A stretch of DNA of 64,000 bases, taken from the NCBI GenBank assembly GCA_963799485.1, contig CAWCXJ010000004.1, positions 160,001 to 224,000 on the forward strand, written 5' to 3'. This document shows positions 1 through 64,000 of the stretch, piece by piece. Position 1 is the first letter of the stretch. The number at the start of each line of letters is the position of its first letter. This DNA comes from an uncultured Trueperaceae bacterium. GTDB taxonomy: Bacteria > Deinococcota > Deinococci > Deinococcales > Trueperaceae. Both the position numbers and the translations under genes were made by a program. Under the pieces are notes generated by a model, which did no database searches, was not told the origin of the DNA, and saw only the letters and a list, made by a program, of their open reading frames with translations.

Positions 1-928
1 TCGTAAAGGTATAGAGAAGTGCGGCGAGCCCGAGACTAGTGATGCTTAAAGCCATCCAGTTGCGTTCAGAAAGCCGGTTGCCGAAACTCGCCATCATAAA
101 GCTGCCGATAACGAAACCGACCGAGGTCAGCGCCTCCTGAACCCCGAAAGCGGTTTCAGATGCGCCTAAAACCGTAATAGTAAAGGGCAGGGTCAGCGTG
201 TTGAGGACGCCCGAGGCGAAACCGATCCCGAAACCGATGCTCAGCACTGCGCGCAGCACCCGGTGGCTGAAGAGATAGTCGAGCCCTTTACGCATGTTCC
301 GCACGACCATCCTAAAGTTCGTCTCTTCGGTATTGCCCAGCTTGGCTACCGTAATTCCCATCAGGCAAACTCCGGCGAATACGAACGTCAGGGCGTCGAG
401 CAAGAATACCCAGCCGAGTTCAAACTGTGCTGCTAACAGGCCCGCAGCCGCGTAACCGACCGCCGTCGAACCAACCGTGCTGATCGACATCAGCGAGTTG
501 GCGGCGGCGAGCTCTTCGTCCGTGGCGAGTTCGGGCAAGACGCTTTCATACGCGGGCGAGTAAAACTGCCGGGCACAGCTCGAGAGCCCCACCAGCAAGT
601 AGAGCCAGACCAGCCCGTAGGGAATCAGCAAGGGGATGAGCGCGACAAACCCGGCCTGCACAAAACTGCTCACGACCAAAATGCGTTTGCGGTCGTAACG
701 GTCGGCGATCACGCCGCCGAACAGTCCAAAGATCAGGCTCGGCAACGACGTCGCCATCAGCATCAGCCCGACCGAGAGAGCCGAGCCGGTCAGCCGGTAA
801 ACGAGGATGCCGGCGGTCAGGGCGGTCAGCGCGTCGCCGATGGTCGAGACGAGCTGCCCCGTCCACATCAGGGTGAACGAACGGTTTCTAAAAACCGCAA
901 AGGGGGATATCTGCGGGGGTTGTGACAT
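1..928 (-). CDS. MFS transporter (DHA3/macrolide-efflux-like), 3' end runs off the window
   Basis: Manual translation from ATG at 928: MSQPPQISPFAVFRNRSFTLMWTGQLVSTIGDAL...GGVIADRYDRKRIL (MFS motif A), multiple TM segments; not in the ORF track because it is truncated. Confidence 0.85.
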   Translation of the reverse strand, partial: MSQPPQISPFAVFRNRSFTLMWTGQLVSTIGDALTALTAGILVYRLTGSALSVGLMLMATSLPSLIFGLFGGVIADRYDRKRILVVSSFVQAGFVALIPLLIPYGLVWLYLLVGLSSCARQFYSPAYESVLPELATDEELAAANSLMSISTVGSTAVGYAAAGLLAAQFELGWVFLLDALTFVFAGVCLMGITVAKLGNTEETNFRMVVRNMRKGLDYLFSHRVLRAVLSIGFGIGFASGVLNTLTLPFTITVLGASETAFGVQEALTSVGFVIGSFMMASFGNRLSERNWMALSITSLGLAALLYTFT

Positions 929-1438
929 GTGTGTCCTCGAGCGCCGTACTCGGGTGTTCGGCGTTCTAGCAGTCTGCCGAAAAAGCACAGCGGGCTGGGC
1001 TGAGTAGCAAGATAACACGGCCTTGAAAGAAAGTAGCGGGGAATTACACATGGCCCTGACTTTGCGCTGTTTCACCCCCCTTCCGCCGGGACGTACTCAG
1101 CAGCGCTTTTTAACTGATGGGGGTGGCGAACGCAGGTTTTTGGCAAGTGTAGCCTGGCAGATGTCGCTGCGACCCCGGTTTCGTCCCGGACACACTCGGC
1201 TTGAACGAAGGTTCGGGTCGGTTCAGCCGTAAAAGTAGTAAGCTACTACTTCTAACGGCCCTGGTTGGGTGTACTTATTGGGGAGACTCGAGTTTTTATC
1301 CGGTTAATTTGGGACTGCCGAAGCGGTGCGGCAGACCTCAGAAACCAGGTTTCGTCCGAGCTTAAGCGCAAGTGGGGTAGCCGAGGCGTTTTCCGGGTGT
1401 TTGCTCGAGCTAAACAACTGCGGGATAAGGGGGATATT

Positions 1439-2794
1439 ATGTCAACGAAAGTCGGCAGTAGGGCATTGGCGCAGCTACTTAAGTCGGGTGCGGTTCTCTT
1501 GGGGAGCAGCGCCCTTTTGCTTCTTACGGCGTCGCAACCTGTGGCGGTCAGCGGCGATCTCGCCGTTTCCGGGTTCAGTTTGCCCGACGAAATCGCCAGC
1601 GTGCGCGTCGATACCTTTCGGGAGGCGTATCCCGAAGTGAACCTCAACTTGCCGGAAGGGTCTTTCGACCCGCAGCAGTTTTTGACGGCGGTCGCCAGCC
1701 GTAACGTACCCGACGTCATCTATCTGGGCCGCGACGACCTCAGCACCTACGCGACGCGCGGGGCCATTCAGCCGCTTGAAGAATGCATCGCGTCGCAAAA
1801 TATCGATACGAGCCAGTACCGCGAGACGGCCTTAAATCAGGTTACGGTCGATGGTCAGATTTACGGTATTCCCGAGTTCTATAACATCATTGCGCTGATC
1901 TTGTCCGACCAGGCTTTCGCCGACGCGGGACTCGAGCCCGAAACCTTTAGTACAAGTGACTGGGACGAGCTGTCACAGTTTAACGAGCAGCTGACGCGCG
2001 TAGAAGACGGCGAGCTGACCCGCATCGGGTTCGACCCCAAACTCCCCGAGTTTTTTCCGCTCTGGGTGCGGGCCAACGGGGGCCAGCTTTTGTCCGACGA
2101 CGGACGAAGAGCGATGCTCGACACGCCCGAGGCGGTTGAAGCGCTGACCTATACCATCGGCCTGCACGAAGTTGCCGGGGGCCGTCAGGCGTTTTCGGCG
2201 TTCCGCGATACCTGGGACTTTTTCGGGGCCGACAACGAATTGGTCGCCGACCAGCTTGCGGCGTTCCCGATGGAGCAGTGGTACTTCAACGTTTTGGCCG
2301 AAGTGTCGCCCGACTTGAATATCACCGTAAAACCGTTTACCGACCGGCAGGGTGAACCCGTCACCTTTGCCACCGGCAACACCTGGGCGATTCCGCGCGG
2401 CGCAGAGAACCCCGAGGCGGCGTGCGCCTTTATGAAGACGATGACCGCGCCCGAAACGTGGCTGGCAGCGGCGCGGGCGCGCGCTAAAACCCGAGCCGCC
2501 GACGGTCGGCTTTTTACCGGCGTCTACACCGGCAACCGCGTCGCCGACGAACAGATTTTTAGCAATGTGTACCAGCCGAGCGGGAACGCGCCTTTCGACA
2601 ACGCCGTTAAGGTCGCCCTCGCGGTTCAAGACAAAGCCTTTGCCATTCCTGCCAATCCCGCCGGAGCCCAGTTTCGCCAAGCCTGGATGGACGCCGTAAA
2701 CCGCGCCTTAAACGGCGAGCAAGACCCGCAAGCGGCGCTCGAGCAGGCCCAAGAGGAGGCGCAAGAAGCACTCGACGACGCCTGGAGCCGCTAG
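1439..2794 (+). CDS. Sugar ABC transporter substrate-binding protein (family 1)
   Basis: ATG 1439 after an AAGGGGG RBS; N-terminal signal-like segment; PDVIY, YGIP and GNTWAIP motifs typical of SBP_bac_1; followed by two permeases. Confidence 0.9.
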   Translation: MSTKVGSRALAQLLKSGAVLLGSSALLLLTASQPVAVSGDLAVSGFSLPDEIASVRVDTFREAYPEVNLNLPEGSFDPQQFLTAVASRNVPDVIYLGRDDLSTYATRGAIQPLEECIASQNIDTSQYRETALNQVTVDGQIYGIPEFYNIIALILSDQAFADAGLEPETFSTSDWDELSQFNEQLTRVEDGELTRIGFDPKLPEFFPLWVRANGGQLLSDDGRRAMLDTPEAVEALTYTIGLHEVAGGRQAFSAFRDTWDFFGADNELVADQLAAFPMEQWYFNVLAEVSPDLNITVKPFTDRQGEPVTFATGNTWAIPRGAENPEAACAFMKTMTAPETWLAAARARAKTRAADGRLFTGVYTGNRVADEQIFSNVYQPSGNAPFDNAVKVALAVQDKAFAIPANPAGAQFRQAWMDAVNRALNGEQDPQAALEQAQEEAQEALDDAWSR

Positions 2795-2795
2795 G

Positions 2796-3698
2796 ATGCA
2801 GCGCGGAGGCTTGCAGCGGGCCGAAGCCCGAGCTGCCCTCGGGTTTATCTCGCCCTGGCTTATCGGTTTCGCTGTCTTTACCGCGCTGCCGATGATTGCC
2901 AGCCTGGTCTTGTCGTTTACCGAGTACGACGTGCTGCAACCGCCGCGTTTTATCGGCCTCGAGAACTATCAAGAACTCGTTCAAGACCCCCGGCTCAGGC
3001 AGAGTATTCTCAATACCTTCTTTTACGCCGCGCTGCATGTGCCGCTCTCGACGATGGTTGCGCTCGCACTCGCGCTGCTCCTCAACCGCGTGGTGCGCGC
3101 TGCCGGGTTTTTCCGGACGGTGTTTTACCTGCCGTCGGTCACACCTGCGGTCGCAGTCGGCGCGCTCTGGCTCTGGCTCCTCAATCCGCGTATCGGGCTG
3201 ATCAACCGGGGGCTCGAGTTTTTCGGCATCCCCGGCCCCGGTTGGACCACCGACCCCATGTGGATAAAACCCGGCATCGTGTTGATGAGTTTATGGTCGG
3301 TCGGCAGCACCGTGATCATCTTTTACGCGGCCCTCCGCAACGTTCCGCACGACCTTTACGAAGCTGCCCGTATCGAAGGAGCCCGTGCCTGGCACGAGTT
3401 TCGTTTCGTCACCTTACCGCTGATCAGCGGCGCAGTTTTTTTTACGCTGATCGTCAACACTATCGCCTCGTTACAGATTTTTGCCGAAGTCTATACCATG
3501 TTTTTCGGACAGATGGATTCGGGCGCGGCGCAAAACGCCGCACTTTTTTACGTGATCTACCTTTTCAGGCAAGCGTTCGAGTTCTTAAATATCGGTTACG
3601 CTTCGGCGATGGCGTGGCTTTTATTCGTCATCACCCTGAGCTTGACCCTGATTCAGCTGCGCGTCAGTCGGCGCTGGGTCTACTATGAAGGGCGCTGA
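2796..3698 (+). CDS. Sugar ABC transporter permease (MalF-type)
   Basis: EAA motif LYEAARIEGA, GYASAMAW, hydrophobic TM segments. Confidence 0.92.
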   Translation: MQRGGLQRAEARAALGFISPWLIGFAVFTALPMIASLVLSFTEYDVLQPPRFIGLENYQELVQDPRLRQSILNTFFYAALHVPLSTMVALALALLLNRVVRAAGFFRTVFYLPSVTPAVAVGALWLWLLNPRIGLINRGLEFFGIPGPGWTTDPMWIKPGIVLMSLWSVGSTVIIFYAALRNVPHDLYEAARIEGARAWHEFRFVTLPLISGAVFFTLIVNTIASLQIFAEVYTMFFGQMDSGAAQNAALFYVIYLFRQAFEFLNIGYASAMAWLLFVITLSLTLIQLRVSRRWVYYEGR

Positions 3699-3701
3699 AG
3701 T

Positions 3702-4592
3702 ATGGACAATGCCAGTCGGCAAAAGGTATTGGTTCCCGCCCGGGAGGTAGGCCGGTCTCGCCCAAAGTTCACCGCCGGACGCATAGTCTTTTTTGTCCTG
3801 CTGCTTGGTTGTACGGTGCTTTTTCTTGCGCCGCTGTTCTGGCTGGTCAGCGCCTCGCTTAAAACGCGGGCCGAGGTCTTTAGCTCGGCGTGGCTACCTA
3901 ACCCTGTTGCGTGGGGAAACTACGTGCGTATCTGGGAGGCTGCGCCTATCCTGACGTGGCTGAAAAACAGTTTGCTGGTCGGAGTTTTAGCGGCGCTGTC
4001 GGTGACTTTAAGCAGCGCCGCGGTAGCTTTCGGCTTCGCCAATTTCCGTTTTCGTGGTCGTGACGCGCTCTTTGGCTTGGTGCTGGCCACGATGATGCTG
4101 CCGGGCGCGGTCACGATGATTCCGACGTTCTTAATCTGGGACAGGTTAAACGCAGTCAATACCCTGACGCCGCTCTGGGCCGGGAACCTGTTCGGGTCGG
4201 CGTTTTATATCTTTTTGCTGCGCCAGTTTTACCTGAGCTTGCCGCGCGAGCTTTTTGAAGCGGCCCGGATCGACGGCGCGAGTTTTTTTCAGGCGTGGTG
4301 GCGGGTGGCGCTGCCCTTGACGCGTTCGGCCCTGATCGTCGTCTTTATCTTTGAATTTAAGGCGAGCTGGACTGACCTCATCAAACCGCTCATCTATCTT
4401 TACGACAATGCGCTTTTTACGATGCCCAGGGGCGTTAAGGCGATTGTCGACCGTTTCGGTCAGGGCGGCGAGATGCAGTGGGAACTGGTGATGGCGGCGA
4501 CGGTTATCCTGACGGTGCCGATGGTGCTTATTTTCTTGTTGGGTCAGCGGTACTTCGTTCGGGGGATTGCTACGACCGGAAACAAAGGCTGA
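3702..4592 (+). CDS. Carbohydrate ABC transporter permease (MalG-type)
   Basis: EAA motif LFEAARIDGA; C-terminal QRYFVRGIATTG. Confidence 0.92.
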   Translation: MDNASRQKVLVPAREVGRSRPKFTAGRIVFFVLLLGCTVLFLAPLFWLVSASLKTRAEVFSSAWLPNPVAWGNYVRIWEAAPILTWLKNSLLVGVLAALSVTLSSAAVAFGFANFRFRGRDALFGLVLATMMLPGAVTMIPTFLIWDRLNAVNTLTPLWAGNLFGSAFYIFLLRQFYLSLPRELFEAARIDGASFFQAWWRVALPLTRSALIVVFIFEFKASWTDLIKPLIYLYDNALFTMPRGVKAIVDRFGQGGEMQWELVMAATVILTVPMVLIFLLGQRYFVRGIATTGNKG

Positions 4593-4600
4593 CCTGCACA

Positions 4601-4640
4601 TGTTTTAACCTGTTTTAACCTGTTTTAATCTGTTTTAACC
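4601..4640. repeat. 10-bp tandem repeat (TGTTTTAACC x4, one mismatch)
   Basis: tgttttaacc tgttttaacc tgttttaatc tgttttaacc, between convergent genes and overlapping the Rieske stop codon. Confidence 0.95.
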
Positions 4641-5231
4641 TGTGCGTTTAGGCAGCTCGCGCCCCACCGCCACCAGCGCCTCACCCTGCACCGCGAGCTG
4701 TACCCGGGGCAGAGGTTCACGCGCGGGGCCGCTCACGGCTTTACCGGCCTCGAGCGGCGCGAACACGCTGAGGTGACACGGGCACGCCAAGACCGGATGT
4801 TCGGCGCGGTAGTTGAAGGCGACCTCGAGGGTTCCCAGGTCACGCCGTAACGAGACCGGGCAACCCAGGTGCGTACACACGCGGCTAAAAGCCAAATAGT
4901 GCCGTTCGCCTACGCTAAGGCCGCCGGGAACCGCGACCGGCACGCGGAACGCGAGCGCAGGCGTTTCACCGGCTGGTGTTGTCAAGGTAAACGGCGCAGC
5001 GCTCCAGAGGTCGTCAAGTTCCCCCAAAGAAGCAATCCGTTGGGGTGATACCGGCACAAAATCAGGCGTCCGGGGCGTCACCTTACTGAAGTGAACGTAA
5101 TACGCCTCCCACGCCCCCCAACCCACTGCGCCCAGCGTCGCCAGAACCGGCAGCCGCCAGAGCCAGGTGATAAGGGTGCGGCGTTCGACCAGCGGGGCGG
5201 CGGGTTTTACCGACTGTTCCAGGTCGTTCAT
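4635..5231 (-). CDS. Rieske 2Fe-2S protein with N-terminal Tat-like/TM anchor
   Basis: CTHLGC...CPCHLS Rieske boxes; ERRTLI followed by a hydrophobic helix; start taken at ATG 5231 (MNDLEQ). Confidence 0.9.
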   Translation of the reverse strand: MNDLEQSVKPAAPLVERRTLITWLWRLPVLATLGAVGWGAWEAYYVHFSKVTPRTPDFVPVSPQRIASLGELDDLWSAAPFTLTTPAGETPALAFRVPVAVPGGLSVGERHYLAFSRVCTHLGCPVSLRRDLGTLEVAFNYRAEHPVLACPCHLSVFAPLEAGKAVSGPAREPLPRVQLAVQGEALVAVGRELPKRTG

Positions 5232-5238
5232 AAAGTAC

Positions 5239-6549
5239 CTATGGCGTGCTGAGCGGGAGCGGGGTTCTGGTGATCGCTTCGGACGTTTCTGAAGGCGTAT
5301 CTGAAGCTGAAGGCGGCGGCGCACCGGTGCGGAGGCGCTGCTCGGCGTTGGCAATCAGGCTCGGGACGCGTCCGGCCTTGGCTTTGCCCCCGGCGATCTC
5401 GACGTAACTTTGCCACACCTCAATCGCCTTGCGGTACTGCCCCAGAGCAAAGTGCGCGTTGCCTAAAAAGAGGAGCGTTTGCAGGTCGGTGGGCTCGAGC
5501 GTGCGTGCTCTAACTAGAACGGCAATGGCATCCTTGTTACGACCGCCAAAAAAGAGCTGTTGCCCGACACGCGAAAGTGCCGTAGCGTTTTGCGGATTGG
5601 CTTCGGTCAGGAGCCTGAAATAGTAGTCCACCGCGCGCGAACGTTCCTGACGCGTCCAGTAACTGTTGGCAAGCGCCAGCAGGTTCTTTTCGTTCGGGGT
5701 TTTATTGACTGCAATTACGAGCGGCGCAAAGGTTTGAGCCAGCTCGAGCCGCCCCTCGACCTCTTTGTCACCCGCACCCCCCGGCGCGTTCAGGTAGCTC
5801 TGCCACGCTTCGGCAGCGGCGGTCATGTCCTGATTGGCGTAGTAGATTTCGCCTAAAAAGTAGAGGGTCTCGAGGTTGTTCGGGGCGGCGTTTCGGGCCA
5901 GCTCGAGGTACTTGAGCGCACTGGCGACGTTGACCTGAAGCTGCAACATCCCCAGCCGCTCGTAAGCTACTGCCGGAACGGGCTTCACGGTATTTAGTAC
6001 CTGCAAGTAGACTTCTTGCGCCTTATCGCCGTTTTGCGCCTGCCAGTAGCCGTCGGCGAGCGCCAGCAGGTTTTCCTCGGAAGGGTCACGCGCGGCGGCG
6101 CGCTCGAGCCCCGTCAGCTGCCGTCCGGTAATCGAGGCCGTGCTCCCGTCTGCGGCGACAATTTCAGGGGACGCGTTCTGGGCCATGAAAACCGCGCCAC
6201 CTAGTCCGGCCCCAAGCATTGTCACCGAAGCCAGCGACAAGGCCCACGGGCTAGCACGCCTTGTGCGCGTGTCAACCGAAGACACCGGGCGTTCGTCGAG
6301 GGCGCGTAAGACTTTGGCGGTTTTCGCTTCGTAACGGGTACGCAGGGCGTCGCGCCTCGCTTCGGGGAGGTCGGTGCGCGCGTCGAGTTCACGAATGGCT
6401 CTGAGCAGCGCGTCACGTTCTTCCTCGAGGTCTTGCGTTACCGGGTCACGCAGGTCGGGCAATGTATCGGTTTGACCGGGGACGAGCAGCGGAACCGCCA
6501 GATAGATAAAGAGTAAAACTGCCAGCACGATGATAAAAACAGTCGTCAT
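5239..6549 (-). CDS. ccmI: CcmI/CycH-like TPR membrane protein of cytochrome c biogenesis
   Basis: N-terminal TM, ERDALLRAIRELD-type coiled segment, second TM, multiple TPRs; position in the ccm operon. Confidence 0.7.
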   Translation of the reverse strand: MTTVFIIVLAVLLFIYLAVPLLVPGQTDTLPDLRDPVTQDLEEERDALLRAIRELDARTDLPEARRDALRTRYEAKTAKVLRALDERPVSSVDTRTRRASPWALSLASVTMLGAGLGGAVFMAQNASPEIVAADGSTASITGRQLTGLERAAARDPSEENLLALADGYWQAQNGDKAQEVYLQVLNTVKPVPAVAYERLGMLQLQVNVASALKYLELARNAAPNNLETLYFLGEIYYANQDMTAAAEAWQSYLNAPGGAGDKEVEGRLELAQTFAPLVIAVNKTPNEKNLLALANSYWTRQERSRAVDYYFRLLTEANPQNATALSRVGQQLFFGGRNKDAIAVLVRARTLEPTDLQTLLFLGNAHFALGQYRKAIEVWQSYVEIAGGKAKAGRVPSLIANAEQRLRTGAPPPSASDTPSETSEAITRTPLPLSTP

Positions 6550-6998
6550 AATCCTCCCAACTCGCGTCGGACACGTTCTTTTTCCTCGGCGCTGAGCGTT
6601 ACCGGAACCGCCGCATTTTTACGCCAGCGCATCAGAAAGTACCCGAGCGTACCGAAACCGAGGGCACCGGCGACCAGCGGCAACCCCCAGACCCAGAGGT
6701 AAATTCCCCGCCGGGGCGGGTTCAGCAAAATCCAGTCGCCGTACTTCTGCTGGAAAAAAGCCAGGATCTGCGCCCTGTCTTGGCCTGCTTGCAACTGTTC
6801 CCGGATGATGTTGCGAAACTCGATGCTCGCACGTGAACTCGACTGGGCGGCATTTTCGGAGCGGCAGACCGGGCAGCGCAGTTCGGCGGCGACCTTGAAG
6901 ACTTCGCGCTCGAGCTGCACCTGCGCGTAGGCCGAACCTGTAACTGCGCCCAGTACAGTGGCTAGCACCGCGACTAAAACCAAAACGACACGTTTCAT
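6546..6998 (-). CDS. ccmH: Cytochrome c biogenesis protein CcmH
   Basis: LRCPVC motif and QKYGDWILLNPP; start at ATG 6998 (MKRVVL) overlaps the upstream stop. Confidence 0.92.
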   Translation of the reverse strand: MKRVVLVLVAVLATVLGAVTGSAYAQVQLEREVFKVAAELRCPVCRSENAAQSSSRASIEFRNIIREQLQAGQDRAQILAFFQQKYGDWILLNPPRRGIYLWVWGLPLVAGALGFGTLGYFLMRWRKNAAVPVTLSAEEKERVRRELGGL

Positions 6999-7552
6999 GA
7001 ATTCCTCAGCAGCGCCTGAATCTGCTCGTCCATGATCTTTTGGGGGATTGCGCCCGAATGCCGGTAGCTGAGCGTCCCATCGGCGCGGATAAAAAACGTT
7101 TCGGGCAGGCCGAAAAGCCCGTAATCGATGTTGATGCGGTTTTTTTGGTCGATACCGCTCGGGTAGCTGAGGCCGAACTCGTCCATAAGCGCTTCTGCGT
7201 CTCGCTTGCTCGTTTCCTGCGTATTGATGCCGACGAATAAAACGTCTTGTTGATACTCGAGCCACGTCGCTTGCAAGATGGGCATCTCTTCGCGGCACGG
7301 CAGACACCACGACGCCCAGAAGTTCACAACCATCGGTCTACCCGCATACGCCGCTTTATCGAAGGTCACACCGTATTCGGCCTGGTAGCGCTCAAACAGC
7401 GGCATCGAAAAGTTCGGAGTCGCTTTGTCTAGCAGCGCCGAGGGGATGTCGCTCCGCTGCGTCGGGTCGCGCGAAATGCCGAAGACGAATAACCCCGTGA
7501 GTGCGCCGGCAACGACGAAGACACCCAAAAGTCGTCTAAAGCTCTTGTTCAT
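6995..7552 (-). CDS. ccmG: Thiol:disulfide oxidoreductase CcmG/TlpA family
   Basis: VVNFWASWCLPC and GLPETFFI motifs; N-terminal TM. Confidence 0.88.
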   Translation of the reverse strand: MNKSFRRLLGVFVVAGALTGLFVFGISRDPTQRSDIPSALLDKATPNFSMPLFERYQAEYGVTFDKAAYAGRPMVVNFWASWCLPCREEMPILQATWLEYQQDVLFVGINTQETSKRDAEALMDEFGLSYPSGIDQKNRINIDYGLFGLPETFFIRADGTLSYRHSGAIPQKIMDEQIQALLRNS

Positions 7553-9558
7553 ACGGTCGCAACGTCCTCGCGCGCTTCTGCTCGAGTCTTGACCTTACGC
7601 GCCGGCAACAGCGAGACCACCGTCCCGGCAATCAGGACAAATGCGCCTATCCAAATCCACGATACGAGCGGGCTCTTGACAGCGCGCAGTACGATAAAGT
7701 TTTGATCCGGGCTGACGGTTCCGGCGATATTCAGGTAGACGTCGCTCCAGAGACCGTAATATACGTCGGGCGTCGGTGTCAGCTGTGGCCCTCTCGTGCT
7801 GCTCGTATAGGAATTGACGCTCGGCCTCAGCGTCGTGACCTGACGCCCTTCACGCCACACCTCGACCACCGCGCCCGCTTGAATCCGGCCCGGATACTGC
7901 TGCATAAAGCGGTCGATGGCGCGAAGTTCATAGCCTTGAAACTCGGCGCTTTTGCCGAGGTCGATACGAAGCTGTTCGTCGACGCGGTAGCCGCCCGCAC
8001 CGGCGATACCCAGGGCAATAACGATGATGGCGAAGTGCACGATGAGCGACCCCATCCGCCGCCGGCTTTCAGAGGCGTACTGCGCAAAAACCGGGAAAAA
8101 CCCGCGTCCACTGAGCCGCATCCGGGGGACAATCGACCCACTCAGCAACAGTCCGATACTGACTAAGTTGTAAGCTGCGAGCGCGACAGTCAGCAGCGGG
8201 TAAAACTTTTGCAGCCCGAGTGCGTAGGCTACACCGCCGGTAAGAACCGCTGCGCTGACAAGCCACACAAGGTTGCGTAGCAACGGCTGATGCTCGGCTT
8301 TGCGCCACGGCAAGAGCGGCCCGATACCCATCAGCGCAAAGATAAGCATCCAGATCGGAAACGAGAGCTTGTTGAAAAAAGGTGCCCCGACCGTAACTTT
8401 TTGTCCCGTAAACGCCTCAACGATAAGCGGAAAAAGTGTGCCCAAGAGGACGGCAAAGGTCATCGCCAGAAAGAGAACGTTACCGAGGAGAAAGCTGCCT
8501 TCGCGGCTCACAACCGAATCGAGATCGGCGCGGTCACGCACCTGATCCCAGCGGAGCGCCAAAAGCCCGAATGAAACGGTCATAACCAGGATGAAAAAGC
8601 CCAGGAAATAAGGCCCGACCGGGCCGTCGCCAAACGCATGTATCGACGAGATAATCCCCGAACGGATGGCAAAGGTACCGAAAATCGTCAGGGCGAAAGT
8701 GAGAATGATCAGCGTCAGGTTCCACGCTTTGAGCATCCGGCGGCGTTCTTGTACCTGAACGCTGTGGATAAAGGCGGTTGCTGTAAGCCACGGGAGCAGT
8801 GAGACGTTCTCGACCGGATCCCACGCCCAGAAGCCGCCCCAACCTAAGACCTCGTAGCTCCACCAGCCCCCGGCAATTTTGGCAATACCCAAAAAGCCCC
8901 AGCCGAGCAGCGTCCAAGTACGCGCCTGCGTCATCCACTCGCTGCCGGGGCGCTGGGTGATAAGCGCCGCCATCGCATAGGCGAACGGCACGGTCAGGCC
9001 GACGAAACCCAAGTACAACAAAATGGGGTGCACCGCCATCATCCAGTGGTTTTGTAACAGCGGATTGGGGCCGGGGCCGTCTAGGGGTGGGTTGATAAGC
9101 CGCACGAAGGGACTTGCGACAATTCCGTTGACGCTGATAAAAAACACGCTGACGGCGCTCATGGTAACCAGAGCCCAGGGGCGCAGTGGCGTGTTGGGCG
9201 CGACGAATGCCAGCAGCGCGGTATAGGCCGACAAGAGCCACGCCCAGAGCAGGATAGAACCCTCCAGGCCAGCCCACATAGTCGCCACCTTGACCCACGT
9301 CGGCGAGGTCGAAATCGAGCCTTCAGCCACGTACTTAACGCTAAAATCGTCGGTTAGAAGAGCGGTTTGCATAACTGCAACGGCCGCCGTCATCGCCAGA
9401 AATACGCCGACCGAAGCGTAGCGTGCTGAGGTCTGCAAGCGTGCGTCGCGCTGCGTCGCGCCGAGAATGCCGACGATAAAAGCGTAAACGGCGAGTGCGA
9501 GTGCTAGCAGCGTGTTGGCTATTCCGACAGTAGACAAGTTGAGTTCAAACATCGTCAT
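7549..9558 (-). CDS. ccmF: Heme lyase CcmF
   Basis: WAGLEGS, NPLLQ, HPILLY and WGGFWAWDPVEN (WWD domain) motifs. Confidence 0.96.
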   Translation of the reverse strand: MTMFELNLSTVGIANTLLALALAVYAFIVGILGATQRDARLQTSARYASVGVFLAMTAAVAVMQTALLTDDFSVKYVAEGSISTSPTWVKVATMWAGLEGSILLWAWLLSAYTALLAFVAPNTPLRPWALVTMSAVSVFFISVNGIVASPFVRLINPPLDGPGPNPLLQNHWMMAVHPILLYLGFVGLTVPFAYAMAALITQRPGSEWMTQARTWTLLGWGFLGIAKIAGGWWSYEVLGWGGFWAWDPVENVSLLPWLTATAFIHSVQVQERRRMLKAWNLTLIILTFALTIFGTFAIRSGIISSIHAFGDGPVGPYFLGFFILVMTVSFGLLALRWDQVRDRADLDSVVSREGSFLLGNVLFLAMTFAVLLGTLFPLIVEAFTGQKVTVGAPFFNKLSFPIWMLIFALMGIGPLLPWRKAEHQPLLRNLVWLVSAAVLTGGVAYALGLQKFYPLLTVALAAYNLVSIGLLLSGSIVPRMRLSGRGFFPVFAQYASESRRRMGSLIVHFAIIVIALGIAGAGGYRVDEQLRIDLGKSAEFQGYELRAIDRFMQQYPGRIQAGAVVEVWREGRQVTTLRPSVNSYTSSTRGPQLTPTPDVYYGLWSDVYLNIAGTVSPDQNFIVLRAVKSPLVSWIWIGAFVLIAGTVVSLLPARKVKTRAEAREDVATV

Positions 9559-9583
9559 TCCCCATTATCCAAGTCCCCTCTTC

Positions 9584-10006
9584 CTACTCGAGCGCTTTTT
9601 TGAGCTCTTGTACGCTGACCTTTTCACCCGCAGCAGGTTTGTATTCGGCAGTGTGCTTGATTAAGACCTCGTTGCTGACAAAAGTACCGTTATCAAAACT
9701 GCCGACGACCACGACACCGGTATCGGCCTTGAAGAGTTCGGGTGGCGCGCCGCTGTAACGTACCGGGTAGGCTTGAATGCCGTCGGTGACGTTAAAAGCT
9801 AGATTGAGCGCTTTGTCGTCGTACTTGATGCTCTGCGCCTCGACCAGACCACCCAAACGGATACGACCATCGTATTTTGCCGGAGCCGCCGCGTATTCGC
9901 TCGGCACGATAAAGTACACCAGACTGTTGGCCAAAGCCTGATAGATAAAAAACCCGGCAACGCCCAAAAGGGCGACCCCTGCGAGGCTATAGATTAAACG
10001 TTTGAT
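9584..10006 (-). CDS. ccmE: Heme chaperone CcmE (probable non-canonical ATC start)
   Basis: LVYFIVPSE, RIRLGGLV, PPELFK, and heme-binding KHTAEY motif; GGAGGAG RBS just upstream of ATC at 10006. Confidence 0.9.
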   Translation of the reverse strand: MKRLIYSLAGVALLGVAGFFIYQALANSLVYFIVPSEYAAAPAKYDGRIRLGGLVEAQSIKYDDKALNLAFNVTDGIQAYPVRYSGAPPELFKADTGVVVVGSFDNGTFVSNEVLIKHTAEYKPAAGEKVSVQELKKALE

Positions 10007-10131
10007 GTCCGCTCCTCCAGTCTCTTTAGGCGGCGGCTGATGTATACCTGATAACCGCCGTAGGTAACGAGCAGTTGCGCCCAGGCTAAAGCGACCCAGA
10101 CCCACTGTCCCCAAGTGCTGACCTCAAACAT
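9994..10131 (-). CDS. ccmD: Probable heme exporter small subunit CcmD (45 aa)
   Basis: MFEVSTWGQWVWVALAWAQLLVTYGGYQVYISRRLKRLEERTSNV: TM plus basic amphipathic tail, between ccmC and ccmE; GGAGG RBS upstream. Confidence 0.75.
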   Translation of the reverse strand: MFEVSTWGQWVWVALAWAQLLVTYGGYQVYISRRLKRLEERTSNV

Positions 10132-10864
10132 GAATGACCTCCTGTGGCGCGGCGCCACGCGCATCTTGCGTTTCGCTGAGTCCGGCCTCTAAACGTCCGA
10201 CCCGGACGCGCTCCAACATAAAGTACAAATACAACATCGCCGCTGCCCCCACATTAATCAGTAGAACCCGCACCATCGAGCCGTCCATCGTAACACCGCT
10301 GCCATCTAGCGCCAGACTTTTCGCCGGGTGCAGCGTGCGAAACCACTCGGCGGCAAGGTAGTTAAACGGTAAACTCGCCAGCACGATAATGCTCACGACT
10401 GCGCTCACCCGTCCGCGCCGTTCGGGGTCGTCGATAAGGCCGCGTACGATAAAGTAGCCGACTATAAGCGCAAACATCAGCGCCGTTAAGGTCAGTTTGG
10501 CGTCCCAAGCCCACCAGGTGTTCAGCGTCGGGCGGCTGTAGGTCATGCCGCCGACCAGCGTCAGCGCCGCAAAAACGAGCGCAAGTTCGGCGTTGGCAAC
10601 GGCCCATACGTCGTGAATACGCTTACTCTGCCACAAAAAGAGACAGCCGAACACAGCGGTTAGAAAGACCGCCAGAAACGAAATCCACGCGACCGACACG
10701 TGCGCGTACATGATGCGGATGAGGTCGCCTTGATTGACGTCGGCGGGGGAGGCAAAGAGCGACAGGTAGAGACCGACGCCGAAAAGTGCGAGGGCGGTCA
10801 GTCCGAAAAGCCGAAGCCAAATGGGCTGCTGCACAGATTGCTGCGGGGTGCTTTGAGTGGTCAC
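10124..10864 (-). CDS. ccmC: Heme exporter protein CcmC
   Basis: IMYAHV, WWAWDAKLT and RTLHP conserved His/Trp motifs. Confidence 0.93.
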   Translation of the reverse strand: MTTQSTPQQSVQQPIWLRLFGLTALALFGVGLYLSLFASPADVNQGDLIRIMYAHVSVAWISFLAVFLTAVFGCLFLWQSKRIHDVWAVANAELALVFAALTLVGGMTYSRPTLNTWWAWDAKLTLTALMFALIVGYFIVRGLIDDPERRGRVSAVVSIIVLASLPFNYLAAEWFRTLHPAKSLALDGSGVTMDGSMVRVLLINVGAAAMLYLYFMLERVRVGRLEAGLSETQDARGAAPQEVIHV

Positions 10865-10874
10865 ACGTTACTCC

Positions 10875-11549
10875 TTATTCCTCTACGACGAAAGGGAAAA
10901 TAGCGGTGCAAACGACGAGATAAACGAGATCGAAGCCTGCTAACAATTGTACCCAGCTGCGGCTTTCAGCAGGGTTCTCCAGCAGCATGGCGGCGCTGCT
11001 CGCGCGCACTGAAGCCAGGATGACCGGGACGATTATCGGAAAAATCAGAACCGGTAACAAGGACTCCCGGGCCCGGAGGTTAGCAGTCAGGGCAGCGTAA
11101 AAGGTGGCGATCAGCGAAAAGCCGAGCGTACCGAGGGCGACAGTCAGCAGTAAAGAGCCGATAGCGGAGATGTCTGCGCCGAAAACGGCGGCGCTGATGG
11201 GCAGTAACAGCCCACCAAGTACGAGCATGAAGAGCCAGTTCGACAGCAGTTTGCCTAAAAAGATGGTCGCACGCGGTACCGGATATAACAGCAGCTGCTC
11301 GAAGACGTTGTCCTCCAACTCGCTCTGGTAACTCTGCGACGCGGAGATGACCCCCGCAAAGGCGAGGGCAATCCACAACACGCCAGCAGAGGCGTTGCGA
11401 AGGGCTGTTTCGTTCGGGCCGAGGGCAAACGCGAGAATCACCAAAACCAGTCCCGAAAAAAACAAGGTAGCGACGGCGACCTCTTTGCTACGCAGCTCGA
11501 GCAGCAAGTCTTTACGGGCCACAGCGAGCACGGCGCTCAGTTCAGACAT
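10875..11549 (-). CDS. ccmB: Heme exporter permease CcmB
   Basis: KDLLLELRS and LLPVLIFPIIVPV motifs; start at ATG 11549. Confidence 0.92.
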   Translation of the reverse strand: MSELSAVLAVARKDLLLELRSKEVAVATLFFSGLVLVILAFALGPNETALRNASAGVLWIALAFAGVISASQSYQSELEDNVFEQLLLYPVPRATIFLGKLLSNWLFMLVLGGLLLPISAAVFGADISAIGSLLLTVALGTLGFSLIATFYAALTANLRARESLLPVLIFPIIVPVILASVRASSAAMLLENPAESRSWVQLLAGFDLVYLVVCTAIFPFVVEE

Positions 11550-12297
11550 GGCCCACCAGCGCTTTTGTCTGCCCTGTGCCGACGACTGATTTGCTGATAA
11601 CGGACTCGTTGATAACGGATATGTCGGCAACCGAAAGAATACCCCCCTCGAGGTTCAACATCCGGTCGGCAAAGCGGGCGCTGCGCTCCAGTTCATGTGA
11701 GGCCATGATGATGGTTTTACCCTGGGCTTTGGCCTGCATTAAAAGCGTGTCGACTAACTCACGTCCGTCCTCATCCAAAGCTGTATAGGGTTCGTCTAAC
11801 AGCCACAAGTCGGCGTCAGCCAACAAGAGGCGGGCGATGCCGAGGCGTTTTTTCATCCCGCTCGAGAACGTCCTGACCAGCTTGTCACGGGCGCTTAGCA
11901 GACCGACCTGCTCGAGGTAGCTGTCTGGCTCAACCTGCTTGCCGTAAAGCCGCGCCGCCAGCGCCAGATTTTCACGGGCGCTGAGCGCCCCGTAAGCGCC
12001 GCCGAACACGCTCAAATAGGCAAGCCGCTCACGAATACGGTGCGCTTCTTTGACGAGGTCGAAACCCAACACGCGCCCCCCGCCCCGGCTCGGTCTGAGC
12101 CGCGTTGAGAGAACGCGCAACAGCGTCGTTTTCCCCGCCCCGTTGCCGCCGCGTAAAACGATTGTCCGACCCGGCGTTACGCTTAAATTGACGCCGCGCA
12201 ACACATACGCCGCCCCGTAACGCCGCGCCAGGTCGCTGAGGTCGATAGCCGGGGCCGCTCGCATGGTAGAGCGCGTCATAACCGGCTCCAAAGCCAC
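11542..12297 (-). CDS. ccmA: Heme ABC exporter ATPase CcmA
   Basis: Walker A GGNGAGKTT, signature FSSGMKKR, Walker B LLDEP; exact start uncertain. Confidence 0.92.
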   Translation of the reverse strand: MALEPVMTRSTMRAAPAIDLSDLARRYGAAYVLRGVNLSVTPGRTIVLRGGNGAGKTTLLRVLSTRLRPSRGGGRVLGFDLVKEAHRIRERLAYLSVFGGAYGALSARENLALAARLYGKQVEPDSYLEQVGLLSARDKLVRTFSSGMKKRLGIARLLLADADLWLLDEPYTALDEDGRELVDTLLMQAKAQGKTIIMASHELERSARFADRMLNLEGGILSVADISVINESVISKSVVGTGQTKALVGHV

Positions 12298-12986
12298 TCG
12301 GGGGTGTAGCGAAGCAGTGTTCCGTTAAGGGCAGTAGCCGTGCCGGTCAGGAGCATCACGCCTGCAACGACCAGAATTGCGCCCGAGACACGCTCGACCC
12401 ACGGCAGGTAGCGGCGAAAACGGCTCGAGGCCCGCGTAAACGACCCGAGCATCACCGCCGCCATCACAAACGGCACCGCTAACCCGAGCGCGTAAACCGC
12501 CAAGAGCGTGACCCCTTGAGCGAGCCCGCCCGACGTTCCGGCCAGCGTCAAGACGCTCCCCAGCACCGGCCCGATACACGGTGTCCAGCCCGCCGCAAAC
12601 GCCATCCCTAGCAGCACCGCGCCGACGGGCGTCCGCGTCTCGCCCGTAAAGCGCACTCTGGCCTCACGCCCCAGAAGACGCTGCAAACCCGGCACCCTTA
12701 CGCCCAGCATCACCACGCCGAAGAAGACGACGAGGACGCCGCCGATCAGCGTCAGTTCACGGCGATAGGCGCTCAGGAGCCCACCGAGCAGACTTGCCGA
12801 CGCGCCAAGACCCACAAAGACAAGCGAAAACCCCAGCACGAAGAATAAACTGCTCCGAACGACCCTTCCGCGCGCCGCCCCGACGCCGCCTACATACGCC
12901 AGATACGAAGGCACCAAAGGCAACACGCACGGTGACAAAAACGACAGCACCCCGGCAGTAAAGGCGAGGGTTAAGGTGGGGGTCAT
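12276..12986 (-). CDS. ccdA: Cytochrome c biogenesis protein CcdA
   Basis: SFLSPCVLPLVP and GWTPCIGPVL motifs. Confidence 0.94.
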   Translation of the reverse strand: MTPTLTLAFTAGVLSFLSPCVLPLVPSYLAYVGGVGAARGRVVRSSLFFVLGFSLVFVGLGASASLLGGLLSAYRRELTLIGGVLVVFFGVVMLGVRVPGLQRLLGREARVRFTGETRTPVGAVLLGMAFAAGWTPCIGPVLGSVLTLAGTSGGLAQGVTLLAVYALGLAVPFVMAAVMLGSFTRASSRFRRYLPWVERVSGAILVVAGVMLLTGTATALNGTLLRYTPEWLWSRL

Positions 12987-13148
12987 CGAAACTCCAACAC
13001 AGGGGCTCTAAGCATACGCGCGGGCGGCGCAAGTCTGTACGGACATTTGTCCTCATCGTTGCACAGCCGAGCCGGCCTTACGGTCAAACGCTTGACAATT
13101 TTTGACGATTGTAGTTGCGCGTGGTACGCGCCTTGGTTCGTATGAGGG

Positions 13149-13178
13149 TTGACACCACTCGGGGGCGCTTCATATACT
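13149..13178 (+). promoter_or_regulatory. Sigma70-type promoter of the tRNA operon
   Basis: TTGACA-N18-TATACT immediately upstream of tRNA-Lys. Confidence 0.8.
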
Positions 13179-13191
13179 ACAAAACGCTGTT

Positions 13192-13267
<76 letters not shown>

Positions 13268-13268
13268 A

Positions 13269-13343
13269 GGCTCCTTCGACTAGCGGTCAGGTCACCACTC
13301 TTTCACAGTGGCGACACGGGTTCGAATCCCGTAGGAGTCACCA
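13269..13343 (+). tRNA. tRNA-Glu(TTC)
   Basis: Anticodon arm ccact-ctTTCac-agtgg; GGTTCGAATCC; CCA end. Confidence 0.96.
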
Positions 13344-13349
13344 GCAGAC

Positions 13350-13387
13350 GGCGTTGGTATCATCCTTGGATGATACCAGCCTTTTTT
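13350..13387 (+). terminator. Rho-independent terminator after tRNA-Glu
   Basis: tggtatcatcc/ggatgatacca inverted repeat followed by a T-run. Confidence 0.75.
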
Positions 13388-13454
13388 GGCAAGAAGGCCT
13401 CGGAACCTGGGCAGCTATAACTTGACGCGTTCGTTGATAGCCAGCTCCTCTCGA

Positions 13455-13530
13455 GGGCGATTAGCTCAGCTGGAAGAGCGCTTCCCTTACAAGGAAGATG
13501 TCGGGGGTTCGAGCCCCTCATCGCCCACCA
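13455..13530 (+). tRNA. tRNA-Val(TAC)
   Basis: Anticodon arm cttcc-ctTACaa-ggaag; TTCGA T-loop; CCA end. Confidence 0.97.
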
Positions 13531-13560
13531 AAGAAACGCTGTGTAGGACAACAAAAACGA

Positions 13561-13589
13561 GCCCCGCTTAGATGCGGGGCGGTTTTGTT
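13561..13589 (+). terminator. Terminator after tRNA-Val
   Basis: gccccgc-ttagat-gcggggc followed by ggttttgtt. Confidence 0.7.
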
Positions 13590-13627
13590 ATGGGGTAGTT
13601 TGCACCTTATTTGCACCTACAGGGTTT

Positions 13628-14066
13628 TTAGTTTGCCGTCGCCGGGTCGCTCTTGGGTAAGAAGTCGAGTAACGACACAGCAGCATTAACCCGCTGCTCT
13701 TCAAACAGGTGCGTGTACACGTCGAGCATGAATGAAGCGCGAGCGTGCCCTAACCGGTCGGCTAGCACCTTCGGGTCAACGCCGCTCTTAATTGCCATAG
13801 AAGCGTGAAGGTGACGCAGGTCGTGAAGCCGGACTTCGGGCACTTAGCGGCCTTCACAAGCTGCTTACGTAGCCGCGTCAAGTTGTCGGGGTTTAAGGGC
13901 GTTCCGGTCTCGGAGACAAACACGAGCCCAGTGTCGGGCCACGAGTCTAGGCGTTCGGCGTCCTGAAGCTGACGGTGTTGCAAGAGTATCACGAGTACGT
14001 CGGGGGAGAGCGAGACGCGCCGCGTCCCTTTGGCTGTCTTGGGGGTAGACAGCTCGAGCTTGCCCC
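13628..14066 (-). pseudogene. Tyrosine integrase remnant (C-terminal part, frameshifted near 13845)
   Basis: GKLELSTPKTAKGTRRV...GLVFVSETGTPLNPDNL in one frame; HDLRH...LGHA...DVYTH in another; N-terminus missing. Confidence 0.9.
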
Positions 14067-14322
14067 TTCAAGTCCGCTGCGGTGCTTTTGTGTTCGACAC
14101 CAAACCCGTCTCTTTTGCGGTGCGTGAACCGCTCGTAGACCTGGGCTTGACCGAGTACCTTGGTCATGGATTGGCGCTTTGGCTGCTCACAGACGACGCC
14201 GGAGAACTTTTACGGCACTTGGAGGCCCACCGGGTCGAAATTGCGGTAGGACTGGCAGACAGCCCGTTCGGGAAGACCTGTCAAGACCCCGAAGCCTCGT
14301 TGCGGTTCACGGTAAAGGCTGA
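14066..14322 (+). pseudogene. VOC/glyoxalase family protein fragment
   Basis: FAVREPLVDL...GHGLALWL.TDDA...DSPFGKT..DP resembles the C-terminal half of VOC proteins; no start. Confidence 0.6.
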
Positions 14323-14327
14323 TTGTG

Positions 14328-14735
14328 GTGAACTACCGGGTCAATACGGTTTCGAGAGACCGTGTTCAGGCGGTCATGGCAGATGGGTTTACCCAGGCCG
14401 ACCCCGGCAAAAACACACGTCTTAAACGCCTAAACAAGGGAGACTGGTTGGTGCTCTATTCTCCCAAAACGCACTTTTAAGGACGGCGAGCCGCTGCAAG
14501 CGTTTACGGCGCTCGGCGAAATTACCGACACCGAAGCCTACCAAGTTGAGCTGACCCACGACTTTCACCCTTGGTGGCAGATGACGTTCAAACGGGGTGA
14601 TGAAGCCTCTACCGACCCGCGCCTTGATGACCTGAACTTTACCAAAGACAAAAAGAAGTGGAGTTTTCCGTTTAGAAGAGATTCGTTTGAAATTGACTAA
14701 GCGGATGAGGTTATCGCTAACGCCACGAATATATA
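14328..14735 (+). pseudogene. EVE-domain protein pseudogene
   Basis: Across frames: VNYRVNTVSRDRV...GFTQADPGK..RLKRL.KG / DWLVLYSPKT / GEPLQAFTALG...FHPW...KDKKKWSFPFRR..FEI; two frameshifts and an internal stop. Confidence 0.8.
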
Positions 14736-14880
14736 GGCGACGCCGTAAAAGAGCTTGAAGGCCGAATTGTGAGATGCTCGCACAAAAGCGTCAAACTTCT
14801 GTAGACGCTTTTAGGCTCACCGGCTAAGGCCGGTATTCGGGCCTCCTGACCTACGCGTCAAAGTTTCTTATAGTTGGGTT

Positions 14881-15408
14881 ATGGAGCCTTTGCTCGAGTA
14901 CCAAGATTATGTCCTCGCCTACCGTCTGCGGGCCGCTGTCGGCGGCGCGTCGCGTCCTTCAGGCGGCTATCTGTCGCTCTCGGAATACGCCGGTTTACGG
15001 CTCGAGCGGCAGGCTTTAGCCAAAAACCTGCTTAAAAACCGCGATTACCGGGTTCAGCTCAGAGAGGTCGAAGCGCTGACCGACCGGCTCAACTTCGGGT
15101 TTTGGCACAACCCGAGCGAGACGACGGGTTTTCTCAAGCGGGTTATCGAACAAGGCGGCTGCGCGGCGCTCGAGTCTCCCGAAGCGTTCATCCGAGAACT
15201 GCTGACCCGCCGTGAACGCGCCGAACTCGCCCCCAAAGACGCGTGGCGCGTGGCGCATTACTATCTAGGACTGCTGCGCGCGTCGGCGTCCTACCTCGAC
15301 GCCGAGGTCTTTACCCGTTTGCGCGCCGAGGTCGAACCTTTGCGAGAAGGATTGCCGTTTTTTGTGCTGCCTAAAGACGGTATTGTCGAAACAGTCGAGA
15401 CGCTATGA
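14881..15408 (+). CDS. Conserved hypothetical protein
   Basis: Clean 175-aa ORF, TATAGT -10 just upstream, coupled (ATGA) to rlmN. Confidence 0.8.
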   Translation: MEPLLEYQDYVLAYRLRAAVGGASRPSGGYLSLSEYAGLRLERQALAKNLLKNRDYRVQLREVEALTDRLNFGFWHNPSETTGFLKRVIEQGGCAALESPEAFIRELLTRRERAELAPKDAWRVAHYYLGLLRASASYLDAEVFTRLRAEVEPLREGLPFFVLPKDGIVETVETL

Positions 15409-16511
15409 ACGACGCCCTGAAACCAGACGTGATACAACCGCATCCCGTAAAACCGGGTTCTGCCGAGTTCAGCCGTGAAAAACACGAGCTTGCCAAACCG
15501 AGTTTGTGGGGGCTCGAGCCCGCCGCCCTGCCTGCCCCTGAAGCGCAACCCTACCGCCGCGCCCAACTCGCCGGGTGGCTCTACACGCACGGCGCAAAAG
15601 ACTTCAGCGAGATGCTCAACTTGCCTAGCGCGTGGCGGCGCGAACTCGCCGAGACGTACACCCTGAGCCCGTTTGCCCGGACCGAACGCTTTACCTCGCG
15701 TGACGGTTCGGTGCGTTATCTCTTTACGCTGCCTGACGGCAAACAAACTGAAGCCGTCTACATGCCCTACAGTGGACGAAAAACGGTCTGCGTGTCGTCG
15801 ATGGTCGGGTGTCCGGCGGGATGCGCGTTTTGCGCGACGGGCGCGCTCGGTTTCGGGCGCAACCTGACCCGCGCTGAAATCGTCGGACAGCTTCTGGCAG
15901 TAGCGCAAGGGGAGGGGTTTTCGCCATGTGAGGTGCGAAACGTCGTGCTGATGGGAATGGGTGAAGCGCTGCTCAACTACGACAATGCGCTAGGTGCCAT
16001 CCGCATCATGACCGACCCGGCGGGCCTCGACCTGTCGCCGCGCCGCATCACGCTCTCGACGGTGGGGTTGCCTGCGCGCATTCGCAAACTCGCGGGTGAA
16101 AACCTGCCGCTTGTGTTGGCGGTGTCGCTTCACGCACCCGACGAGGCGACGCGTAAAACCATCATTCCGACCGCGCACGCGCACGCTCTAAACGACATCA
16201 TCGCGTCGTTGCACGACTGGCAAGCTGCCGGAGGTCGCCGCGTTACGGTCGAATACACGATGTTGGACGGCACCAACGATGCGCTCTGGCAGGCTGAGCT
16301 GCTGGTAGAGCGGCTTGCCGGACTGGTCGTTCACGTCAACCTCATTCCTTTTAATCCCTGGGGTGAAGCGCAGTTTCGCTCGAGCCCCCGCCCGGTTATC
16401 GAACGGTTCGCCGGGGTTTTGGAACGTGCCGGTCTGTCGGTGTCGGTGCGTTTTAGCCGGGGCCGCGACACCGGCGGTGCGTGCGGGCAGCTGGCGCTTA
16501 CAAAAAGCTGA
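15405..16511 (+). CDS. rlmN: 23S rRNA (A2503-C2) radical SAM methyltransferase RlmN
   Basis: CVSSMVGCPAGCAFC, MGMGE, SLHA, NLIPFNP and GACGQL motifs. Confidence 0.95.
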   Translation: MNDALKPDVIQPHPVKPGSAEFSREKHELAKPSLWGLEPAALPAPEAQPYRRAQLAGWLYTHGAKDFSEMLNLPSAWRRELAETYTLSPFARTERFTSRDGSVRYLFTLPDGKQTEAVYMPYSGRKTVCVSSMVGCPAGCAFCATGALGFGRNLTRAEIVGQLLAVAQGEGFSPCEVRNVVLMGMGEALLNYDNALGAIRIMTDPAGLDLSPRRITLSTVGLPARIRKLAGENLPLVLAVSLHAPDEATRKTIIPTAHAHALNDIIASLHDWQAAGGRRVTVEYTMLDGTNDALWQAELLVERLAGLVVHVNLIPFNPWGEAQFRSSPRPVIERFAGVLERAGLSVSVRFSRGRDTGGACGQLALTKS

Positions 16512-16680
16512 GGTTTAGGAGCCGGAAACAAGAAGCGATAGAAGCTGACGTGGGAGAAGAATACAGAACACAGAATAAGGGTGTTCTGTATTCTCAATTC
16601 TCCCGTCTGTCTCCCGTTACATCGCCCGAATGACGGATTTCGCACGCTTTTGCGGCGTACCGGGGTGCGCGATTTAACAC

Positions 16681-18363
16681 TTGCATGGCCTTTTGGGTCT
16701 TACCATGCGGCTAGTTATGACGAATCTACCTTGCCTCCCCCTGACCCTTGCGGCAGCCGCTTGCCTTTTGCTACCCACCGCGCTGGCGTCTACCCAGGCT
16801 GCCCCGCAAGCTGCGCCGCAACCCACGCAACAACCCATACAGCAGCCCACGCAGCAAGCGGCCCGCCCGCCGGTGCCGCCCGTTTCCGAATGGCCCGCCG
16901 AGCTGGCGGCCCGCCTCAACCGGCTCCAGGCGCGTATTCAAGCTGAACCGGGCGACCTCAATGCACGGCTCGATTTAGGTGAATTACGGCTCGAGGTCGG
17001 TGACTTCGAGCGCGCCAAACAGAACTTTCTCGCGGCGGTTTCGCTCGATTATATGTCCGCCGACGCACACTTCGGATTGGGTCTTGCCGAGTTCAACCGA
17101 GCGAATTACCGCGCCGCACTCTTTGAATTCAGCGAAGTCACAAGGCTTTTTCCGGAGCGCTTCGACGGACACTTCAACCGCGCGGTGACGCTCGCACAAC
17201 TGCGGCGCAGCGAAGAAGCGGTCGCGGCGTTTCAAGAGGCGCTCGTGCAGGCGTCGCCCGAGGCAGGGCGTGCGGTGCGGGCGAGCGCGCAGCTGGGGTT
17301 AGCGGGTCAGCTCGAGGTTTTAGGCCGCTTCGAGGAGGCCGCCGAAGCTTACGGCGCGGCGATGCGGCTTTCCAAACGGACGCCGACGCTCATCATGGCG
17401 CAGAGCGAAGCGCTCTACCGGGCAGGGCGGGGACTCGAGGCGCTCCCGGCGCTGACAGCCCTCGAGGCGGAAAACTATGAAGCCAGCACCTTGGTTGCCA
17501 GTATCTATCTCGAGGCCAAGCAAACCGACTACGCACTCGCCGCGCTTAACCGCGCGCGTAGCCGAGCCGCCGAGAGCGGCGACGTTCAGGCCGAGTCGGA
17601 CGTGCTTTTACAACTCGGTTTGCTGCGCCGCAGTCTGGGCCGCAACGCCGCGGCGGCGCGCGCGTTTGCCGCCGCTGCCGAACTGACGCCGGAGTCGGGT
17701 GGCGCATTTTACAACCTGGGCGTGAGCTACCTGGAAACGGGTCAACCGCAACGCGCACTCGCCCCGCTACAAAACGCGCTCACCGCCGAACGTGTCCAGG
17801 GTGAGGTCAGCGGCGAGGTTCTCTTGGCGCTCGCCACGGCCTACGACCAGCTCGGTCAACCTGCCGACGCGCAGCGTACCGCAGAGGCGGCCCGGAGCCG
17901 CCTGACGACCCGTCCACTGCGTCTCGACGCGACTGCGATTTCGGGCCGCGCCCTCTACCGCGCGGGCAACTACCGGGGCGCGCTCATCGCGCTTAAAGAG
18001 GTCGCCGAAGCCCGCCCCAACGACGCGCAGGCGCAGCTCTGGGCGGGGTTGGCGTACTACCAGCAGGGCGACTACACCGAAGCGACCTCGTTTTACGAAC
18101 GCGCCGTCAGCCTCGAGCCCGACGACCTCGACGCGCGCCTCAACTTGGGCGCGGCTTACCTGGCGACCGAACGTTACGCCGACGCCGAGAGCGTCTACAC
18201 GCTGCTCGTTCAGCAAAACGGCGAAGACGCCGAGGCGTTCTACAACCTGGGCTGGGCGCTCTACTCACAAGGGTTGGTCGACGCGGCACAAACGGCCTGG
18301 GCTTCTGCCTCCGAACTCGGTTACGAACCCGCGCAGACGGCGCTGAGCGAATACACCGAATAA
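16681..18363 (+). CDS. Secreted TPR-repeat protein
   Basis: Signal-like N-terminus, Q/P low-complexity linker, many TPRs (AHFGLG, AFYNLG, ARLNLG); true start may be 16705 or 16717. Confidence 0.88.
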   Translation: MHGLLGLTMRLVMTNLPCLPLTLAAAACLLLPTALASTQAAPQAAPQPTQQPIQQPTQQAARPPVPPVSEWPAELAARLNRLQARIQAEPGDLNARLDLGELRLEVGDFERAKQNFLAAVSLDYMSADAHFGLGLAEFNRANYRAALFEFSEVTRLFPERFDGHFNRAVTLAQLRRSEEAVAAFQEALVQASPEAGRAVRASAQLGLAGQLEVLGRFEEAAEAYGAAMRLSKRTPTLIMAQSEALYRAGRGLEALPALTALEAENYEASTLVASIYLEAKQTDYALAALNRARSRAAESGDVQAESDVLLQLGLLRRSLGRNAAAARAFAAAAELTPESGGAFYNLGVSYLETGQPQRALAPLQNALTAERVQGEVSGEVLLALATAYDQLGQPADAQRTAEAARSRLTTRPLRLDATAISGRALYRAGNYRGALIALKEVAEARPNDAQAQLWAGLAYYQQGDYTEATSFYERAVSLEPDDLDARLNLGAAYLATERYADAESVYTLLVQQNGEDAEAFYNLGWALYSQGLVDAAQTAWASASELGYEPAQTALSEYTE

Positions 18364-18476
18364 GCAGGGAAGCGCGGCAAACAAGCGGCGGCCTTAGGTA
18401 TACGAACATGTACCCGACGCCGCCGCTCCTTAGGGAGTTCTTACTCAAGACGGTAGTTTAGCCTTACAATAAGGTC

Positions 18477-19595
18477 ATGGATTGGTTAAGACGTAATTGG
18501 CCCGACCTTATTATCGGCGTGGCGCTCGTCGCGGTTGTGGCGCTGATTGTAGTGACGCTGCTCAGCGGCGGGTCGCTGGCCTCGCTTGTACGGCGGGACA
18601 ACCCCCCTGAGCTTTCGGTTACCGATACGACACCGGACACAGCTGTAGGTTCGGCAGCTTCAGTAGCGGGCTCGAGCGACCCTCAAACAGCCGACAACGC
18701 CACCTCCGGTACGGCTGGTAACGCCGGAACGAACAGCGCTGACGGCGGCGTCGACGTGTTCGTCCCCGGTATCCCCGGAGGTCAGGCCGGTGTAGCCGCG
18801 AGCACCTCGGGCGGTCAAGCTCAGGCGAGTACGACGCCCGGCACGGAAGGCGCGGCATCTGGAGGTATTGCCCAGAGTGGTGTCCAGGGTAATCAAGCTG
18901 ACGCTGCCCCCAGTGGGCCGCTACCCGAAGCGGCGCAAAACGGCGGTTTCCGGGTGGCAGCGGGCGCAGTGGACTCGAGAGACGCCGCTGCCAGCCTCGC
19001 CGAGAGTTTTCGCGAAGCCGACTATACCGTTACGGTCGAGCAGCAAGGCAACCTGTATCTCCTCTGGGTCGGCCCTTACGCGACCAGAGCCGGTGCCGAC
19101 CGGGTGGCGGCGCGCCTGCAAACAGACGGTCTGGTACCCGACGCGCTCGTTTATACCTATAGCGGCCCGGACAGCGCTAACGCAAATACCGGCCCGGATA
19201 GCAGTTCAGGCGGCAACGTAGCGGCAGCAGGCGACGCAGCAGCGGCCACGACCGCAGATACAGCTTCGGGAACTGCTACGACACCCTCTGAAAACACCGG
19301 GGCGGCGTCTACAGGCAACGCGGCTAACGCGGTCGCCACAGCTCCTACAGGTAACGCCGCAACCGCCGGTACTACCGGGCCGCGTTACCTGCAGGTCGGT
19401 GCGTTCACTTCGGATGAGCGTGCCCAACCTTTACGTGACCAGTTGGGGGCTCTCGGTTTCACCGTCACCCGTCGCCAATCGGACACCGGTCTGGTGCGGC
19501 TTTTAGTCGGCCCCTTCGGTGACGCACAGCTCGTTCAGACTCAGGCACGCCTGCAAGATGCAGGCATCCCCGACGCGTTTCCGGTTACGCCCTAG
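18477..19595 (+). CDS. SPOR-domain membrane-anchored protein (two SPOR domains)
   Basis: N-terminal TM, low-complexity linkers, LWVGPY and YLQVGAF...RLLVGPF SPOR motifs. Confidence 0.9.
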   Translation: MDWLRRNWPDLIIGVALVAVVALIVVTLLSGGSLASLVRRDNPPELSVTDTTPDTAVGSAASVAGSSDPQTADNATSGTAGNAGTNSADGGVDVFVPGIPGGQAGVAASTSGGQAQASTTPGTEGAASGGIAQSGVQGNQADAAPSGPLPEAAQNGGFRVAAGAVDSRDAAASLAESFREADYTVTVEQQGNLYLLWVGPYATRAGADRVAARLQTDGLVPDALVYTYSGPDSANANTGPDSSSGGNVAAAGDAAAATTADTASGTATTPSENTGAASTGNAANAVATAPTGNAATAGTTGPRYLQVGAFTSDERAQPLRDQLGALGFTVTRRQSDTGLVRLLVGPFGDAQLVQTQARLQDAGIPDAFPVTP

Positions 19596-20237
19596 ATGTC
19601 GTCCGTTCCGACCGCGACGGTCAGCCGCCTCGTCACCTATTTGCGGATTCTGGCGCGACTCGAGGCGCAGGGCATCAAAAAAACCTCGTCGGAACACCTC
19701 GCCGACGAAGCGCACGTTTCAGCCTTTCAGGTGCGTAAAGACCTGGCTTATTTCGGGCGTTTCGGCACGCGTGGGGCGGGCTACACCGTCCCGACTCTGC
19801 GCCGTGAACTCCGCCGGATTTTGGGTCTGACACGGCCCTGGAGCGCTGCTGTCGTCGGGGTCGGGCGGCTCGGTGAAGCGATTCTCAACTACCCCAACTT
19901 CGGGGATTACGACTTTTCGGTTAAAGGCGTGTTCGATATCGACCCGCATAAGGTCGGTCAGGAAATTGCCGGGCTCAAGGTTAGTCACCTCGACGACCTA
20001 CCCAAAGTCGTGCGTGAAAAAGGCGTCGATATTGGCCTCATCACCGTGCCGCAAACCGCCGCGCAAGACGCCGCCGACGCGCTTGTCCGGGCCGGAGTAC
20101 GCGGGATTTTGAACTTTGCCCCAACAATTTTAGAGGTTCCCAGAGAAGTTCACGTCGAGCCCGTCGATTTTATGGCAGGTCTAAAACGCCTATCGTTTTA
20201 TATTTTGAACCCGCAACTCCGCGAAGAACTGGCCTAA
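19596..20237 (+). CDS. rex: Redox-sensing transcriptional repressor Rex
   Basis: VPTATVSRLVTYLR, QVRKDLAYFG.FG.RG.GY, GVGRLG and GILNFAP motifs. Confidence 0.96.
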   Translation: MSSVPTATVSRLVTYLRILARLEAQGIKKTSSEHLADEAHVSAFQVRKDLAYFGRFGTRGAGYTVPTLRRELRRILGLTRPWSAAVVGVGRLGEAILNYPNFGDYDFSVKGVFDIDPHKVGQEIAGLKVSHLDDLPKVVREKGVDIGLITVPQTAAQDAADALVRAGVRGILNFAPTILEVPREVHVEPVDFMAGLKRLSFYILNPQLREELA

Positions 20238-20485
20238 AAACCGCCTGTATCCAGAATGTTATTTTTTTTACACTTTTCTTGAGAAGCAGAATAAAACCTC
20301 CGCCGCACTTACCGAAGAGGCGTAAAACATAAGCGCGGGACGCGTCACACACGCTAACTTCACATGCAGGCAGGTTTTCTGGATGCTGCTCCACCAAGCG
20401 TCTTGTAATTTGCAAACGGAAACTTCTAAAATGGCTGTGGTACTTTTACCTGCCGGTCGTGTCTGCCCAGCCTATCCTGAGCGCT

Positions 20486-21076
20486 ATGAAGAGTGTTCAG
20501 AAAAGATTTATATACGGGGCTCTATTTGCAGTTCTCGTCCTCTTGAGCGCGTGCAGCCGTGGCTTTAGTGCCAGCACCTACAGTTTTGATGTTGCTCTTG
20601 ACCCTAGCCCACTCGGTTGGAATGTTACTCCGGCGGGGATTGAATTTTTCTCTCAAATCCTTACCTTTAACAGCAGGGCCGGTGCCGTAGGTGCGACTAT
20701 CGAAGGCTACCACATTGAATACCTCGACTCGAGTGGCAACAACGCGTTTCCCGGTGACTCGGTACAGTTCTCTGAAGGCTCGCTTAACGTCCGCGTCCCT
20801 CCCGGCATCCGTTGCCCGGCTTTTGCCGAGGGTGAAGTCGATGAATGCACGGTTAATACACCCGGCGTCGTTTTTACGCGTGGCGAGCCTGTGTCCTCGG
20901 CTCCAACGACGATGTTGCCGCTAGATGTCATCTTACAGCTCGAAGACCTTATCGGAATTGGCGGTGCTGTTGGCGCTACGGCCAATGTGACTTTTTACGG
21001 TACCGATGACCTTCAGCGTCCATTCAAAAGTAAACCTTACCAATTCGCCATTACGCGCTCGCTAGTTGGTGGCTAA
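20486..21076 (+). CDS. Hypothetical lipoprotein
   Basis: Lipobox LLSAC after a hydrophobic stretch; beta-rich body. Confidence 0.75.
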   Translation: MKSVQKRFIYGALFAVLVLLSACSRGFSASTYSFDVALDPSPLGWNVTPAGIEFFSQILTFNSRAGAVGATIEGYHIEYLDSSGNNAFPGDSVQFSEGSLNVRVPPGIRCPAFAEGEVDECTVNTPGVVFTRGEPVSSAPTTMLPLDVILQLEDLIGIGGAVGATANVTFYGTDDLQRPFKSKPYQFAITRSLVGG

Positions 21077-23095
21077 ATGAAGCGTTCGCTTTTTTGCTCG
21101 GTGCTAGGACTGTTCTTACTAGCTTCTTGCAGCAAGACCTCAACGAACGCAGATACCGAACCCGACGTGGCCATTACCCGGATTTCCGGTCCGCTGCTCG
21201 TCTCTCAGCAAGCTCCCGAGTCAGGTGGTGCCGGTTCAGTAGGAACGCCCTATAATGCGCCTAACCTGCTTAATCCGAAAGCTGGGCCGGTTGTGGTCGC
21301 CGCCTCGAGCCTCTACGACCCGGTGACGGGGCAAACCGCCCAGAATCCGTTGTCGGTATACGTGGTGGCTTCCGACGAAACCAGTGTCGAGCAGGTAGCC
21401 TTGTTTCAAGACGACACCCTTGTCGGCACGAGGACGAAGGCCGAAGACAAGACTGCGTTCAAAAACCCTTTTGTCTTTCCCAAACCGGGGAGCGCGCAGT
21501 CTTCAGTCACAATTCAGGGAACTTCCAGCGGAATGCTCAGCACGCAGCTGCGCGCGGTCGCAACCGATTCATCGGGACAGGTCACCGAGTCTGCGCCGCT
21601 CGAGTTACAAGTTGACGGTAGCCGTCCCGACTTGAGCGCTTCGGTAAGCGGTAGTTCGCCCTACTCGAGCACAACCCCGGTGACGTTGACAGGCTCGGCT
21701 GCCGACCCGGAAACAGGCATCAGCAGCTTCGAGGTCACGCTTAACGGCGCGGCTATCCCGGTAGACGCGTCGAACAGCTTCAGCACGACCCAGATCTTGA
21801 GCGCCGGGACGCAGACGTTGATACTGACAGCCATCAACGGGGTTTTTGTACCCAATCAGCGAACCTATACCTTTCAGGTCGAAGAGGCTACCGACGGGGG
21901 TGGCGGCGGCGGCGCGAGCAATCAGGCTCCCACCGTCAGCCTTTTGGCGGCCCCACTTACCGGCGACGCACCCCTGACCGTCAGCTTTACGGCGAGTGCC
22001 AACGACCTAGACGGCGATGAAGTCACCTATTTGTACAGTTTTGGCGACGGTGAAACGATTGCCGGTGCGCCCGCTGCGAGCCACACCTATACCGAAGCCG
22101 GAACCTATACGGCGACGGTAACAGTAGACGACGGCAAAGGCGGAACAGCTTCGGATTCGGTGAACATCACCGTAGCAGGCGGTAGCGGTGGGGATAACGG
22201 CGGCAGCGACAACCAAGCGCCAAGTGTGTCACTCGCGGCGACGCCGACTTCGGGCAGTGCCCCCCTGACGGTCGAGCTAACGGCAGCGGCGACCGACCCG
22301 GATGACGACGCGCTCACCTATACCTGGAATTTCGGCAACGGCGACACGACGACCGGCAGCGGCACGCAGAGCCAGACTTACGATGAGGCCGGAAGTTACA
22401 CCGTAACCGTTACGGTAGGCGATGGTAACGGCGGAACCGACGCCGCCTCTACCAATATTTCGGTAACCTCCGAAGATGGCGGTGGAAGTGGCGGCAGTCA
22501 AGACCCGGCTGTATCGATTGATGGCGATGAAGCGCGCACGTTTACTGTAGGCCAAGCTCAGGACCTCGCCGCATCTGTCGCCAACTTGGGCGACGACGTA
22601 GTGTATCAGTGGAGTGTGACGGCTGGAACTGCTGAAAATGTCTCGTTCGCGGATGCGACCGCTGAGGATACAACTGTCACCTTCAGTGCTGCAGGCCCCT
22701 TTACGCTGACGCTGACTGCTGCTGACGGTACAAACACCGTCACCGATACCGTCACCTTTACAGCAGTTGCCGATAGTGGCGGCGACGACGGGGGTACGGA
22801 TGGGAATGATGACAACGGCGGTGTAAGCGCGGTAAACGACTCCGTTAAAACAGCCAGGGGAAAAACTGTCACCATCAAGGTGCTTGCCAACGACAAGCCG
22901 AGCGTTCAGGCCTTGACGATTGTCGCCGCGACGAGCCCGCAAAAGGGCGGTACGGTCGAAATCAGCCGCGACAGCAGAACGATTGTCTACACACCGCCGA
23001 GCGGCTTTACCGGCAGAGATACGTTTCGCTACACCGTAAAAGATTCAGACGGCAACAGTGCCGGGGCCCGGGTCTACGTACAGGTCGGCTCCTAG
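21077..23095 (+). CDS. Lipoprotein with Ig-like and two PKD domains plus a C-terminal cadherin-like/Big_9 domain
   Basis: Lipobox LLASC; YSFGDG..HTYTEAGTY and WNFGNG PKD motifs; VLAND..YTPPSGFTGRDTFRYTV. Confidence 0.88.
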   Translation: MKRSLFCSVLGLFLLASCSKTSTNADTEPDVAITRISGPLLVSQQAPESGGAGSVGTPYNAPNLLNPKAGPVVVAASSLYDPVTGQTAQNPLSVYVVASDETSVEQVALFQDDTLVGTRTKAEDKTAFKNPFVFPKPGSAQSSVTIQGTSSGMLSTQLRAVATDSSGQVTESAPLELQVDGSRPDLSASVSGSSPYSSTTPVTLTGSAADPETGISSFEVTLNGAAIPVDASNSFSTTQILSAGTQTLILTAINGVFVPNQRTYTFQVEEATDGGGGGGASNQAPTVSLLAAPLTGDAPLTVSFTASANDLDGDEVTYLYSFGDGETIAGAPAASHTYTEAGTYTATVTVDDGKGGTASDSVNITVAGGSGGDNGGSDNQAPSVSLAATPTSGSAPLTVELTAAATDPDDDALTYTWNFGNGDTTTGSGTQSQTYDEAGSYTVTVTVGDGNGGTDAASTNISVTSEDGGGSGGSQDPAVSIDGDEARTFTVGQAQDLAASVANLGDDVVYQWSVTAGTAENVSFADATAEDTTVTFSAAGPFTLTLTAADGTNTVTDTVTFTAVADSGGDDGGTDGNDDNGGVSAVNDSVKTARGKTVTIKVLANDKPSVQALTIVAATSPQKGGTVEISRDSRTIVYTPPSGFTGRDTFRYTVKDSDGNSAGARVYVQVGS

Positions 23096-23114
23096 AACAC
23101 TACGGTGTTACGCG

Positions 23115-23139
23115 AGAGACCCTTCGGGGTCTTTTTTTT
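23115..23139 (+). terminator. Rho-independent terminator
   Basis: agaccc-TTCG-gggtct followed by a T-run. Confidence 0.9.
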
Positions 23140-23196
23140 AGATGGCGGAGTTTAGGCTCGAGCAGCCCAAGGCCGTTTCACCCTCTATACTGAACT

Positions 23197-24165
23197 GTGT
23201 CTGAACCTGTATCCAGAGTATTTGAACTTCTAAAAACCGACCTCACCGATTTTGAAACGCGGCTCGCCGCCGAACTGCGCTCTTCGGTCGACTTTATCGA
23301 CGCGATCGGCGAAGACCTGGCGAGTGCGGGCGGCAAACGTTTACGCCCGAGTTTAGCGTTTTTAGCCGGGCGACTTCTGGGTGGGGACCGTGAACAGGCG
23401 CTGCAGGTCGCGCTCGCCGTCGAACTCTTGCATTCGGCGTCGCTCTTGCACGACGACCTCATTGACGACGCCGACACCCGGCGCGGCGTCGACGCTGCTT
23501 TTCGGCGTTACGGCAACGTCGTGAGCGTCATGTCGGGCGACTTTATGCTGGCGCGAGTGCTGGGCATCCTAGCCCGCTCCCGAAGCCCTGAATTTACCCA
23601 GCTGATGTCGGAAACGGCGGCGCGTATCTGCGAGGCAGAAGTGCTGCAGTTCGAGATGGCGACTTTAGAGACCTATTCGCTCGAGAACTATTTTACGATT
23701 ATCGACGGCAAAACGGCGGTGCTGTTTGCCGCAGCGCTCGTAGGGGTCGCGCTCTTGACGGGTGCGCCGGAGGCCGAGCGGCGGGCGCTCCAAACTTACG
23801 GGATGTACTACGGGCGGGCGTTTCAGCTGCAAGACGATTATCTAGACCTTTTAGGAGACGCAGAAATGCTCGGCAAACCCGTCGGCGGCGACCTGCGTGA
23901 GGGCAAGGCGACGTTTGCCGTGCTAGACCTGCTAAACGCCGGCGTTGCTGAAGCGCGTACAATTTTGCGCCGTCACGGGGCCGGAGCGGACGATACCGCG
24001 CGGATGATTGCGCTCGTGCGGGAACACGGGGCCGACCGGCGCGCCCAGGCTGAAATCGAACGCTCGGCACGTGCGGCGCTGGGTGCGCTCTCGGTTTTTG
24101 GCCCGTCGCCTGCTAGAGATATGCTTAGCAGCCTTGCCGAGCGGGAGCTGGTCCGGGTCGCCTAA
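23197..24165 (+). CDS. Polyprenyl diphosphate synthase
   Basis: GGKRLRP, HDDLIDD (FARM), GKTA and FQLQDDYLD (SARM) motifs. Confidence 0.95.
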   Translation: MSEPVSRVFELLKTDLTDFETRLAAELRSSVDFIDAIGEDLASAGGKRLRPSLAFLAGRLLGGDREQALQVALAVELLHSASLLHDDLIDDADTRRGVDAAFRRYGNVVSVMSGDFMLARVLGILARSRSPEFTQLMSETAARICEAEVLQFEMATLETYSLENYFTIIDGKTAVLFAAALVGVALLTGAPEAERRALQTYGMYYGRAFQLQDDYLDLLGDAEMLGKPVGGDLREGKATFAVLDLLNAGVAEARTILRRHGAGADDTARMIALVREHGADRRAQAEIERSARAALGALSVFGPSPARDMLSSLAERELVRVA

Positions 24166-24180
24166 AAGAAGACGAAAGGG

Positions 24181-25710
24181 TCACGAAGGGGTAGGCTGCC
24201 CCGACCGCGCAGGGCGGAGTCGAGCGCGCTCACGCTCCAAATCTTCGGCCTTCGCCCCGATAGCTGCGAGCATCGAAGGAAAGATAAAGAGGTGGAACGG
24301 ATACATCGTCCACCAGTAGAGAAACCCGAACAACCCTTTGGGTTCAAAAAATGCGGTTTGCTGCACTTCACTCTCGCCGTTCTCGGCTTCGCGCACGTCG
24401 AACCTGAGCCACGCCCGTCCCGGCACCTTCATCTCGGCGCGGAGCTGCAGATGGTCGCCCGCTTTGACACTTTCAACACGCCAGAAATCGATGGCGTCGC
24501 CTGCCTGGAGCGTGTTCGGGTCGCGTCGCCCCCGCCGCATCCCGACGCCGCCGACCAGACGGTCTAGCACACCGCGTAGCTGCCAGAGCCAGTCGAAGGT
24601 GTACCAACCCTCTTCGCCGCCAATTCTAACCACTGCCCGAAACGCGCTCTCCGGGCTTGCCTGAAAGTGCTTCACGCGTCGGTCGAAGAGCATCCCTTCG
24701 GTATCTTGGAGTTTGTCGGAAACGGGGGTACCACGCGGCACGGCGGCGAGCGCCCCGCTCCAGAGCGTTTCAATTGCCCCTTGGGTGGTGCGGTCGAGCG
24801 CAAGTTTGACAGCCGTTTCATACGAGATAGGCCGCACCTCGTACGCTTTAGCGGGTTCAGGGTCGTCGACGATGACCTCACTCGTCAGTCCTTCGACGAG
24901 CGGGCGCGCAATCGACGCCGGGATCGGGGTGATGAGGTTGACCCAGTACGACGATAAGCGGGGGCTCAATACCGGGGTGGAAAACATCCGGCGGTTGAGC
25001 CCCCTTATGCGGGCGTAGGTCAGCATCATGTTGCGGTAGGTCATCACGTCCGGACCGCCGATTTCGACGATGTAATGACCTGTGTGATGGTCTGTCGGCG
25101 GCTGCTCTAAAGCGTTTTGCAAGTAGGCGAGAACGTCGCGAATGGCGATAGGTTGCACCTTGGTCTCGACCCATTTGGGTGTAATCATCACGGGTAAGCG
25201 TTCGGCGAGGTAGCGCATCATCTCAAAAGAAATGCTCCCCGACCCGACAATGATGGCGGCGCGAAATTCGGTCACGGGGATTCCGGCAGCGGCGAGGGCT
25301 TCCCCTGTTTGTTGCCTCGAGGCTAAATGCTTCGACATCCCTTTGTGCCCGGCCCCTAGACCGCCCAGGTAGATAATATGTGAAGTTCCGGCGGCTTTGG
25401 CGGCCTCGGCAAAGTTGGTGGCGGCTTTTAAGTCGCGGTTTTCGAACCCTGCCTCGGCGGCCCCCATCGAGTGGATTAGATAGTAGGCGGTGCTTACGTC
25501 TGCCAGGGCAGCTTTTAGGGTTTCGGGCTCGAGTACGTCGGCCTCGACGACCTCGACGTCTTCAAACCAGCTTTTACCGCGCAGCCGCTCCCGGTCACGA
25601 ACCAGGCAGCGAACCCTCAGACCTGCTGCTAAAAGCCTTGGGATGAGCCGACCGCCGATATAACCGGTAGCCCCGGTCACGAGTACAGGTTCCAGTTCAA
25701 CTTGAGACAT
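24181..25710 (-). CDS. NAD(P)-binding SDR/epimerase with C-terminal DUF2867 (YbjT-like)
   Basis: GATGYIG, YYLIHSM, IGGEEGW, DFWRVE and AEMKVPG motifs. Confidence 0.9.
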   Translation of the reverse strand: MSQVELEPVLVTGATGYIGGRLIPRLLAAGLRVRCLVRDRERLRGKSWFEDVEVVEADVLEPETLKAALADVSTAYYLIHSMGAAEAGFENRDLKAATNFAEAAKAAGTSHIIYLGGLGAGHKGMSKHLASRQQTGEALAAAGIPVTEFRAAIIVGSGSISFEMMRYLAERLPVMITPKWVETKVQPIAIRDVLAYLQNALEQPPTDHHTGHYIVEIGGPDVMTYRNMMLTYARIRGLNRRMFSTPVLSPRLSSYWVNLITPIPASIARPLVEGLTSEVIVDDPEPAKAYEVRPISYETAVKLALDRTTQGAIETLWSGALAAVPRGTPVSDKLQDTEGMLFDRRVKHFQASPESAFRAVVRIGGEEGWYTFDWLWQLRGVLDRLVGGVGMRRGRRDPNTLQAGDAIDFWRVESVKAGDHLQLRAEMKVPGRAWLRFDVREAENGESEVQQTAFFEPKGLFGFLYWWTMYPFHLFIFPSMLAAIGAKAEDLERERARLRPARSGQPTPS

Positions 25711-25992
25711 GCTTTAGTGTGCGCGTTTTGAACCTGGAAAACAACGTTCCAGCGCGCGTTTTTCCGAGTGTTCCGGCTGTCTGAAATTGGTGCGGTTCCC
25801 TTCAAACCTGTGTTAAGAGAAGCCTTGCGAGGTAATTTTACGGCACTAAAAAAGCGTCGCCGAAAAGGTTTTCCGAAAAGTGTGCCAAAACGGGTGATTT
25901 TCGGTCTGCGCCAGAAGGCACGTTCTCACCTTTAACAAATGTGCCGGGTCTATACTAGGCGTCCAAAATCGTCTAAAGAGGAGGTGAGGCTT

Positions 25993-26178
25993 GTGAAGAC
26001 CTATGAGTTTAGGCTTGACGGGGACGAAACCGTTCTGGGTACCAAAACTCTGGACAGCGCACCATCAGTCGATGACGATGTAACGCTTGAAGGTAAAACG
26101 TACCGAGTCGATGCTGCACCCGAGGACACCGGAACAGAACCTGTCGTCGTCTATGTTCGCAAAACTACCGGCATCTAA
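25993..26178 (+). CDS. Small acidic hypothetical protein (61 aa)
   Basis: GAGGTGAGG RBS before GTG 25993; TATACT at 25951. Confidence 0.75.
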   Translation: MKTYEFRLDGDETVLGTKTLDSAPSVDDDVTLEGKTYRVDAAPEDTGTEPVVVYVRKTTGI

Positions 26179-26187
26179 CTAGGTACC

Positions 26188-26226
26188 CTGATTTCACGGT
26201 TTAGCGTGGCTAAACCGTGAAATCAG
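26188..26226. repeat. Perfect 18-bp inverted repeat (hairpin)
   Basis: ctgatttcacggtttagc-gtg-gctaaaccgtgaaatcag. Confidence 0.95.
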
Positions 26227-26244
26227 CCGGAGCCGGTCGAGGAG

Positions 26245-26442
26245 GTGGTCGCCACGCTACAAGCCGAAACCACTGCTGAAAGGCGAGTTTACAAGGACAG
26301 CGACCCGGAGCTGTACGAAGCAATCGAGGGCGTTATGTTCTCCGGGGGTACGGAAGTGCAGGTCGATGATCAGCGTTTTAATGTCGCTCGAGACCATGAC
26401 GAAGCAGACAACGCGTACTTTATCCTTACGCCTGTGGGGTAA
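26245..26442 (+). CDS. Small acidic hypothetical protein (65 aa)
   Basis: Plausible composition; GAGGAG adjacent to the start; exact start uncertain. Confidence 0.65.
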   Translation: MVATLQAETTAERRVYKDSDPELYEAIEGVMFSGGTEVQVDDQRFNVARDHDEADNAYFILTPVG

Positions 26443-26646
26443 AGACAAAGGCTGGTCGGCTGCTAAAAGCTAGCGCCCGAAGCGCTTGCACGGTGTTTTA
26501 CGGTGACGTGCCCGTGATAATGACAGCAAGGTGAAAGCCAACGCCCAGCTGACGATAAGGTTTAGCTGGGCGTGCCGGGTCGGATTTACGTTCGACAAGC
26601 GCAAAATGGCCTTTATCAACCTTTTGAAAAGGGCTGTGAGTTTCAT

Positions 26647-28332
26647 TTAGTCGGTGACGGCTCCTCTAGACGCGCTCGAGACCAGTTTCGCATACTTTGC
26701 CAGTACGCCCGTCTGATACTTGACGGGCGGAGCCTGCCACGCGGCGCGGCGCTTAGCGAGTTCGGCGTCGTCTACATTGAGTTGCAAAAGCTGTTTTTCG
26801 GCGTCGATGGTTACGCTGTCGCCCTCGTGGACGAGCGCAATCGCCCCGCCGACCTGCGCTTCGGGTGCCACATGCCCCACGACGAGCCCATAGGTGCCAC
26901 CCGAAAAACGTCCGTCGGTAATGAGCGCGACCGAATCGCCCAAGCCTTTGCCGATAATCGCCGCCGTAGGGGAGAGCATCTCGCGCATTCCCGGCCCACC
27001 ACGGGGCCCTTCATAACGAATCACCAGCACGTCGCCGGCGCGGATACGGTCGTTCATGATGGCGTCCATCGCCGCTTCTTCGGAATCGAACACGCGGGCT
27101 GAGCCGGTAATATTCGTGTGTTTGAGACCGCTGACCTTGGCGACCGAGCCCTCTGCTGCGAGGTTGCCCCTAAGAATGGCGAGGTGGCCTTGCGGGTACA
27201 TGGGTTTGTCGAAAGGCAGCACCACAGCTTGACCTTCGGGCGGCGTCCCGGAAACGTGCTCGAGGTTTTCGGCAATAGTTTTTCCTGTGACCGTAAGGCA
27301 GTCGCCGTGTAACAGCCCGTGGTCTAAGAGCATCTTCATGATGAGCGGGACGCCGCCGACTGCGTGCAGGTCGGTCGCGACGTAGCGGCCCGAGGGTTTG
27401 AGGTCGACGAGGTGCGGGGTGCGTTCACGGATGCGCTCGAAGTCTTCAAGCGTCAATTCAATCTCTGCCGCGTGTGCAATCGCAAGCAGGTGCAACACCG
27501 CGTTGGTCGAACCGCCGATAGCCATCACCGTGGTAATCCCGTTTTCAAAGGCTTTTCTGGTCAGGATTTTACGGGGCGTGAGGTCCGCTTCAATCAACTT
27601 GAGGAGCGCCGCGCCACTCTCTGCTGCGCTGACGTGCTTCTCTTCATCTTCAGCTGCCATCGTAGAAGAATACGGCAGGCTCATCCCCATCGCTTCAAAC
27701 GCGGAGGACATGGTGTTGGCGGTGTACATGCCGCCGCACGAACCTTTACCGGGGCAGGCGCGGCGCTCGACCTGTTGGTAGGTCTCTAACGGAATCCGGC
27801 CCGCGTTGTACTCACCGACCGCCTCGAACATGCTGACAATCGTCAGGTCTTTGCCCTCAAAATGCCCCGGTTTGATGGTTCCGCCGTAAACGAACACTGC
27901 CGGAATATCAAGCCGCGCCATCGCAATCATCGCGCCCGGCATATTTTTGTCGCAACCACCGACCGCGAGCACGCCGTCCATACTCTGTCCCCGGCAGACG
28001 GTCTCAACCGAGTCGGCGATCACTTCACGGCTGACCAGGCTGCACTTCATCCCCTCGGTACCCATCGAAATGCCGTCAGATACGGTAATGGTGCCGAACG
28101 TTTGCGGCATTCCGCCTGCTTTACGAATCGCGTTTACAGCGGCTTCACTCAGCTCACCGAGGCCCGAATTGCACGGGGTGATAGTCGAGTGTCCATTGGC
28201 TACCGCGATGATTGGTTTGCCGAAATCCTCGTCGGTAAAGCCGACGGCGCGCATCATGGCGCGGTTGGGGCCGCGTTCGGTACCTTCGGTGATGATGCGG
28301 CTACGGCGGTTGAGTCTGGGCTTGGTCGTCAT
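26647..28332 (-). CDS. ilvD: Dihydroxy-acid dehydratase
   Basis: [31 protein letters not shown] and TDGRFSGG motifs. Confidence 0.98.
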
Positions 28333-28377
28333 GGTTCCTCCATGAGTAGCATTTTAGCTACCGTATGAACGCACTAT

Positions 28378-28409
28378 CTTACCGCAGCTTTTACTTACCG
28401 CAGCTTTTA
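28378..28409. repeat. 16-bp perfect tandem duplication in the ilvD/galT divergent intergenic region
   Basis: cttaccgcagctttta x2. Confidence 0.95.
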
Positions 28410-28454
28410 AGCGAGGCTCGAGGCGCACAGGTAGAGGCCGCGTTACGATACGTT

Positions 28455-29510
28455 ATGGATACAAACGGAGCTGCTGTTTTTTCACCCACCGGCCCCCACC
28501 GCCGCCTCAACCCGCTGACCGGCGAGTATGTGCTCGTTTCGCCGCAACGCACCCAGCGGCCCTGGCAGGGCAAGGTCGATACGCCGAGCCGGGATACGCG
28601 CCCCAAGTACGATCCGGCGTGTTACCTCTGCCCCGGTAATACGCGCGCCGGAGACGCCCTAAACCCCGACTATCAAGACACGTTTGTCTTTGCGAACGAC
28701 TTCGCTGCGCTTTTGCCGGATACCCCTGAAGCGCACAGCCTGGGCGACCCGCTTTTTCAGGGCGAGAGCGCCGGAGGGCTCTGCCGCGTCATCTGCTTTT
28801 CGCCGCGCCACGACCTGACGCTCGCCGAGATGGACGTGTCGGCGATTCGTAAAGTCGTCGATTTATGGAGCGCGCAGGTCACAGAACTCGGTGAACGCTA
28901 CCGCTGGGTGCAGATTTTTGAAAGTAAGGGGGCTATCGTCGGGGCGTCGAACCCGCACCCGCACGGGCAGATTTGGGCGAGCGACTTTTTGCCGAACGAG
29001 GCAGCTACCGAAGATGCACAGCAAAAACGTTACTTCGACCGGCACGGCAATCCGCTGCTCGTCGATTACGCAGACAGAGAGCGCAGTTTGGGCGAACGCC
29101 TTGTAGCTGAAAACGACCACTGGCTCGTGGTGGTGCCGTATTGGGCCTATTGGCCTTTTGAAACGCTCGTCTTGCCCAAACGTCACGTTTTACGGCTGCC
29201 CGAACTGTCGGACGCTGAGCGTGACGCGCTTGCCGACATCTTGAAAACGATGCTGGTGCGTTTCGACAACCTTTTTGAAACGTCGTTTCCCTACTGCTCG
29301 GGCTGGCACGGTGCGCCGACAGGCGGCGCGGATGACGTGCAGCACTGGCAGCTCCACGCACACTACTACCCGCCGCTCTTGCGTTCGGCGAGCGTGCAGA
29401 AGTTCGTCGCAAGTTACGAGTGGCTCGCCGAGGCGCAGCGCGACTTGACGGCGGAGGGTGCGGCGGCGCGCTTGCGAGAGCTTCCGGCACGCCACTACGC
29501 ACACCGTTAG
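28455..29510 (+). CDS. galT: Galactose-1-phosphate uridylyltransferase
   Basis: HRRLNPL, RPWQG, CYLCPGN, and catalytic HPHGQ; start ATG 28455 after GAGG. Confidence 0.96.
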
Positions 29511-29663
29511 AGGTTGCGTTAGCAGCTGTGGTACTGGTCTGCGCGCACATTCGGGTAGGGCGTAGCAGACCCGAAAGGCCGCTGAGACGCATTATCTAAA
29601 TGCCGGGGGGCGTGGCGGCAGGGTACGGTATGCTGAGCTGGTCGGGGCTAGGTATTTTAGGGG

Positions 29664-30470
29664 GTGGCTATGCTCTCAGAAGAGAGGCGGCGATATCTAC
29701 TGGGGCTCCTCAACCAGCAAGAAGCCCTCGAGACGTCCCTCATCGCCGCGCAGCTCGGGGTTTCGGAGATGACCGTCCGCCGCGACCTGAGCGATCTCGA
29801 GCGGCGCGGCTTCGTGCGGCGCGTTCACGGCGGCGCGCAGCGCGTCCACGGGGCAAATTACGTGTCCGAAGCCAAACGCACCCCCGGCGTCACGCAGCAG
29901 ATCGGCGCGGTTGCAGCTTTGCAGGTAAGCTCACACGAAACGATCTATCTGGACGCCGGCACCGTGTGCCTCGAGCTGGCGCGGGCGCTTAAACGCCGCG
30001 ACCTCAAACTCAACATCTTAACGCACGCGGTCAATATCGCCGCCGAGCTGACCGGACATCCGGGGTTTACGGTAATTCAGGTCGGCGGCGAACTCTATCC
30101 GGAGACCTTTGCGGCAACCGGCCCGGCGGCGCTTGCGACCATCCACCAGTTTTCTTTCGACCGGTTGTTTCTTACGGCGCAGGGTCTGCACCCCAAAGCC
30201 GGGGTGACGCACGGCAACCTGCTTGAGGTCGCCGTCAAAACAGCGGCCCTGAGCCGCGCCGGCTGGACGGCGCTGCTGCTCGACTCGGGCCGCTGGAACC
30301 GTCAGGCGCTGACGCGCGTGACCGACCCCGGCAAGTTGGACCTGCTCGTCAGCGACGCGTCGCTTCCCGCTGAAGCGCGGCGCTTTTTACGGGGTGTCAA
30401 CGTCGCCGTACTCCCCGACGCCCCGCCAAAACCCGACCCGGCTGACGAAACGCTCGCCGAACAGGTATGA
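29664..30470 (+). CDS. DeoR/GlpR family transcriptional regulator
   Basis: VSEMTVRRDL..LE...RRVHGGA and IYLDAGT motifs. Confidence 0.93.
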   Translation: MAMLSEERRRYLLGLLNQQEALETSLIAAQLGVSEMTVRRDLSDLERRGFVRRVHGGAQRVHGANYVSEAKRTPGVTQQIGAVAALQVSSHETIYLDAGTVCLELARALKRRDLKLNILTHAVNIAAELTGHPGFTVIQVGGELYPETFAATGPAALATIHQFSFDRLFLTAQGLHPKAGVTHGNLLEVAVKTAALSRAGWTALLLDSGRWNRQALTRVTDPGKLDLLVSDASLPAEARRFLRGVNVAVLPDAPPKPDPADETLAEQV

Positions 30471-30582
30471 TCGGCGCAACTGTGAAGGGTGGGATTATGA
30501 ACTGCAGACTGACGTGCGCGTGGGGCGCTGAGGGCTTGGTACCCGCCGGGGGTGTTGGACAGACGTTTTCAACTCGAGCCAA

Positions 30583-32028
30583 GTGGAGCTTCCGGTGCCT
30601 TTAACCATAGGCATCGATCTGGGTACGAGCGGTGTCCGCACGCTCGCCGTTAGTGAGACGGGCGCACTTATCGCCGAGAGTACCCGCAGCTACCCGCTTT
30701 TGACCCCGCACCCCGGTTGGACGGAGCAGCGCCCCGAAGACTGGTTTGGGGAGACGGTCGCAGCCCTGCGTGAACTCGCCGCACAGCTTGGCGGACAAGA
30801 AATCGTCGCGCTCGGGCTTTCCGGGCAGATGCACGGGATGGTACCGCTAGACGCTCACGGTGAGGTCGTCCGGCCTGCGCTCTTATGGAACGACCAGCGT
30901 ACCGGGAAGGGCGTCGCTGAACTCGAGGCCGCCGTACCCCGTAAAACGCTGGTCGCACGTACCGGCAACCCGGCGATCACCGGGTTTCAGCTGCCTAAAC
31001 TGCTCTGGTTGCGGCAAGAAGAACCCGACAACTTTGCTCGTACCCGCCACGTGCTATTGCCCAAAGATTATCTGGGCTTCAAGCTTACCGGTGTGGTGGC
31101 GGCTGAACCCTCCGACGCTTCGGGAACGAACTGTTTTGAAATTGCCCAAAAGGTCTGGGACGCCGAGGTGTTGGGGGCGCTTAACCTGAGTACGGCGCTT
31201 TTTCCGGACCTCGTTTCATCCCGTGAGGTCGTCGGCACACTGACCAAAGAACTGTCTTCAGAGACCGGCTTACCGGAGGGCTTGCCCGTCGTCGCCGGGG
31301 CCGGGGACAACGCGGCGGCGGCGATAGGACTCGGTATCTCGAGTCGTACGCCCGGTACAGGCAGCGTCAGCCTCGGTACCTCCGGAGTCGTCTTTGCGCC
31401 GCTAGACGCGCCGACCCCCGACCCACAGGGGCGTGTTCACCTCTTTTGTCACGCCGACGGGGGCTACAACCTCCTCGGGGTGACGCTCGCCGCTGCGGGC
31501 AGTCTTCAGTGGTACCGCGACACCTTCAGGCCGGGTGTGGGTTTTGACGCCCTTACCCGGGAGGCTGAAACCTCCGAGCCGGGCGCGAACGGCGTCACTT
31601 TCAAACCCTACCTCGCCGGCGAGCGTACCCCTCACCTCGACCCCGATTTGCGCGGGTCGTGGACGGGTTTGAGTTTGGCGACGACCCAGGCCGACCTCGT
31701 GCGCTCGGTGCTCGAGGGTGTCGCCTTCAGCCTGCGCGACGCCCTCGACGTTATTACGCCGCTCGCGCCGCTCACCCAAGCTTTTACGACGGGAGGTGGT
31801 GCGCGCTCAGATATGTGGTTGCAACTTACCGCCGATGTTCTGGCGTTGCCGCTCATCCGCCCTAGTCAAAGTCAGGGCCCGGCCTACGGCGCGGCACTTT
31901 TGGCTTTGCAAGGGGTAGGTTACACGGATAAAGCAGCGGCGCTGGCGCGCCTCGAGCGCGACCGGACCTTTTCACCTGACGGGCGGGAGCACTACTACGA
32001 CGCGCTGGGACGTTACCGTACCGCCTGA
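30583..32028 (+). CDS. xylB: Xylulokinase (FGGY family)
   Basis: [32 protein letters not shown] and EGVAF motifs. Confidence 0.9.
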
Positions 32029-32089
32029 GCCAAATGTGTTTCCGGTGCAGGGTTCGGGTTGGGATGAGATTCTCTAGATACACAAATTC

Positions 32090-32121
32090 GACGAGCGTGA
32101 AGTTTAGCGATCACGCTCGTC
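32090..32121. terminator. Hairpin between convergent xylB and the peptide gene
   Basis: gacgagcgtga-N10-tcacgctcgtc (11-bp stem); no clear U-run. Confidence 0.5.
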
Positions 32122-32218
32122 TGGAGTGCGGGTTTGGAGAGATACTCTCGAGGGTTCAGGTTTGATTTTGTTTACCTTGACTTTCCTTAAGGGGGCGCTG
32201 GTGTCAACAGGTGGTGAC

Positions 32219-32335
32219 TTACCTAGAAGATGATGCAGGTGTGACAACACCGGGACTTATAAGCCTAGACCTTGCAAATCCGACACTACCGACGCTTAAG
32301 CAAATCATACCGATGATAAGAGCTTTCTTGAACAT
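32219..32335 (-). CDS. 38-aa secreted peptide precursor (candidate signalling peptide)
   Basis: MFKKALIIGMICLSVGSVGFA-RSRLISPGVVTPASSSR; strong GAAGGAGGAGG RBS; TACAGT -10-like element; below the ORF-track cutoff. Confidence 0.8.
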   Translation of the reverse strand: MFKKALIIGMICLSVGSVGFARSRLISPGVVTPASSSR

Positions 32336-32463
32336 GATTCCTCCTCCTTCAACTGTCCCTACTGTACAAAAGCCTTGTTGCCGCGGCGTTACAGCTTTTG
32401 ACGTGCGCGTTGCAACAGCCTTGCATCACGCCAACGCTTACATTTTGATAAGGAGGACTACGA

Positions 32464-32646
32464 ATGACCAAAAATGAAGCACGTGAAATTTTGGCTGAAA
32501 CCTGGCGGTTCAGCCGCGTCGGTGAACTTATCGCCTTACGCGAAGTCGAGCTTATCGAAGCGGTGCGCGACCACGAAACCGCGCGTTCAGCCGGGCCGTC
32601 TACGCCCCTGAACTACGCCCACCCGCAACCGCTGCGCTCGTCGTAA
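32464..32646 (+). CDS. Small hypothetical protein (60 aa) divergent from the peptide gene
   Basis: AAGGAGG RBS before ATG 32464. Confidence 0.65.
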   Translation: MTKNEAREILAETWRFSRVGELIALREVELIEAVRDHETARSAGPSTPLNYAHPQPLRSS

Positions 32647-32677
32647 GATTCCGTCCAGAGTTCTAGTTACCGGGGTT

Positions 32678-35125
32678 CTAGTTATAGGTCGGGCGCAGTT
32701 CCTGAGTTACTCTGTGGAGCTGCGCCCTTACGAGCGGCAGCCGCACATCGCCGGTAGGGAGCGCGGCGTGTGTGGCCTGCCACAACTCGAGGTCGTCTTT
32801 AAGCGTTTCGGCAAGTGGCAACAGCGCCTCGGCGTCGCCGGAATGAAGGGCGCTCTGCCGTAACCGCTCTTCGAGATAAAGCCGTGCCTCACGGACGCCG
32901 GGAGCGTCGCTCGCTTCGAGGAGCGGCCCCCGGTAAAGCTCGAGCGCCGCTCTTACGTCGCCCGTTGCAATCGCCGCCTCGCAGTCGCCTGCATCGAAGG
33001 TAAACGGCACGGTGATACGGTACGGCTCAGGATGTGCGCTGATCGGCACAAGCACCCGCAACCGTGAAACTGCTGAGCGCAGCGCCACGAGCGTCGTATC
33101 CTCGTCGTCGTAAAGGCAGCTGTGTAAAACTTCGGGAGTCAACCCTTGGGGGTGCAGGGCGAGCAGCACGAGGGTTTCCAGCGCCCGTTCGCTGAGCGCG
33201 AGGCGCTTGTCGTTGAACCATACTTCCGCCCGCCCCAAAACCTTGATGTGTAGCGGCACATGCTGAGCCGCGAGTGTACTCCAAACGCTTGCGAACTCGG
33301 TCTCAGGGCCACAAAAGAGCCGGAAGCCGACAGGCGAAAGTGCCTTGAGCGATTCTTGCAACGTCGCGCTGAGTTCACTAAAACGTAGCGCGCCGGTCTT
33401 GAGTAGGTGCAGCGCTGCCATGATTCGGAACGACGCCTCGATGTCCGGAGCCGCGAGCACTCTCATCAGGTAACTGCGCGCCGCCTTGGGGTTCTGAACT
33501 GCGTAAACCATCCCGAGCGCCAGGAACGCCGGGAGCGTGACGAAATCGTCCTCACCGGTCGTCAGGGTTACGGCGTACTGCGCCTTGGCGAGCGCTTCGT
33601 CTACTTTTCCTCGCTCGAGCAAAATCCGTACCAGCGGTACAGTCGCACCACCTATCAGCCAGCGCGGGCTACGCTCGAGGTTTTCGGCAGCCAGCTTTTC
33701 TGCTTCCCTCAAATTGCCCAAGACAAGTTCGAGATTTGCCAGCGTAGTACGAATATAGGTTGCTACACTGAGTTCTGCGGAATCAGCGGCAGCTTTAGCT
33801 TCTAAAAGAATTTCGTGTAACCCGTTGATCTGCCCCGCTATGATGTGAGAGCTTGCATAGAAGTAAAGAAGATGTAGCCGCGCTGTGCCGTCCTGAACCC
33901 TCTTTTTTTCAAAAGTCTGGAGCGCCCAATCACTCCAGTGGGCTGCCTCCTCGAATTTTCCCAAATAGTTGAGGCTTTCTGCAAGCGCCCCAGCATTGCG
34001 TGTAACCTCATAGGGGCGACCAACTGTTTCAGCAAGCTTGACACTCTGTTGCAAGATTGTTGCGCCTACTTTTCCGTCTATGTGCAACCGACCAAGTTGA
34101 TAAAGTGTAAGCGGTGTCGTCATTGCTGCTGCTGCGCGTTGGGCTTGGGCGAAACTCTCTTCTGGGTCGGGAAGCATACCCGCATAGCGGGCGCGCAGTT
34201 CCGGCGCTTCGTTGTCTTCCAAATAGGCTTCGATAGCAGGCAGTATATGGCTGTAGTCCGACTGACTAAAGCCGGCGACCAGCCGCCACTCGAGCACCTT
34301 TTCGCCGCCTTGATAGCGGTCGTCGAGGCTTTCGAGCAGCAAGTGCAGCCGTCCGAGTAACCCTTGCTCCAGGTACACTGGCCCGGCCTCACCGATGAGT
34401 TCGGAAACCTGTTCGGGTACACTCATAACGGCAAGCTCGAGCGCCTCGATATGGCGACCGAGTTTTTGCAACACCTCGAGCAAAACACCCGGCGCTACCA
34501 GCGCTTCGTTGCCCGGTGCGGTGAGTGGGCCCTGCGCCGAGGGAACGTGCGGCAACGGTATCCCGCGGAGGCGGCAGACGCTGTTCATGAAGGTCAGGTA
34601 CGCACCCCCCGAAGAGCGCCATAAGGTGCGCTTTTCGTCTTCGCTGAGAAAATGACCTGCCAGGAGTTCGGCTTCGTCCGGGGTGAGCGCGAGCTCCTCG
34701 CGGCGGAGGTGCAACCCAGCAAAGGTCGCGTCCGTGCTGTTCGTCACCAAGATAGGCTTCGCGCCTACCTCGGCAAGCTCGAGTAACGAATCACGAAAAA
34801 GGGGGGTGTAGTCGGCGTTGGTACAAGCAATCGTCATGCCGCCGAGCAGGGGCAGCCGTTTTCGCAAAACCTCGATACTGTAGCTAAAGGGCAGTGCGTG
34901 AGGTAAGAAGTTGGCCTCGAGCGCTGTATTTACCGCGTCTGCCAGGCGGTTGCCGATAGCCACCGCGTCGCTTGCCTCGGTAGGGGTGAGTTGCAACCAG
35001 GCGAGCCTTTGGGTATGACTGAGCGCCTCGAGCAAAAAGGGCGCGCCGTAGGCCTCGCCCCCTTCGATTAAAACAGGGCCGGGATGGGCGCGAAGTTTCG
35101 CTAATAATCTCTGAGTCCAGATCAC
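32678..35125 (-). CDS. Large transcriptional regulator: degenerate MalT-like ATPase, helical/TPR-like sensor, C-terminal wHTH/SARP-like activator domain
   Basis: N-terminal VLIEGGEAYGAPFL/LAWLQL resembles MalT-type P-loop regions; C-terminal LHIKVLG...LLALHPQGLT...LRSAVSRLR...ALELYRGPLL. Confidence 0.8.
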   Translation of the reverse strand: MIWTQRLLAKLRAHPGPVLIEGGEAYGAPFLLEALSHTQRLAWLQLTPTEASDAVAIGNRLADAVNTALEANFLPHALPFSYSIEVLRKRLPLLGGMTIACTNADYTPLFRDSLLELAEVGAKPILVTNSTDATFAGLHLRREELALTPDEAELLAGHFLSEDEKRTLWRSSGGAYLTFMNSVCRLRGIPLPHVPSAQGPLTAPGNEALVAPGVLLEVLQKLGRHIEALELAVMSVPEQVSELIGEAGPVYLEQGLLGRLHLLLESLDDRYQGGEKVLEWRLVAGFSQSDYSHILPAIEAYLEDNEAPELRARYAGMLPDPEESFAQAQRAAAAMTTPLTLYQLGRLHIDGKVGATILQQSVKLAETVGRPYEVTRNAGALAESLNYLGKFEEAAHWSDWALQTFEKKRVQDGTARLHLLYFYASSHIIAGQINGLHEILLEAKAAADSAELSVATYIRTTLANLELVLGNLREAEKLAAENLERSPRWLIGGATVPLVRILLERGKVDEALAKAQYAVTLTTGEDDFVTLPAFLALGMVYAVQNPKAARSYLMRVLAAPDIEASFRIMAALHLLKTGALRFSELSATLQESLKALSPVGFRLFCGPETEFASVWSTLAAQHVPLHIKVLGRAEVWFNDKRLALSERALETLVLLALHPQGLTPEVLHSCLYDDEDTTLVALRSAVSRLRVLVPISAHPEPYRITVPFTFDAGDCEAAIATGDVRAALELYRGPLLEASDAPGVREARLYLEERLRQSALHSGDAEALLPLAETLKDDLELWQATHAALPTGDVRLPLVRAQLHRVTQELRPTYN

Positions 35126-35301
35126 CGCACTACACTCTTTTGGTCGCTAAACAGGTTACCTTTTTGATCGACAGCTCTCACGTTAACCCCCCGGTCGTTT
35201 GGGTGAGTATAGCAGGTCTACCGCACCCCGGCATAGGTCGACCGGTCTGCGCCGAACTGTGCCAAGTTCAACACTGCTGGGGCGTCATGTAAAGGCCGCC
35301 G

Positions 35302-36375
35302 TTACGCCGCGAGCCGGTCACGGCCCGCTTGTTTGGCGCGGTACAACGCGCGGTCGGCTCTGGCGATCAGCGTTTCGGGGGTGTCGCCGGGGCGGTAAAC
35401 GCTAACGCCGATAGAAACGGTGACGAGGTGTTCGCCGGCGACAGGGTCGGCGCGAACGGCGTAAAGAAGTCGTTCACCGAGTTGCTGCGCCCCATAGAGT
35501 TCCGTTTGCGGCGCGACCACGACAAATTCTTCGCCTCCCCAGCGGCCTAAGGTGTTCCCGGCCCGGAGTTCGCCCCGCAAACGGCGGGCGATTTCCCGCA
35601 GCACCTTGTCTCCGGTGGGATGACCAAACCGGTCGTTGAGGCGCTTGAAATGGTCGATGTCGATGACGAGCGCGGCGCAGGGCGTTCCGTTCCGGCTCGC
35701 CTGGGCAATCGCGGTGTCGAGGACGGTCTCGAGCTGACGCCGGTTGGGTAAATCGGTCAAAAAGTCGTGGTTGGCCAACCGCTGAAACCAAGCCGCGTCC
35801 TGACGTACCTGCGTGAGTTCGCCGTCGATCCACATCGAGGCGCTGACGAAAGAGAGTAGAAGCGCGTGAGCTACGGCAAAGGTAGCTGCGAAGACGAGCC
35901 CGTCGAAAAGGTTCGGGCCGCCTAGCGTCATCAGGGCGTGCGGCAGGTTGAGGAGCGAAAAAACGAGAAGCACGGTGCCTGCTTGTAATAGCGCCTGCGG
36001 CCCCGGCAGACGGTTAAAAAACTGAACGTAAAGTGCAGGTAAAAGGAGCACGCTGGCGACGATAAGCTGCTGCGCCAGCCGTGACGGGTAGGCGAAGTAA
36101 AACGCGTAAACCCAGCCGACGAGCAGTAGGGTGAGATACAAGTACGGCGCGGCGACGAGCAACACCCGCTGCCGTTTGCGCTTGCTAAAGAGCGTAATAA
36201 GGTCAAAGACGACGACCAAAAAGAGGGTGAGGTTGATGCCGCTCACGCCTACCCGCGCGAACTCGAGCACAGCGCCCACACTACCGAGTACGAGCGTGCC
36301 CCAGACGAGCGCAGTTTGTGACCAACGCGGATAGTTCTGCGGCTTTTCTGAAGGAGAGTCGGATAGCGTCGTCAT
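35302..36375 (-). CDS. Membrane-bound diguanylate cyclase (GGDEF)
   Basis: About six TM segments, DFLTDLPNRR, DIDHFK, RWGGEEF; probable start ATG 36375. Confidence 0.93.
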   Translation of the reverse strand: MTTLSDSPSEKPQNYPRWSQTALVWGTLVLGSVGAVLEFARVGVSGINLTLFLVVVFDLITLFSKRKRQRVLLVAAPYLYLTLLLVGWVYAFYFAYPSRLAQQLIVASVLLLPALYVQFFNRLPGPQALLQAGTVLLVFSLLNLPHALMTLGGPNLFDGLVFAATFAVAHALLLSFVSASMWIDGELTQVRQDAAWFQRLANHDFLTDLPNRRQLETVLDTAIAQASRNGTPCAALVIDIDHFKRLNDRFGHPTGDKVLREIARRLRGELRAGNTLGRWGGEEFVVVAPQTELYGAQQLGERLLYAVRADPVAGEHLVTVSIGVSVYRPGDTPETLIARADRALYRAKQAGRDRLAA

Positions 36376-36774
36376 AAAGAGGAGAACACAACGTCTTTTG
36401 GAGTATACCTGCCTGACGTCCACACGCACCCGACATTGAGGCTTCGTAAAGCTACCTTTTGCAACTTGCTGAAGTCGCATGTTTGGCTTACCAATACCCT
36501 ATATTCAGCACGGAACAAGCGGAAACCTGGTAACCTTCGCCTGGCGCAGCCCGATGTATACCCCTGAATAAATCCGCCTCAAGCGATGGCTTGAACGCCC
36601 TGGCTACTGCTGCTGTCTGTTAGTTTATAGCTCAAAAAGTCTAAACAAACAAAAACTAACAACAAAATCCATAAATTGTCCACTGCTTGCCGTTTACTTC
36701 TTTCGGCGTCCATAGTATCCTCTTGCATATTACGTCGTTAGGACGTCACGGAAATGACGTCATGAAAGGAACTT

Positions 36775-37971
36775 ATGTCTTTTAGCTCGAGTCGTGTCTA
36801 TATGCCTACGCACAACCAGCGCGCCGTACTCGACCTTGTAAGAACCCGGGGGCCCATCTCGAGAGCCGATATCGTTCGGCTGTCCGGGCTGACCTTCCCG
36901 TCGGTTTCGCGAATTATCGGTGAACTTATCGAACGCGACCTCGTAGCGGAGAAGCGGCAGCGGCGCGGCGGTATGGGTAAACCACCGACCGAACTCGAGG
37001 TCAATCCCAAAAGTGCCTTTTCAGTCGGTCTCAACTTGGACCGCGACCAGCTCTCCGCCGTGCTCGTCGATCTTTCAGGCAAGGTACTCGCGCGGCGTCA
37101 CGCTATGCTAACAGACCCCGGCCCCAAAGAGGTGCTGCCGCTGATGGTGAGCGCTACCGAAGCGCTGCTCGAGGGGCAGGACGTTCCCAAGCGGTTGCTT
37201 TTAGGGATCGGCGTAGGGATGCCCACCCCGCTTCATACCGATAAAGTGACCGCTAACCTCCCCGACGACCTCGCTGAGTGGGAGAGCGTGTCCGTGACTT
37301 CGACGCTCGGTAAGCAGTTCGGGTGCCCCGTCCTGCTGGAAAATAATGCGACGGCGGCAGCGATCGGTGAACGCTGGTACGGTGCCGGTTGCAACATCAA
37401 AGACTTTTTCTTCGTGTTTTTTGCTTATGGCGTCGGGGGCGGCGTGATTCTAGGCGGTCAGCCGCACCTCGGTTACAGAGGTTTCGGCGGCGAGTTGGGG
37501 CTCCTCCCGGTTCGTAAGTTTCAAAAAGGCCAACCTCGTGACACCTGTTTTTACGCCTCCCCCGGTGAACTTGTAAAGCAGCTGAGAGAAACGGGTGAAA
37601 ACGCTACGGTAGCCGACCTCGAGAAACTTTACGACGCGGGTAACGAAACCGTATCGGCGTGGCTCGACGCCGCTGCCGACGTGCTCGTGCCCGCGCTCGT
37701 TTACGCCGAGTGTCTGCTCGACCCGGAGGCGATTATCTTTGGTGGACGGCTTCCGGCAAAACTCATGGACACGCTCATCGCCAAAATCAGCGAACGGTTG
37801 CCTGAGTACCGTCACGAGGCCAAACCGTATGGGCCGAGACTGCTACGCGGCAGTACCGGCGAAGACGCCGCGGCGCTCGGGGCCGCGACGATTCCCGTCT
37901 ACCGGGCGATGACCCCCGACCCGACGCCGGACGGTATCTACCGCTCCGCCGTCTTGCAAGAAAGTTACTAG
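36775..37971 (+). CDS. ROK family transcriptional regulator
   Basis: N-terminal HTH (ISRADIV..SGLTFPSVS), LENNATAAAIGE, GGELG. Confidence 0.93.
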   Translation: MSFSSSRVYMPTHNQRAVLDLVRTRGPISRADIVRLSGLTFPSVSRIIGELIERDLVAEKRQRRGGMGKPPTELEVNPKSAFSVGLNLDRDQLSAVLVDLSGKVLARRHAMLTDPGPKEVLPLMVSATEALLEGQDVPKRLLLGIGVGMPTPLHTDKVTANLPDDLAEWESVSVTSTLGKQFGCPVLLENNATAAAIGERWYGAGCNIKDFFFVFFAYGVGGGVILGGQPHLGYRGFGGELGLLPVRKFQKGQPRDTCFYASPGELVKQLRETGENATVADLEKLYDAGNETVSAWLDAAADVLVPALVYAECLLDPEAIIFGGRLPAKLMDTLIAKISERLPEYRHEAKPYGPRLLRGSTGEDAAALGAATIPVYRAMTPDPTPDGIYRSAVLQESY

Positions 37972-38061
37972 CTGCCGGGATAGTGAGCATTCAGTACGGT
38001 ATCAAAACGCTGGCTCGAGCCGCAGGAACGCTTGCAAAACAGCACTGGGCGGCGTGCTGAG

Positions 38062-39384
38062 ATGAACCCGGCACGCCCGAATATCCTCTGCCCGAATATC
38101 CTCTATGTGCACTCGCACGATACCGGGCGCTACCTCCAGCCCTACGGCTACGCGGTGAGGACGCCGCAGCTTCAGCGCCTTGCCGAAGAGGGGGTGCTGT
38201 TTACACGGGCGTTCGCCGCTGCGCCGACGTGTTCCCCCTCGCGGGCCGCGCTCTTGACCGGCGAGTCGCCGCATAACAGCGGCATGATGGGGTTGGCGCA
38301 CCGGGGCTGGCGCTTAAACGACCCGTCGCGTCACCTCGCTCACGTGTTAAAAAACGCGGGCTACCACACGGCCCTGGCCGGGGTGCAGCACCTCGCACCC
38401 GACCCCGCCGAACTCGGTTACCGCGCCGTGCTCAAAACCAAAAGCAACCACGCGAAAGACGTCGCGGGGGCAGCGGAGAGGTTTTTGGGGCGACCTCAGC
38501 GCAAACCGTTCTTTTTAGATGTGGGATTCGTCGAAACGCACCTTTTACCCTACGGAGACTCGAGCTTTGCGCACGCGCGCGGCGACCCCCGCTACGTGCG
38601 CCCGTTGCCGCCGCTTCCCGACACCCCCGAAACCCGTCAAGACGTGGCAGACTTCGGCGTCGCCGTCGGGGTTGTCGATGAGGCGGCCCTGCGCGTGCTG
38701 GGGGCGCTCGAGCACCACGGACTTGCTGAAACTACGCTGGTCATTTACACGACCGACCACGGCCCGCCGCTACCGGGCATGAAAGGGACGCTCACCGACC
38801 ACGGCCTGGGCGTTTCTCTCATCATGCGCGGCCCCGGTTTTTCGGGCGGACAGGTTCTTACGCCGCCGGTCTCGCAGCTCGACGTTTTTCCGACGCTCTG
38901 CGAGCTGGCGGGTTTGGCGCCGCCCACCTGGTTACAGGGGCGTTCGCTGCTGCCGCTCTTGCGCGGTGACGCCGACCTTCACCCCAAGCTTCACGACGCG
39001 ATTTTCGGCGAAACGACGCACCACGTCGCCTATGAGCCGCAGCGTTCGGTGCGTACCGAAGGCTACCGCTACGTCCGGCAGTTCAGCACGCGGGGTCGCC
39101 CGGTTCCCTCGAACACCGATGACAGCGCCAGCAAAGCCCTCTGGCTGGCGCGCGGTTGGTTGGAGCAGCCGGTCCCGCAAGAGCGGTTGTTCGACCTCAC
39201 CTTCGACCCCGGCGAAGCGCACAACGTCGCAGCCGAACCCAAGTACCGGGAAACGCTCACGGCGGCGCGGCAGCTGCTGCAAAGCTGGATGGAAGAAACG
39301 GACGACCCACTCTTATCCGGCGACGTTTTGGTACCTCCCGGTACCCGCACGAAAGACCCGGACGCACTCAGTCCTTCGGATTGA
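38062..39384 (+). CDS. Sulfatase (FGly-dependent; sulfamidase-like)
   Basis: CSPSRAALLTG signature, TTDHG, LFDLTFDPGE. Confidence 0.93.
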   Translation: MNPARPNILCPNILYVHSHDTGRYLQPYGYAVRTPQLQRLAEEGVLFTRAFAAAPTCSPSRAALLTGESPHNSGMMGLAHRGWRLNDPSRHLAHVLKNAGYHTALAGVQHLAPDPAELGYRAVLKTKSNHAKDVAGAAERFLGRPQRKPFFLDVGFVETHLLPYGDSSFAHARGDPRYVRPLPPLPDTPETRQDVADFGVAVGVVDEAALRVLGALEHHGLAETTLVIYTTDHGPPLPGMKGTLTDHGLGVSLIMRGPGFSGGQVLTPPVSQLDVFPTLCELAGLAPPTWLQGRSLLPLLRGDADLHPKLHDAIFGETTHHVAYEPQRSVRTEGYRYVRQFSTRGRPVPSNTDDSASKALWLARGWLEQPVPQERLFDLTFDPGEAHNVAAEPKYRETLTAARQLLQSWMEETDDPLLSGDVLVPPGTRTKDPDALSPSD

Positions 39385-39503
39385 CCGAACGACCCGGATA
39401 TTTCAACTCGCTCGGTTTGGTCGTCCCCCGCAGATCCAGCGGCTGTTTACAACTTGGGTCTTCTGACAGTAAAGTCGGCTGCCGAGCGCGGTAGAGTAAC
39501 AAG

Positions 39504-40142
39504 ATGTTGGGGTGGATTTACAGTACGACCTCGGCGCTAGGTTATCCGGGAATTGCGCTCCTGATGTTTCTCGAGAACATTTTCCCGCCGCTGCCCTCCG
39601 AACTCATCATGCCGCTCGCGGGGTTTGCCGCCGCCCAGGGCGACCTCTCGTTTTTCGGGGTGGTTTTAGCGGGGTCACTCGGGGCGCTTTTGGGGCAGCT
39701 GCCCTACTACGCGCTGGCCTACCGGGTCGGTAGAAAGACGCTCTTTTTATGGGCTGAGCGTTACGGGCGCTGGTTTACGCTCTCGCGCCACGACCTGGAG
39801 CGCGCCGACCGCTGGTTCGAACGTTACGGGCGCTGGGCGGTCTTTTTCGGTCGTCTGGTACCGGGACTCCGGATGCTGATCCCCATTCCGGCGGGGTTAA
39901 GCCGGATGCCCGTTGCCGTATTTTTACTCTACTCGCTTTTCGGGACGGTACTCTGGACGGCGCTGCTGGTGTTTTTAGGGTTTATCTTGAGGCAAAACTA
40001 TCATCTCGTCGGTCGCTACCTCGGTATAGCGACCTTCTGGATCGCCGGGCTTGCGCTCCTGGGGCTGCTCGGCTGGTTTTCCCGGCGGTTTTTGCAGCGT
40101 TTTTTACGGCGCTTTTTACGGCACCGCTCGAGAAAAACCTAG
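39504..40142 (+). CDS. DedA family membrane protein
   Basis: LENIFPPLPSELIMPLAG and FGRLVPG motifs. Confidence 0.93.
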   Translation: MLGWIYSTTSALGYPGIALLMFLENIFPPLPSELIMPLAGFAAAQGDLSFFGVVLAGSLGALLGQLPYYALAYRVGRKTLFLWAERYGRWFTLSRHDLERADRWFERYGRWAVFFGRLVPGLRMLIPIPAGLSRMPVAVFLLYSLFGTVLWTALLVFLGFILRQNYHLVGRYLGIATFWIAGLALLGLLGWFSRRFLQRFLRRFLRHRSRKT

Positions 40143-40197
40143 ACCGGTCAGGCTTGGCAGCCTAGCTTTTCGCGTCGGTCGTCCTCCGTGCGCGTAA

Positions 40198-40719
40198 TTA
40201 TAAGCGGGCGAGCGCCGCGAGCTGCTCTTGCTGCGCCGCCGTCAGCTTGAGCTGCTGCTCGAGCAGCGCGTCCATCTTTTTGTGCAACGCTAAAATCTCG
40301 AGTTCGGCTTTGAGGTTGACCTCATAATCGTGTGCGGCCTCCAGGCGGTCTTTGGCTGCCTGACGGTTTTGCGACATCATAATTAGCGGAGCCTGCAGCG
40401 CCGCAATCATCGACAACACGAGGTTGAGTAAAATATAAGGGTAGGGGTCGAAAGCATCTCCCGCACGTGCCAGCAGCAGGGTGTTCAGGGTCGTCCACAA
40501 AACCAGAATGACAACGAAAATCCCAATAAACGTCCACGAACCGACAAACGCCGCCACGCGGTCGGCTGAGCGTTGCCCGAAGGTTAGTTTTTCGGCAAAT
40601 TGGCGGTTGGTATCGCGGCTGACGTGTTTGCGCTCGTCCAAGCGTTCCACCACCCACGCTTCGCTCTCTCCTAAATCGGTAAGGGTTCGCCTCGCCGCTT
40701 CCGGCTCGTCGGTATTCAT
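40198..40719 (-). CDS. DUF1003 family membrane protein
   Basis: GSWTFI, FDPYPYILLNL, QAPLIMMSQNRQ and NLKAE motifs. Confidence 0.92.
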   Translation of the reverse strand: MNTDEPEAARRTLTDLGESEAWVVERLDERKHVSRDTNRQFAEKLTFGQRSADRVAAFVGSWTFIGIFVVILVLWTTLNTLLLARAGDAFDPYPYILLNLVLSMIAALQAPLIMMSQNRQAAKDRLEAAHDYEVNLKAELEILALHKKMDALLEQQLKLTAAQQEQLAALARL

Positions 40720-40855
40720 AGCGCAAGTATACGCGCGTACCGGAAAACCAACCTGAATTTCGGGCCGAGGGCTTAGCCCATAGTTTTACGGCGATTACCC
40801 ATTTCCAAAAATCTTTCTAAAAATCACCCGACTGAACTTCGTTAAACTGTGTCTT

Positions 40856-41524
40856 ATGCCGGTCTTTACCTCAGCGCGTCAGCGGGTGCTCGAGACCCTC
40901 GCCGCCCACATCCTGAACACGCCTTCGCCCTTCGTTCTCCGCGTCGCCATCGACGGCGTAGACGGGGCCGGGAAGACGCACTTTGCGGGTGAACTGGGGC
41001 CCCTTCTAGCGGCGTCCGGACGTGACATCATCCGCGCTTCGGTAGACGGCTTTCATCACCCTAAAGCGGTGCGTTACCGGCTGGGACGCAGTTCTCCGGA
41101 AGGGTTTTACGGCGATTCGTACGATTACGGGGCGTTCAAAGAAGTTTTACTAGGGCCTCTTAGTCCCGGTGGTTCAGGACTTTATCGCACGGCTATTCAC
41201 GATGTCGAGACCGAAAAGTCCGTTTCTGTACCGGAACAAAAAGCCGAGGCGGGCGCAATTCTACTGCTCGACGGAATATTCTTGCACCGCCCGGAGCTGC
41301 GCGAGTATTGGGACGTGTCGGTGTGGCTCGAGACCCCCTTCGGCGTGTCTTATCCGCGTATGGCGGAGCGTGACGACACTTCGCCCGACCCGGACGCCCC
41401 GCAAAACCGGCGTTACGTCGAGGGACAAAAGCTCTACCTGACCGAAAGTACACCGCACCGTCACGCAACCTTTTTCATCGACAACAGCGACTTGAGCGCC
41501 CCTTATTTTGCCCGTAAAAGCTAA
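40856..41524 (+). CDS. Uridine kinase-like P-loop protein
   Basis: AIDGVDGAGKT, SVDGFH, LLDGIFLHRPEL and RYVEGQ motifs. Confidence 0.85.
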   Translation: MPVFTSARQRVLETLAAHILNTPSPFVLRVAIDGVDGAGKTHFAGELGPLLAASGRDIIRASVDGFHHPKAVRYRLGRSSPEGFYGDSYDYGAFKEVLLGPLSPGGSGLYRTAIHDVETEKSVSVPEQKAEAGAILLLDGIFLHRPELREYWDVSVWLETPFGVSYPRMAERDDTSPDPDAPQNRRYVEGQKLYLTESTPHRHATFFIDNSDLSAPYFARKS

Positions 41525-42435
41525 GCTGACGCCGCAACCGCTTCAGCGCCGTAACTTACTCCCGTCAGCTCTTCCGACACGCGCCAGAGCCGCTCGGCGA
41601 GAGCGGGATTTTGTGCGTCCTGAGACATGCCGACCTTTTCGGGATACCCACGCATCTCCTGAAACCCGTCCGGGCCGTAATAATCGTTGGGCCCAACGTC
41701 CGGCGCGGTCGCCGCGTAGAGCGTCGGCAGTGCGCCCATCTCGGGTTTTTGACCGAGTACCGGGTTGAGGTAGCGAAACACGCCGGAGGTCGCCTGCAAA
41801 TTCGTGCCGGTGTACCCCGGATGCGCCGCCGCCGCGAGTGCGTCGATCTTTTCCTGCGTAAAGTACACGCTCAGCTGCTGCATAAAGAGCAGATTGGCGA
41901 GCTTGCTCTGCCCATACGCGGCCCACGGTTTGTAGCCTTTTTCGGCCTGCAAGTTGTCGAACTCGAGCTTGCCCATTCGGTGTGCGCCGCTGCTCACGCT
42001 GACGACTCTCGCCCCCGGCGTCTTCCGGATTTGCGGCAGCAACAGCCCGGTCAGCGCAAAGTGCCCCAAATGGTTGGCCCCGAACTGAAGCTCGAAACCG
42101 TCTTTCGTTTTGCTAAACGGTGGCACCATCACCCCGGCGTTGTTGATGAGCAGCTCGAGCTTGTCATACTCGTTGCCGAACGCCTCGGCAAAGGCGTGAA
42201 CGGATTTGAGGTCGGCAAGGTCGAGTTTGATTACCGTGAGGTTTGCACCCGGAACCGCTGCGCGGATGCTGTCGGCGGCGAGGTCGGCTTTTTGCAGATT
42301 ACGGCACGCCATCACCACCTCGGCACCCTTTACGGCGAGCGCCTTCGCCGTTTCAAAACCAATCCCGCTGTTCGCCCCGGTAACGACGGCGACGCGGTTC
42401 GTTTGTGAAGGGATATTTGCAGCGGTCCATGACAT
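41521..42435 (-). CDS. Short-chain dehydrogenase/reductase (retinol-DH-like)
   Basis: TGANSGIG, NNAG and YGQSK motifs. Confidence 0.93.
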   Translation of the reverse strand: MSWTAANIPSQTNRVAVVTGANSGIGFETAKALAVKGAEVVMACRNLQKADLAADSIRAAVPGANLTVIKLDLADLKSVHAFAEAFGNEYDKLELLINNAGVMVPPFSKTKDGFELQFGANHLGHFALTGLLLPQIRKTPGARVVSVSSGAHRMGKLEFDNLQAEKGYKPWAAYGQSKLANLLFMQQLSVYFTQEKIDALAAAAHPGYTGTNLQATSGVFRYLNPVLGQKPEMGALPTLYAATAPDVGPNDYYGPDGFQEMRGYPEKVGMSQDAQNPALAERLWRVSEELTGVSYGAEAVAASA

Positions 42436-42603
42436 AAATGTCTCCTCACTCCTTTATGTAACGTAAAGAACCCTACCAAGGTTTGAGTCGGGAGGCGGTA
42501 GTTCAGGTAAAGCAATGAGCAATTAGTAAAAGCTTTTGACTTTACTCGTTGCTCATTGCCCGGTACTCATTGCTAGAATTACCTCATAGATTGCGAGGTC
42601 TTT

Positions 42604-43590
42604 ATGTCCCAGACTGCCAAAACTCCTGTTTCCGACTTTGTCCGCCACCACTACCGCCACTTCAACGCCGCCGCTCTCGTGGACGCTGCCGACGCTTACA
42701 CCGCACACCTGGCTTCCGGCGGTCACATGATGGTGACTTTAGCCGGGGCCATGAGCACCGCCGAACTCGGGTTGTCGTTTGCCGAGATGATTCGCCAGGA
42801 CAAGGTGCAGCTGATCTCTTGTACGGGCGCGAACTTAGAAGAAGACATCTTCAACCTCATCGCGCACGACTTTTACGAGCGCGTCCCGCACTACCGCGAC
42901 CTCACCGCGCAAGACGAGCAGGATTTGCTGGACCGTCACATGAACCGCGTGACCGACACCTGCATCCCCGAAATGGAGGCGATGCGGCGGCTCGAGGACG
43001 CCCTCTTAAACGAGTGGACGCGCGCCGACGCTGCCGGAGAACGCTACTTTCCGCATGAGTTCTTGTACAAACTGATTCGCTCGGGAGCTTTGGAAGAACA
43101 CTACCAAATTGACCCCAAAAACTCGTGGCTGGTCGCCGCCGCCGAAAAGAACCTGCCGATTATCGTCCCCGGTTGGGAAGACTCGACGACCGGCAACATG
43201 TTCGCCGCGCACTGCATCACCGGCGAGCTGAAAAATGTTCACACTGTAAAAACGGGCATTGAATACATGATGTATTTAGCTGAGCTTTACACTGAAACCG
43301 CGCCGGAACACTCGATTGGTTTTTTTCAAATCGGCGGCGGTATTGCCGGAGATTTTCCCATCTGTGTGGTGCCGATGTTGCACCAGGATTTACGGCGCGA
43401 CGGCGTGCCGATGTGGGGCTACTTTTGCCAAATCAGCGATTCGACCACGAGTTACGGGTCGTATTCGGGGGCGGTGCCGAACGAGAAGATTACCTGGGGC
43501 AAACTCTCGGCAGAGACGCCCAAGTTCATTGTGGAGAGTGACGCGACGATTGTAGCACCTTTGATGTTCGCGCTGATTTTGGGACAATAG
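42604..43590 (+). CDS. Deoxyhypusine synthase family protein
   Basis: AGAMSTAELG, TGANLEED, GGGIAGDF and GSYSGAVPNEKITWGK motifs. Confidence 0.92.
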   Translation: MSQTAKTPVSDFVRHHYRHFNAAALVDAADAYTAHLASGGHMMVTLAGAMSTAELGLSFAEMIRQDKVQLISCTGANLEEDIFNLIAHDFYERVPHYRDLTAQDEQDLLDRHMNRVTDTCIPEMEAMRRLEDALLNEWTRADAAGERYFPHEFLYKLIRSGALEEHYQIDPKNSWLVAAAEKNLPIIVPGWEDSTTGNMFAAHCITGELKNVHTVKTGIEYMMYLAELYTETAPEHSIGFFQIGGGIAGDFPICVVPMLHQDLRRDGVPMWGYFCQISDSTTSYGSYSGAVPNEKITWGKLSAETPKFIVESDATIVAPLMFALILGQ

Positions 43591-43612
43591 TGACCGCCAG
43601 AAGACTAAAGAG

Positions 43613-44224
43613 GTGAGTTCCGAGATAATATCAACGCTTATAACTGTAGGGGGAACAATTCTTGCGCTATTACTTAATCACTGGTTGCAAGCGCCCTCTA
43701 AATCCCGCCGTTCTAAGAAAGAGAATGCGCCGCCAGTTGTTTCTGTACCAGAAACCCCTTCGCTTTCAGATAAAGGTCATCCGCCAATCCGTTATCTTGA
43801 TCAGCCACATCAAGTTCGATTTGTCGGAAGTTTGCCTGAGCTCAAGAAGGTCATCTTCCAAAATGCGCGACAGGGTTGGGATAGTGGGATTACGGCTAAC
43901 ATGGCCCAAGCTAATGCTGACGTCATTGACTTCTTGGTTGATGTTTGGGTGAAGCTTTCTGGGTTTTATCCTGAAAGGCACTTCGATGGAAAAACAGGAC
44001 GAGAGTTCATCAGCGACTACATTAAAAGTAGATTCGATTATCACAACGCTAAGCATGAACCTACGGGGCCTGGATCGCACGGCACGATTGTCAGAGTGCT
44101 TGTTGGTGGAGACGTCATCCATGACCTTGACCAAATGGTTGTTGACATGGTGAGTACACTGGCGGTAGACGCAAAAACTATAGATTCTAGGACTTGGAAA
44201 GCAGCTTGGGGTGCTGCATCCTGA
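43613..44224 (+). CDS. Hypothetical protein, low GC, N-terminal TM
   Basis: Clean 203-aa ORF, markedly more AT-rich than neighbours. Confidence 0.75.
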   Translation: MSSEIISTLITVGGTILALLLNHWLQAPSKSRRSKKENAPPVVSVPETPSLSDKGHPPIRYLDQPHQVRFVGSLPELKKVIFQNARQGWDSGITANMAQANADVIDFLVDVWVKLSGFYPERHFDGKTGREFISDYIKSRFDYHNAKHEPTGPGSHGTIVRVLVGGDVIHDLDQMVVDMVSTLAVDAKTIDSRTWKAAWGAAS

Positions 44225-44268
44225 TTTCCGATCTCACTTCAATCTACAGCTAGGCGTACCATCTGACC

Positions 44269-44487
44269 ATGAGCTATAAAGACATCATCACCATCGAACC
44301 GGGTAAGCGTGGCGGCAAACCTTGCATTCGGGGTATGCGTATCACGGTTTACGATGTCCTCGAGCTTCTAGCTAGCGGCATGACACCTGAGGAGATACTC
44401 GAGGATTTTCCCTATTTGACCCAAGAGGATATTCTGGCTTGTCTCAGCTACGCCGCTGACCGCGAGAAAATCATGATGGTCGCCTGA
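44269..44487 (+). CDS. DUF433 family antitoxin
   Basis: GKRGGKPCIRGMRITVYDVLE...EEILEDFPYLT.EDI.ACL. Confidence 0.93.
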   Translation: MSYKDIITIEPGKRGGKPCIRGMRITVYDVLELLASGMTPEEILEDFPYLTQEDILACLSYAADREKIMMVA

Positions 44488-44493
44488 ACCGAC

Positions 44494-44826
44494 TTGAAAC
44501 TCCTTTTTGACCAAAACCTGTCCCCCCGTTTAGCTAGGCGTTTGGGAGACATCTTTCCTGATTCTCAGCATGTCTATCCTCTCGGACTCGGCAGCGTTTT
44601 GGACACCGAAATTTGGAATTATGCCAAGCTCGAGAACTACATCATCGTTACCAAAGACGCAGATTTTAGCGATTTGTGTTTGCTCTTGGGTTTTCCACCC
44701 AACGTCATATGGATAAGACGTGGTAACTGCAAAACCTCGGATGTCGAGGCGCTTCTTAGGTTGCACGCTCAAGCTGTTGAGAGGTTGGCTGCTGACGCTC
44801 AGCAAGGCATTTTAGCGCTCTTTTAG
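44494..44826 (+). CDS. DUF5615 PIN-like toxin
   Basis: MKLLFDQNLSP, VTKDADF and PPNVIWIR.GN motifs; paired with DUF433. Confidence 0.9.
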   Translation: MKLLFDQNLSPRLARRLGDIFPDSQHVYPLGLGSVLDTEIWNYAKLENYIIVTKDADFSDLCLLLGFPPNVIWIRRGNCKTSDVEALLRLHAQAVERLAADAQQGILALF

Positions 44827-44876
44827 AGAACCTCGAGCCTCCGTACCTTCATAACCCCAAACGCCTATGATCTACT

Positions 44877-45161
44877 ATGGCAAGTCGAGCAATCACGATT
44901 CGGGTAGACCCCGAAGCGGCCCAGGCTTGCGAAACGGCGTCGGCAGAAAAAAAATGTAAACCGGACGCACTCCTGAGCCTCAAGCTCACAGAAATTGCAA
45001 GAGCAGAGAGGTCGCTCGAGGACATCATGACTGAGGGGGGTAAGAGCTCGAGACGACGCGACACCTTCGGTCTCGAGCTTGTTACCGACGAGGGCTCCAG
45101 ACAGAGCGGTGCGGGCGCGTTCATAAAGCAATTACCCGTATATCAAAATGTGCGCTCATAA
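44877..45161 (+). pseudogene. Probable degenerate antitoxin-like small protein
   Basis: ITIRVDPEAA..ETASAE....DALLSLKLTE...RSLEDIM resembles small proteins found beside PIN toxins; C-terminus appears frameshifted. Confidence 0.45.
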
Positions 45162-45244
45162 AAGACCGTCTTTCAAAGGCGCGAGCCGGCTGACGTGTTC
45201 AGGTATCCCGCAGGTAACCGGTCGGTACCATCCGGCTCGAGGCT

Positions 45245-47074
45245 CTAGACCTCGAGCGCGGTTCTCGTGTCTATCTCTACCGCCTTGGTTTCGGCTACCT
45301 CGACTTTGGGTACGAGCGAAACCAGTGTGTCCCCGGCGGTAAGGTCTAGCGACGCCCCCGACACGACGACGAGCGTTTTGCCGCGCACGATAAACAGCGG
45401 CATATAGCCTTCGTTTTGCGCCTCGAAGTCTTTACGGGTAAACGTTTCGGTCAGCGGCGTTTTTTTAAGCTCGCCCCCGCGAAAACGGGCCTCGAGCTCT
45501 TCAAAGGTCGTACCCCGCCCGAAAATCAAGCGCCCCCGGCGCTCTTCGTCCAAGGTGTCGCGGTCGCTTTCGCTGGGTTTAAGTTGAAACACATGGGTCG
45601 AATCGAAGGTGCGGGTAAATTTAATCGTAGCGAGGGCGTTCGCCTCATCGTTCGAGGTCATCGCCAGCAGCGTACCGATACCTGAAAGCCGCATCTCTTC
45701 GTCGGCGCGGCCTGAAAGCGGGCTGCCGTAGTAGGCGTTTAACCCCTCCAGGCGCGCCGTCGTGATATTCGCATAGTTCGTATCGGCGAGCAGCGTGGTA
45801 AAGCCTTCAGTTTGTAAAAACGCGGCGAGTTGCCGGGCAACGGTGTGCGCCCCCAACAGCAGGACTCCCTGCGGCTCGGGTTCGGCAACGCCCAAAAGCC
45901 GCGCCACCGGTTTCGCGGTCAGGCTGTTTAGCGTCACGCTGCCGACAATGATGATAAACACCAGCGGCACGAGCACCTCCGCCCCGGCAACCTCGGCCTG
46001 GGTCAAACGCGAGGCGAAGAGCGAGGTGACCGACGCCGCGACGATGCCGCGCGGCGCAATCCACGACAAAAAGAGTTTTTCTCGCCACGAGAGCGGCGAC
46101 CCGATCGTGCTGACAAAGATGTTGAGCGGCCTCACCACGAACATGATGACGCCGACTAAAGCCAGACTCTGCCACGACAACGCCGTTACGAACGCGCCCA
46201 GTTCGATGTTGGCGGCCAGGACGATAAAGAGCAGCGAGATAAAGAGCAGGCTCAGGTCTTCTTTGAAGGTCAAAATCTCGCCGATGTTCGGCGCGCGCAG
46301 GTTCGCCATCAACAGACCCATCACGGTCGTTGCCAGCAGCCCGGACTCCGGCGACAAGAGGTTCGAGCCCGCGTAAACGCTAAAAACGAGCGCCAGCGCC
46401 ACCAGGTTGGTCAGGTAGTCGGGGATAAAGCGGCGGCGCAGCAAAAAGGTGAAGATAAGCCCGCCCACGCCGCCGACGATCACGCCGACGACGATAAAGA
46501 GCACGAGCGACCAGAGTGTGTGACCAACTGCCGTATCGCTGTAACCCCCAAGGAGCAAGAACTCGAAGACCAGTACCGCGACGAGCGCGCCGATAGGGTC
46601 GATTAAAATCCCTTCCCACTTGAGGATATTGGCGACGCGCGGCTCGGCCCGGACGCTCCGCATCAGCGGCCCGATCACCGTCGGCCCGGTGACGATCACG
46701 AGCGCGCCGAAAAGGAGCGCCAGGGGCAGCGTCAGCCCGATAAGGAGGTAGCTCGCCAGCGTGACCAAGAGCCAGGTCAGGAGCGCCCCGACACTGATGA
46801 GGTTCAGCACCACGCGCCGCACCTCCCTGACCTCGGGAAACCGCAGCGTCAGGCCCCCTTCAAAAAGAATCAGCCCGACCGCCAGACCAACTACCGGAAA
46901 GAGCAAGTCTTCGCTGATAAACTCGAGCGGCTTGACCAGTCCCGTCAGCGGCCCGACGACGAAACCGATGAGTAGGAGCGGCAGGATTGCAGGTAGGTTG
47001 ACGCGCCACGCCAGCCACTGGGCAGCGGCTCCGAGGGCGATAAGTAGGGCGACGTAAAAGCTCGGCTCAGCCAT
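45245..47074 (-). CDS. Cation:proton antiporter (CPA1/NhaP-type) with a TrkA-N-like C-terminal domain
   Basis: ILFEGGL, TGPTVI, WEGILIDP and APRGIVAA motifs. Confidence 0.93.
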   Translation of the reverse strand: MAEPSFYVALLIALGAAAQWLAWRVNLPAILPLLLIGFVVGPLTGLVKPLEFISEDLLFPVVGLAVGLILFEGGLTLRFPEVREVRRVVLNLISVGALLTWLLVTLASYLLIGLTLPLALLFGALVIVTGPTVIGPLMRSVRAEPRVANILKWEGILIDPIGALVAVLVFEFLLLGGYSDTAVGHTLWSLVLFIVVGVIVGGVGGLIFTFLLRRRFIPDYLTNLVALALVFSVYAGSNLLSPESGLLATTVMGLLMANLRAPNIGEILTFKEDLSLLFISLLFIVLAANIELGAFVTALSWQSLALVGVIMFVVRPLNIFVSTIGSPLSWREKLFLSWIAPRGIVAASVTSLFASRLTQAEVAGAEVLVPLVFIIIVGSVTLNSLTAKPVARLLGVAEPEPQGVLLLGAHTVARQLAAFLQTEGFTTLLADTNYANITTARLEGLNAYYGSPLSGRADEEMRLSGIGTLLAMTSNDEANALATIKFTRTFDSTHVFQLKPSESDRDTLDEERRGRLIFGRGTTFEELEARFRGGELKKTPLTETFTRKDFEAQNEGYMPLFIVRGKTLVVVSGASLDLTAGDTLVSLVPKVEVAETKAVEIDTRTALEV

Positions 47075-47176
47075 ATCTGCACCAGTCTGTCACAGCTTGC
47101 CGCACAGATATGTCGGATTCACGATACATTGCGCCTGAAATTGAGGTAGCGGTGCAAAACGTTTCTAAAAACGAAA

Positions 47177-47677
47177 CTAGTTCGGCTCGAGCAGCGTCAA
47201 GGCGTTCGTCCCGTAAACGCGCCGGTCGCCGCCAAGCGTGAGGTCTGACGGATGCTGAAAGATGTAGAGCCCGGCGACCTCGGCGGCTAGAATCGTCGCG
47301 AAGATGGTTTCCAACGCGAGCGGATACGGCGGCGCGGCGAACACGATATCAAAGGCTCCCGGATGCGCTTTCGCGTAGGCCAGCGCGTCACCCTGAACGA
47401 CGCCGACCTCGAGCTTAAACGCTTGAGCGTTTTTACGGACGACGTTTGCGGCGTCTCTGGAGAGGTCAACGCACGTCGCTTGCCAGCCGCGCGAGGCGGC
47501 CTCGAGGCCCACCGCCCCGGAACCGCTGTAGAGGTCTAAAAAGGTGCCCCGAGGCCGAAACCCGATGATGTTAAATAACGCCTCACGGAGTCTGCTGGGG
47601 CTTGGGCGGGTGCCGCTTGCAGGAACGTCCAGCACGCGGCCTCTGGCGGTGCCGCCGATGATGCGGGGTTTAGCCAT
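47177..47677 (-). CDS. rsmD: RsmD family RNA methyltransferase
   Basis: RIIGG.ARGR.L, TRPS, LDLYSGSGAVGLEA.SRG and APPY motifs. Confidence 0.88.
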   Translation of the reverse strand: MAKPRIIGGTARGRVLDVPASGTRPSPSRLREALFNIIGFRPRGTFLDLYSGSGAVGLEAASRGWQATCVDLSRDAANVVRKNAQAFKLEVGVVQGDALAYAKAHPGAFDIVFAAPPYPLALETIFATILAAEVAGLYIFQHPSDLTLGGDRRVYGTNALTLLEPN

Positions 47678-47805
47678 GTCTAGTCACCACGGCCAGCTCG
47701 TGTGGCAAGGCGGGTTTCCGAGCGTTCTGACGGAAGCATATAAAAGTCTACCTGCTTGTGCCATGTTTGACACTGCGTTTTCCAACCTGCTGTTCGTAGA
47801 ACAAA

Positions 47806-49542
47806 TCACCGAGCCGTTAGCTTGGCCAGCCTTGCGGCGAGAGCGTAAGCTTGACCGCGTGTGAGGGTTGCTTGGGGCTCGAGCCCAGCTACCGACCTGC
47901 GCCAGTCGACTGTGCGGGCGTTCAGGGCGCGACTTGCAGCGCGGCTCAGGTCTACAGCTAAACTCAGGGTGAGGTCGCCTTCAAGGTCGGGGAACCTTTC
48001 AAGCAACCTTTTACCGAGGGTGTCGTCACGCCAAAACCGCTTGCCGACGTTGACCAGCAGATACAAAAAGCCCTGAGCGGGCATGGTCTCGTCGAGCCCT
48101 GGGTCGTTATCGTAACCGCCGAGCGCCAGACCCTTGCGCCGCAGCGTGCGGTACGCCTCGAAGTTTGGGTGCTGCGCCGGGCCGGTCGGGGCTCCGGGTT
48201 TGACTTCAGGCAAGTATGCGCCCCTGCCGCCCAACTGTTCGCGTAAACCCTCAACTGCTCTGGAATCCGCCACATAAGCTGAGGCCGAGCGTCCCGTCTG
48301 CGCCGCATTTGCCGCCGCTACCCCGACCGCCTCACCCAAAGCCATCCCAAACGGGACAACCCGCGCCGACGCCGCTGCGAGCGGGTCGTAGCCGGCACTT
48401 TTACCGACAATCCAAAGATTGTCCGGGCCTCTGTTGGCTAAGCGCTGCGGCAGCGCCACGCAGAGCCGCACGCCGTAAATCTCCGGGACGCCGTAAACGT
48501 AGCCGTTATCACCTGGTGTCAGGGTTTGTACGTCGAGGGGGTAGTTGCCGGCGGCGATATCGCCCGGTCTTACGATGTTGTCGAGCGTGTCGTCTACGGT
48601 GAGCGTACAACGCGTTTTGAAGTGCCGCCACTCGCGGATATAGAGCCGCTCGGCAACGCCGCCGTACCGGGCCTTTTCAAAGCCCGGCAGCGCCCGCAAG
48701 TACCTCACGATTTGCGGAGCCTCGAGCCGCGCCCGCTGCAACCCGTCGGCTACGCTCAAAGGGTCGGACGGGTCGACGCCGTAAACGAGCAGCGCGTTGA
48801 CCAGTACAGAACCGTCCGCCTGCCGTCCCAGGTTGAGGCCGCGCAACCGGATACCCGCTTGTTTCGCCGTATACGCCGCCGGAAAACCTCCAAACGCGCC
48901 CCACACGGCGTCGCCGCTGACCTGCGCGTAACCGCTACCCCGTAGCTGCACATCTTTAACCAAGCCTGCCCAGTCGATCCCCTCGAGCCGAAAGACCAGC
49001 GTGTCCGCCATCCGCTCCGGGACACCCAGCGAGCTGAACCCGACCGTGTAAGCTGCGCCCGCAGCAGCGGCAAAGTCGCCGTCGGCTGTGGCGTCGATAA
49101 CTTGTTGTGCAGCCAACCTCTCGTCGCCGACCCGAACCCCGACCACCCGGCCCGCCTGCATAATCGGCGTCACCAAAGACGCCCCCAGCTTTACGGTGAC
49201 GCCCGCACCCCCCAGCAGCGCCTCAAAAGCCCTTTGTGCCCGCCCCGTATCGAACGCCGCGCCGCGTAGGACGAGGTTCCACCAGCGTTCAAACAGTCCG
49301 CGCTGCACCAGCGCGTGCGCGCGCAGGTCGAGCGAGTTGAGACCGCCCAACACAAAGAGCCCCCCGACGCGCGCGTCTTCTGTTATGAGCAGCGTCCGGG
49401 CCCCTGTTTCGGCGGCGGCAACGGCGGCGCTGATCCCCTCGGGTTCACTCCCGACGACGATGACTTCAAAGGGTGGTGTTTCGGCAGCCACCGCTGAAAA
49501 GAACGCCCCGACGAGCAGTAGGTAACATATCCGGCGAAACAT
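47806..49542 (-). CDS. Secreted FAD-dependent oxidoreductase
   Basis: Signal peptide, VIVVGSEPEG, IDATADGD, LYIRE.RH and SARVVP motifs. Confidence 0.85.
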   Translation of the reverse strand: MFRRICYLLLVGAFFSAVAAETPPFEVIVVGSEPEGISAAVAAAETGARTLLITEDARVGGLFVLGGLNSLDLRAHALVQRGLFERWWNLVLRGAAFDTGRAQRAFEALLGGAGVTVKLGASLVTPIMQAGRVVGVRVGDERLAAQQVIDATADGDFAAAAGAAYTVGFSSLGVPERMADTLVFRLEGIDWAGLVKDVQLRGSGYAQVSGDAVWGAFGGFPAAYTAKQAGIRLRGLNLGRQADGSVLVNALLVYGVDPSDPLSVADGLQRARLEAPQIVRYLRALPGFEKARYGGVAERLYIREWRHFKTRCTLTVDDTLDNIVRPGDIAAGNYPLDVQTLTPGDNGYVYGVPEIYGVRLCVALPQRLANRGPDNLWIVGKSAGYDPLAAASARVVPFGMALGEAVGVAAANAAQTGRSASAYVADSRAVEGLREQLGGRGAYLPEVKPGAPTGPAQHPNFEAYRTLRRKGLALGGYDNDPGLDETMPAQGFLYLLVNVGKRFWRDDTLGKRLLERFPDLEGDLTLSLAVDLSRAASRALNARTVDWRRSVAGLEPQATLTRGQAYALAARLAKLTAR

Positions 49543-49590
49543 CCCTCAATCTACAAAAAAGCTCACGGGTAAAGGTGCTAAAGTGACCCT

Positions 49591-50667
49591 ATGACCAAAA
49601 AGGCTTTTTTACTCCTCCCGCTCCTGCTAGCGGGCTGTTTGCCGTCGTTTCAGGCGGGCGCGCCGGTTTTACACGACGTGGCGCTCTATACTGCCCAAAA
49701 CGGGTCGCTCTACGGTTACTTTTACGGCGAACCAACGACGCTCAGCGTCGGTGGACGCGACCTCGAGCTGACGAAGGGCGCTTCCGACGACCCCCTGAGC
49801 GTCCCCAATGCCCTCCTCGTCGAAGGTCAGCCCTACCTCAAACAAGCGGTCACGCCGCTCGGTAACGCGCCCGTAGTGGTGCAAAGTGTTCCCTTTTCGA
49901 CCGACCTGATGGTCACGACGACCGAAGCCGTCGAGGGCGTGCTGTATTTCGACGGCGAGCTGTGGTTTACGCTTTTGGGCGCGGCGGACACGGGTTATGC
50001 GGGCCGCGTCGTACCACGTGAACGCCCCGACAAGCTCTTCGGCCTCGGGGAGCTGACGCGCGCGGAAGCCGACGTTTTCGGGCGTAACTTGGAGGCGCGT
50101 GGCCCGGTCGTCGTCACCGCGCTCGCCGAAGTGCGCGACCGTACCCGGCAGGCCAACGGCCTGGGCGACTACCGCAACACCACGCTCGTGGTGCGGCGCG
50201 GCCTCGAGACCGCCGGCGTCACCGCGACCCCGGCGGCTACGGCTGCACCCGCGTGGGAAGTCCTGGCGACCGGCACCCAGGCGACCGGCGGCGACTCGCC
50301 AAGTTTTGAACTCGCCACCAGTCAGGCGGAGTTGGAAAGGCTCTGGAACCGGGCTTACGGCCTGATGGTACCGAAACCGCCCGTCCCGGAGGTCGATTTC
50401 GGGCGCTCAAGCGTCGCCGCCTTTTTCCTGGGAACCAAAAACAGCGGCGGTTACAGCGTGGACGTGCAAAATGTCGCGGTTGAAAGTGGCGAAGCGTACT
50501 TGGACGTAGCGACCACCGCCCCGGCTCCCGGTACGCTGAGCACGCAGGCGCTTACCAACCCGTGGGTGATGGTGCGGATAGAGACGCCGAACCTCGGCTC
50601 GGCGTGGTTTAGGGACGTATCGAACGGTGAGTTACTCGGGACGGCGCGGAGTACGCTTGGAAAGTAG
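49591..50667 (+). CDS. Lipoprotein with a PrcB-like C-terminal domain
   Basis: Lipobox LAGC; P.VDF....A.FLG.K.SGGYSV...TQALTNP. Confidence 0.8.
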   Translation: MTKKAFLLLPLLLAGCLPSFQAGAPVLHDVALYTAQNGSLYGYFYGEPTTLSVGGRDLELTKGASDDPLSVPNALLVEGQPYLKQAVTPLGNAPVVVQSVPFSTDLMVTTTEAVEGVLYFDGELWFTLLGAADTGYAGRVVPRERPDKLFGLGELTRAEADVFGRNLEARGPVVVTALAEVRDRTRQANGLGDYRNTTLVVRRGLETAGVTATPAATAAPAWEVLATGTQATGGDSPSFELATSQAELERLWNRAYGLMVPKPPVPEVDFGRSSVAAFFLGTKNSGGYSVDVQNVAVESGEAYLDVATTAPAPGTLSTQALTNPWVMVRIETPNLGSAWFRDVSNGELLGTARSTLGK

Positions 50668-50701
50668 AAACGTTGGTTTGTCGATAAAAATCCGTCAGCG
50701 A

Positions 50702-50734
50702 AAAAGGGACGACCTCGGTGCGTCCCTTTTCTGT
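50702..50734. terminator. Bidirectional terminator-like hairpin
   Basis: aaaagggacg-N9-cgtccctttt. Confidence 0.7.
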
Positions 50735-51013
50735 TTGGCTTGGTGACAGCTTAGTCGGGTTTGGCGGGGAGAAACTCGAGCCCCGTGATATTGACGCCTC
50801 TCGAGCAGTCGTCAACGCAGCTTTTCGGCACGTAGTCGCACGTCCTCAAAACGCCGTCGCCACGAAACTCGAGGTAAAAGTCGTTTTTTAACGAACTCCG
50901 GGTCAGCACCCCGGCATACGCCGTAAAGGTCATCGCCCGTGCGCGGTGCTGCGCCCGCTTCGTAGCTGCCGACCGCTGGACCTTCTTCCTTCCAGCTTTC
51001 GGTTACGCGTAAT

Positions 51014-52183
51014 TCAGGTCAGTGCTTGCGGGTCGAACAGTTTACGGTATTCGTCTCCCGCGTAACGGTCGGTCATCCCCGCTAGATAGTCGGTTACGGT
51101 ACGCACCAAACCTTTTTCTGCGGTTTCGGCTTGTACTGCTTGCGGCAGCATTTTAGGGGTTTCGCAGTACGCCGTAAAAAGTGCGGTGAGCATCCGGTCG
51201 GCTTTGCGGGTCATGCGGATTTGGCGAAAGTGATAGTACAGGTTTTCGTACAAAAAACTTTTGAGTTCGGCAAGTTGTGCGTGCAAGTCGGGTTCGGCGC
51301 AGACGAGTTTGGTGGGCGCGCGCTGCACGTCCCCCAGCGTTTTTACGGCGTAAGCGCTGAGCTGGCGGTCGGTCTCCCGGATGGTGCTTTCAATGGTCAA
51401 GCCCAAAAGTTCACGGATGAGGATGTAGCGTTCAGAACTTCCGAAATGCTGCGCGTCCAGTCCGAGCTGTTTCATCAGTTCACCGACAAGAGGAACCTCG
51501 GCAATTTGCGGCGGGGTGAGGTGAGCGCCGCGCAAGCCGTCCTCCAAGTCGTGCGCGTTATACGCCAGCTCGTCGGCGATGTTGACCACCTGCGCCTCCA
51601 AAGACGGTTGCCGGTCGGGTTCATGACCATCCCCAAACCTCTTACTAAAACTTGTACCGAGCAAATCATATTTGTCGTGTTTCATGATGCCCTCGAGCGT
51701 CTCCCAGCTCAAATTAAGCCCCGGAAAAGCGGGATAGCGGTGCTCGAGTTCGGTGACCACCCGCAAAGACTGCTGGTTGTGGTCGAAACCGCCTTCAGCA
51801 CTTGCCAGCCGGTCGAGCGTGCGTTCCCCGGCATGTCCGAACGGCGGGTGCCCGAGGTCGTGGGCCAGGGCAATCGTCTCGGCGAGGTCGTCGTTTAGGC
51901 CGAGCGCGCGGGTGATGCTTTTGGCGACCTGCGCGACCTCGAGCGTATGCGTGAGGCGCGTGCGGTAGTGGTCGCCCTCGTAGTTTACAAACACTTGCGT
52001 TTTGTACTCGAGCCGCCTGAAAGCCGAGGTGTGAATCACCCGGTCGCGGTCTTTTTGAAAGGCGGTGCGGTATTGAGACGGCCCTTCCGCGTAGCTGCGG
52101 CCCCGGCTTTTTGCAGCGAGAACGGCGTAGGGGGCCAGCGTGTCGGCTTCGCGCTGCTCGAGCTGCTCACGCGTGTAAATCAT
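51014..52183 (-). CDS. dgt: Deoxyguanosinetriphosphate triphosphohydrolase (HD family)
   Basis: FQKDRDR, RTRLTH, HDLGHPPFGHAGE and DYLAGMTD motifs. Confidence 0.94.
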   Translation of the reverse strand: MIYTREQLEQREADTLAPYAVLAAKSRGRSYAEGPSQYRTAFQKDRDRVIHTSAFRRLEYKTQVFVNYEGDHYRTRLTHTLEVAQVAKSITRALGLNDDLAETIALAHDLGHPPFGHAGERTLDRLASAEGGFDHNQQSLRVVTELEHRYPAFPGLNLSWETLEGIMKHDKYDLLGTSFSKRFGDGHEPDRQPSLEAQVVNIADELAYNAHDLEDGLRGAHLTPPQIAEVPLVGELMKQLGLDAQHFGSSERYILIRELLGLTIESTIRETDRQLSAYAVKTLGDVQRAPTKLVCAEPDLHAQLAELKSFLYENLYYHFRQIRMTRKADRMLTALFTAYCETPKMLPQAVQAETAEKGLVRTVTDYLAGMTDRYAGDEYRKLFDPQALT

Positions 52184-52234
52184 GACTCAGCCTAACGCGC
52201 CGCGCGCCGCTTTACCGCGAGATACACTGCAGCT

Positions 52235-53056
52235 ATGGGACGTGCCGAGCAGCGCCGCGTATTTTTGGACTTTGCCACCGAACTCGCCTATGACGCCGGG
52301 CGGTTGACGCTCGGTTACTTCGGACGCTCGCCTGCGGGTTTGGGGCTCGAGTATAAGGGCGACGCCAGCCCCGTAACGATTGCCGACCGGGAGGCCGAAG
52401 CGCTGATTCGCCGCCGCATCGCGGCGCGGTTTCCCGACCACGCCGTACTGGGCGAAGAGTTTGGTGAAGCTGAAAAGGGAGCGTCGCACCGCTGGCTCGT
52501 TGACCCCATCGACGGGACGAAGGCGTTTGTCCGGGGCGTGCCGCTTTACGGCGTGCTGTTAGGGCTCGAGATCGACGGGCGGTGTGAAGTCGGCGTCGCG
52601 CATTTTCCGGCCCTGGGCGAACTCTGCGCCGCCGCGTCGGGGCTGGGGTGTACCTTAAATGGTCGTCCGGCGCACGTTTCGGAAAAGAAAACACTCGCTG
52701 AAAGCACCGTCGGTTTTACCGATATTAGTAGTTTTACGGCCTATAACCGCGCCGAGGCTTGGACGCGTATCGCGGCGGCGGCCTACGACCGCCGGGGCTG
52801 GTCGGACGCTTACGGGCACATGCTGGTCGCCACCGGGCGTATGGAAGCGATGTTCGACCCCATCATGAACGCGTGGGACTGCGGGCCGTTTCCGGTCTTG
52901 TTGCGCGAGGCGGGCGGGTATTTCGGCGACTGGTCGGGGCACGAAACGCTTTACGGCGACGAGGGCCTGAGTACAACAAAGGCGCTGTTGCCGGCGGTCT
53001 TGGAAATTATCGGGGGGCTCGAGACGCCTAAACACCCGACGCGCGAGCCTCTCTGA
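52235..53056 (+). CDS. Inositol monophosphatase family protein (HisN-like histidinol phosphatase)
   Basis: SPVTIADREAE, GEEFG, DPIDGTKAF and AWD motifs. Confidence 0.9.
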   Translation: MGRAEQRRVFLDFATELAYDAGRLTLGYFGRSPAGLGLEYKGDASPVTIADREAEALIRRRIAARFPDHAVLGEEFGEAEKGASHRWLVDPIDGTKAFVRGVPLYGVLLGLEIDGRCEVGVAHFPALGELCAAASGLGCTLNGRPAHVSEKKTLAESTVGFTDISSFTAYNRAEAWTRIAAAAYDRRGWSDAYGHMLVATGRMEAMFDPIMNAWDCGPFPVLLREAGGYFGDWSGHETLYGDEGLSTTKALLPAVLEIIGGLETPKHPTREPL

Positions 53057-53110
53057 ACTTGCGCCGCGCGTCTTGGTTCGTTACCCTGTGCCTAACTCGA
53101 GGAGGTTCTT

Positions 53111-53527
53111 TTGACCACAAAGGTAAAAGCTGAAAAGACCCGTTCTATTTCTCTTCGCAGTCTGACGCTCGCTACGCTCGTCGCCGCTGCCAGCGCACTT
53201 CTCATCAATGTGCTGCTCTACTTTTTAGGTGACCTCTTCGGCGCGTTTCCACCTTCGGTGCAGGCCCAAGGGCAACCCTTTACGGTTGTTCCGGTGATTA
53301 TCGCGAGCTTTTTTCCGGTCGTTGTCGCCGCGCTCGTCTTTTTGCTGCTGGTACGTTTTACGGCTCAGCCGAAGCGAATATTCTACCTTGTCGCCGCCGT
53401 AATTTTTGCCCTGATGATATTCACGCCGTTTACGCTTGCGGGTGCGCCGAGGCTGACGATTGTAATCCTCGAGCTGATGCACATCGTCGTCGCTACGGGT
53501 TCGGTGTGGGCGGTCAGCCGCGCGTAA
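53111..53527 (+). CDS. Small four-TM membrane protein (DUF6069-like)
   Basis: GGAGG RBS, four hydrophobic helices, C-terminal LMHIV. Confidence 0.7.
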   Translation: MTTKVKAEKTRSISLRSLTLATLVAAASALLINVLLYFLGDLFGAFPPSVQAQGQPFTVVPVIIASFFPVVVAALVFLLLVRFTAQPKRIFYLVAAVIFALMIFTPFTLAGAPRLTIVILELMHIVVATGSVWAVSRA

Positions 53528-53537
53528 CGCCCGGCGC

Positions 53538-54932
53538 TCAGGGCGCGAGCCGTAAACCCTTGGGGTAAAAGTTCTTTACGGTGCCCTTTACCTGCCGCCC
53601 CCAGCCGAGCGCAAACCCCGAAACCGTAACGACAAGCCAGCCGTCTTCGCCGGGGGCCTCGAGCACATCTCCCTGCAAATACCGCTTTAACTCCGGGCTG
53701 TCGGCGTTAAAGTCCAGCGTGCGCGTACCGCTCAGCGCTGTTTGAGTCAGGGCCGGCGCGAGGCTGTGCGCGGGTTCAAAACGGTTTTTCTTCATCGTCC
53801 CCAGCCACAGACCAGCGCGCAGGGTGCGGAGTCCGGTAAGCTCAGGCAGCGCTTCGGGGAGAGCGTAAAGCTGGTCGCCGCGAAGGGTCAAGGGTGCGTC
53901 CGGCATAACTGTGCCGTCAAACGTTTCCCCGCCGAACCTCTCCCAGAGGTCTTTCGCCTGACGGGACAACTGCGCGGGTGCCGAGGTTTTACGGCGTGTT
54001 TCGGCGCCGGCAACGCGGCTGAGTTTGGCGATGAAGTGCCCTTCACCGGGGCTCAGATGAGGCCAGAAACGAGCGGTATGTTCTAAGCTTTTAGCGGGTT
54101 CTACTGTCCATTCGGGGCGTCCGGGTGACGCGCCGGGCAGCTCGAGGGGCGCGAGTTCAAACTCCGGATTTTTGCCCAAGAACCGCGCGATAACCCTTTC
54201 ATTTTCTTCCGGCGCAAAGGTGCAGGTGCTGTAAACCAAAGTGCCTCCCGGTTTGACGAGCTGTGCAGCTTCGGCTAGCAACCCGTCTTGCCGCACCGCA
54301 CAACTCTCGATAAGATATTCGCGCCACTGCGGTGCGGCTTCGTCCGCTTTACGGAACATGCCTTCACCCGAACACGGCGCGTCGAGCAGCACCCGGTCGA
54401 AAACTGCGCCCCACCTTGCCGCAAGTTTTTGGACACTTTCGCTCGTAATCAGGGCGTGCCGGACGCCGAGGCGCTCGAGGTTCTCCCCCAAAGCCCGTAC
54501 TCGTCCCGGTGTTACCTCGTTGGCGACAAGTAAACCCTGATTGTCCATCAGACTCGCCAGCTGCGTCGCTTTACCGCCCGGCGCTGCCGCCAGATCAAGC
54601 ACCCACTCGCCCGGTTTTGGGGCTACGGCTACGGCGACCGCCATCGCCGAGGGTTCTTGCAGGTAGTAGACGCCCGCACGGTGCAGCGGGTGCAGGCCGG
54701 GGCGCGCAGGTTCAGGTAGCAAAAAACCGTCTTTGCACCAGGGGAGGGGCTCGAGCCGCCACGGTGAAAGCCTTTTGAACGCTTCCGGGGAACATCTCAG
54801 CGTATTGACCCGCAAACCGACCCTTGCAGGGTGTTCCAGACTCGCCAGAAATGCGTCCGCCTCGCGGCCTAAAAGTGCCTGCATCTTCTCGGCAAAACCT
54901 CGGAGCACCTTCACTCGGCTACACCTACGCAC
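53538..54932 (-). CDS. rsmF: RsmF/RsmB-NOP family rRNA m5C methyltransferase
   Basis: QEPSAM, DLAAAPGGK, DAPCSGEG, YSTCTF and KNFYPKGLR; probable start GTG 54914. Confidence 0.9.
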   Translation of the reverse strand: MRRCSRVKVLRGFAEKMQALLGREADAFLASLEHPARVGLRVNTLRCSPEAFKRLSPWRLEPLPWCKDGFLLPEPARPGLHPLHRAGVYYLQEPSAMAVAVAVAPKPGEWVLDLAAAPGGKATQLASLMDNQGLLVANEVTPGRVRALGENLERLGVRHALITSESVQKLAARWGAVFDRVLLDAPCSGEGMFRKADEAAPQWREYLIESCAVRQDGLLAEAAQLVKPGGTLVYSTCTFAPEENERVIARFLGKNPEFELAPLELPGASPGRPEWTVEPAKSLEHTARFWPHLSPGEGHFIAKLSRVAGAETRRKTSAPAQLSRQAKDLWERFGGETFDGTVMPDAPLTLRGDQLYALPEALPELTGLRTLRAGLWLGTMKKNRFEPAHSLAPALTQTALSGTRTLDFNADSPELKRYLQGDVLEAPGEDGWLVVTVSGFALGWGRQVKGTVKNFYPKGLRLAP

Positions 54933-54970
54933 CTCGGCGCGCCCGCACGTCCGCTCACCCTACTTGAAAC

Positions 54971-55330
54971 TTAAAGCTCGCGTTCACGCCCTACACCGAT
55001 AAGCGCGTTGAGGGCAGTGCTGATAATCGTCAGCACCAGGGCGGCAATCAGCGTTGTACCAAACCCGGTCGTCGCCATCGGGGTAAGGGCCACGACGATA
55101 CCGAGCGTTATGGCGTTGACGACCAGCAAGAAAAGCCCGAGCGTCAAGAGTGTCAGGGGCAGCGTCAGGAGGATCATGATAGGGCGCACGACGGCGTTCA
55201 CGAGGCCCAGCACGAGGGCTGCAAGTAAAATCGGCCAGAGGCCCGGTTGGGTAAAGGTGATGCCGGGGATGATTTCGGTGGTCAGCCAGAGCGAGGCGGC
55301 GTTTAAGAGCCAGCGGAGCAGCAGATACAT
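54971..55330 (-). CDS. 4-TMS phage-holin-family membrane protein (YvlD/DUF360)
   Basis: LGLVNAVVRP...LTLPLT.LTLGLF..VVNA. Confidence 0.9.
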   Translation of the reverse strand: MYLLLRWLLNAASLWLTTEIIPGITFTQPGLWPILLAALVLGLVNAVVRPIMILLTLPLTLLTLGLFLLVVNAITLGIVVALTPMATTGFGTTLIAALVLTIISTALNALIGVGREREL

Positions 55331-55393
55331 GCGCCTAGTTTAGCAGGTCGACAGTTACGCAGCGGCTCGAGTCACTTTGGTTACACTGGCGTT

Positions 55394-55654
55394 ATGTTCT
55401 ACACCCTCGAGCGCTTTGAAGACGCAGGTTCGGCGGTACTCGAGACCGAAACCGGCGACTCACTCGTCGTCCCCCAAGACGAGTTGCCACCGGCGGCGCG
55501 TGAAGGTGACGTTCTTGCCAAACTGCCTTGGTACCGCCGCGGCACGGTCCGTTACACGGTTGACGAGGCGCTTACAGCCGCGCGCCGCCGCGAAAGCGAA
55601 CAGCTCCGCGCCGAACTGCCTGTACTTCAAGACAAAGGCGATATAGAGTTGTGA
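55394..55654 (+). CDS. DUF3006 family protein
   Basis: LERFED..AVLE...LP..AREGDVL motif. Confidence 0.85.
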   Translation: MFYTLERFEDAGSAVLETETGDSLVVPQDELPPAAREGDVLAKLPWYRRGTVRYTVDEALTAARRRESEQLRAELPVLQDKGDIEL

Positions 55655-56694
55655 ACCGGCGTGGCTTAGATTGGTGTGTGATAAAGCGAACCGTCAGGTA
55701 CCTCTTACCCCTACTGCTGATCGGTCTACTCGTAAGCTGCGAAAACTCGTCCGAACGTCTGACGCTGACTTTTATCGACGTAGGCCAAGGTGACGCGGTT
55801 TTAATCCGCAGCCCCTCGGGTCAAAACGTCCTTTACGACGGCGGCAGACCGACAGAAGCGGTGCTTGCCTATCTGCAGTCGGTCGGCGTCACCTCGCTCG
55901 AGCTAGTCATCGCCTCACACGCCGACGCCGACCACATCGGCGGCTTGGAGGCGGTCGTGCGCGCCTACCAACCCCGGCTCTTTATGGATAACGGCCTGCC
56001 GCACGATACCCAGACCTACCGGGGACTCTTGCGGGCCGTGCAAGGCGCAGGCTCGCAGCTCGTGCCGCCGACGGCGCGGCGCATCGGTTTGGGTGACGCG
56101 TCGCTTCAGGTTATCCCGCCACCAGACGACCCCGGCCTGGGTAGCAACGACCACAGCGTCGGGATTATTGTCACTTACGGCAAATTTCGAGCTGCGCTCA
56201 CCGGCGACGCCGAAGAACCGGAGCTTGCATGGTGGTCGGGAAACGTTCCTGAACTCTTGGAACCGGTCACAGTCTATAAGGCGGCGCACCACGGCTCGCC
56301 GAACGGCGACAGTCAAGAGAGTATGGCGACGTTCAAACCCGAAACGGTCGTGATTTCAGTAGGCCGCGATAACGCTTACGGACACCCGTCGGCAGAGGCG
56401 CTGAAGCTCTACAAAGACGCAGGTGCGGAGGTCTACCGTACCGACCAGAGTGGCACCATCAGCATCTCGGCAGCGCAGGGCGGCAACTATCAGGTGAACG
56501 TAAGCCCTACGTCTACAAATACGGAGGCTGAGCGTACAGAGTTCACGGGTACGTCGTCAGACGATACCGACCGTAACTGTAGCGATTTTGGGACACAGGC
56601 CGAAGCACAAGCGTTTTTCGAGGCGGCGGGGCCGGGCGATCCGAACCGGCTCGACGGCAATGGCGACGGAGTGGTCTGTACGTCTCTGCCTTGA
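55651..56694 (+). CDS. ComEC/Rec2-type MBL-fold lipoprotein with C-terminal Excalibur Ca-binding domain
   Basis: Lipobox LVSC; DVGQGD, SHADADHIGG, HHGS, YGHP, RTD; DRNCSDF...LDGNGDGVVC. Confidence 0.92.
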   Translation: MNRRGLDWCVIKRTVRYLLPLLLIGLLVSCENSSERLTLTFIDVGQGDAVLIRSPSGQNVLYDGGRPTEAVLAYLQSVGVTSLELVIASHADADHIGGLEAVVRAYQPRLFMDNGLPHDTQTYRGLLRAVQGAGSQLVPPTARRIGLGDASLQVIPPPDDPGLGSNDHSVGIIVTYGKFRAALTGDAEEPELAWWSGNVPELLEPVTVYKAAHHGSPNGDSQESMATFKPETVVISVGRDNAYGHPSAEALKLYKDAGAEVYRTDQSGTISISAAQGGNYQVNVSPTSTNTEAERTEFTGTSSDDTDRNCSDFGTQAEAQAFFEAAGPGDPNRLDGNGDGVVCTSLP

Positions 56695-56974
56695 GCTGTG
56701 CAGCGCGGGTTGCAAGGTTTGGAGACTCGGCGGACGTGGCGTTGCGGACTAAGTATGTACTTAAATACTTGGATAGATACTTAGTTGAGGGACTGAGCCG
56801 GTCTTTCGGCAAGCGGCTTGTAGCTTGTCGAAAGACCACGCGCTACCGACAAGCCACGAACTCTCGTACGCTCTGCGTAATGTGATTGCTGTACTCCTAA
56901 AGATAGACCTCGGCAGTTGCCTTTTGGCCGACGACGTGCGTTCGTTGCCGGTACACACTGGGAACTGAAAGGAG

Positions 56975-57210
56975 TTGAAAGCCGTGCCTCACGCCACGTC
57001 CTATCCCGAACCACGGGGCGGCAAATTCCTCTTCGCGTCCAGGCTTATGGTCCCCCTGTGGGCGGTCGTTCACGTCTATCTCGGCTGGCTGTGGCTCAGC
57101 TCGGACTGGGGCAAAGCGACCAGTCCCGCCTGGGTCGGCGCTGAGGCCGGGGTTGCCGTCACCAGTTTTTAAGCCGCGCCCTCACCCTCGCCGGGGGTGA
57201 ACGTCCGACC
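56975..57210 (+). pseudogene. DoxX/DoxD (TQO small subunit-like) pseudogene fragment
   Basis: AAGGAG RBS; EP..FLFAS...W..V.VYLGWLWLSS.WGK.TSPAWVG; stop at 57172, similarity appears to continue in another frame (RALTLAGGERP) and then ends. Confidence 0.65.
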
Positions 57211-57446
57211 AGGCTCGGCGCGCCGCGTTTTGGCAACGCGCCCGCTGCAAGAAGCTCTCGGTCAAGCAGAGCCGACACCTAGAACCGAACCGGCGCCGAA
57301 CTCACCTTGGAGCAGGTGCCCGTAGGCTCGTAGCAGTTTTTCAAGCTGCTTGCCACGAGCCGTAAACCTCACAGGTAAGCGAAGAAGCGTTAAAGCCAAA
57401 CTCGCAAACGCCGGTCGAGCAACCGGCACGAATTGGGGGAACTCGC

Positions 57447-58772
57447 ATGAACAGTCGACAAGCCGTCACCGACACGGCCCGTACAGACACGACCCGCACC
57501 AAACAGCTGACCTTGCGGCTACTCGAGCGCGTCCTGCCCGAAGAGCGACCCTTTGCGGTCAGGCTGTGGGACGGCACCGTGCTGCCCGCCGCGTTGCCGC
57601 CCGGCAGCGACGCGGCGGCGACGCTGGTGCTCCGCGACGAAACCGCGCTGGGCGCAATGCTGCAACTGCCGCTCGACCTGCATATGGGCGAAGCCTACGT
57701 GCGCGGCGACCTCGAGATAGAAGGCGAGGTCGAGACGGTCTTCGGCTTGCTCGAGCACGCCCGGCTGGGGCTGTCGCCGCTCGACTGGGTCGGGCTGACC
57801 ACAGAAGCGGCGGCCCTGCGCCGCCACAGCGCGCGCCCCGACGCACTGGCGGCCAGGGTGCGCGGGCGCAAGCACTCGCGCGCGCGCGACCGCCAGGCGG
57901 TCAGCTTTCACTACGACCTCTCCAACGCCTTTTACAAACTGTGGCTGGACGAGCGCATGGTCTACTCCTGCGGCTACTTTCCCGCCGGAAACGAGACCCT
58001 GGACGAGGCGCAGACGGCCAAGCTCGAGCTTATCTGCCGCAAGCTGCGCCTTGCGCCCGGCGAGCGGCTTTTAGACATCGGCTGCGGCTGGGGCGGCCTG
58101 GTCGCTTACGCCGCCGAGCACTACGGGGTGCGCGCCGTGGGCGTCACCCTTTCCGAACGGCAGCTCGCGGAGGCCGAGGCGCGCCTGCGGGCGACGGGTC
58201 TGGCGGAGCAGGTCGAGCTGAGGCTGCAAGACTACCGCGACCTGACCGGAACCTTCGACAAAATCGTCAGCGTCGGCATGGCCGAGCATGTCGGCGACGA
58301 GAAGATAGGCGGCTACTTCCGCACCGTCTGGGAGCACCTAAAGCCGGGCGGCCTGATGCTCAACCACGCCATCTCTCGGGGGCCGCGCCCGTCGGTGGTG
58401 GACGCGCGCGTGGTGTCGGGCGAGTTCATGCGCCGCTACGTCTTTCCCGACGGCGAAATCCTGCCGCTGTGGCGGAGCCTGCAAGCGGCTGAAGCGGTGG
58501 GCTTCGAAGTGCGCGACGTCGAGGACTGGCGCGAGCACTACGCCCGGACCCTGCGCCACTGGGCGCAGCGGCTCGAGGCCCACCGAGACGAGGCCATAGC
58601 CGAGGTGGGGCTCGAGCGCGCCCGCTTGTGGCGGCTTTACTTGCACGGCTGCGCTCACCAGTTCGCCTACGCGCGCCTCGCCATCCACCAGGCGCTCCTC
58701 GCCAAACCCGGCGCGAACGGTCAGGTCGCCCTGCCCGCCTCTCGAGCCGACCTCTACCGGGACGAGCACTAG
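57447..58772 (+). CDS. cfa: Cyclopropane-fatty-acyl-phospholipid synthase
   Basis: HYDLSN.FY.LWLD..MVYSC.Y, LDIGCGWG, SVGMAEHVG and YVFPDG motifs. Confidence 0.93.
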   Translation: MNSRQAVTDTARTDTTRTKQLTLRLLERVLPEERPFAVRLWDGTVLPAALPPGSDAAATLVLRDETALGAMLQLPLDLHMGEAYVRGDLEIEGEVETVFGLLEHARLGLSPLDWVGLTTEAAALRRHSARPDALAARVRGRKHSRARDRQAVSFHYDLSNAFYKLWLDERMVYSCGYFPAGNETLDEAQTAKLELICRKLRLAPGERLLDIGCGWGGLVAYAAEHYGVRAVGVTLSERQLAEAEARLRATGLAEQVELRLQDYRDLTGTFDKIVSVGMAEHVGDEKIGGYFRTVWEHLKPGGLMLNHAISRGPRPSVVDARVVSGEFMRRYVFPDGEILPLWRSLQAAEAVGFEVRDVEDWREHYARTLRHWAQRLEAHRDEAIAEVGLERARLWRLYLHGCAHQFAYARLAIHQALLAKPGANGQVALPASRADLYRDEH

Positions 58773-58997
58773 AGGAGCACTCTCTACCGCAACCTCTATC
58801 AGAAAACCCCTGTTAGAAAAACCTCTATCAAAAGATGTAGGCCGCGCGCTGACCAATGAGGGTCGGCAGCGGGGGCTGCTGCGGTCATACTACTCCCGTG
58901 CCCGGCTTAGGGGAGCGCTTGGGGCTCGACATTCCGACCGGAAAAGGCGCTGGCTAGCCCTAAGTCCCAGGTTTCAAGTTCGTTGAGGAGATAAGCG

Positions 58998-60185
58998 ATG
59001 AGTGAACCCAAAGACACGATTTTACTCACCGGCGCCAGTGGCCGGCTCGGCTACCCCGTGGTAAAGCGCTTGACGGAGTCGTTCAACGTCGTCGGCTTCG
59101 ACCGCCGCGCGCCGTCGCACCCGCCGCCGAGCGCCGAGTGCCTGTACGTGGACCTGGCGTCCGATGAGAGCGTCCGCCGCGGCTTGCAGGCCGTCCGCGA
59201 GCTGCACGGCAACCGCCTCGCCTCGGTGATTCACCTGGCCGCCTACTACGACTTTTCCGGCGCGCCGAGCCCGCTCTACGACAAGGTGACGGTGCGCGGC
59301 ACCGAGCGCCTGCTGCGGCTGTTGCAGGATTTCGAGGTCGAGCAGTTCATCTTTTCCAGCACCGACCTGGTGCACGCCCCCTCCGCGCCGGGGCAGCGTA
59401 TCAACGAAGATTCGCCGCTCGAGCCCACCTGGCCTTACCCGGAGTCCAAAGTCAAGACCGAGCAGGTCATCCGCGCCGAGCGCGGCGACATCCCCAGCGT
59501 CGTCCTGCGCGTCGCCGGCGTTTACGACGACCTGTGCCACTCGATTCCGCTGGCGCAGCAGATCCAGCGCATCTACGAGCACGACCTCACCGCCTATCTC
59601 TTTCCCGGCGACGTCACCACCGGTCGCCAGGCCTACGTGCACAACGACGACGTGGTGGAGTCGATTTTGCTCGCGGTGGCGCGCCGCCACGAACTGCCGC
59701 CCGAGCTGACGCTGCTCATCGGCGAGCCCGACTCGCCCAGTTACGACGAGTTGCAGCGCGCCTTCGGCAAGCTCATCCACGGACAGGACTGGAAGACCTA
59801 CTCCCTGCCCAAGCCGCTCGCCAAAGCGGGCGCGTGGGCGCAGGAGACACTGCCGCTGGGCCGACCGCCCTTTATCAAGCCGTGGATGATCGACCTCGCC
59901 AACGACAACGTCGAACTCGACGTCACGCGCGCCCGCACCGTTTTGGGCTGGACGCCCGAGCACGCGCTGCGCGACACGCTGCCGCGCATGATACCGCCGC
60001 TCAAGGCCGACCCTGCAGCGTGGTACAGGGAAAACGAGATCACGCCGCCGCTGTGGCTGCGCGAGTTGACGCCTGCCGCGCCGGCGGGCGCGCTGGGGCG
60101 GCATGAACTGATGGCCCTGGGCGAGCAACTGGGCCACGACGCCCGGGGTCATAACTCCCAAGGCCACGACTCGAAAGGACGATGA
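58998..60185 (+). CDS. NAD-dependent epimerase/dehydratase
   Basis: TGASGRLG, HLAAYYDFSG, YPESK and FIKPWM motifs. Confidence 0.9.
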   Translation: MSEPKDTILLTGASGRLGYPVVKRLTESFNVVGFDRRAPSHPPPSAECLYVDLASDESVRRGLQAVRELHGNRLASVIHLAAYYDFSGAPSPLYDKVTVRGTERLLRLLQDFEVEQFIFSSTDLVHAPSAPGQRINEDSPLEPTWPYPESKVKTEQVIRAERGDIPSVVLRVAGVYDDLCHSIPLAQQIQRIYEHDLTAYLFPGDVTTGRQAYVHNDDVVESILLAVARRHELPPELTLLIGEPDSPSYDELQRAFGKLIHGQDWKTYSLPKPLAKAGAWAQETLPLGRPPFIKPWMIDLANDNVELDVTRARTVLGWTPEHALRDTLPRMIPPLKADPAAWYRENEITPPLWLRELTPAAPAGALGRHELMALGEQLGHDARGHNSQGHDSKGR

Positions 60186-61837
60186 AGATGAACTCACCAC
60201 GCGCCAGTGACGCCAGCCCGCCGGCTATGAAGATGGGCACGGAGATGGGCAAGGCCGACGCGGACGCCGAAGTCCGCGCCAAAGAGGAGCAGCTCGAGCG
60301 CTTGCGCGCGCAACAAACGCAGTTGGCCGAGGCCTACCGCCGCGAAGTGGCCGCGCAGAAAGAAGAGGACGCCAGGGCGCGCGAGCTGATGGAGCGCGAC
60401 GTACCCGGACACGTCGCGATGATGAAGCCGGCGCAAGAGCACCGACGCCTGGCGCTCGAGCTGCCGCGCGCGCTGCTGCAACGCGAAGCGCAGGTCTACC
60501 AGGAGCTGCAAAGCGCGCAGGCGGCGGCGCGCGCCGAGGCACCGTCTACCCCCGCGCTGATGGGCCAGATGGTGAAGATGGCGCCCTGGTCACAGATTCC
60601 CCTGCTGGTGCTGGGCGCGTGGTTGCTGGTCAGCCCCTTCACGCTCGGCTATCAGAGCGTGCCGCTCATCTGGAACGACATGATCAGCGGCCTTTTGGTG
60701 ATAGGGCTGGCGCTGACCACCTTTCGCAGCGGGCGCGCCAGCACCGCGTGGGCGAACACGGTGGTGGGCCTGTGGGTGGCCCTGGCCCCGCTCGTTTTCT
60801 GGGCACCGGACGCCGCCGCCTACGCCAACGACACGCTGGTGGGCATGCTCGTGGTCGCCTTTGCCGTGCTGGTGCCCATGAAGATGCAGATGCCGGGACC
60901 CGACGTGCCGCTCGGCTGGTCGTACAACCCGGCGTCGTGGCTCCAGCGCGCGCCCATCTTGGTCCTGGCCCTGCTCAACTTTTTCATGTCGCGCTACATG
61001 GCGGCGTTCCAGTTGGACCACATCGCCTGGGCCTGGGACCCGGTCTTCGGCGACGGCACGGTGCTGGTGCTCGGTTCGGCCGTCTCGAGGGCCTTTCCCG
61101 TCTCGGACGCGGGGCTGGGCTCCTACACCTATCTGGTCGAGCTGCTGGCGGGCTTTATGGGGGACCCGCGCCGCTGGCGCACGATGCCGTGGATGGTCGC
61201 CCTCTTCGGCTTCATGGTGGTGCCGCTCGGCATCGTCAGCGTGGTGCTGATTATTTTGCAGCCGGTGGTCGTGGGCGCCTGGTGCACCCTGTGTCTGCTG
61301 ACCGCGCTCTTCATGCTGATCATGGTCACGCTCTCGCTCGACGAGGTGATCGCGATGATCCAGTACTTGGTGCAGACCCGGCGCGCGGGCAACTCCGTGT
61401 GGCGCACCTTCTGGCTCGGCGGGGACGCGCTGAGCGGCGACTCGACGCCGCAGCGCCGCGCGACGACGCCGACGCGCGAGATGTTCTGGGGGGCGACGCT
61501 ACCCTGGAACCTGCTGGTGAGCGCGGCGCTGGGCGCGTGGCTGATGGCCTCGCCCGCCATCTTCCAGACCCAGGGCGGCGCGGCGCACAGCGACCACATC
61601 CTCGGCGCGCTGGTCGTGACGGTCGCCATCGTCGCTTTTGCAGAAGTGGCGCGCGCCGCAAGGTTTATCAACATCGCGCTGGCGCTCGCCATCATCGTGT
61701 TGCCCTGGCTGCTCGGCGGCGGCACGCTGCTGGCGGGCTTGAACGCGCTTGTCGTCGGCCTGCTCATCATCGCGCTGAGCGTCCCGCCGGGCAAGGTCAG
61801 GAACACCTACGGCGGCTGGAACGCGCTCATCGTCTGA
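60182..61837 (+). CDS. SPW-repeat / vitamin K epoxide reductase family membrane protein
   Basis: GAWLLVSPF-type SPW repeats, GWSYNP.SW.QR, DAGLG, RWRTMPW, WCTLC. Confidence 0.85.
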   Translation: MKMNSPRASDASPPAMKMGTEMGKADADAEVRAKEEQLERLRAQQTQLAEAYRREVAAQKEEDARARELMERDVPGHVAMMKPAQEHRRLALELPRALLQREAQVYQELQSAQAAARAEAPSTPALMGQMVKMAPWSQIPLLVLGAWLLVSPFTLGYQSVPLIWNDMISGLLVIGLALTTFRSGRASTAWANTVVGLWVALAPLVFWAPDAAAYANDTLVGMLVVAFAVLVPMKMQMPGPDVPLGWSYNPASWLQRAPILVLALLNFFMSRYMAAFQLDHIAWAWDPVFGDGTVLVLGSAVSRAFPVSDAGLGSYTYLVELLAGFMGDPRRWRTMPWMVALFGFMVVPLGIVSVVLIILQPVVVGAWCTLCLLTALFMLIMVTLSLDEVIAMIQYLVQTRRAGNSVWRTFWLGGDALSGDSTPQRRATTPTREMFWGATLPWNLLVSAALGAWLMASPAIFQTQGGAAHSDHILGALVVTVAIVAFAEVARAARFINIALALAIIVLPWLLGGGTLLAGLNALVVGLLIIALSVPPGKVRNTYGGWNALIV

Positions 61838-61957
61838 GCCGACAAGCGCCCGCCCGGTGGCTTGGACGGTCGCGCTCGAGTGCTTAAGACGCAAGCGACA
61901 CAAAAGGGAGTGTAGAACGTGAGAACACCTCGGGGTAGCAGAGGGGACGGTAAAGCT

Positions 61958-62572
61958 GTGACGGATAAAAAAGCAGTGACGGGGACGACGGCGCGTCCCG
62001 ACACGTTGCGCGGCAAACCCAGCGTCGGCATGACCGGCCTGCTCGTCGTAAACCTGGTGGTCGGCTACGAATGGTTTATGTCCGGCCTCGTCAAGTTTGT
62101 GCGCGGCGGCTTTCCCACCGGGCTCGCCGCCGAGTTGCTGGAGAAGTCCGAAGGCGCGCCCGGCTGGTACCGCAGTTTGATGATGAGCGCGTTTATCCCC
62201 AACGCCCAGCGCTTCGGCTACGTTATCGAGACCGCCGAATTGCTCGCCGGGCTTACCCTGATCCTCGGCGCGCTCATTTGGCTCTTCGCCTGGGAGCGCG
62301 TTTCCGACCGGGTACGCGCAACCGTCCACATAGCCATCGCCACCGCCGCTATCGGCGCGACGTTTTTGGTTATCAACCTCCACCTCGCCAACGGCGCGTC
62401 ACACCCCTGGCTCATTCCTGGGAGCGGCTTTGACGAGGGCATCGACCTCGACAGTCTGCTGCCGGCCTTTCAGATCGTAATCGCGACGGTCTGTTTCATC
62501 GACCTCAAACGCCTCCGGCAAACCAGAGAGGCCCATAAGACCCTGCCTGCGGAAGAGCGCCTGAGCGCGTAG
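61958..62572 (+). CDS. DoxX-like membrane protein
   Basis: GYEWFMSG..K...GGF...WY...E...G pattern; start uncertain (61919 or 61958). Confidence 0.65.
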   Translation: MTDKKAVTGTTARPDTLRGKPSVGMTGLLVVNLVVGYEWFMSGLVKFVRGGFPTGLAAELLEKSEGAPGWYRSLMMSAFIPNAQRFGYVIETAELLAGLTLILGALIWLFAWERVSDRVRATVHIAIATAAIGATFLVINLHLANGASHPWLIPGSGFDEGIDLDSLLPAFQIVIATVCFIDLKRLRQTREAHKTLPAEERLSA

Positions 62573-62774
62573 CGTAGTGGCGACGGGTAGCGGCAGCCCG
62601 TACGAGGTCGAAGGCGGCTCGAGCCCGGTGGCGCGCACGCTGGAGGACGAACGCTACTCGTTTCCGCTTTGTTTGTGGCAGTTACTCACGCATCGGTGCC
62701 TCGGGACGGTGGGGCGGGCTCGAAGGACGCGACGACCGGGAGACCCGGCAGCGAAAGGACAAGGATGAAAACCA

Positions 62775-64000
62775 ATGACTAAGCACGCCAGCGCCTTCGG
62801 GGCGCCGGGCACCGCGCCGCGCTGGACCTCCAGCGCCAAGAGCGGCGTCGGGACCGCGTATCACACCAGCGCGCGCGTCTGGTTCACGCTCAGCCACGGC
62901 GTCGTCAACGAGGTCTATTTCCCCTACGTGGATTCGCCCAACACGCGCGACCTGCAGTTTCTCATCAGCGACGGCGAATCGTTCTGCCACGAGGAGCGGC
63001 GCGACCTGCTGCGCCAGACCGAATACCCGGAGCCGGGCGCGTTGTTTTACCGGCTCACCAACACCGACCGCGCGGGCCGCTATCGCCTCGTCAAAGACAT
63101 CATCACCGACCCGCACGCGCCGGTGTTGTTGATGCACACGCGGCTGGACATCCTGGACCCGGCGCTGCGCGGCAAACTGCGCCTTTACGCGCTGCTCGCC
63201 CCCCACACAAAAGGCACGGGCCAGCACAACTCGGCCTGGTGGAGTGACGCGGATGGCCGGAAGCTCTTCGACGTGCAACGGGAAGACATTCACATGGCCT
63301 TCGGGTGCAACCCCGACTTTACGCGGCGCTCCGTCGGCTACGTCGGCTTCAGCGACGGCTGGCAGGACTTGATGGACAACTTCAGCATGGACTGGGAATT
63401 CGAGCGGGCCGAGGACGGCAACATCGCACTGCTGGGCGAGGTCGATATCGCGGCTGGCCCGGCGTTCACCCTGGGCGTCGGCTTCGGGCGCACGCGGCAC
63501 AGCGCGTCGACCCACCTGCTGCAAGCGTTCGCCACGCCTTTCGCCGCGCAGCGCCGGCGGTATGTCGGCCAGTGGCGGCGCACGCGCGCCGCCACCGATC
63601 TGAGCGAGCACACCACCGATGGTGGCGAGCTGCTCCGCTTGAGCCAAAGCGTTTTGCTGGCGCATGAAGACAAGACCTGCCAGGGTGCCTTCGTGGCCTC
63701 GCTGAGCATTCCCTGGGGTGAGACTAAAGACGACAGCGACAGCGGCGGCTACCATCTGGTCTGGCCGCGCGACTTAGTGCAAACCGCCACGGCGCTGCTG
63801 GCCTGCGGGCAAACCGAGTCGCCGCTGCGCGCGCTGATCTGGCTGGCGAGCGTCCAGGCACCTGGTGGCGGCCTGCCGCAAAACAGCTCGATCATGGGCG
63901 AAGCCTACTGGACAGGCGTGCAACTGGACGAAGTGGCCGCGCCGATCCTGCTCGCCTGGCGCTTGCAGCAGGCGGACGCGCTGCGGCAGTTCGACCCCTG
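62775..64000 (+). CDS. Glucoamylase / GH15 with glucodextranase N-terminal domain (runs off the window)
   Basis: Manual translation: MTKHASAFGAPGTAPRWTSSAKSGVGTA...VWFTLSHG..NEVYFP...HEDK...ASLSIPWG...GGYHLVWPRD...QLDE. Confidence 0.93.
   Translation, partial: MTKHASAFGAPGTAPRWTSSAKSGVGTAYHTSARVWFTLSHGVVNEVYFPYVDSPNTRDLQFLISDGESFCHEERRDLLRQTEYPEPGALFYRLTNTDRAGRYRLVKDIITDPHAPVLLMHTRLDILDPALRGKLRLYALLAPHTKGTGQHNSAWWSDADGRKLFDVQREDIHMAFGCNPDFTRRSVGYVGFSDGWQDLMDNFSMDWEFERAEDGNIALLGEVDIAAGPAFTLGVGFGRTRHSASTHLLQAFATPFAAQRRRYVGQWRRTRAATDLSEHTTDGGELLRLSQSVLLAHEDKTCQGAFVASLSIPWGETKDDSDSGGYHLVWPRDLVQTATALLACGQTESPLRALIWLASVQAPGGGLPQNSSIMGEAYWTGVQLDEVAAPILLAWRLQQADALRQFDP

Follow-up and report, generated by a model that had tools for sequence, protein, structure and literature searches.

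The locus described here lies in a 64,000-nucleotide stretch of DNA (the window; contig CAWCXJ010000004.1 of assembly GCA_963799485.1) from an uncultured Trueperaceae bacterium, and the Deinococcota origin proposed in a preliminary description of this DNA was confirmed. A gene for an 815-residue regulator is followed, on the same strand, by a short gene encoding a peptide with a signal sequence, and is directly preceded by a gene for a membrane GGDEF diguanylate cyclase (Table 1). The preliminary description had placed the peptide gene downstream of, co-oriented with and next to the regulator gene. Its position and orientation are as described; the adjacency is not, as a 60-residue open reading frame on the opposite strand, orf60, intervenes. 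orf60 is divergent from the peptide gene and convergent with the regulator gene, 31 bp separating the stop codons of orf60 and the regulator. It has no Pfam or NCBIfam family and no usable ESM Atlas match. With orf60 lying between them in the opposite orientation, the peptide gene has a promoter region to itself and does not share a transcript with the regulator.

Table 1 Features of the regulator–peptide locus, with positions in the window
Feature	Position	Strand	Basis or remark
Hairpin, 11-bp stem	32090..32121	-	~100 nt past the peptide stop codon; kept in relatives; z-score -3.9
Peptide micro-ORF, 38 aa	32219..32335	-	ATG, strong SD, homologues, purifying selection on signal-peptide codons
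Peptide tail, 17 aa	32222-32272	-	Family x-P-G core, then Ser-rich end
Sec-type signal peptide (predicted), residues 1-21	32273-32335	-	Sequence reading
Divergent control region, 128 bp	32336..32463	.	Common to peptide gene and orf60; highly conserved in L001, L002, L003 and L112
TAnnnT hexamer, peptide side	32361-32366	-	9 nt after heptamer pair
Tandem heptamer pair toward peptide gene, 11-bp period	32376..32393	-	Layout repeated in other class A spacers
Tandem heptamer pair toward orf60, 11-bp period	32411..32428	+	Same pattern as peptide-facing pair
TAnnnT hexamer, orf60 side	32439-32444	+	10 nt after heptamer pair
orf60, 60-aa cytoplasmic orphan	32464..32646	+	Own strong SD; conserved ~40-aa N-domain, variable tail
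Regulator, 815 aa	32678..35125	-	ORF; three regions
SARP module (wHTH + BTAD) of regulator	32681-33268	-	Fold and profile matches; residues ~620-815 of 815
TPR region of regulator	33290-34135	-	Profile matches, model
Degenerate STAND-like N-domain of regulator	34511-35125	-	Model and fold matches
Membrane GGDEF diguanylate cyclase gene	35302..36480	-	Directly upstream of regulator

The peptide gene had been singled out as a 38-codon frame with a very strong ribosome-binding site, a signal peptide and a 17-residue tail, and was found exactly as claimed. The sequence 5′ of its ATG, GGAGGAGG, provides a strong Shine–Dalgarno (SD) element. Selection on the gene was assessed among close relatives, using L001 (the window's locus), L002, L003 and L112. 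In the six pairwise comparisons, codons 2–21 of the signal peptide gave pN values of 0.00–0.04 against pS values of 0.31–0.61, a pN/pS below 0.1, and the tail codons gave a pN of 0.25–0.45 against a pS of 0.64–1.04. The near-exclusively synonymous changes in the signal-peptide codons argue that the frame is a genuine coding gene. The alternative, an open frame that arose by chance in an AT-richer spacer whose only conserved element is the promoter region, could draw on the small size of the ORF, the low local G + C (0.46–0.49 at 32100–32500) and the lack of a Pfam or NCBIfam family for the peptide. We give it almost no weight, given the constraint on the signal-peptide codons, the strong SD, a frame and length maintained among the four relatives, and the existence of homologues in most loci of the regulator's clade and of analogues in other families (see below). 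A search for frames with both an SD and a signal peptide returned 91 candidates in the whole genome of 3,655,195 bp (0.025 per kb) and 72 in regulator flanks totaling 484,850 bp (0.149 per kb), where they are grouped at fixed positions. A mobile-element origin was also considered and set aside; the G + C dip is restricted to the peptide/spacer stretch and the window's locus holds no integrase. The hairpin beyond the peptide gene is likely the transcript end; a scan of 31950–32750 for T-run terminators gave no calls, this hairpin included, and Rfam, at E up to 1, gave no matches over 31500–36800.

Read by eye from the sequence, the predicted signal peptide has a K-K n-region, a 14-residue h-region and a G-F-A cleavage motif, and A-x-A-like motifs are a conserved feature where the hydrophobic core ends. 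In the window's peptide the tail begins R-S-R straight after this core, which may be an obstacle to export or cleavage. This tail also has a Ser in place of an Asp that is conserved among relatives, and it carries a 9-residue extension, compared to 10–12 residues in other class A peptides and none in class B. A lipoprotein reading was discarded; no lipobox precedes the conserved Cys, and this Cys is missing in L006 and L032.

The regulator had been described as a STAND-derived activator with a TPR middle and a C-terminal winged helix-turn-helix (wHTH), similar to MalT and SARP proteins, and profile and fold matches bear out the TPR middle and the C-terminal wHTH and make the STAND derivation probable. 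The AF2 model and fold matches reveal a STAND-like α/β domain at the N-terminus. Its Walker A motif (GxxxxGK[ST]) is missing; the consensus of 20 sequences at this location is G-G-E-A-x-G-A-P-F, with no Lys and with an invariant or almost invariant G27 and P29. Helical repeats extend across residues 212–619 of the model, and profile matches to TPR proteins reach E values down to 8e-18, with Pfam matches to TPR_12 and TPR_MalT below threshold. Foldseek matched the whole model best to a STAND-TPR protein, 6mfv_A (E 5.7e-8), though at low TM scores (0.25/0.30). The effector, formed by the C-terminal 205 residues (pLDDT 92.5), is an OmpR-type wHTH plus BTAD with a SARP fold. Its best fold match is the AfsR SARP domain (8hvr_I, E 5.6e-7, TM 0.59/0.50), followed by EmbR (E 6.4e-5), with alignments to these two spanning about 225–256 columns; 8k60 was also matched. 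Profile matches to this region are ToxR, CpxR, PhoB and OmpR, and the Pfam families BTAD (E 0.015) and Trans_reg_C (E 0.003–0.05) fell below the cut-off. Many homologues of the regulator carry a precomputed PF27103 annotation.

The gene set is conserved. The window's regulator belongs to a clade of 53 members with 100% local support, and an adjacent signal-peptide ORF, which the preliminary description had expected beside most homologues, is indeed present: 49 of the 53 loci carry the peptide gene intact, three have it cut by an assembly gap, and in one it lacks a discernible start codon. orf60 is present in 52 of the 53. A further 20 loci were sampled independently from other Deinococcota families, and 14 of them have a signal-peptide micro-ORF beside the 3′ end of the regulator gene, and these often sit behind a radical-SAM maturase gene. 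Six loci encode multi-copy precursors, with 2–4 identical units of 12–14 residues separated by variable spacers (four copies in L042 and L045, three in L059, two in L051 and L054, and at least four in L058). In the sister group the predicted mature peptide is a unit of 12–14 residues ending in Asp-x-Gly.

A sigma-70 consensus promoter scan of 31950–32750 returned no matches. The spacer between the peptide gene and orf60 contains two tandem heptamer pairs, one facing each gene, and each pair is followed by a TAnnnT hexamer in a -10-like position. Transcripts are predicted to start a few nt beyond 32361 (-) and 32444 (+). The same layout, with a TGCAAC-type heptamer, is present in 8 of 9 class A spacers. 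Across the genome that holds the window, just two of 32 matches join a heptamer pair to a hexamer at the right distance, both in this 128-bp spacer. Class B spacers carry a TGAAGCG-N4-TGAAGCG pair facing both ways in 29 of 38 cases (3 or fewer mismatches of 14), with TAnnnT exactly 10 nt on in 29 of 30 peptide-facing and 28 of 29 orf60-facing matches; a scan of 565,718 nt at 2 or fewer mismatches found five such pairs outside spacers. In class C, where most loci have another gene ahead of the peptide gene in its operon, the rule of heptamers plus hexamer fits 3 of 24 peptide upstream regions (L016, L062 and L070), compared to 28 of 4800 shuffles. SARP targets, according to PMC10972967, are heptameric direct repeats, classically in 11-bp units that overlap the -35 element. 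Heptamer direct repeats with an ~11-bp period at the -35 position are what the window's spacer contains, and as a sequence pattern the arrangement is that of a classic SARP-activated promoter. In class B, orf60 and the regulator gene are co-directional behind a heptamer-pair promoter, an arrangement by which the regulator would boost its own expression.

A second conserved association is with c-di-GMP enzymes. Among class B loci, 42 of 44 have an EAL phosphodiesterase gene after the peptide gene (Pfam EAL confirmed in the 2 tested), encoding a protein of about 240–295 residues in which no hydrophobic N-terminal segment was seen by eye. Class D peptides, of 33 residues, are encoded directly beside an HD-GYP gene. 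The GGDEF gene upstream of the window's regulator recurs in five of nine class A loci, with strong matches in L001–L004 and a weak one (32%) in L112, and is possibly an accessory part found in the closest relatives only. Multi-pass membrane N-domains are found both in the GGDEF protein and in the HD-GYP proteins of class D, where the peptide genes directly adjoin the HD-GYP gene. On that basis, the micro-ORF could instead encode a small membrane-anchored protein that, with its signal anchor uncleaved, modulates these neighboring membrane enzymes (GGDEF here, HD-GYP in relatives), with no diffusible signal. The basic residues on either side of the hydrophobic core of the window's peptide, K-K before and R-S-R after, would suit such an anchor. 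We consider this improbable: two to four identical units with variable spacers make sense only if they are cut free, the core ends in conserved A-x-A-like motifs, and the class B partner is an EAL protein with no visible hydrophobic N-terminal segment.

A further association is with modification enzymes. By tblastn, 11 of 117 loci in the wider family have a radical SAM/SPASM gene resembling RiPP maturases ahead of the peptide gene, and in L113 the peptide gene is preceded by a gene for a B12-radical SAM C-methyltransferase that scores above the NCBIfam cut-off. No radical-SAM match was found in the window's locus. The preliminary picture of the module was incomplete in that it lacked orf60, the SARP-box promoters pointing away from each other, the association with c-di-GMP enzymes and these maturases. 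The maturase genes in part of the family favor an explanation in which the peptide is a regulated product. The regulator would then be a cluster-situated activator only, its TPR/pseudo-NTPase part sensing c-di-GMP, another nucleotide, orf60 or something else, and the peptide would be an exported end product (RiPP-like, an unmodified bioactive peptide, or a signal for another sensor) acting extracellularly or through a membrane receptor. SARPs are pathway activators of product clusters, as stated in PMC10972967, and peptide cores are conserved over fairly distant regulators: L014 and L053 have identical cores, and their regulators differ at 24% of positions. Against this stand the class A and B loci, the window included, in which no maturase or other modification gene, exporter or immunity gene was seen, the soluble EAL or the HD-GYP enzyme encoded together with the peptide there, which resembles a regulatory output, and the class B regulator operon behind its heptamer-pair promoter, a layout typical of autoinduction.

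Evidence on whether the peptide is the ligand of the regulator bears on the same choice. A complex predicted for a class B pair, rather than the window's own, consisting of residues 1–625 of the L042 regulator and two peptide units, scored 0.47, compared to 0.01 for the best control. Runs gave 0.47, 0.59 and 0.47, with a partner pLDDT of at least 35 and contact agreement of at least 59%. In calibration, 116 of 157 solved complexes reached the mark, as did 2 of 215 mismatched pairs; just 18 of the 157 solved complexes scored 0.60 or under, and so did both passing mismatches. The prediction is thus a weakly positive point against the end-product explanation. The covariation data favor that explanation, as the signal is not specific to the TPR region. 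Distances between peptide cores correlated equally with all four regulator regions (r 0.49–0.57), and the partial r was -0.03 for the TPR region and +0.29 for residues 206–330, descriptive values obtained from kin that are not independent. The earlier expectation that tails would track the receptor clade therefore holds insofar as tails differ between regulator clades, but there is no TPR-specific signal. The proposed receptor–peptide pair is supported in part: the neighboring peptide gene and the receptor architecture stand, and TPR-specific covariation was not seen. Binding of the peptide to the TPR domain is weakly suggested by analogy, circuit topology and the one predicted complex. On balance, we regard the activator-only explanation, the chief competitor of the circuit proposed below, as rather unlikely.

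We favor an autoinducing peptide circuit of RRNPP-like design, with a SARP/STAND-type receptor and c-di-GMP turnover as its output, and assign it a probability of about one half. In this circuit the cytoplasmic 815-residue activator would bind, through its SARP module, both tandem heptamer pairs in the 128-bp spacer and turn on the divergent promoters of the pro-peptide gene and orf60, neither of which has a -35 element. The pro-peptide would be exported by the Sec pathway, lose its signal peptide and be trimmed to a short peptide, which would build up outside the cell, re-enter and bind the TPR sensor of the activator, and the peptide-bound sensor would close a positive loop as in PlcR–PapR or AimR–AimP. 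The genome encodes at least 14 family-5 peptide-binding proteins (16 matches to PF00496); such uptake proteins are needed by the model and are not specific to it. In most relatives the peptide gene would share its transcript with a c-di-GMP phosphodiesterase gene (EAL or HD-GYP), and the output would therefore be a density-dependent fall in c-di-GMP. In the window's genome the HD-GYP gene would have been deleted, leaving orf60 as the sole other product of the two promoters.

The module resembles the RRNPPA systems (PlcR–PapR, NprR–NprX, Rap–Phr and AimR–AimP) in combining a cytoplasmic TPR regulator with an adjacent gene for a short pro-peptide bearing an export signal, in having the regulator's own (here predicted) sites before the peptide gene, and hence the topology of autoinduction, and in carrying tandem presumed mature peptides on one pro-peptide. 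Tandem pheromone copies are described for some RRNPPA propeptides in PMC11343458 and PMC9765709. There are clear differences, however. No homology to Rap, Rgg, NprR, PlcR, PrgX or AimR was found among the 50 Foldseek or 60 PDB profile matches listed, and the RRNPPA regulators have an N-terminal XRE-type HTH (or the N-terminal bundle of Rap) instead of a C-terminal SARP module. The pseudo-NTPase domain, orf60 as a third conserved gene and the proposed c-di-GMP phosphodiesterase output set the present module apart. RRNPPA systems reside in Bacillota, the module in Deinococcota, and the rapid pherotype turnover of Rap–Phr contrasts with peptide cores that are fairly conserved here.

AfsR, which is controlled by phosphorylation, has the same three kinds of domain (SARP, NB-ARC and TPR), and its SARP domain is the best structural match. 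Heptamer direct repeats with an 11-bp period at the -35 place are also common to the module and the large AfsR-type SARPs (PMC10972967). By contrast, the AfsR-type SARP module is N-terminal, an order inverted here, where the Walker A lysine is also absent, and the AfsR-type partner is an antibiotic cluster rather than a secreted-peptide gene. MalT-type STAND activators share the STAND-like N-terminal part followed by a helical repeat sensor, in line with the weak TPR_MalT matches, but have a LuxR-type output and a sugar ligand, whereas the present regulator has a SARP output, a degenerate P-loop and a presumed peptide ligand. Streptococcal Shp/Rgg quorum sensing controls radical-SAM RiPP operons (streptide-type clusters). 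Class C loci are similar in that a TPR-type regulator neighbors an operon encoding a radical-SAM maturase and a short precursor; they differ in the Sec-type signal peptide of the precursor and in that no distinct gene for a pheromone was seen.

According to PMC9765709 and PMC10075063, peptide quorum sensing through intracellular TPR receptors is seen as characteristic of Bacillota and their phages. A full-text search of open-access papers and bioRxiv found no published account of the module. A wider interpretation, plausible though on the doubtful side, is that the module represents a phylum-wide family of peptide communication in the Deinococcota, the first beyond Bacillota to use a cytoplasmic receptor. 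This receptor would have arisen independently from a SARP/STAND-type activator, the Sec-exported pheromones would be unmodified (often multi-copy) or radical-SAM-modified depending on lineage, the system would feed directly into c-di-GMP degradation, and orf60 would be a new effector or co-factor. The module is carried by the cultured Truepera radiovictrix, whose regulator shares 58% identity with that of the window (971 bits, a score equal to that of the L005/G002 match), and is compact, with two predicted promoters and a short peptide, so the hypothesis is directly testable. If true, a convergent system on a SARP/STAND scaffold in Deinococcota would broaden the Bacillota-centered view of such signaling, provide a candidate class of ligands for large SARP-type regulators and tie peptide signaling directly to c-di-GMP control.

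The preliminary description paired a 38-codon open reading frame (ORF), encoding a signal peptide and a tail, with the 815-aa regulator gene upstream of it. The sequence and Shine-Dalgarno (SD) site of this micro-ORF were borne out, and the two genes are indeed co-oriented; however, the description overlooked a gene for a 60-aa protein, orf60, which lies between them on the other strand. Because of this position, the peptide gene and orf60 diverge over one spacer. Orf60 and the regulator gene are convergent, with 31 bp between their stop codons (window positions 32646-32678), in which no terminator was found. In the vicinity of the peptide gene and spacer, the G+C content dips to 0.46-0.49, and no known RNA family was matched over 31500-36800. 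Comparison with related loci confirmed the earlier observation and widened it to a conserved module, in which the regulator and orf60 are accompanied by a pro-peptide and two predicted SARP-box promoters.

Features of the regulator-peptide locus in the window
Feature	Position	Strand	Remark
Micro-ORF (peptide gene), 38 codons	32335..32219	-	SD site GGAGGAGG
Peptide gene/orf60 spacer, 128 bp	32336-32463		common to both genes
Peptide-facing heptamer pair	32376-32393	-	hexamer 32361-32366
Orf60-facing heptamer pair	32411-32428	+	hexamer 32439-32444
orf60, 60 aa	32464..32646	+	own AAGGAGGA site; between regulator and peptide gene, opposite strand
Regulator ORF, 815 aa	35125..32678	-	upstream of micro-ORF, same strand

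The frame and length of the micro-ORF are kept in four close relatives (L001, the window's locus, and L002, L003 and L112; regulators 81-84% identical). In the six pairwise comparisons among these loci, the signal-peptide codons gave a pN of 0.00-0.04 against a pS of 0.31-0.61, and the tail codons 0.25-0.45 against 0.64-1.04. The low pN relative to pS of the signal-peptide codons indicates strong selection on the coding sequence of the N-terminal half; the tail varies more, yet its P-G core and its basic, Ser-rich end are retained. With a crude filter of our own for signal-peptide ORFs (SD site, basic N-terminus, 12-residue uncharged hydrophobic window, length 25-80 aa), we obtained 91 ORFs across the genome (3,655,195 bp; 0.025 per kb) and 72 in the regulator flanks (484,850 bp; 0.149 per kb), the latter concentrated at fixed places.

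The nearest named records of the regulator come from Truepera and Trueperaceae; P0073 of Truepera radiovictrix shares 58% identity and scores 971 bits, equal to the match in genome G002. Of 128 genomes from the family, 103 carry the regulator (E up to 1e-40); for the phylum the count is 132 of 364 (E up to 1e-30; by family code, f1 103/127, f2 11/125, f3 6/23, f4 11/68, f5 0/19 and f6 0/1), both tallies including the unpublished genome G128, from which no locus was drawn. Many genomes carry two or more copies. Genome G023 has at least three paralogous regulator genes (L007, L103, L104), each with its own different signal-peptide micro-ORF, an arrangement that resembles the multiple Rap-Phr pairs of Bacillus. 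A distant paralogous clade (L078, L081, L083, L085-L088, L091 and L109; 23-31% identity) has 33-aa signal-peptide ORFs with a predicted mature part of only ~7 residues ending in Arg; at most of these loci the ORF adjoins a membrane HD-GYP gene and is 0.7-2.7 kb away from the regulator.

We compared 97 non-redundant loci with flanks of 1.5-3 kb, and a FastTree phylogeny of 95 full-length regulators placed the window in a 53-member clade (local support 100%). Orf60 adjoins 52 of these regulators, the remaining locus having an assembly gap there. The peptide gene is intact at 49 of the 53 loci, interrupted by 100-N gaps at three (L056, L058, L063) and recognisable at L060, where no start codon was found. 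Peptide gene and orf60 are divergent throughout the clade, 118-254 bp apart. The nine class A loci, which come from the window's genus and a second one, have the pair downstream of the regulator. The 44 class B loci have it upstream and inverted, so that orf60 and the regulator share direction. Class B peptides are 46-116 aa long and end in Asp-x-Gly; those of class A carry the class B core followed by 9-12 more residues, the last being Lys or Arg.

The spacers contain a recurrent promoter-like layout. A TGAAGCG-N4-TGAAGCG pair is present in both orientations in 29 of 38 class B spacers (at most 3 mismatches of 14), and a TAnnnT hexamer follows exactly 10 nt downstream of 29/30 peptide-facing and 28/29 orf60-facing matches, the remaining orf60-facing match having it at 9 nt. 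Outside the spacers, 565,718 nt contained only five such pairs at up to 2 mismatches. The other nine class B spacers hold different repeated heptamers, as judged by eye, and eight of nine class A spacers have a TGCAAC-type heptamer in a class B-like layout. Across the window's whole genome, two of 32 tandem-heptamer matches have a correctly spaced hexamer, both in the window's 128-bp spacer. A third tandem pair, differing from the class A pattern at 1 position, is located inside the regulator coding region (~34047-34064, minus strand), where G+C is low (0.49-0.53 over 33700-34100); no hexamer follows it at the right spacing. No promoter of the sigma-70 consensus type was found near the peptide gene or orf60. 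The layout in the window and its relatives matches the SARP site as described in a review (PMC10972967), namely heptamer direct repeats with an 11-bp period that overlap the -35 region. On this likeness, the regulator most likely activates both the peptide gene and orf60. In class A, transcripts from an activated orf60 promoter could extend in antisense into the regulator gene; in class B, this promoter would drive the regulator instead, and the regulator would activate its own operon too.

Six class B loci encode precursors with identical repeated units of 12-14 aa separated by non-conserved spacers: four units in L042 and L045, three in L059, two each in L051 and L054, and at least four in L058. 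The 100-N gaps of L056, L058 and L063 all lie inside multi-copy precursor genes, probably because the repeats break short-read assembly, and unit numbers for these three loci are minimum values. Identical units between non-conserved spacers mark the unit ending in Asp-x-Gly as the likely released product, and a membrane-anchored micro-protein appears a quite improbable identity for the micro-ORF product. The multi-unit precursors parallel the tandem pheromones that some RRNPPA propeptides carry (PMC9765709, PMC11343458).

The proposed association of regulator homologues with a neighbouring signal-peptide micro-ORF also held in an independent sample, 20 more loci drawn from the phylum's other families: the same filter found one at 14, each 35-58 aa long and located just beyond the regulator stop codon on the opposite strand. 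Inspection by eye added L128, L099 and L100. A radical SAM gene precedes the peptide gene at 11 of 117 loci (tblastn); the enzymes behind these counts resemble radical SAM/SPASM RiPP maturases but fall below family cut-offs. L113 encodes a B12-radical SAM RiPP C-methyltransferase above the cut-off, with an adjacent IS (rve) gene. With such genes ahead of the peptide genes, some loci of the wider family resemble a regulated RiPP cluster. At L115-L123, L007, L099, L100 and L128, the peptide gene directly follows the maturase-like gene; the precursors of these loci and of L113 combine a predicted Sec-type signal peptide with a tail that contains one or two Cys. It is unusual for cytoplasmic RiPP chemistry to go together with a Sec leader.

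Among relatives, a c-di-GMP phosphodiesterase is part of the module too. An EAL gene lies 3' of the peptide gene on the same strand at 42 of 44 class B loci (both proteins tested reached the Pfam EAL cut-off). At five of nine class A loci, an HD-GYP-type gene (Pfam HD_5) occupies the 3' position, and at five of nine a GGDEF gene, one a weak match, lies 5' of the regulator. Compared with L031 (5930-6830) and L112 (5410-6320), the window (~32022-32090) lacks ~700 bp encoding the HD-GYP (HD_5) protein, which in those loci is flanked by a hairpin that follows the peptide gene and by the end of an FGGY kinase gene; the L112 copy is shortened by a stop codon. The phosphodiesterase output seems to be decaying in the window's lineage, with the peptide gene, orf60 and regulator kept.

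The regulator itself matched Pfam TPR_12 and TPR_MalT below threshold and, weakly, BTAD and Trans_reg_C; NCBIfam gave no match. Many homologues among P0045-P0149 carry the precomputed accession PF27103, which may name part of the regulator. A confident AlphaFold2 model (20-sequence alignment; pLDDT 90, pTM 0.81) has an alpha/beta N-domain (to about residue 205) and helical repeats (to about 619), after which come a unit made of a beta-sheet and three helices and then more helices. Its best overall fold match was the STAND-TPR protein 6mfv_A (E 5.7e-8, TM 0.25/0.30), and the sequence profile matched TPR proteins in the PDB. The family consensus at the place of Walker A, G-G-E-A-x-G-A-P-F, lacks the lysine, so that the N-domain looks like a degenerate, probably non-hydrolysing STAND remnant. 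The last 205 residues, folded alone (30 sequences; pLDDT 92.5), best matched the AfsR SARP domain (8hvr_I, E 5.6e-7; 8k60) and EmbR (2ff4, 2fez), with OmpR/PhoB-type domains far lower; the C-terminal sequence profile matched only OmpR/ToxR/PhoB-type winged helices. The predicted STAND-like N-domain, TPR middle and SARP end identify the regulator as an inverted 'large SARP' (pseudo-NTPase, TPR, SARP), which belongs by fold with the SARP/STAND activators and has an unusual domain order.

For one pair, L042 regulator residues 1-625 (32-row alignment) and the two final units of the L042 precursor, complex prediction scored 0.47 (runs 0.47, 0.59 and 0.47; best control 0.01), with a partner pLDDT of at least 35 and at least 59% of contacts common to the runs. 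When the method was calibrated, 116 of 157 solved complexes passed the mark, as did 2 of 215 mismatched pairs; scores of 0.60 or lower occurred in only 18 of the 157 and in both mismatches that passed. The model lends weak support to binding of the units by this regulator. As descriptive values, peptide-core distance correlated alike with every regulator region (r 0.49-0.57), and the partial correlation showed no TPR-specific component (-0.03; residues 206-330, +0.29). A regulator that is simply an activator of a secreted peptide is a tentative and rather unlikely alternative, and we put the probability of a signalling loop at about 0.5. Peptide-binding proteins of family 5 number at least 14 in the genome. 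No published description of the module turned up in bioRxiv or open-access full text. By analogy, it would work most like an RRNPP-type autoinducing circuit, a likeness in mode of action rather than membership of that family.
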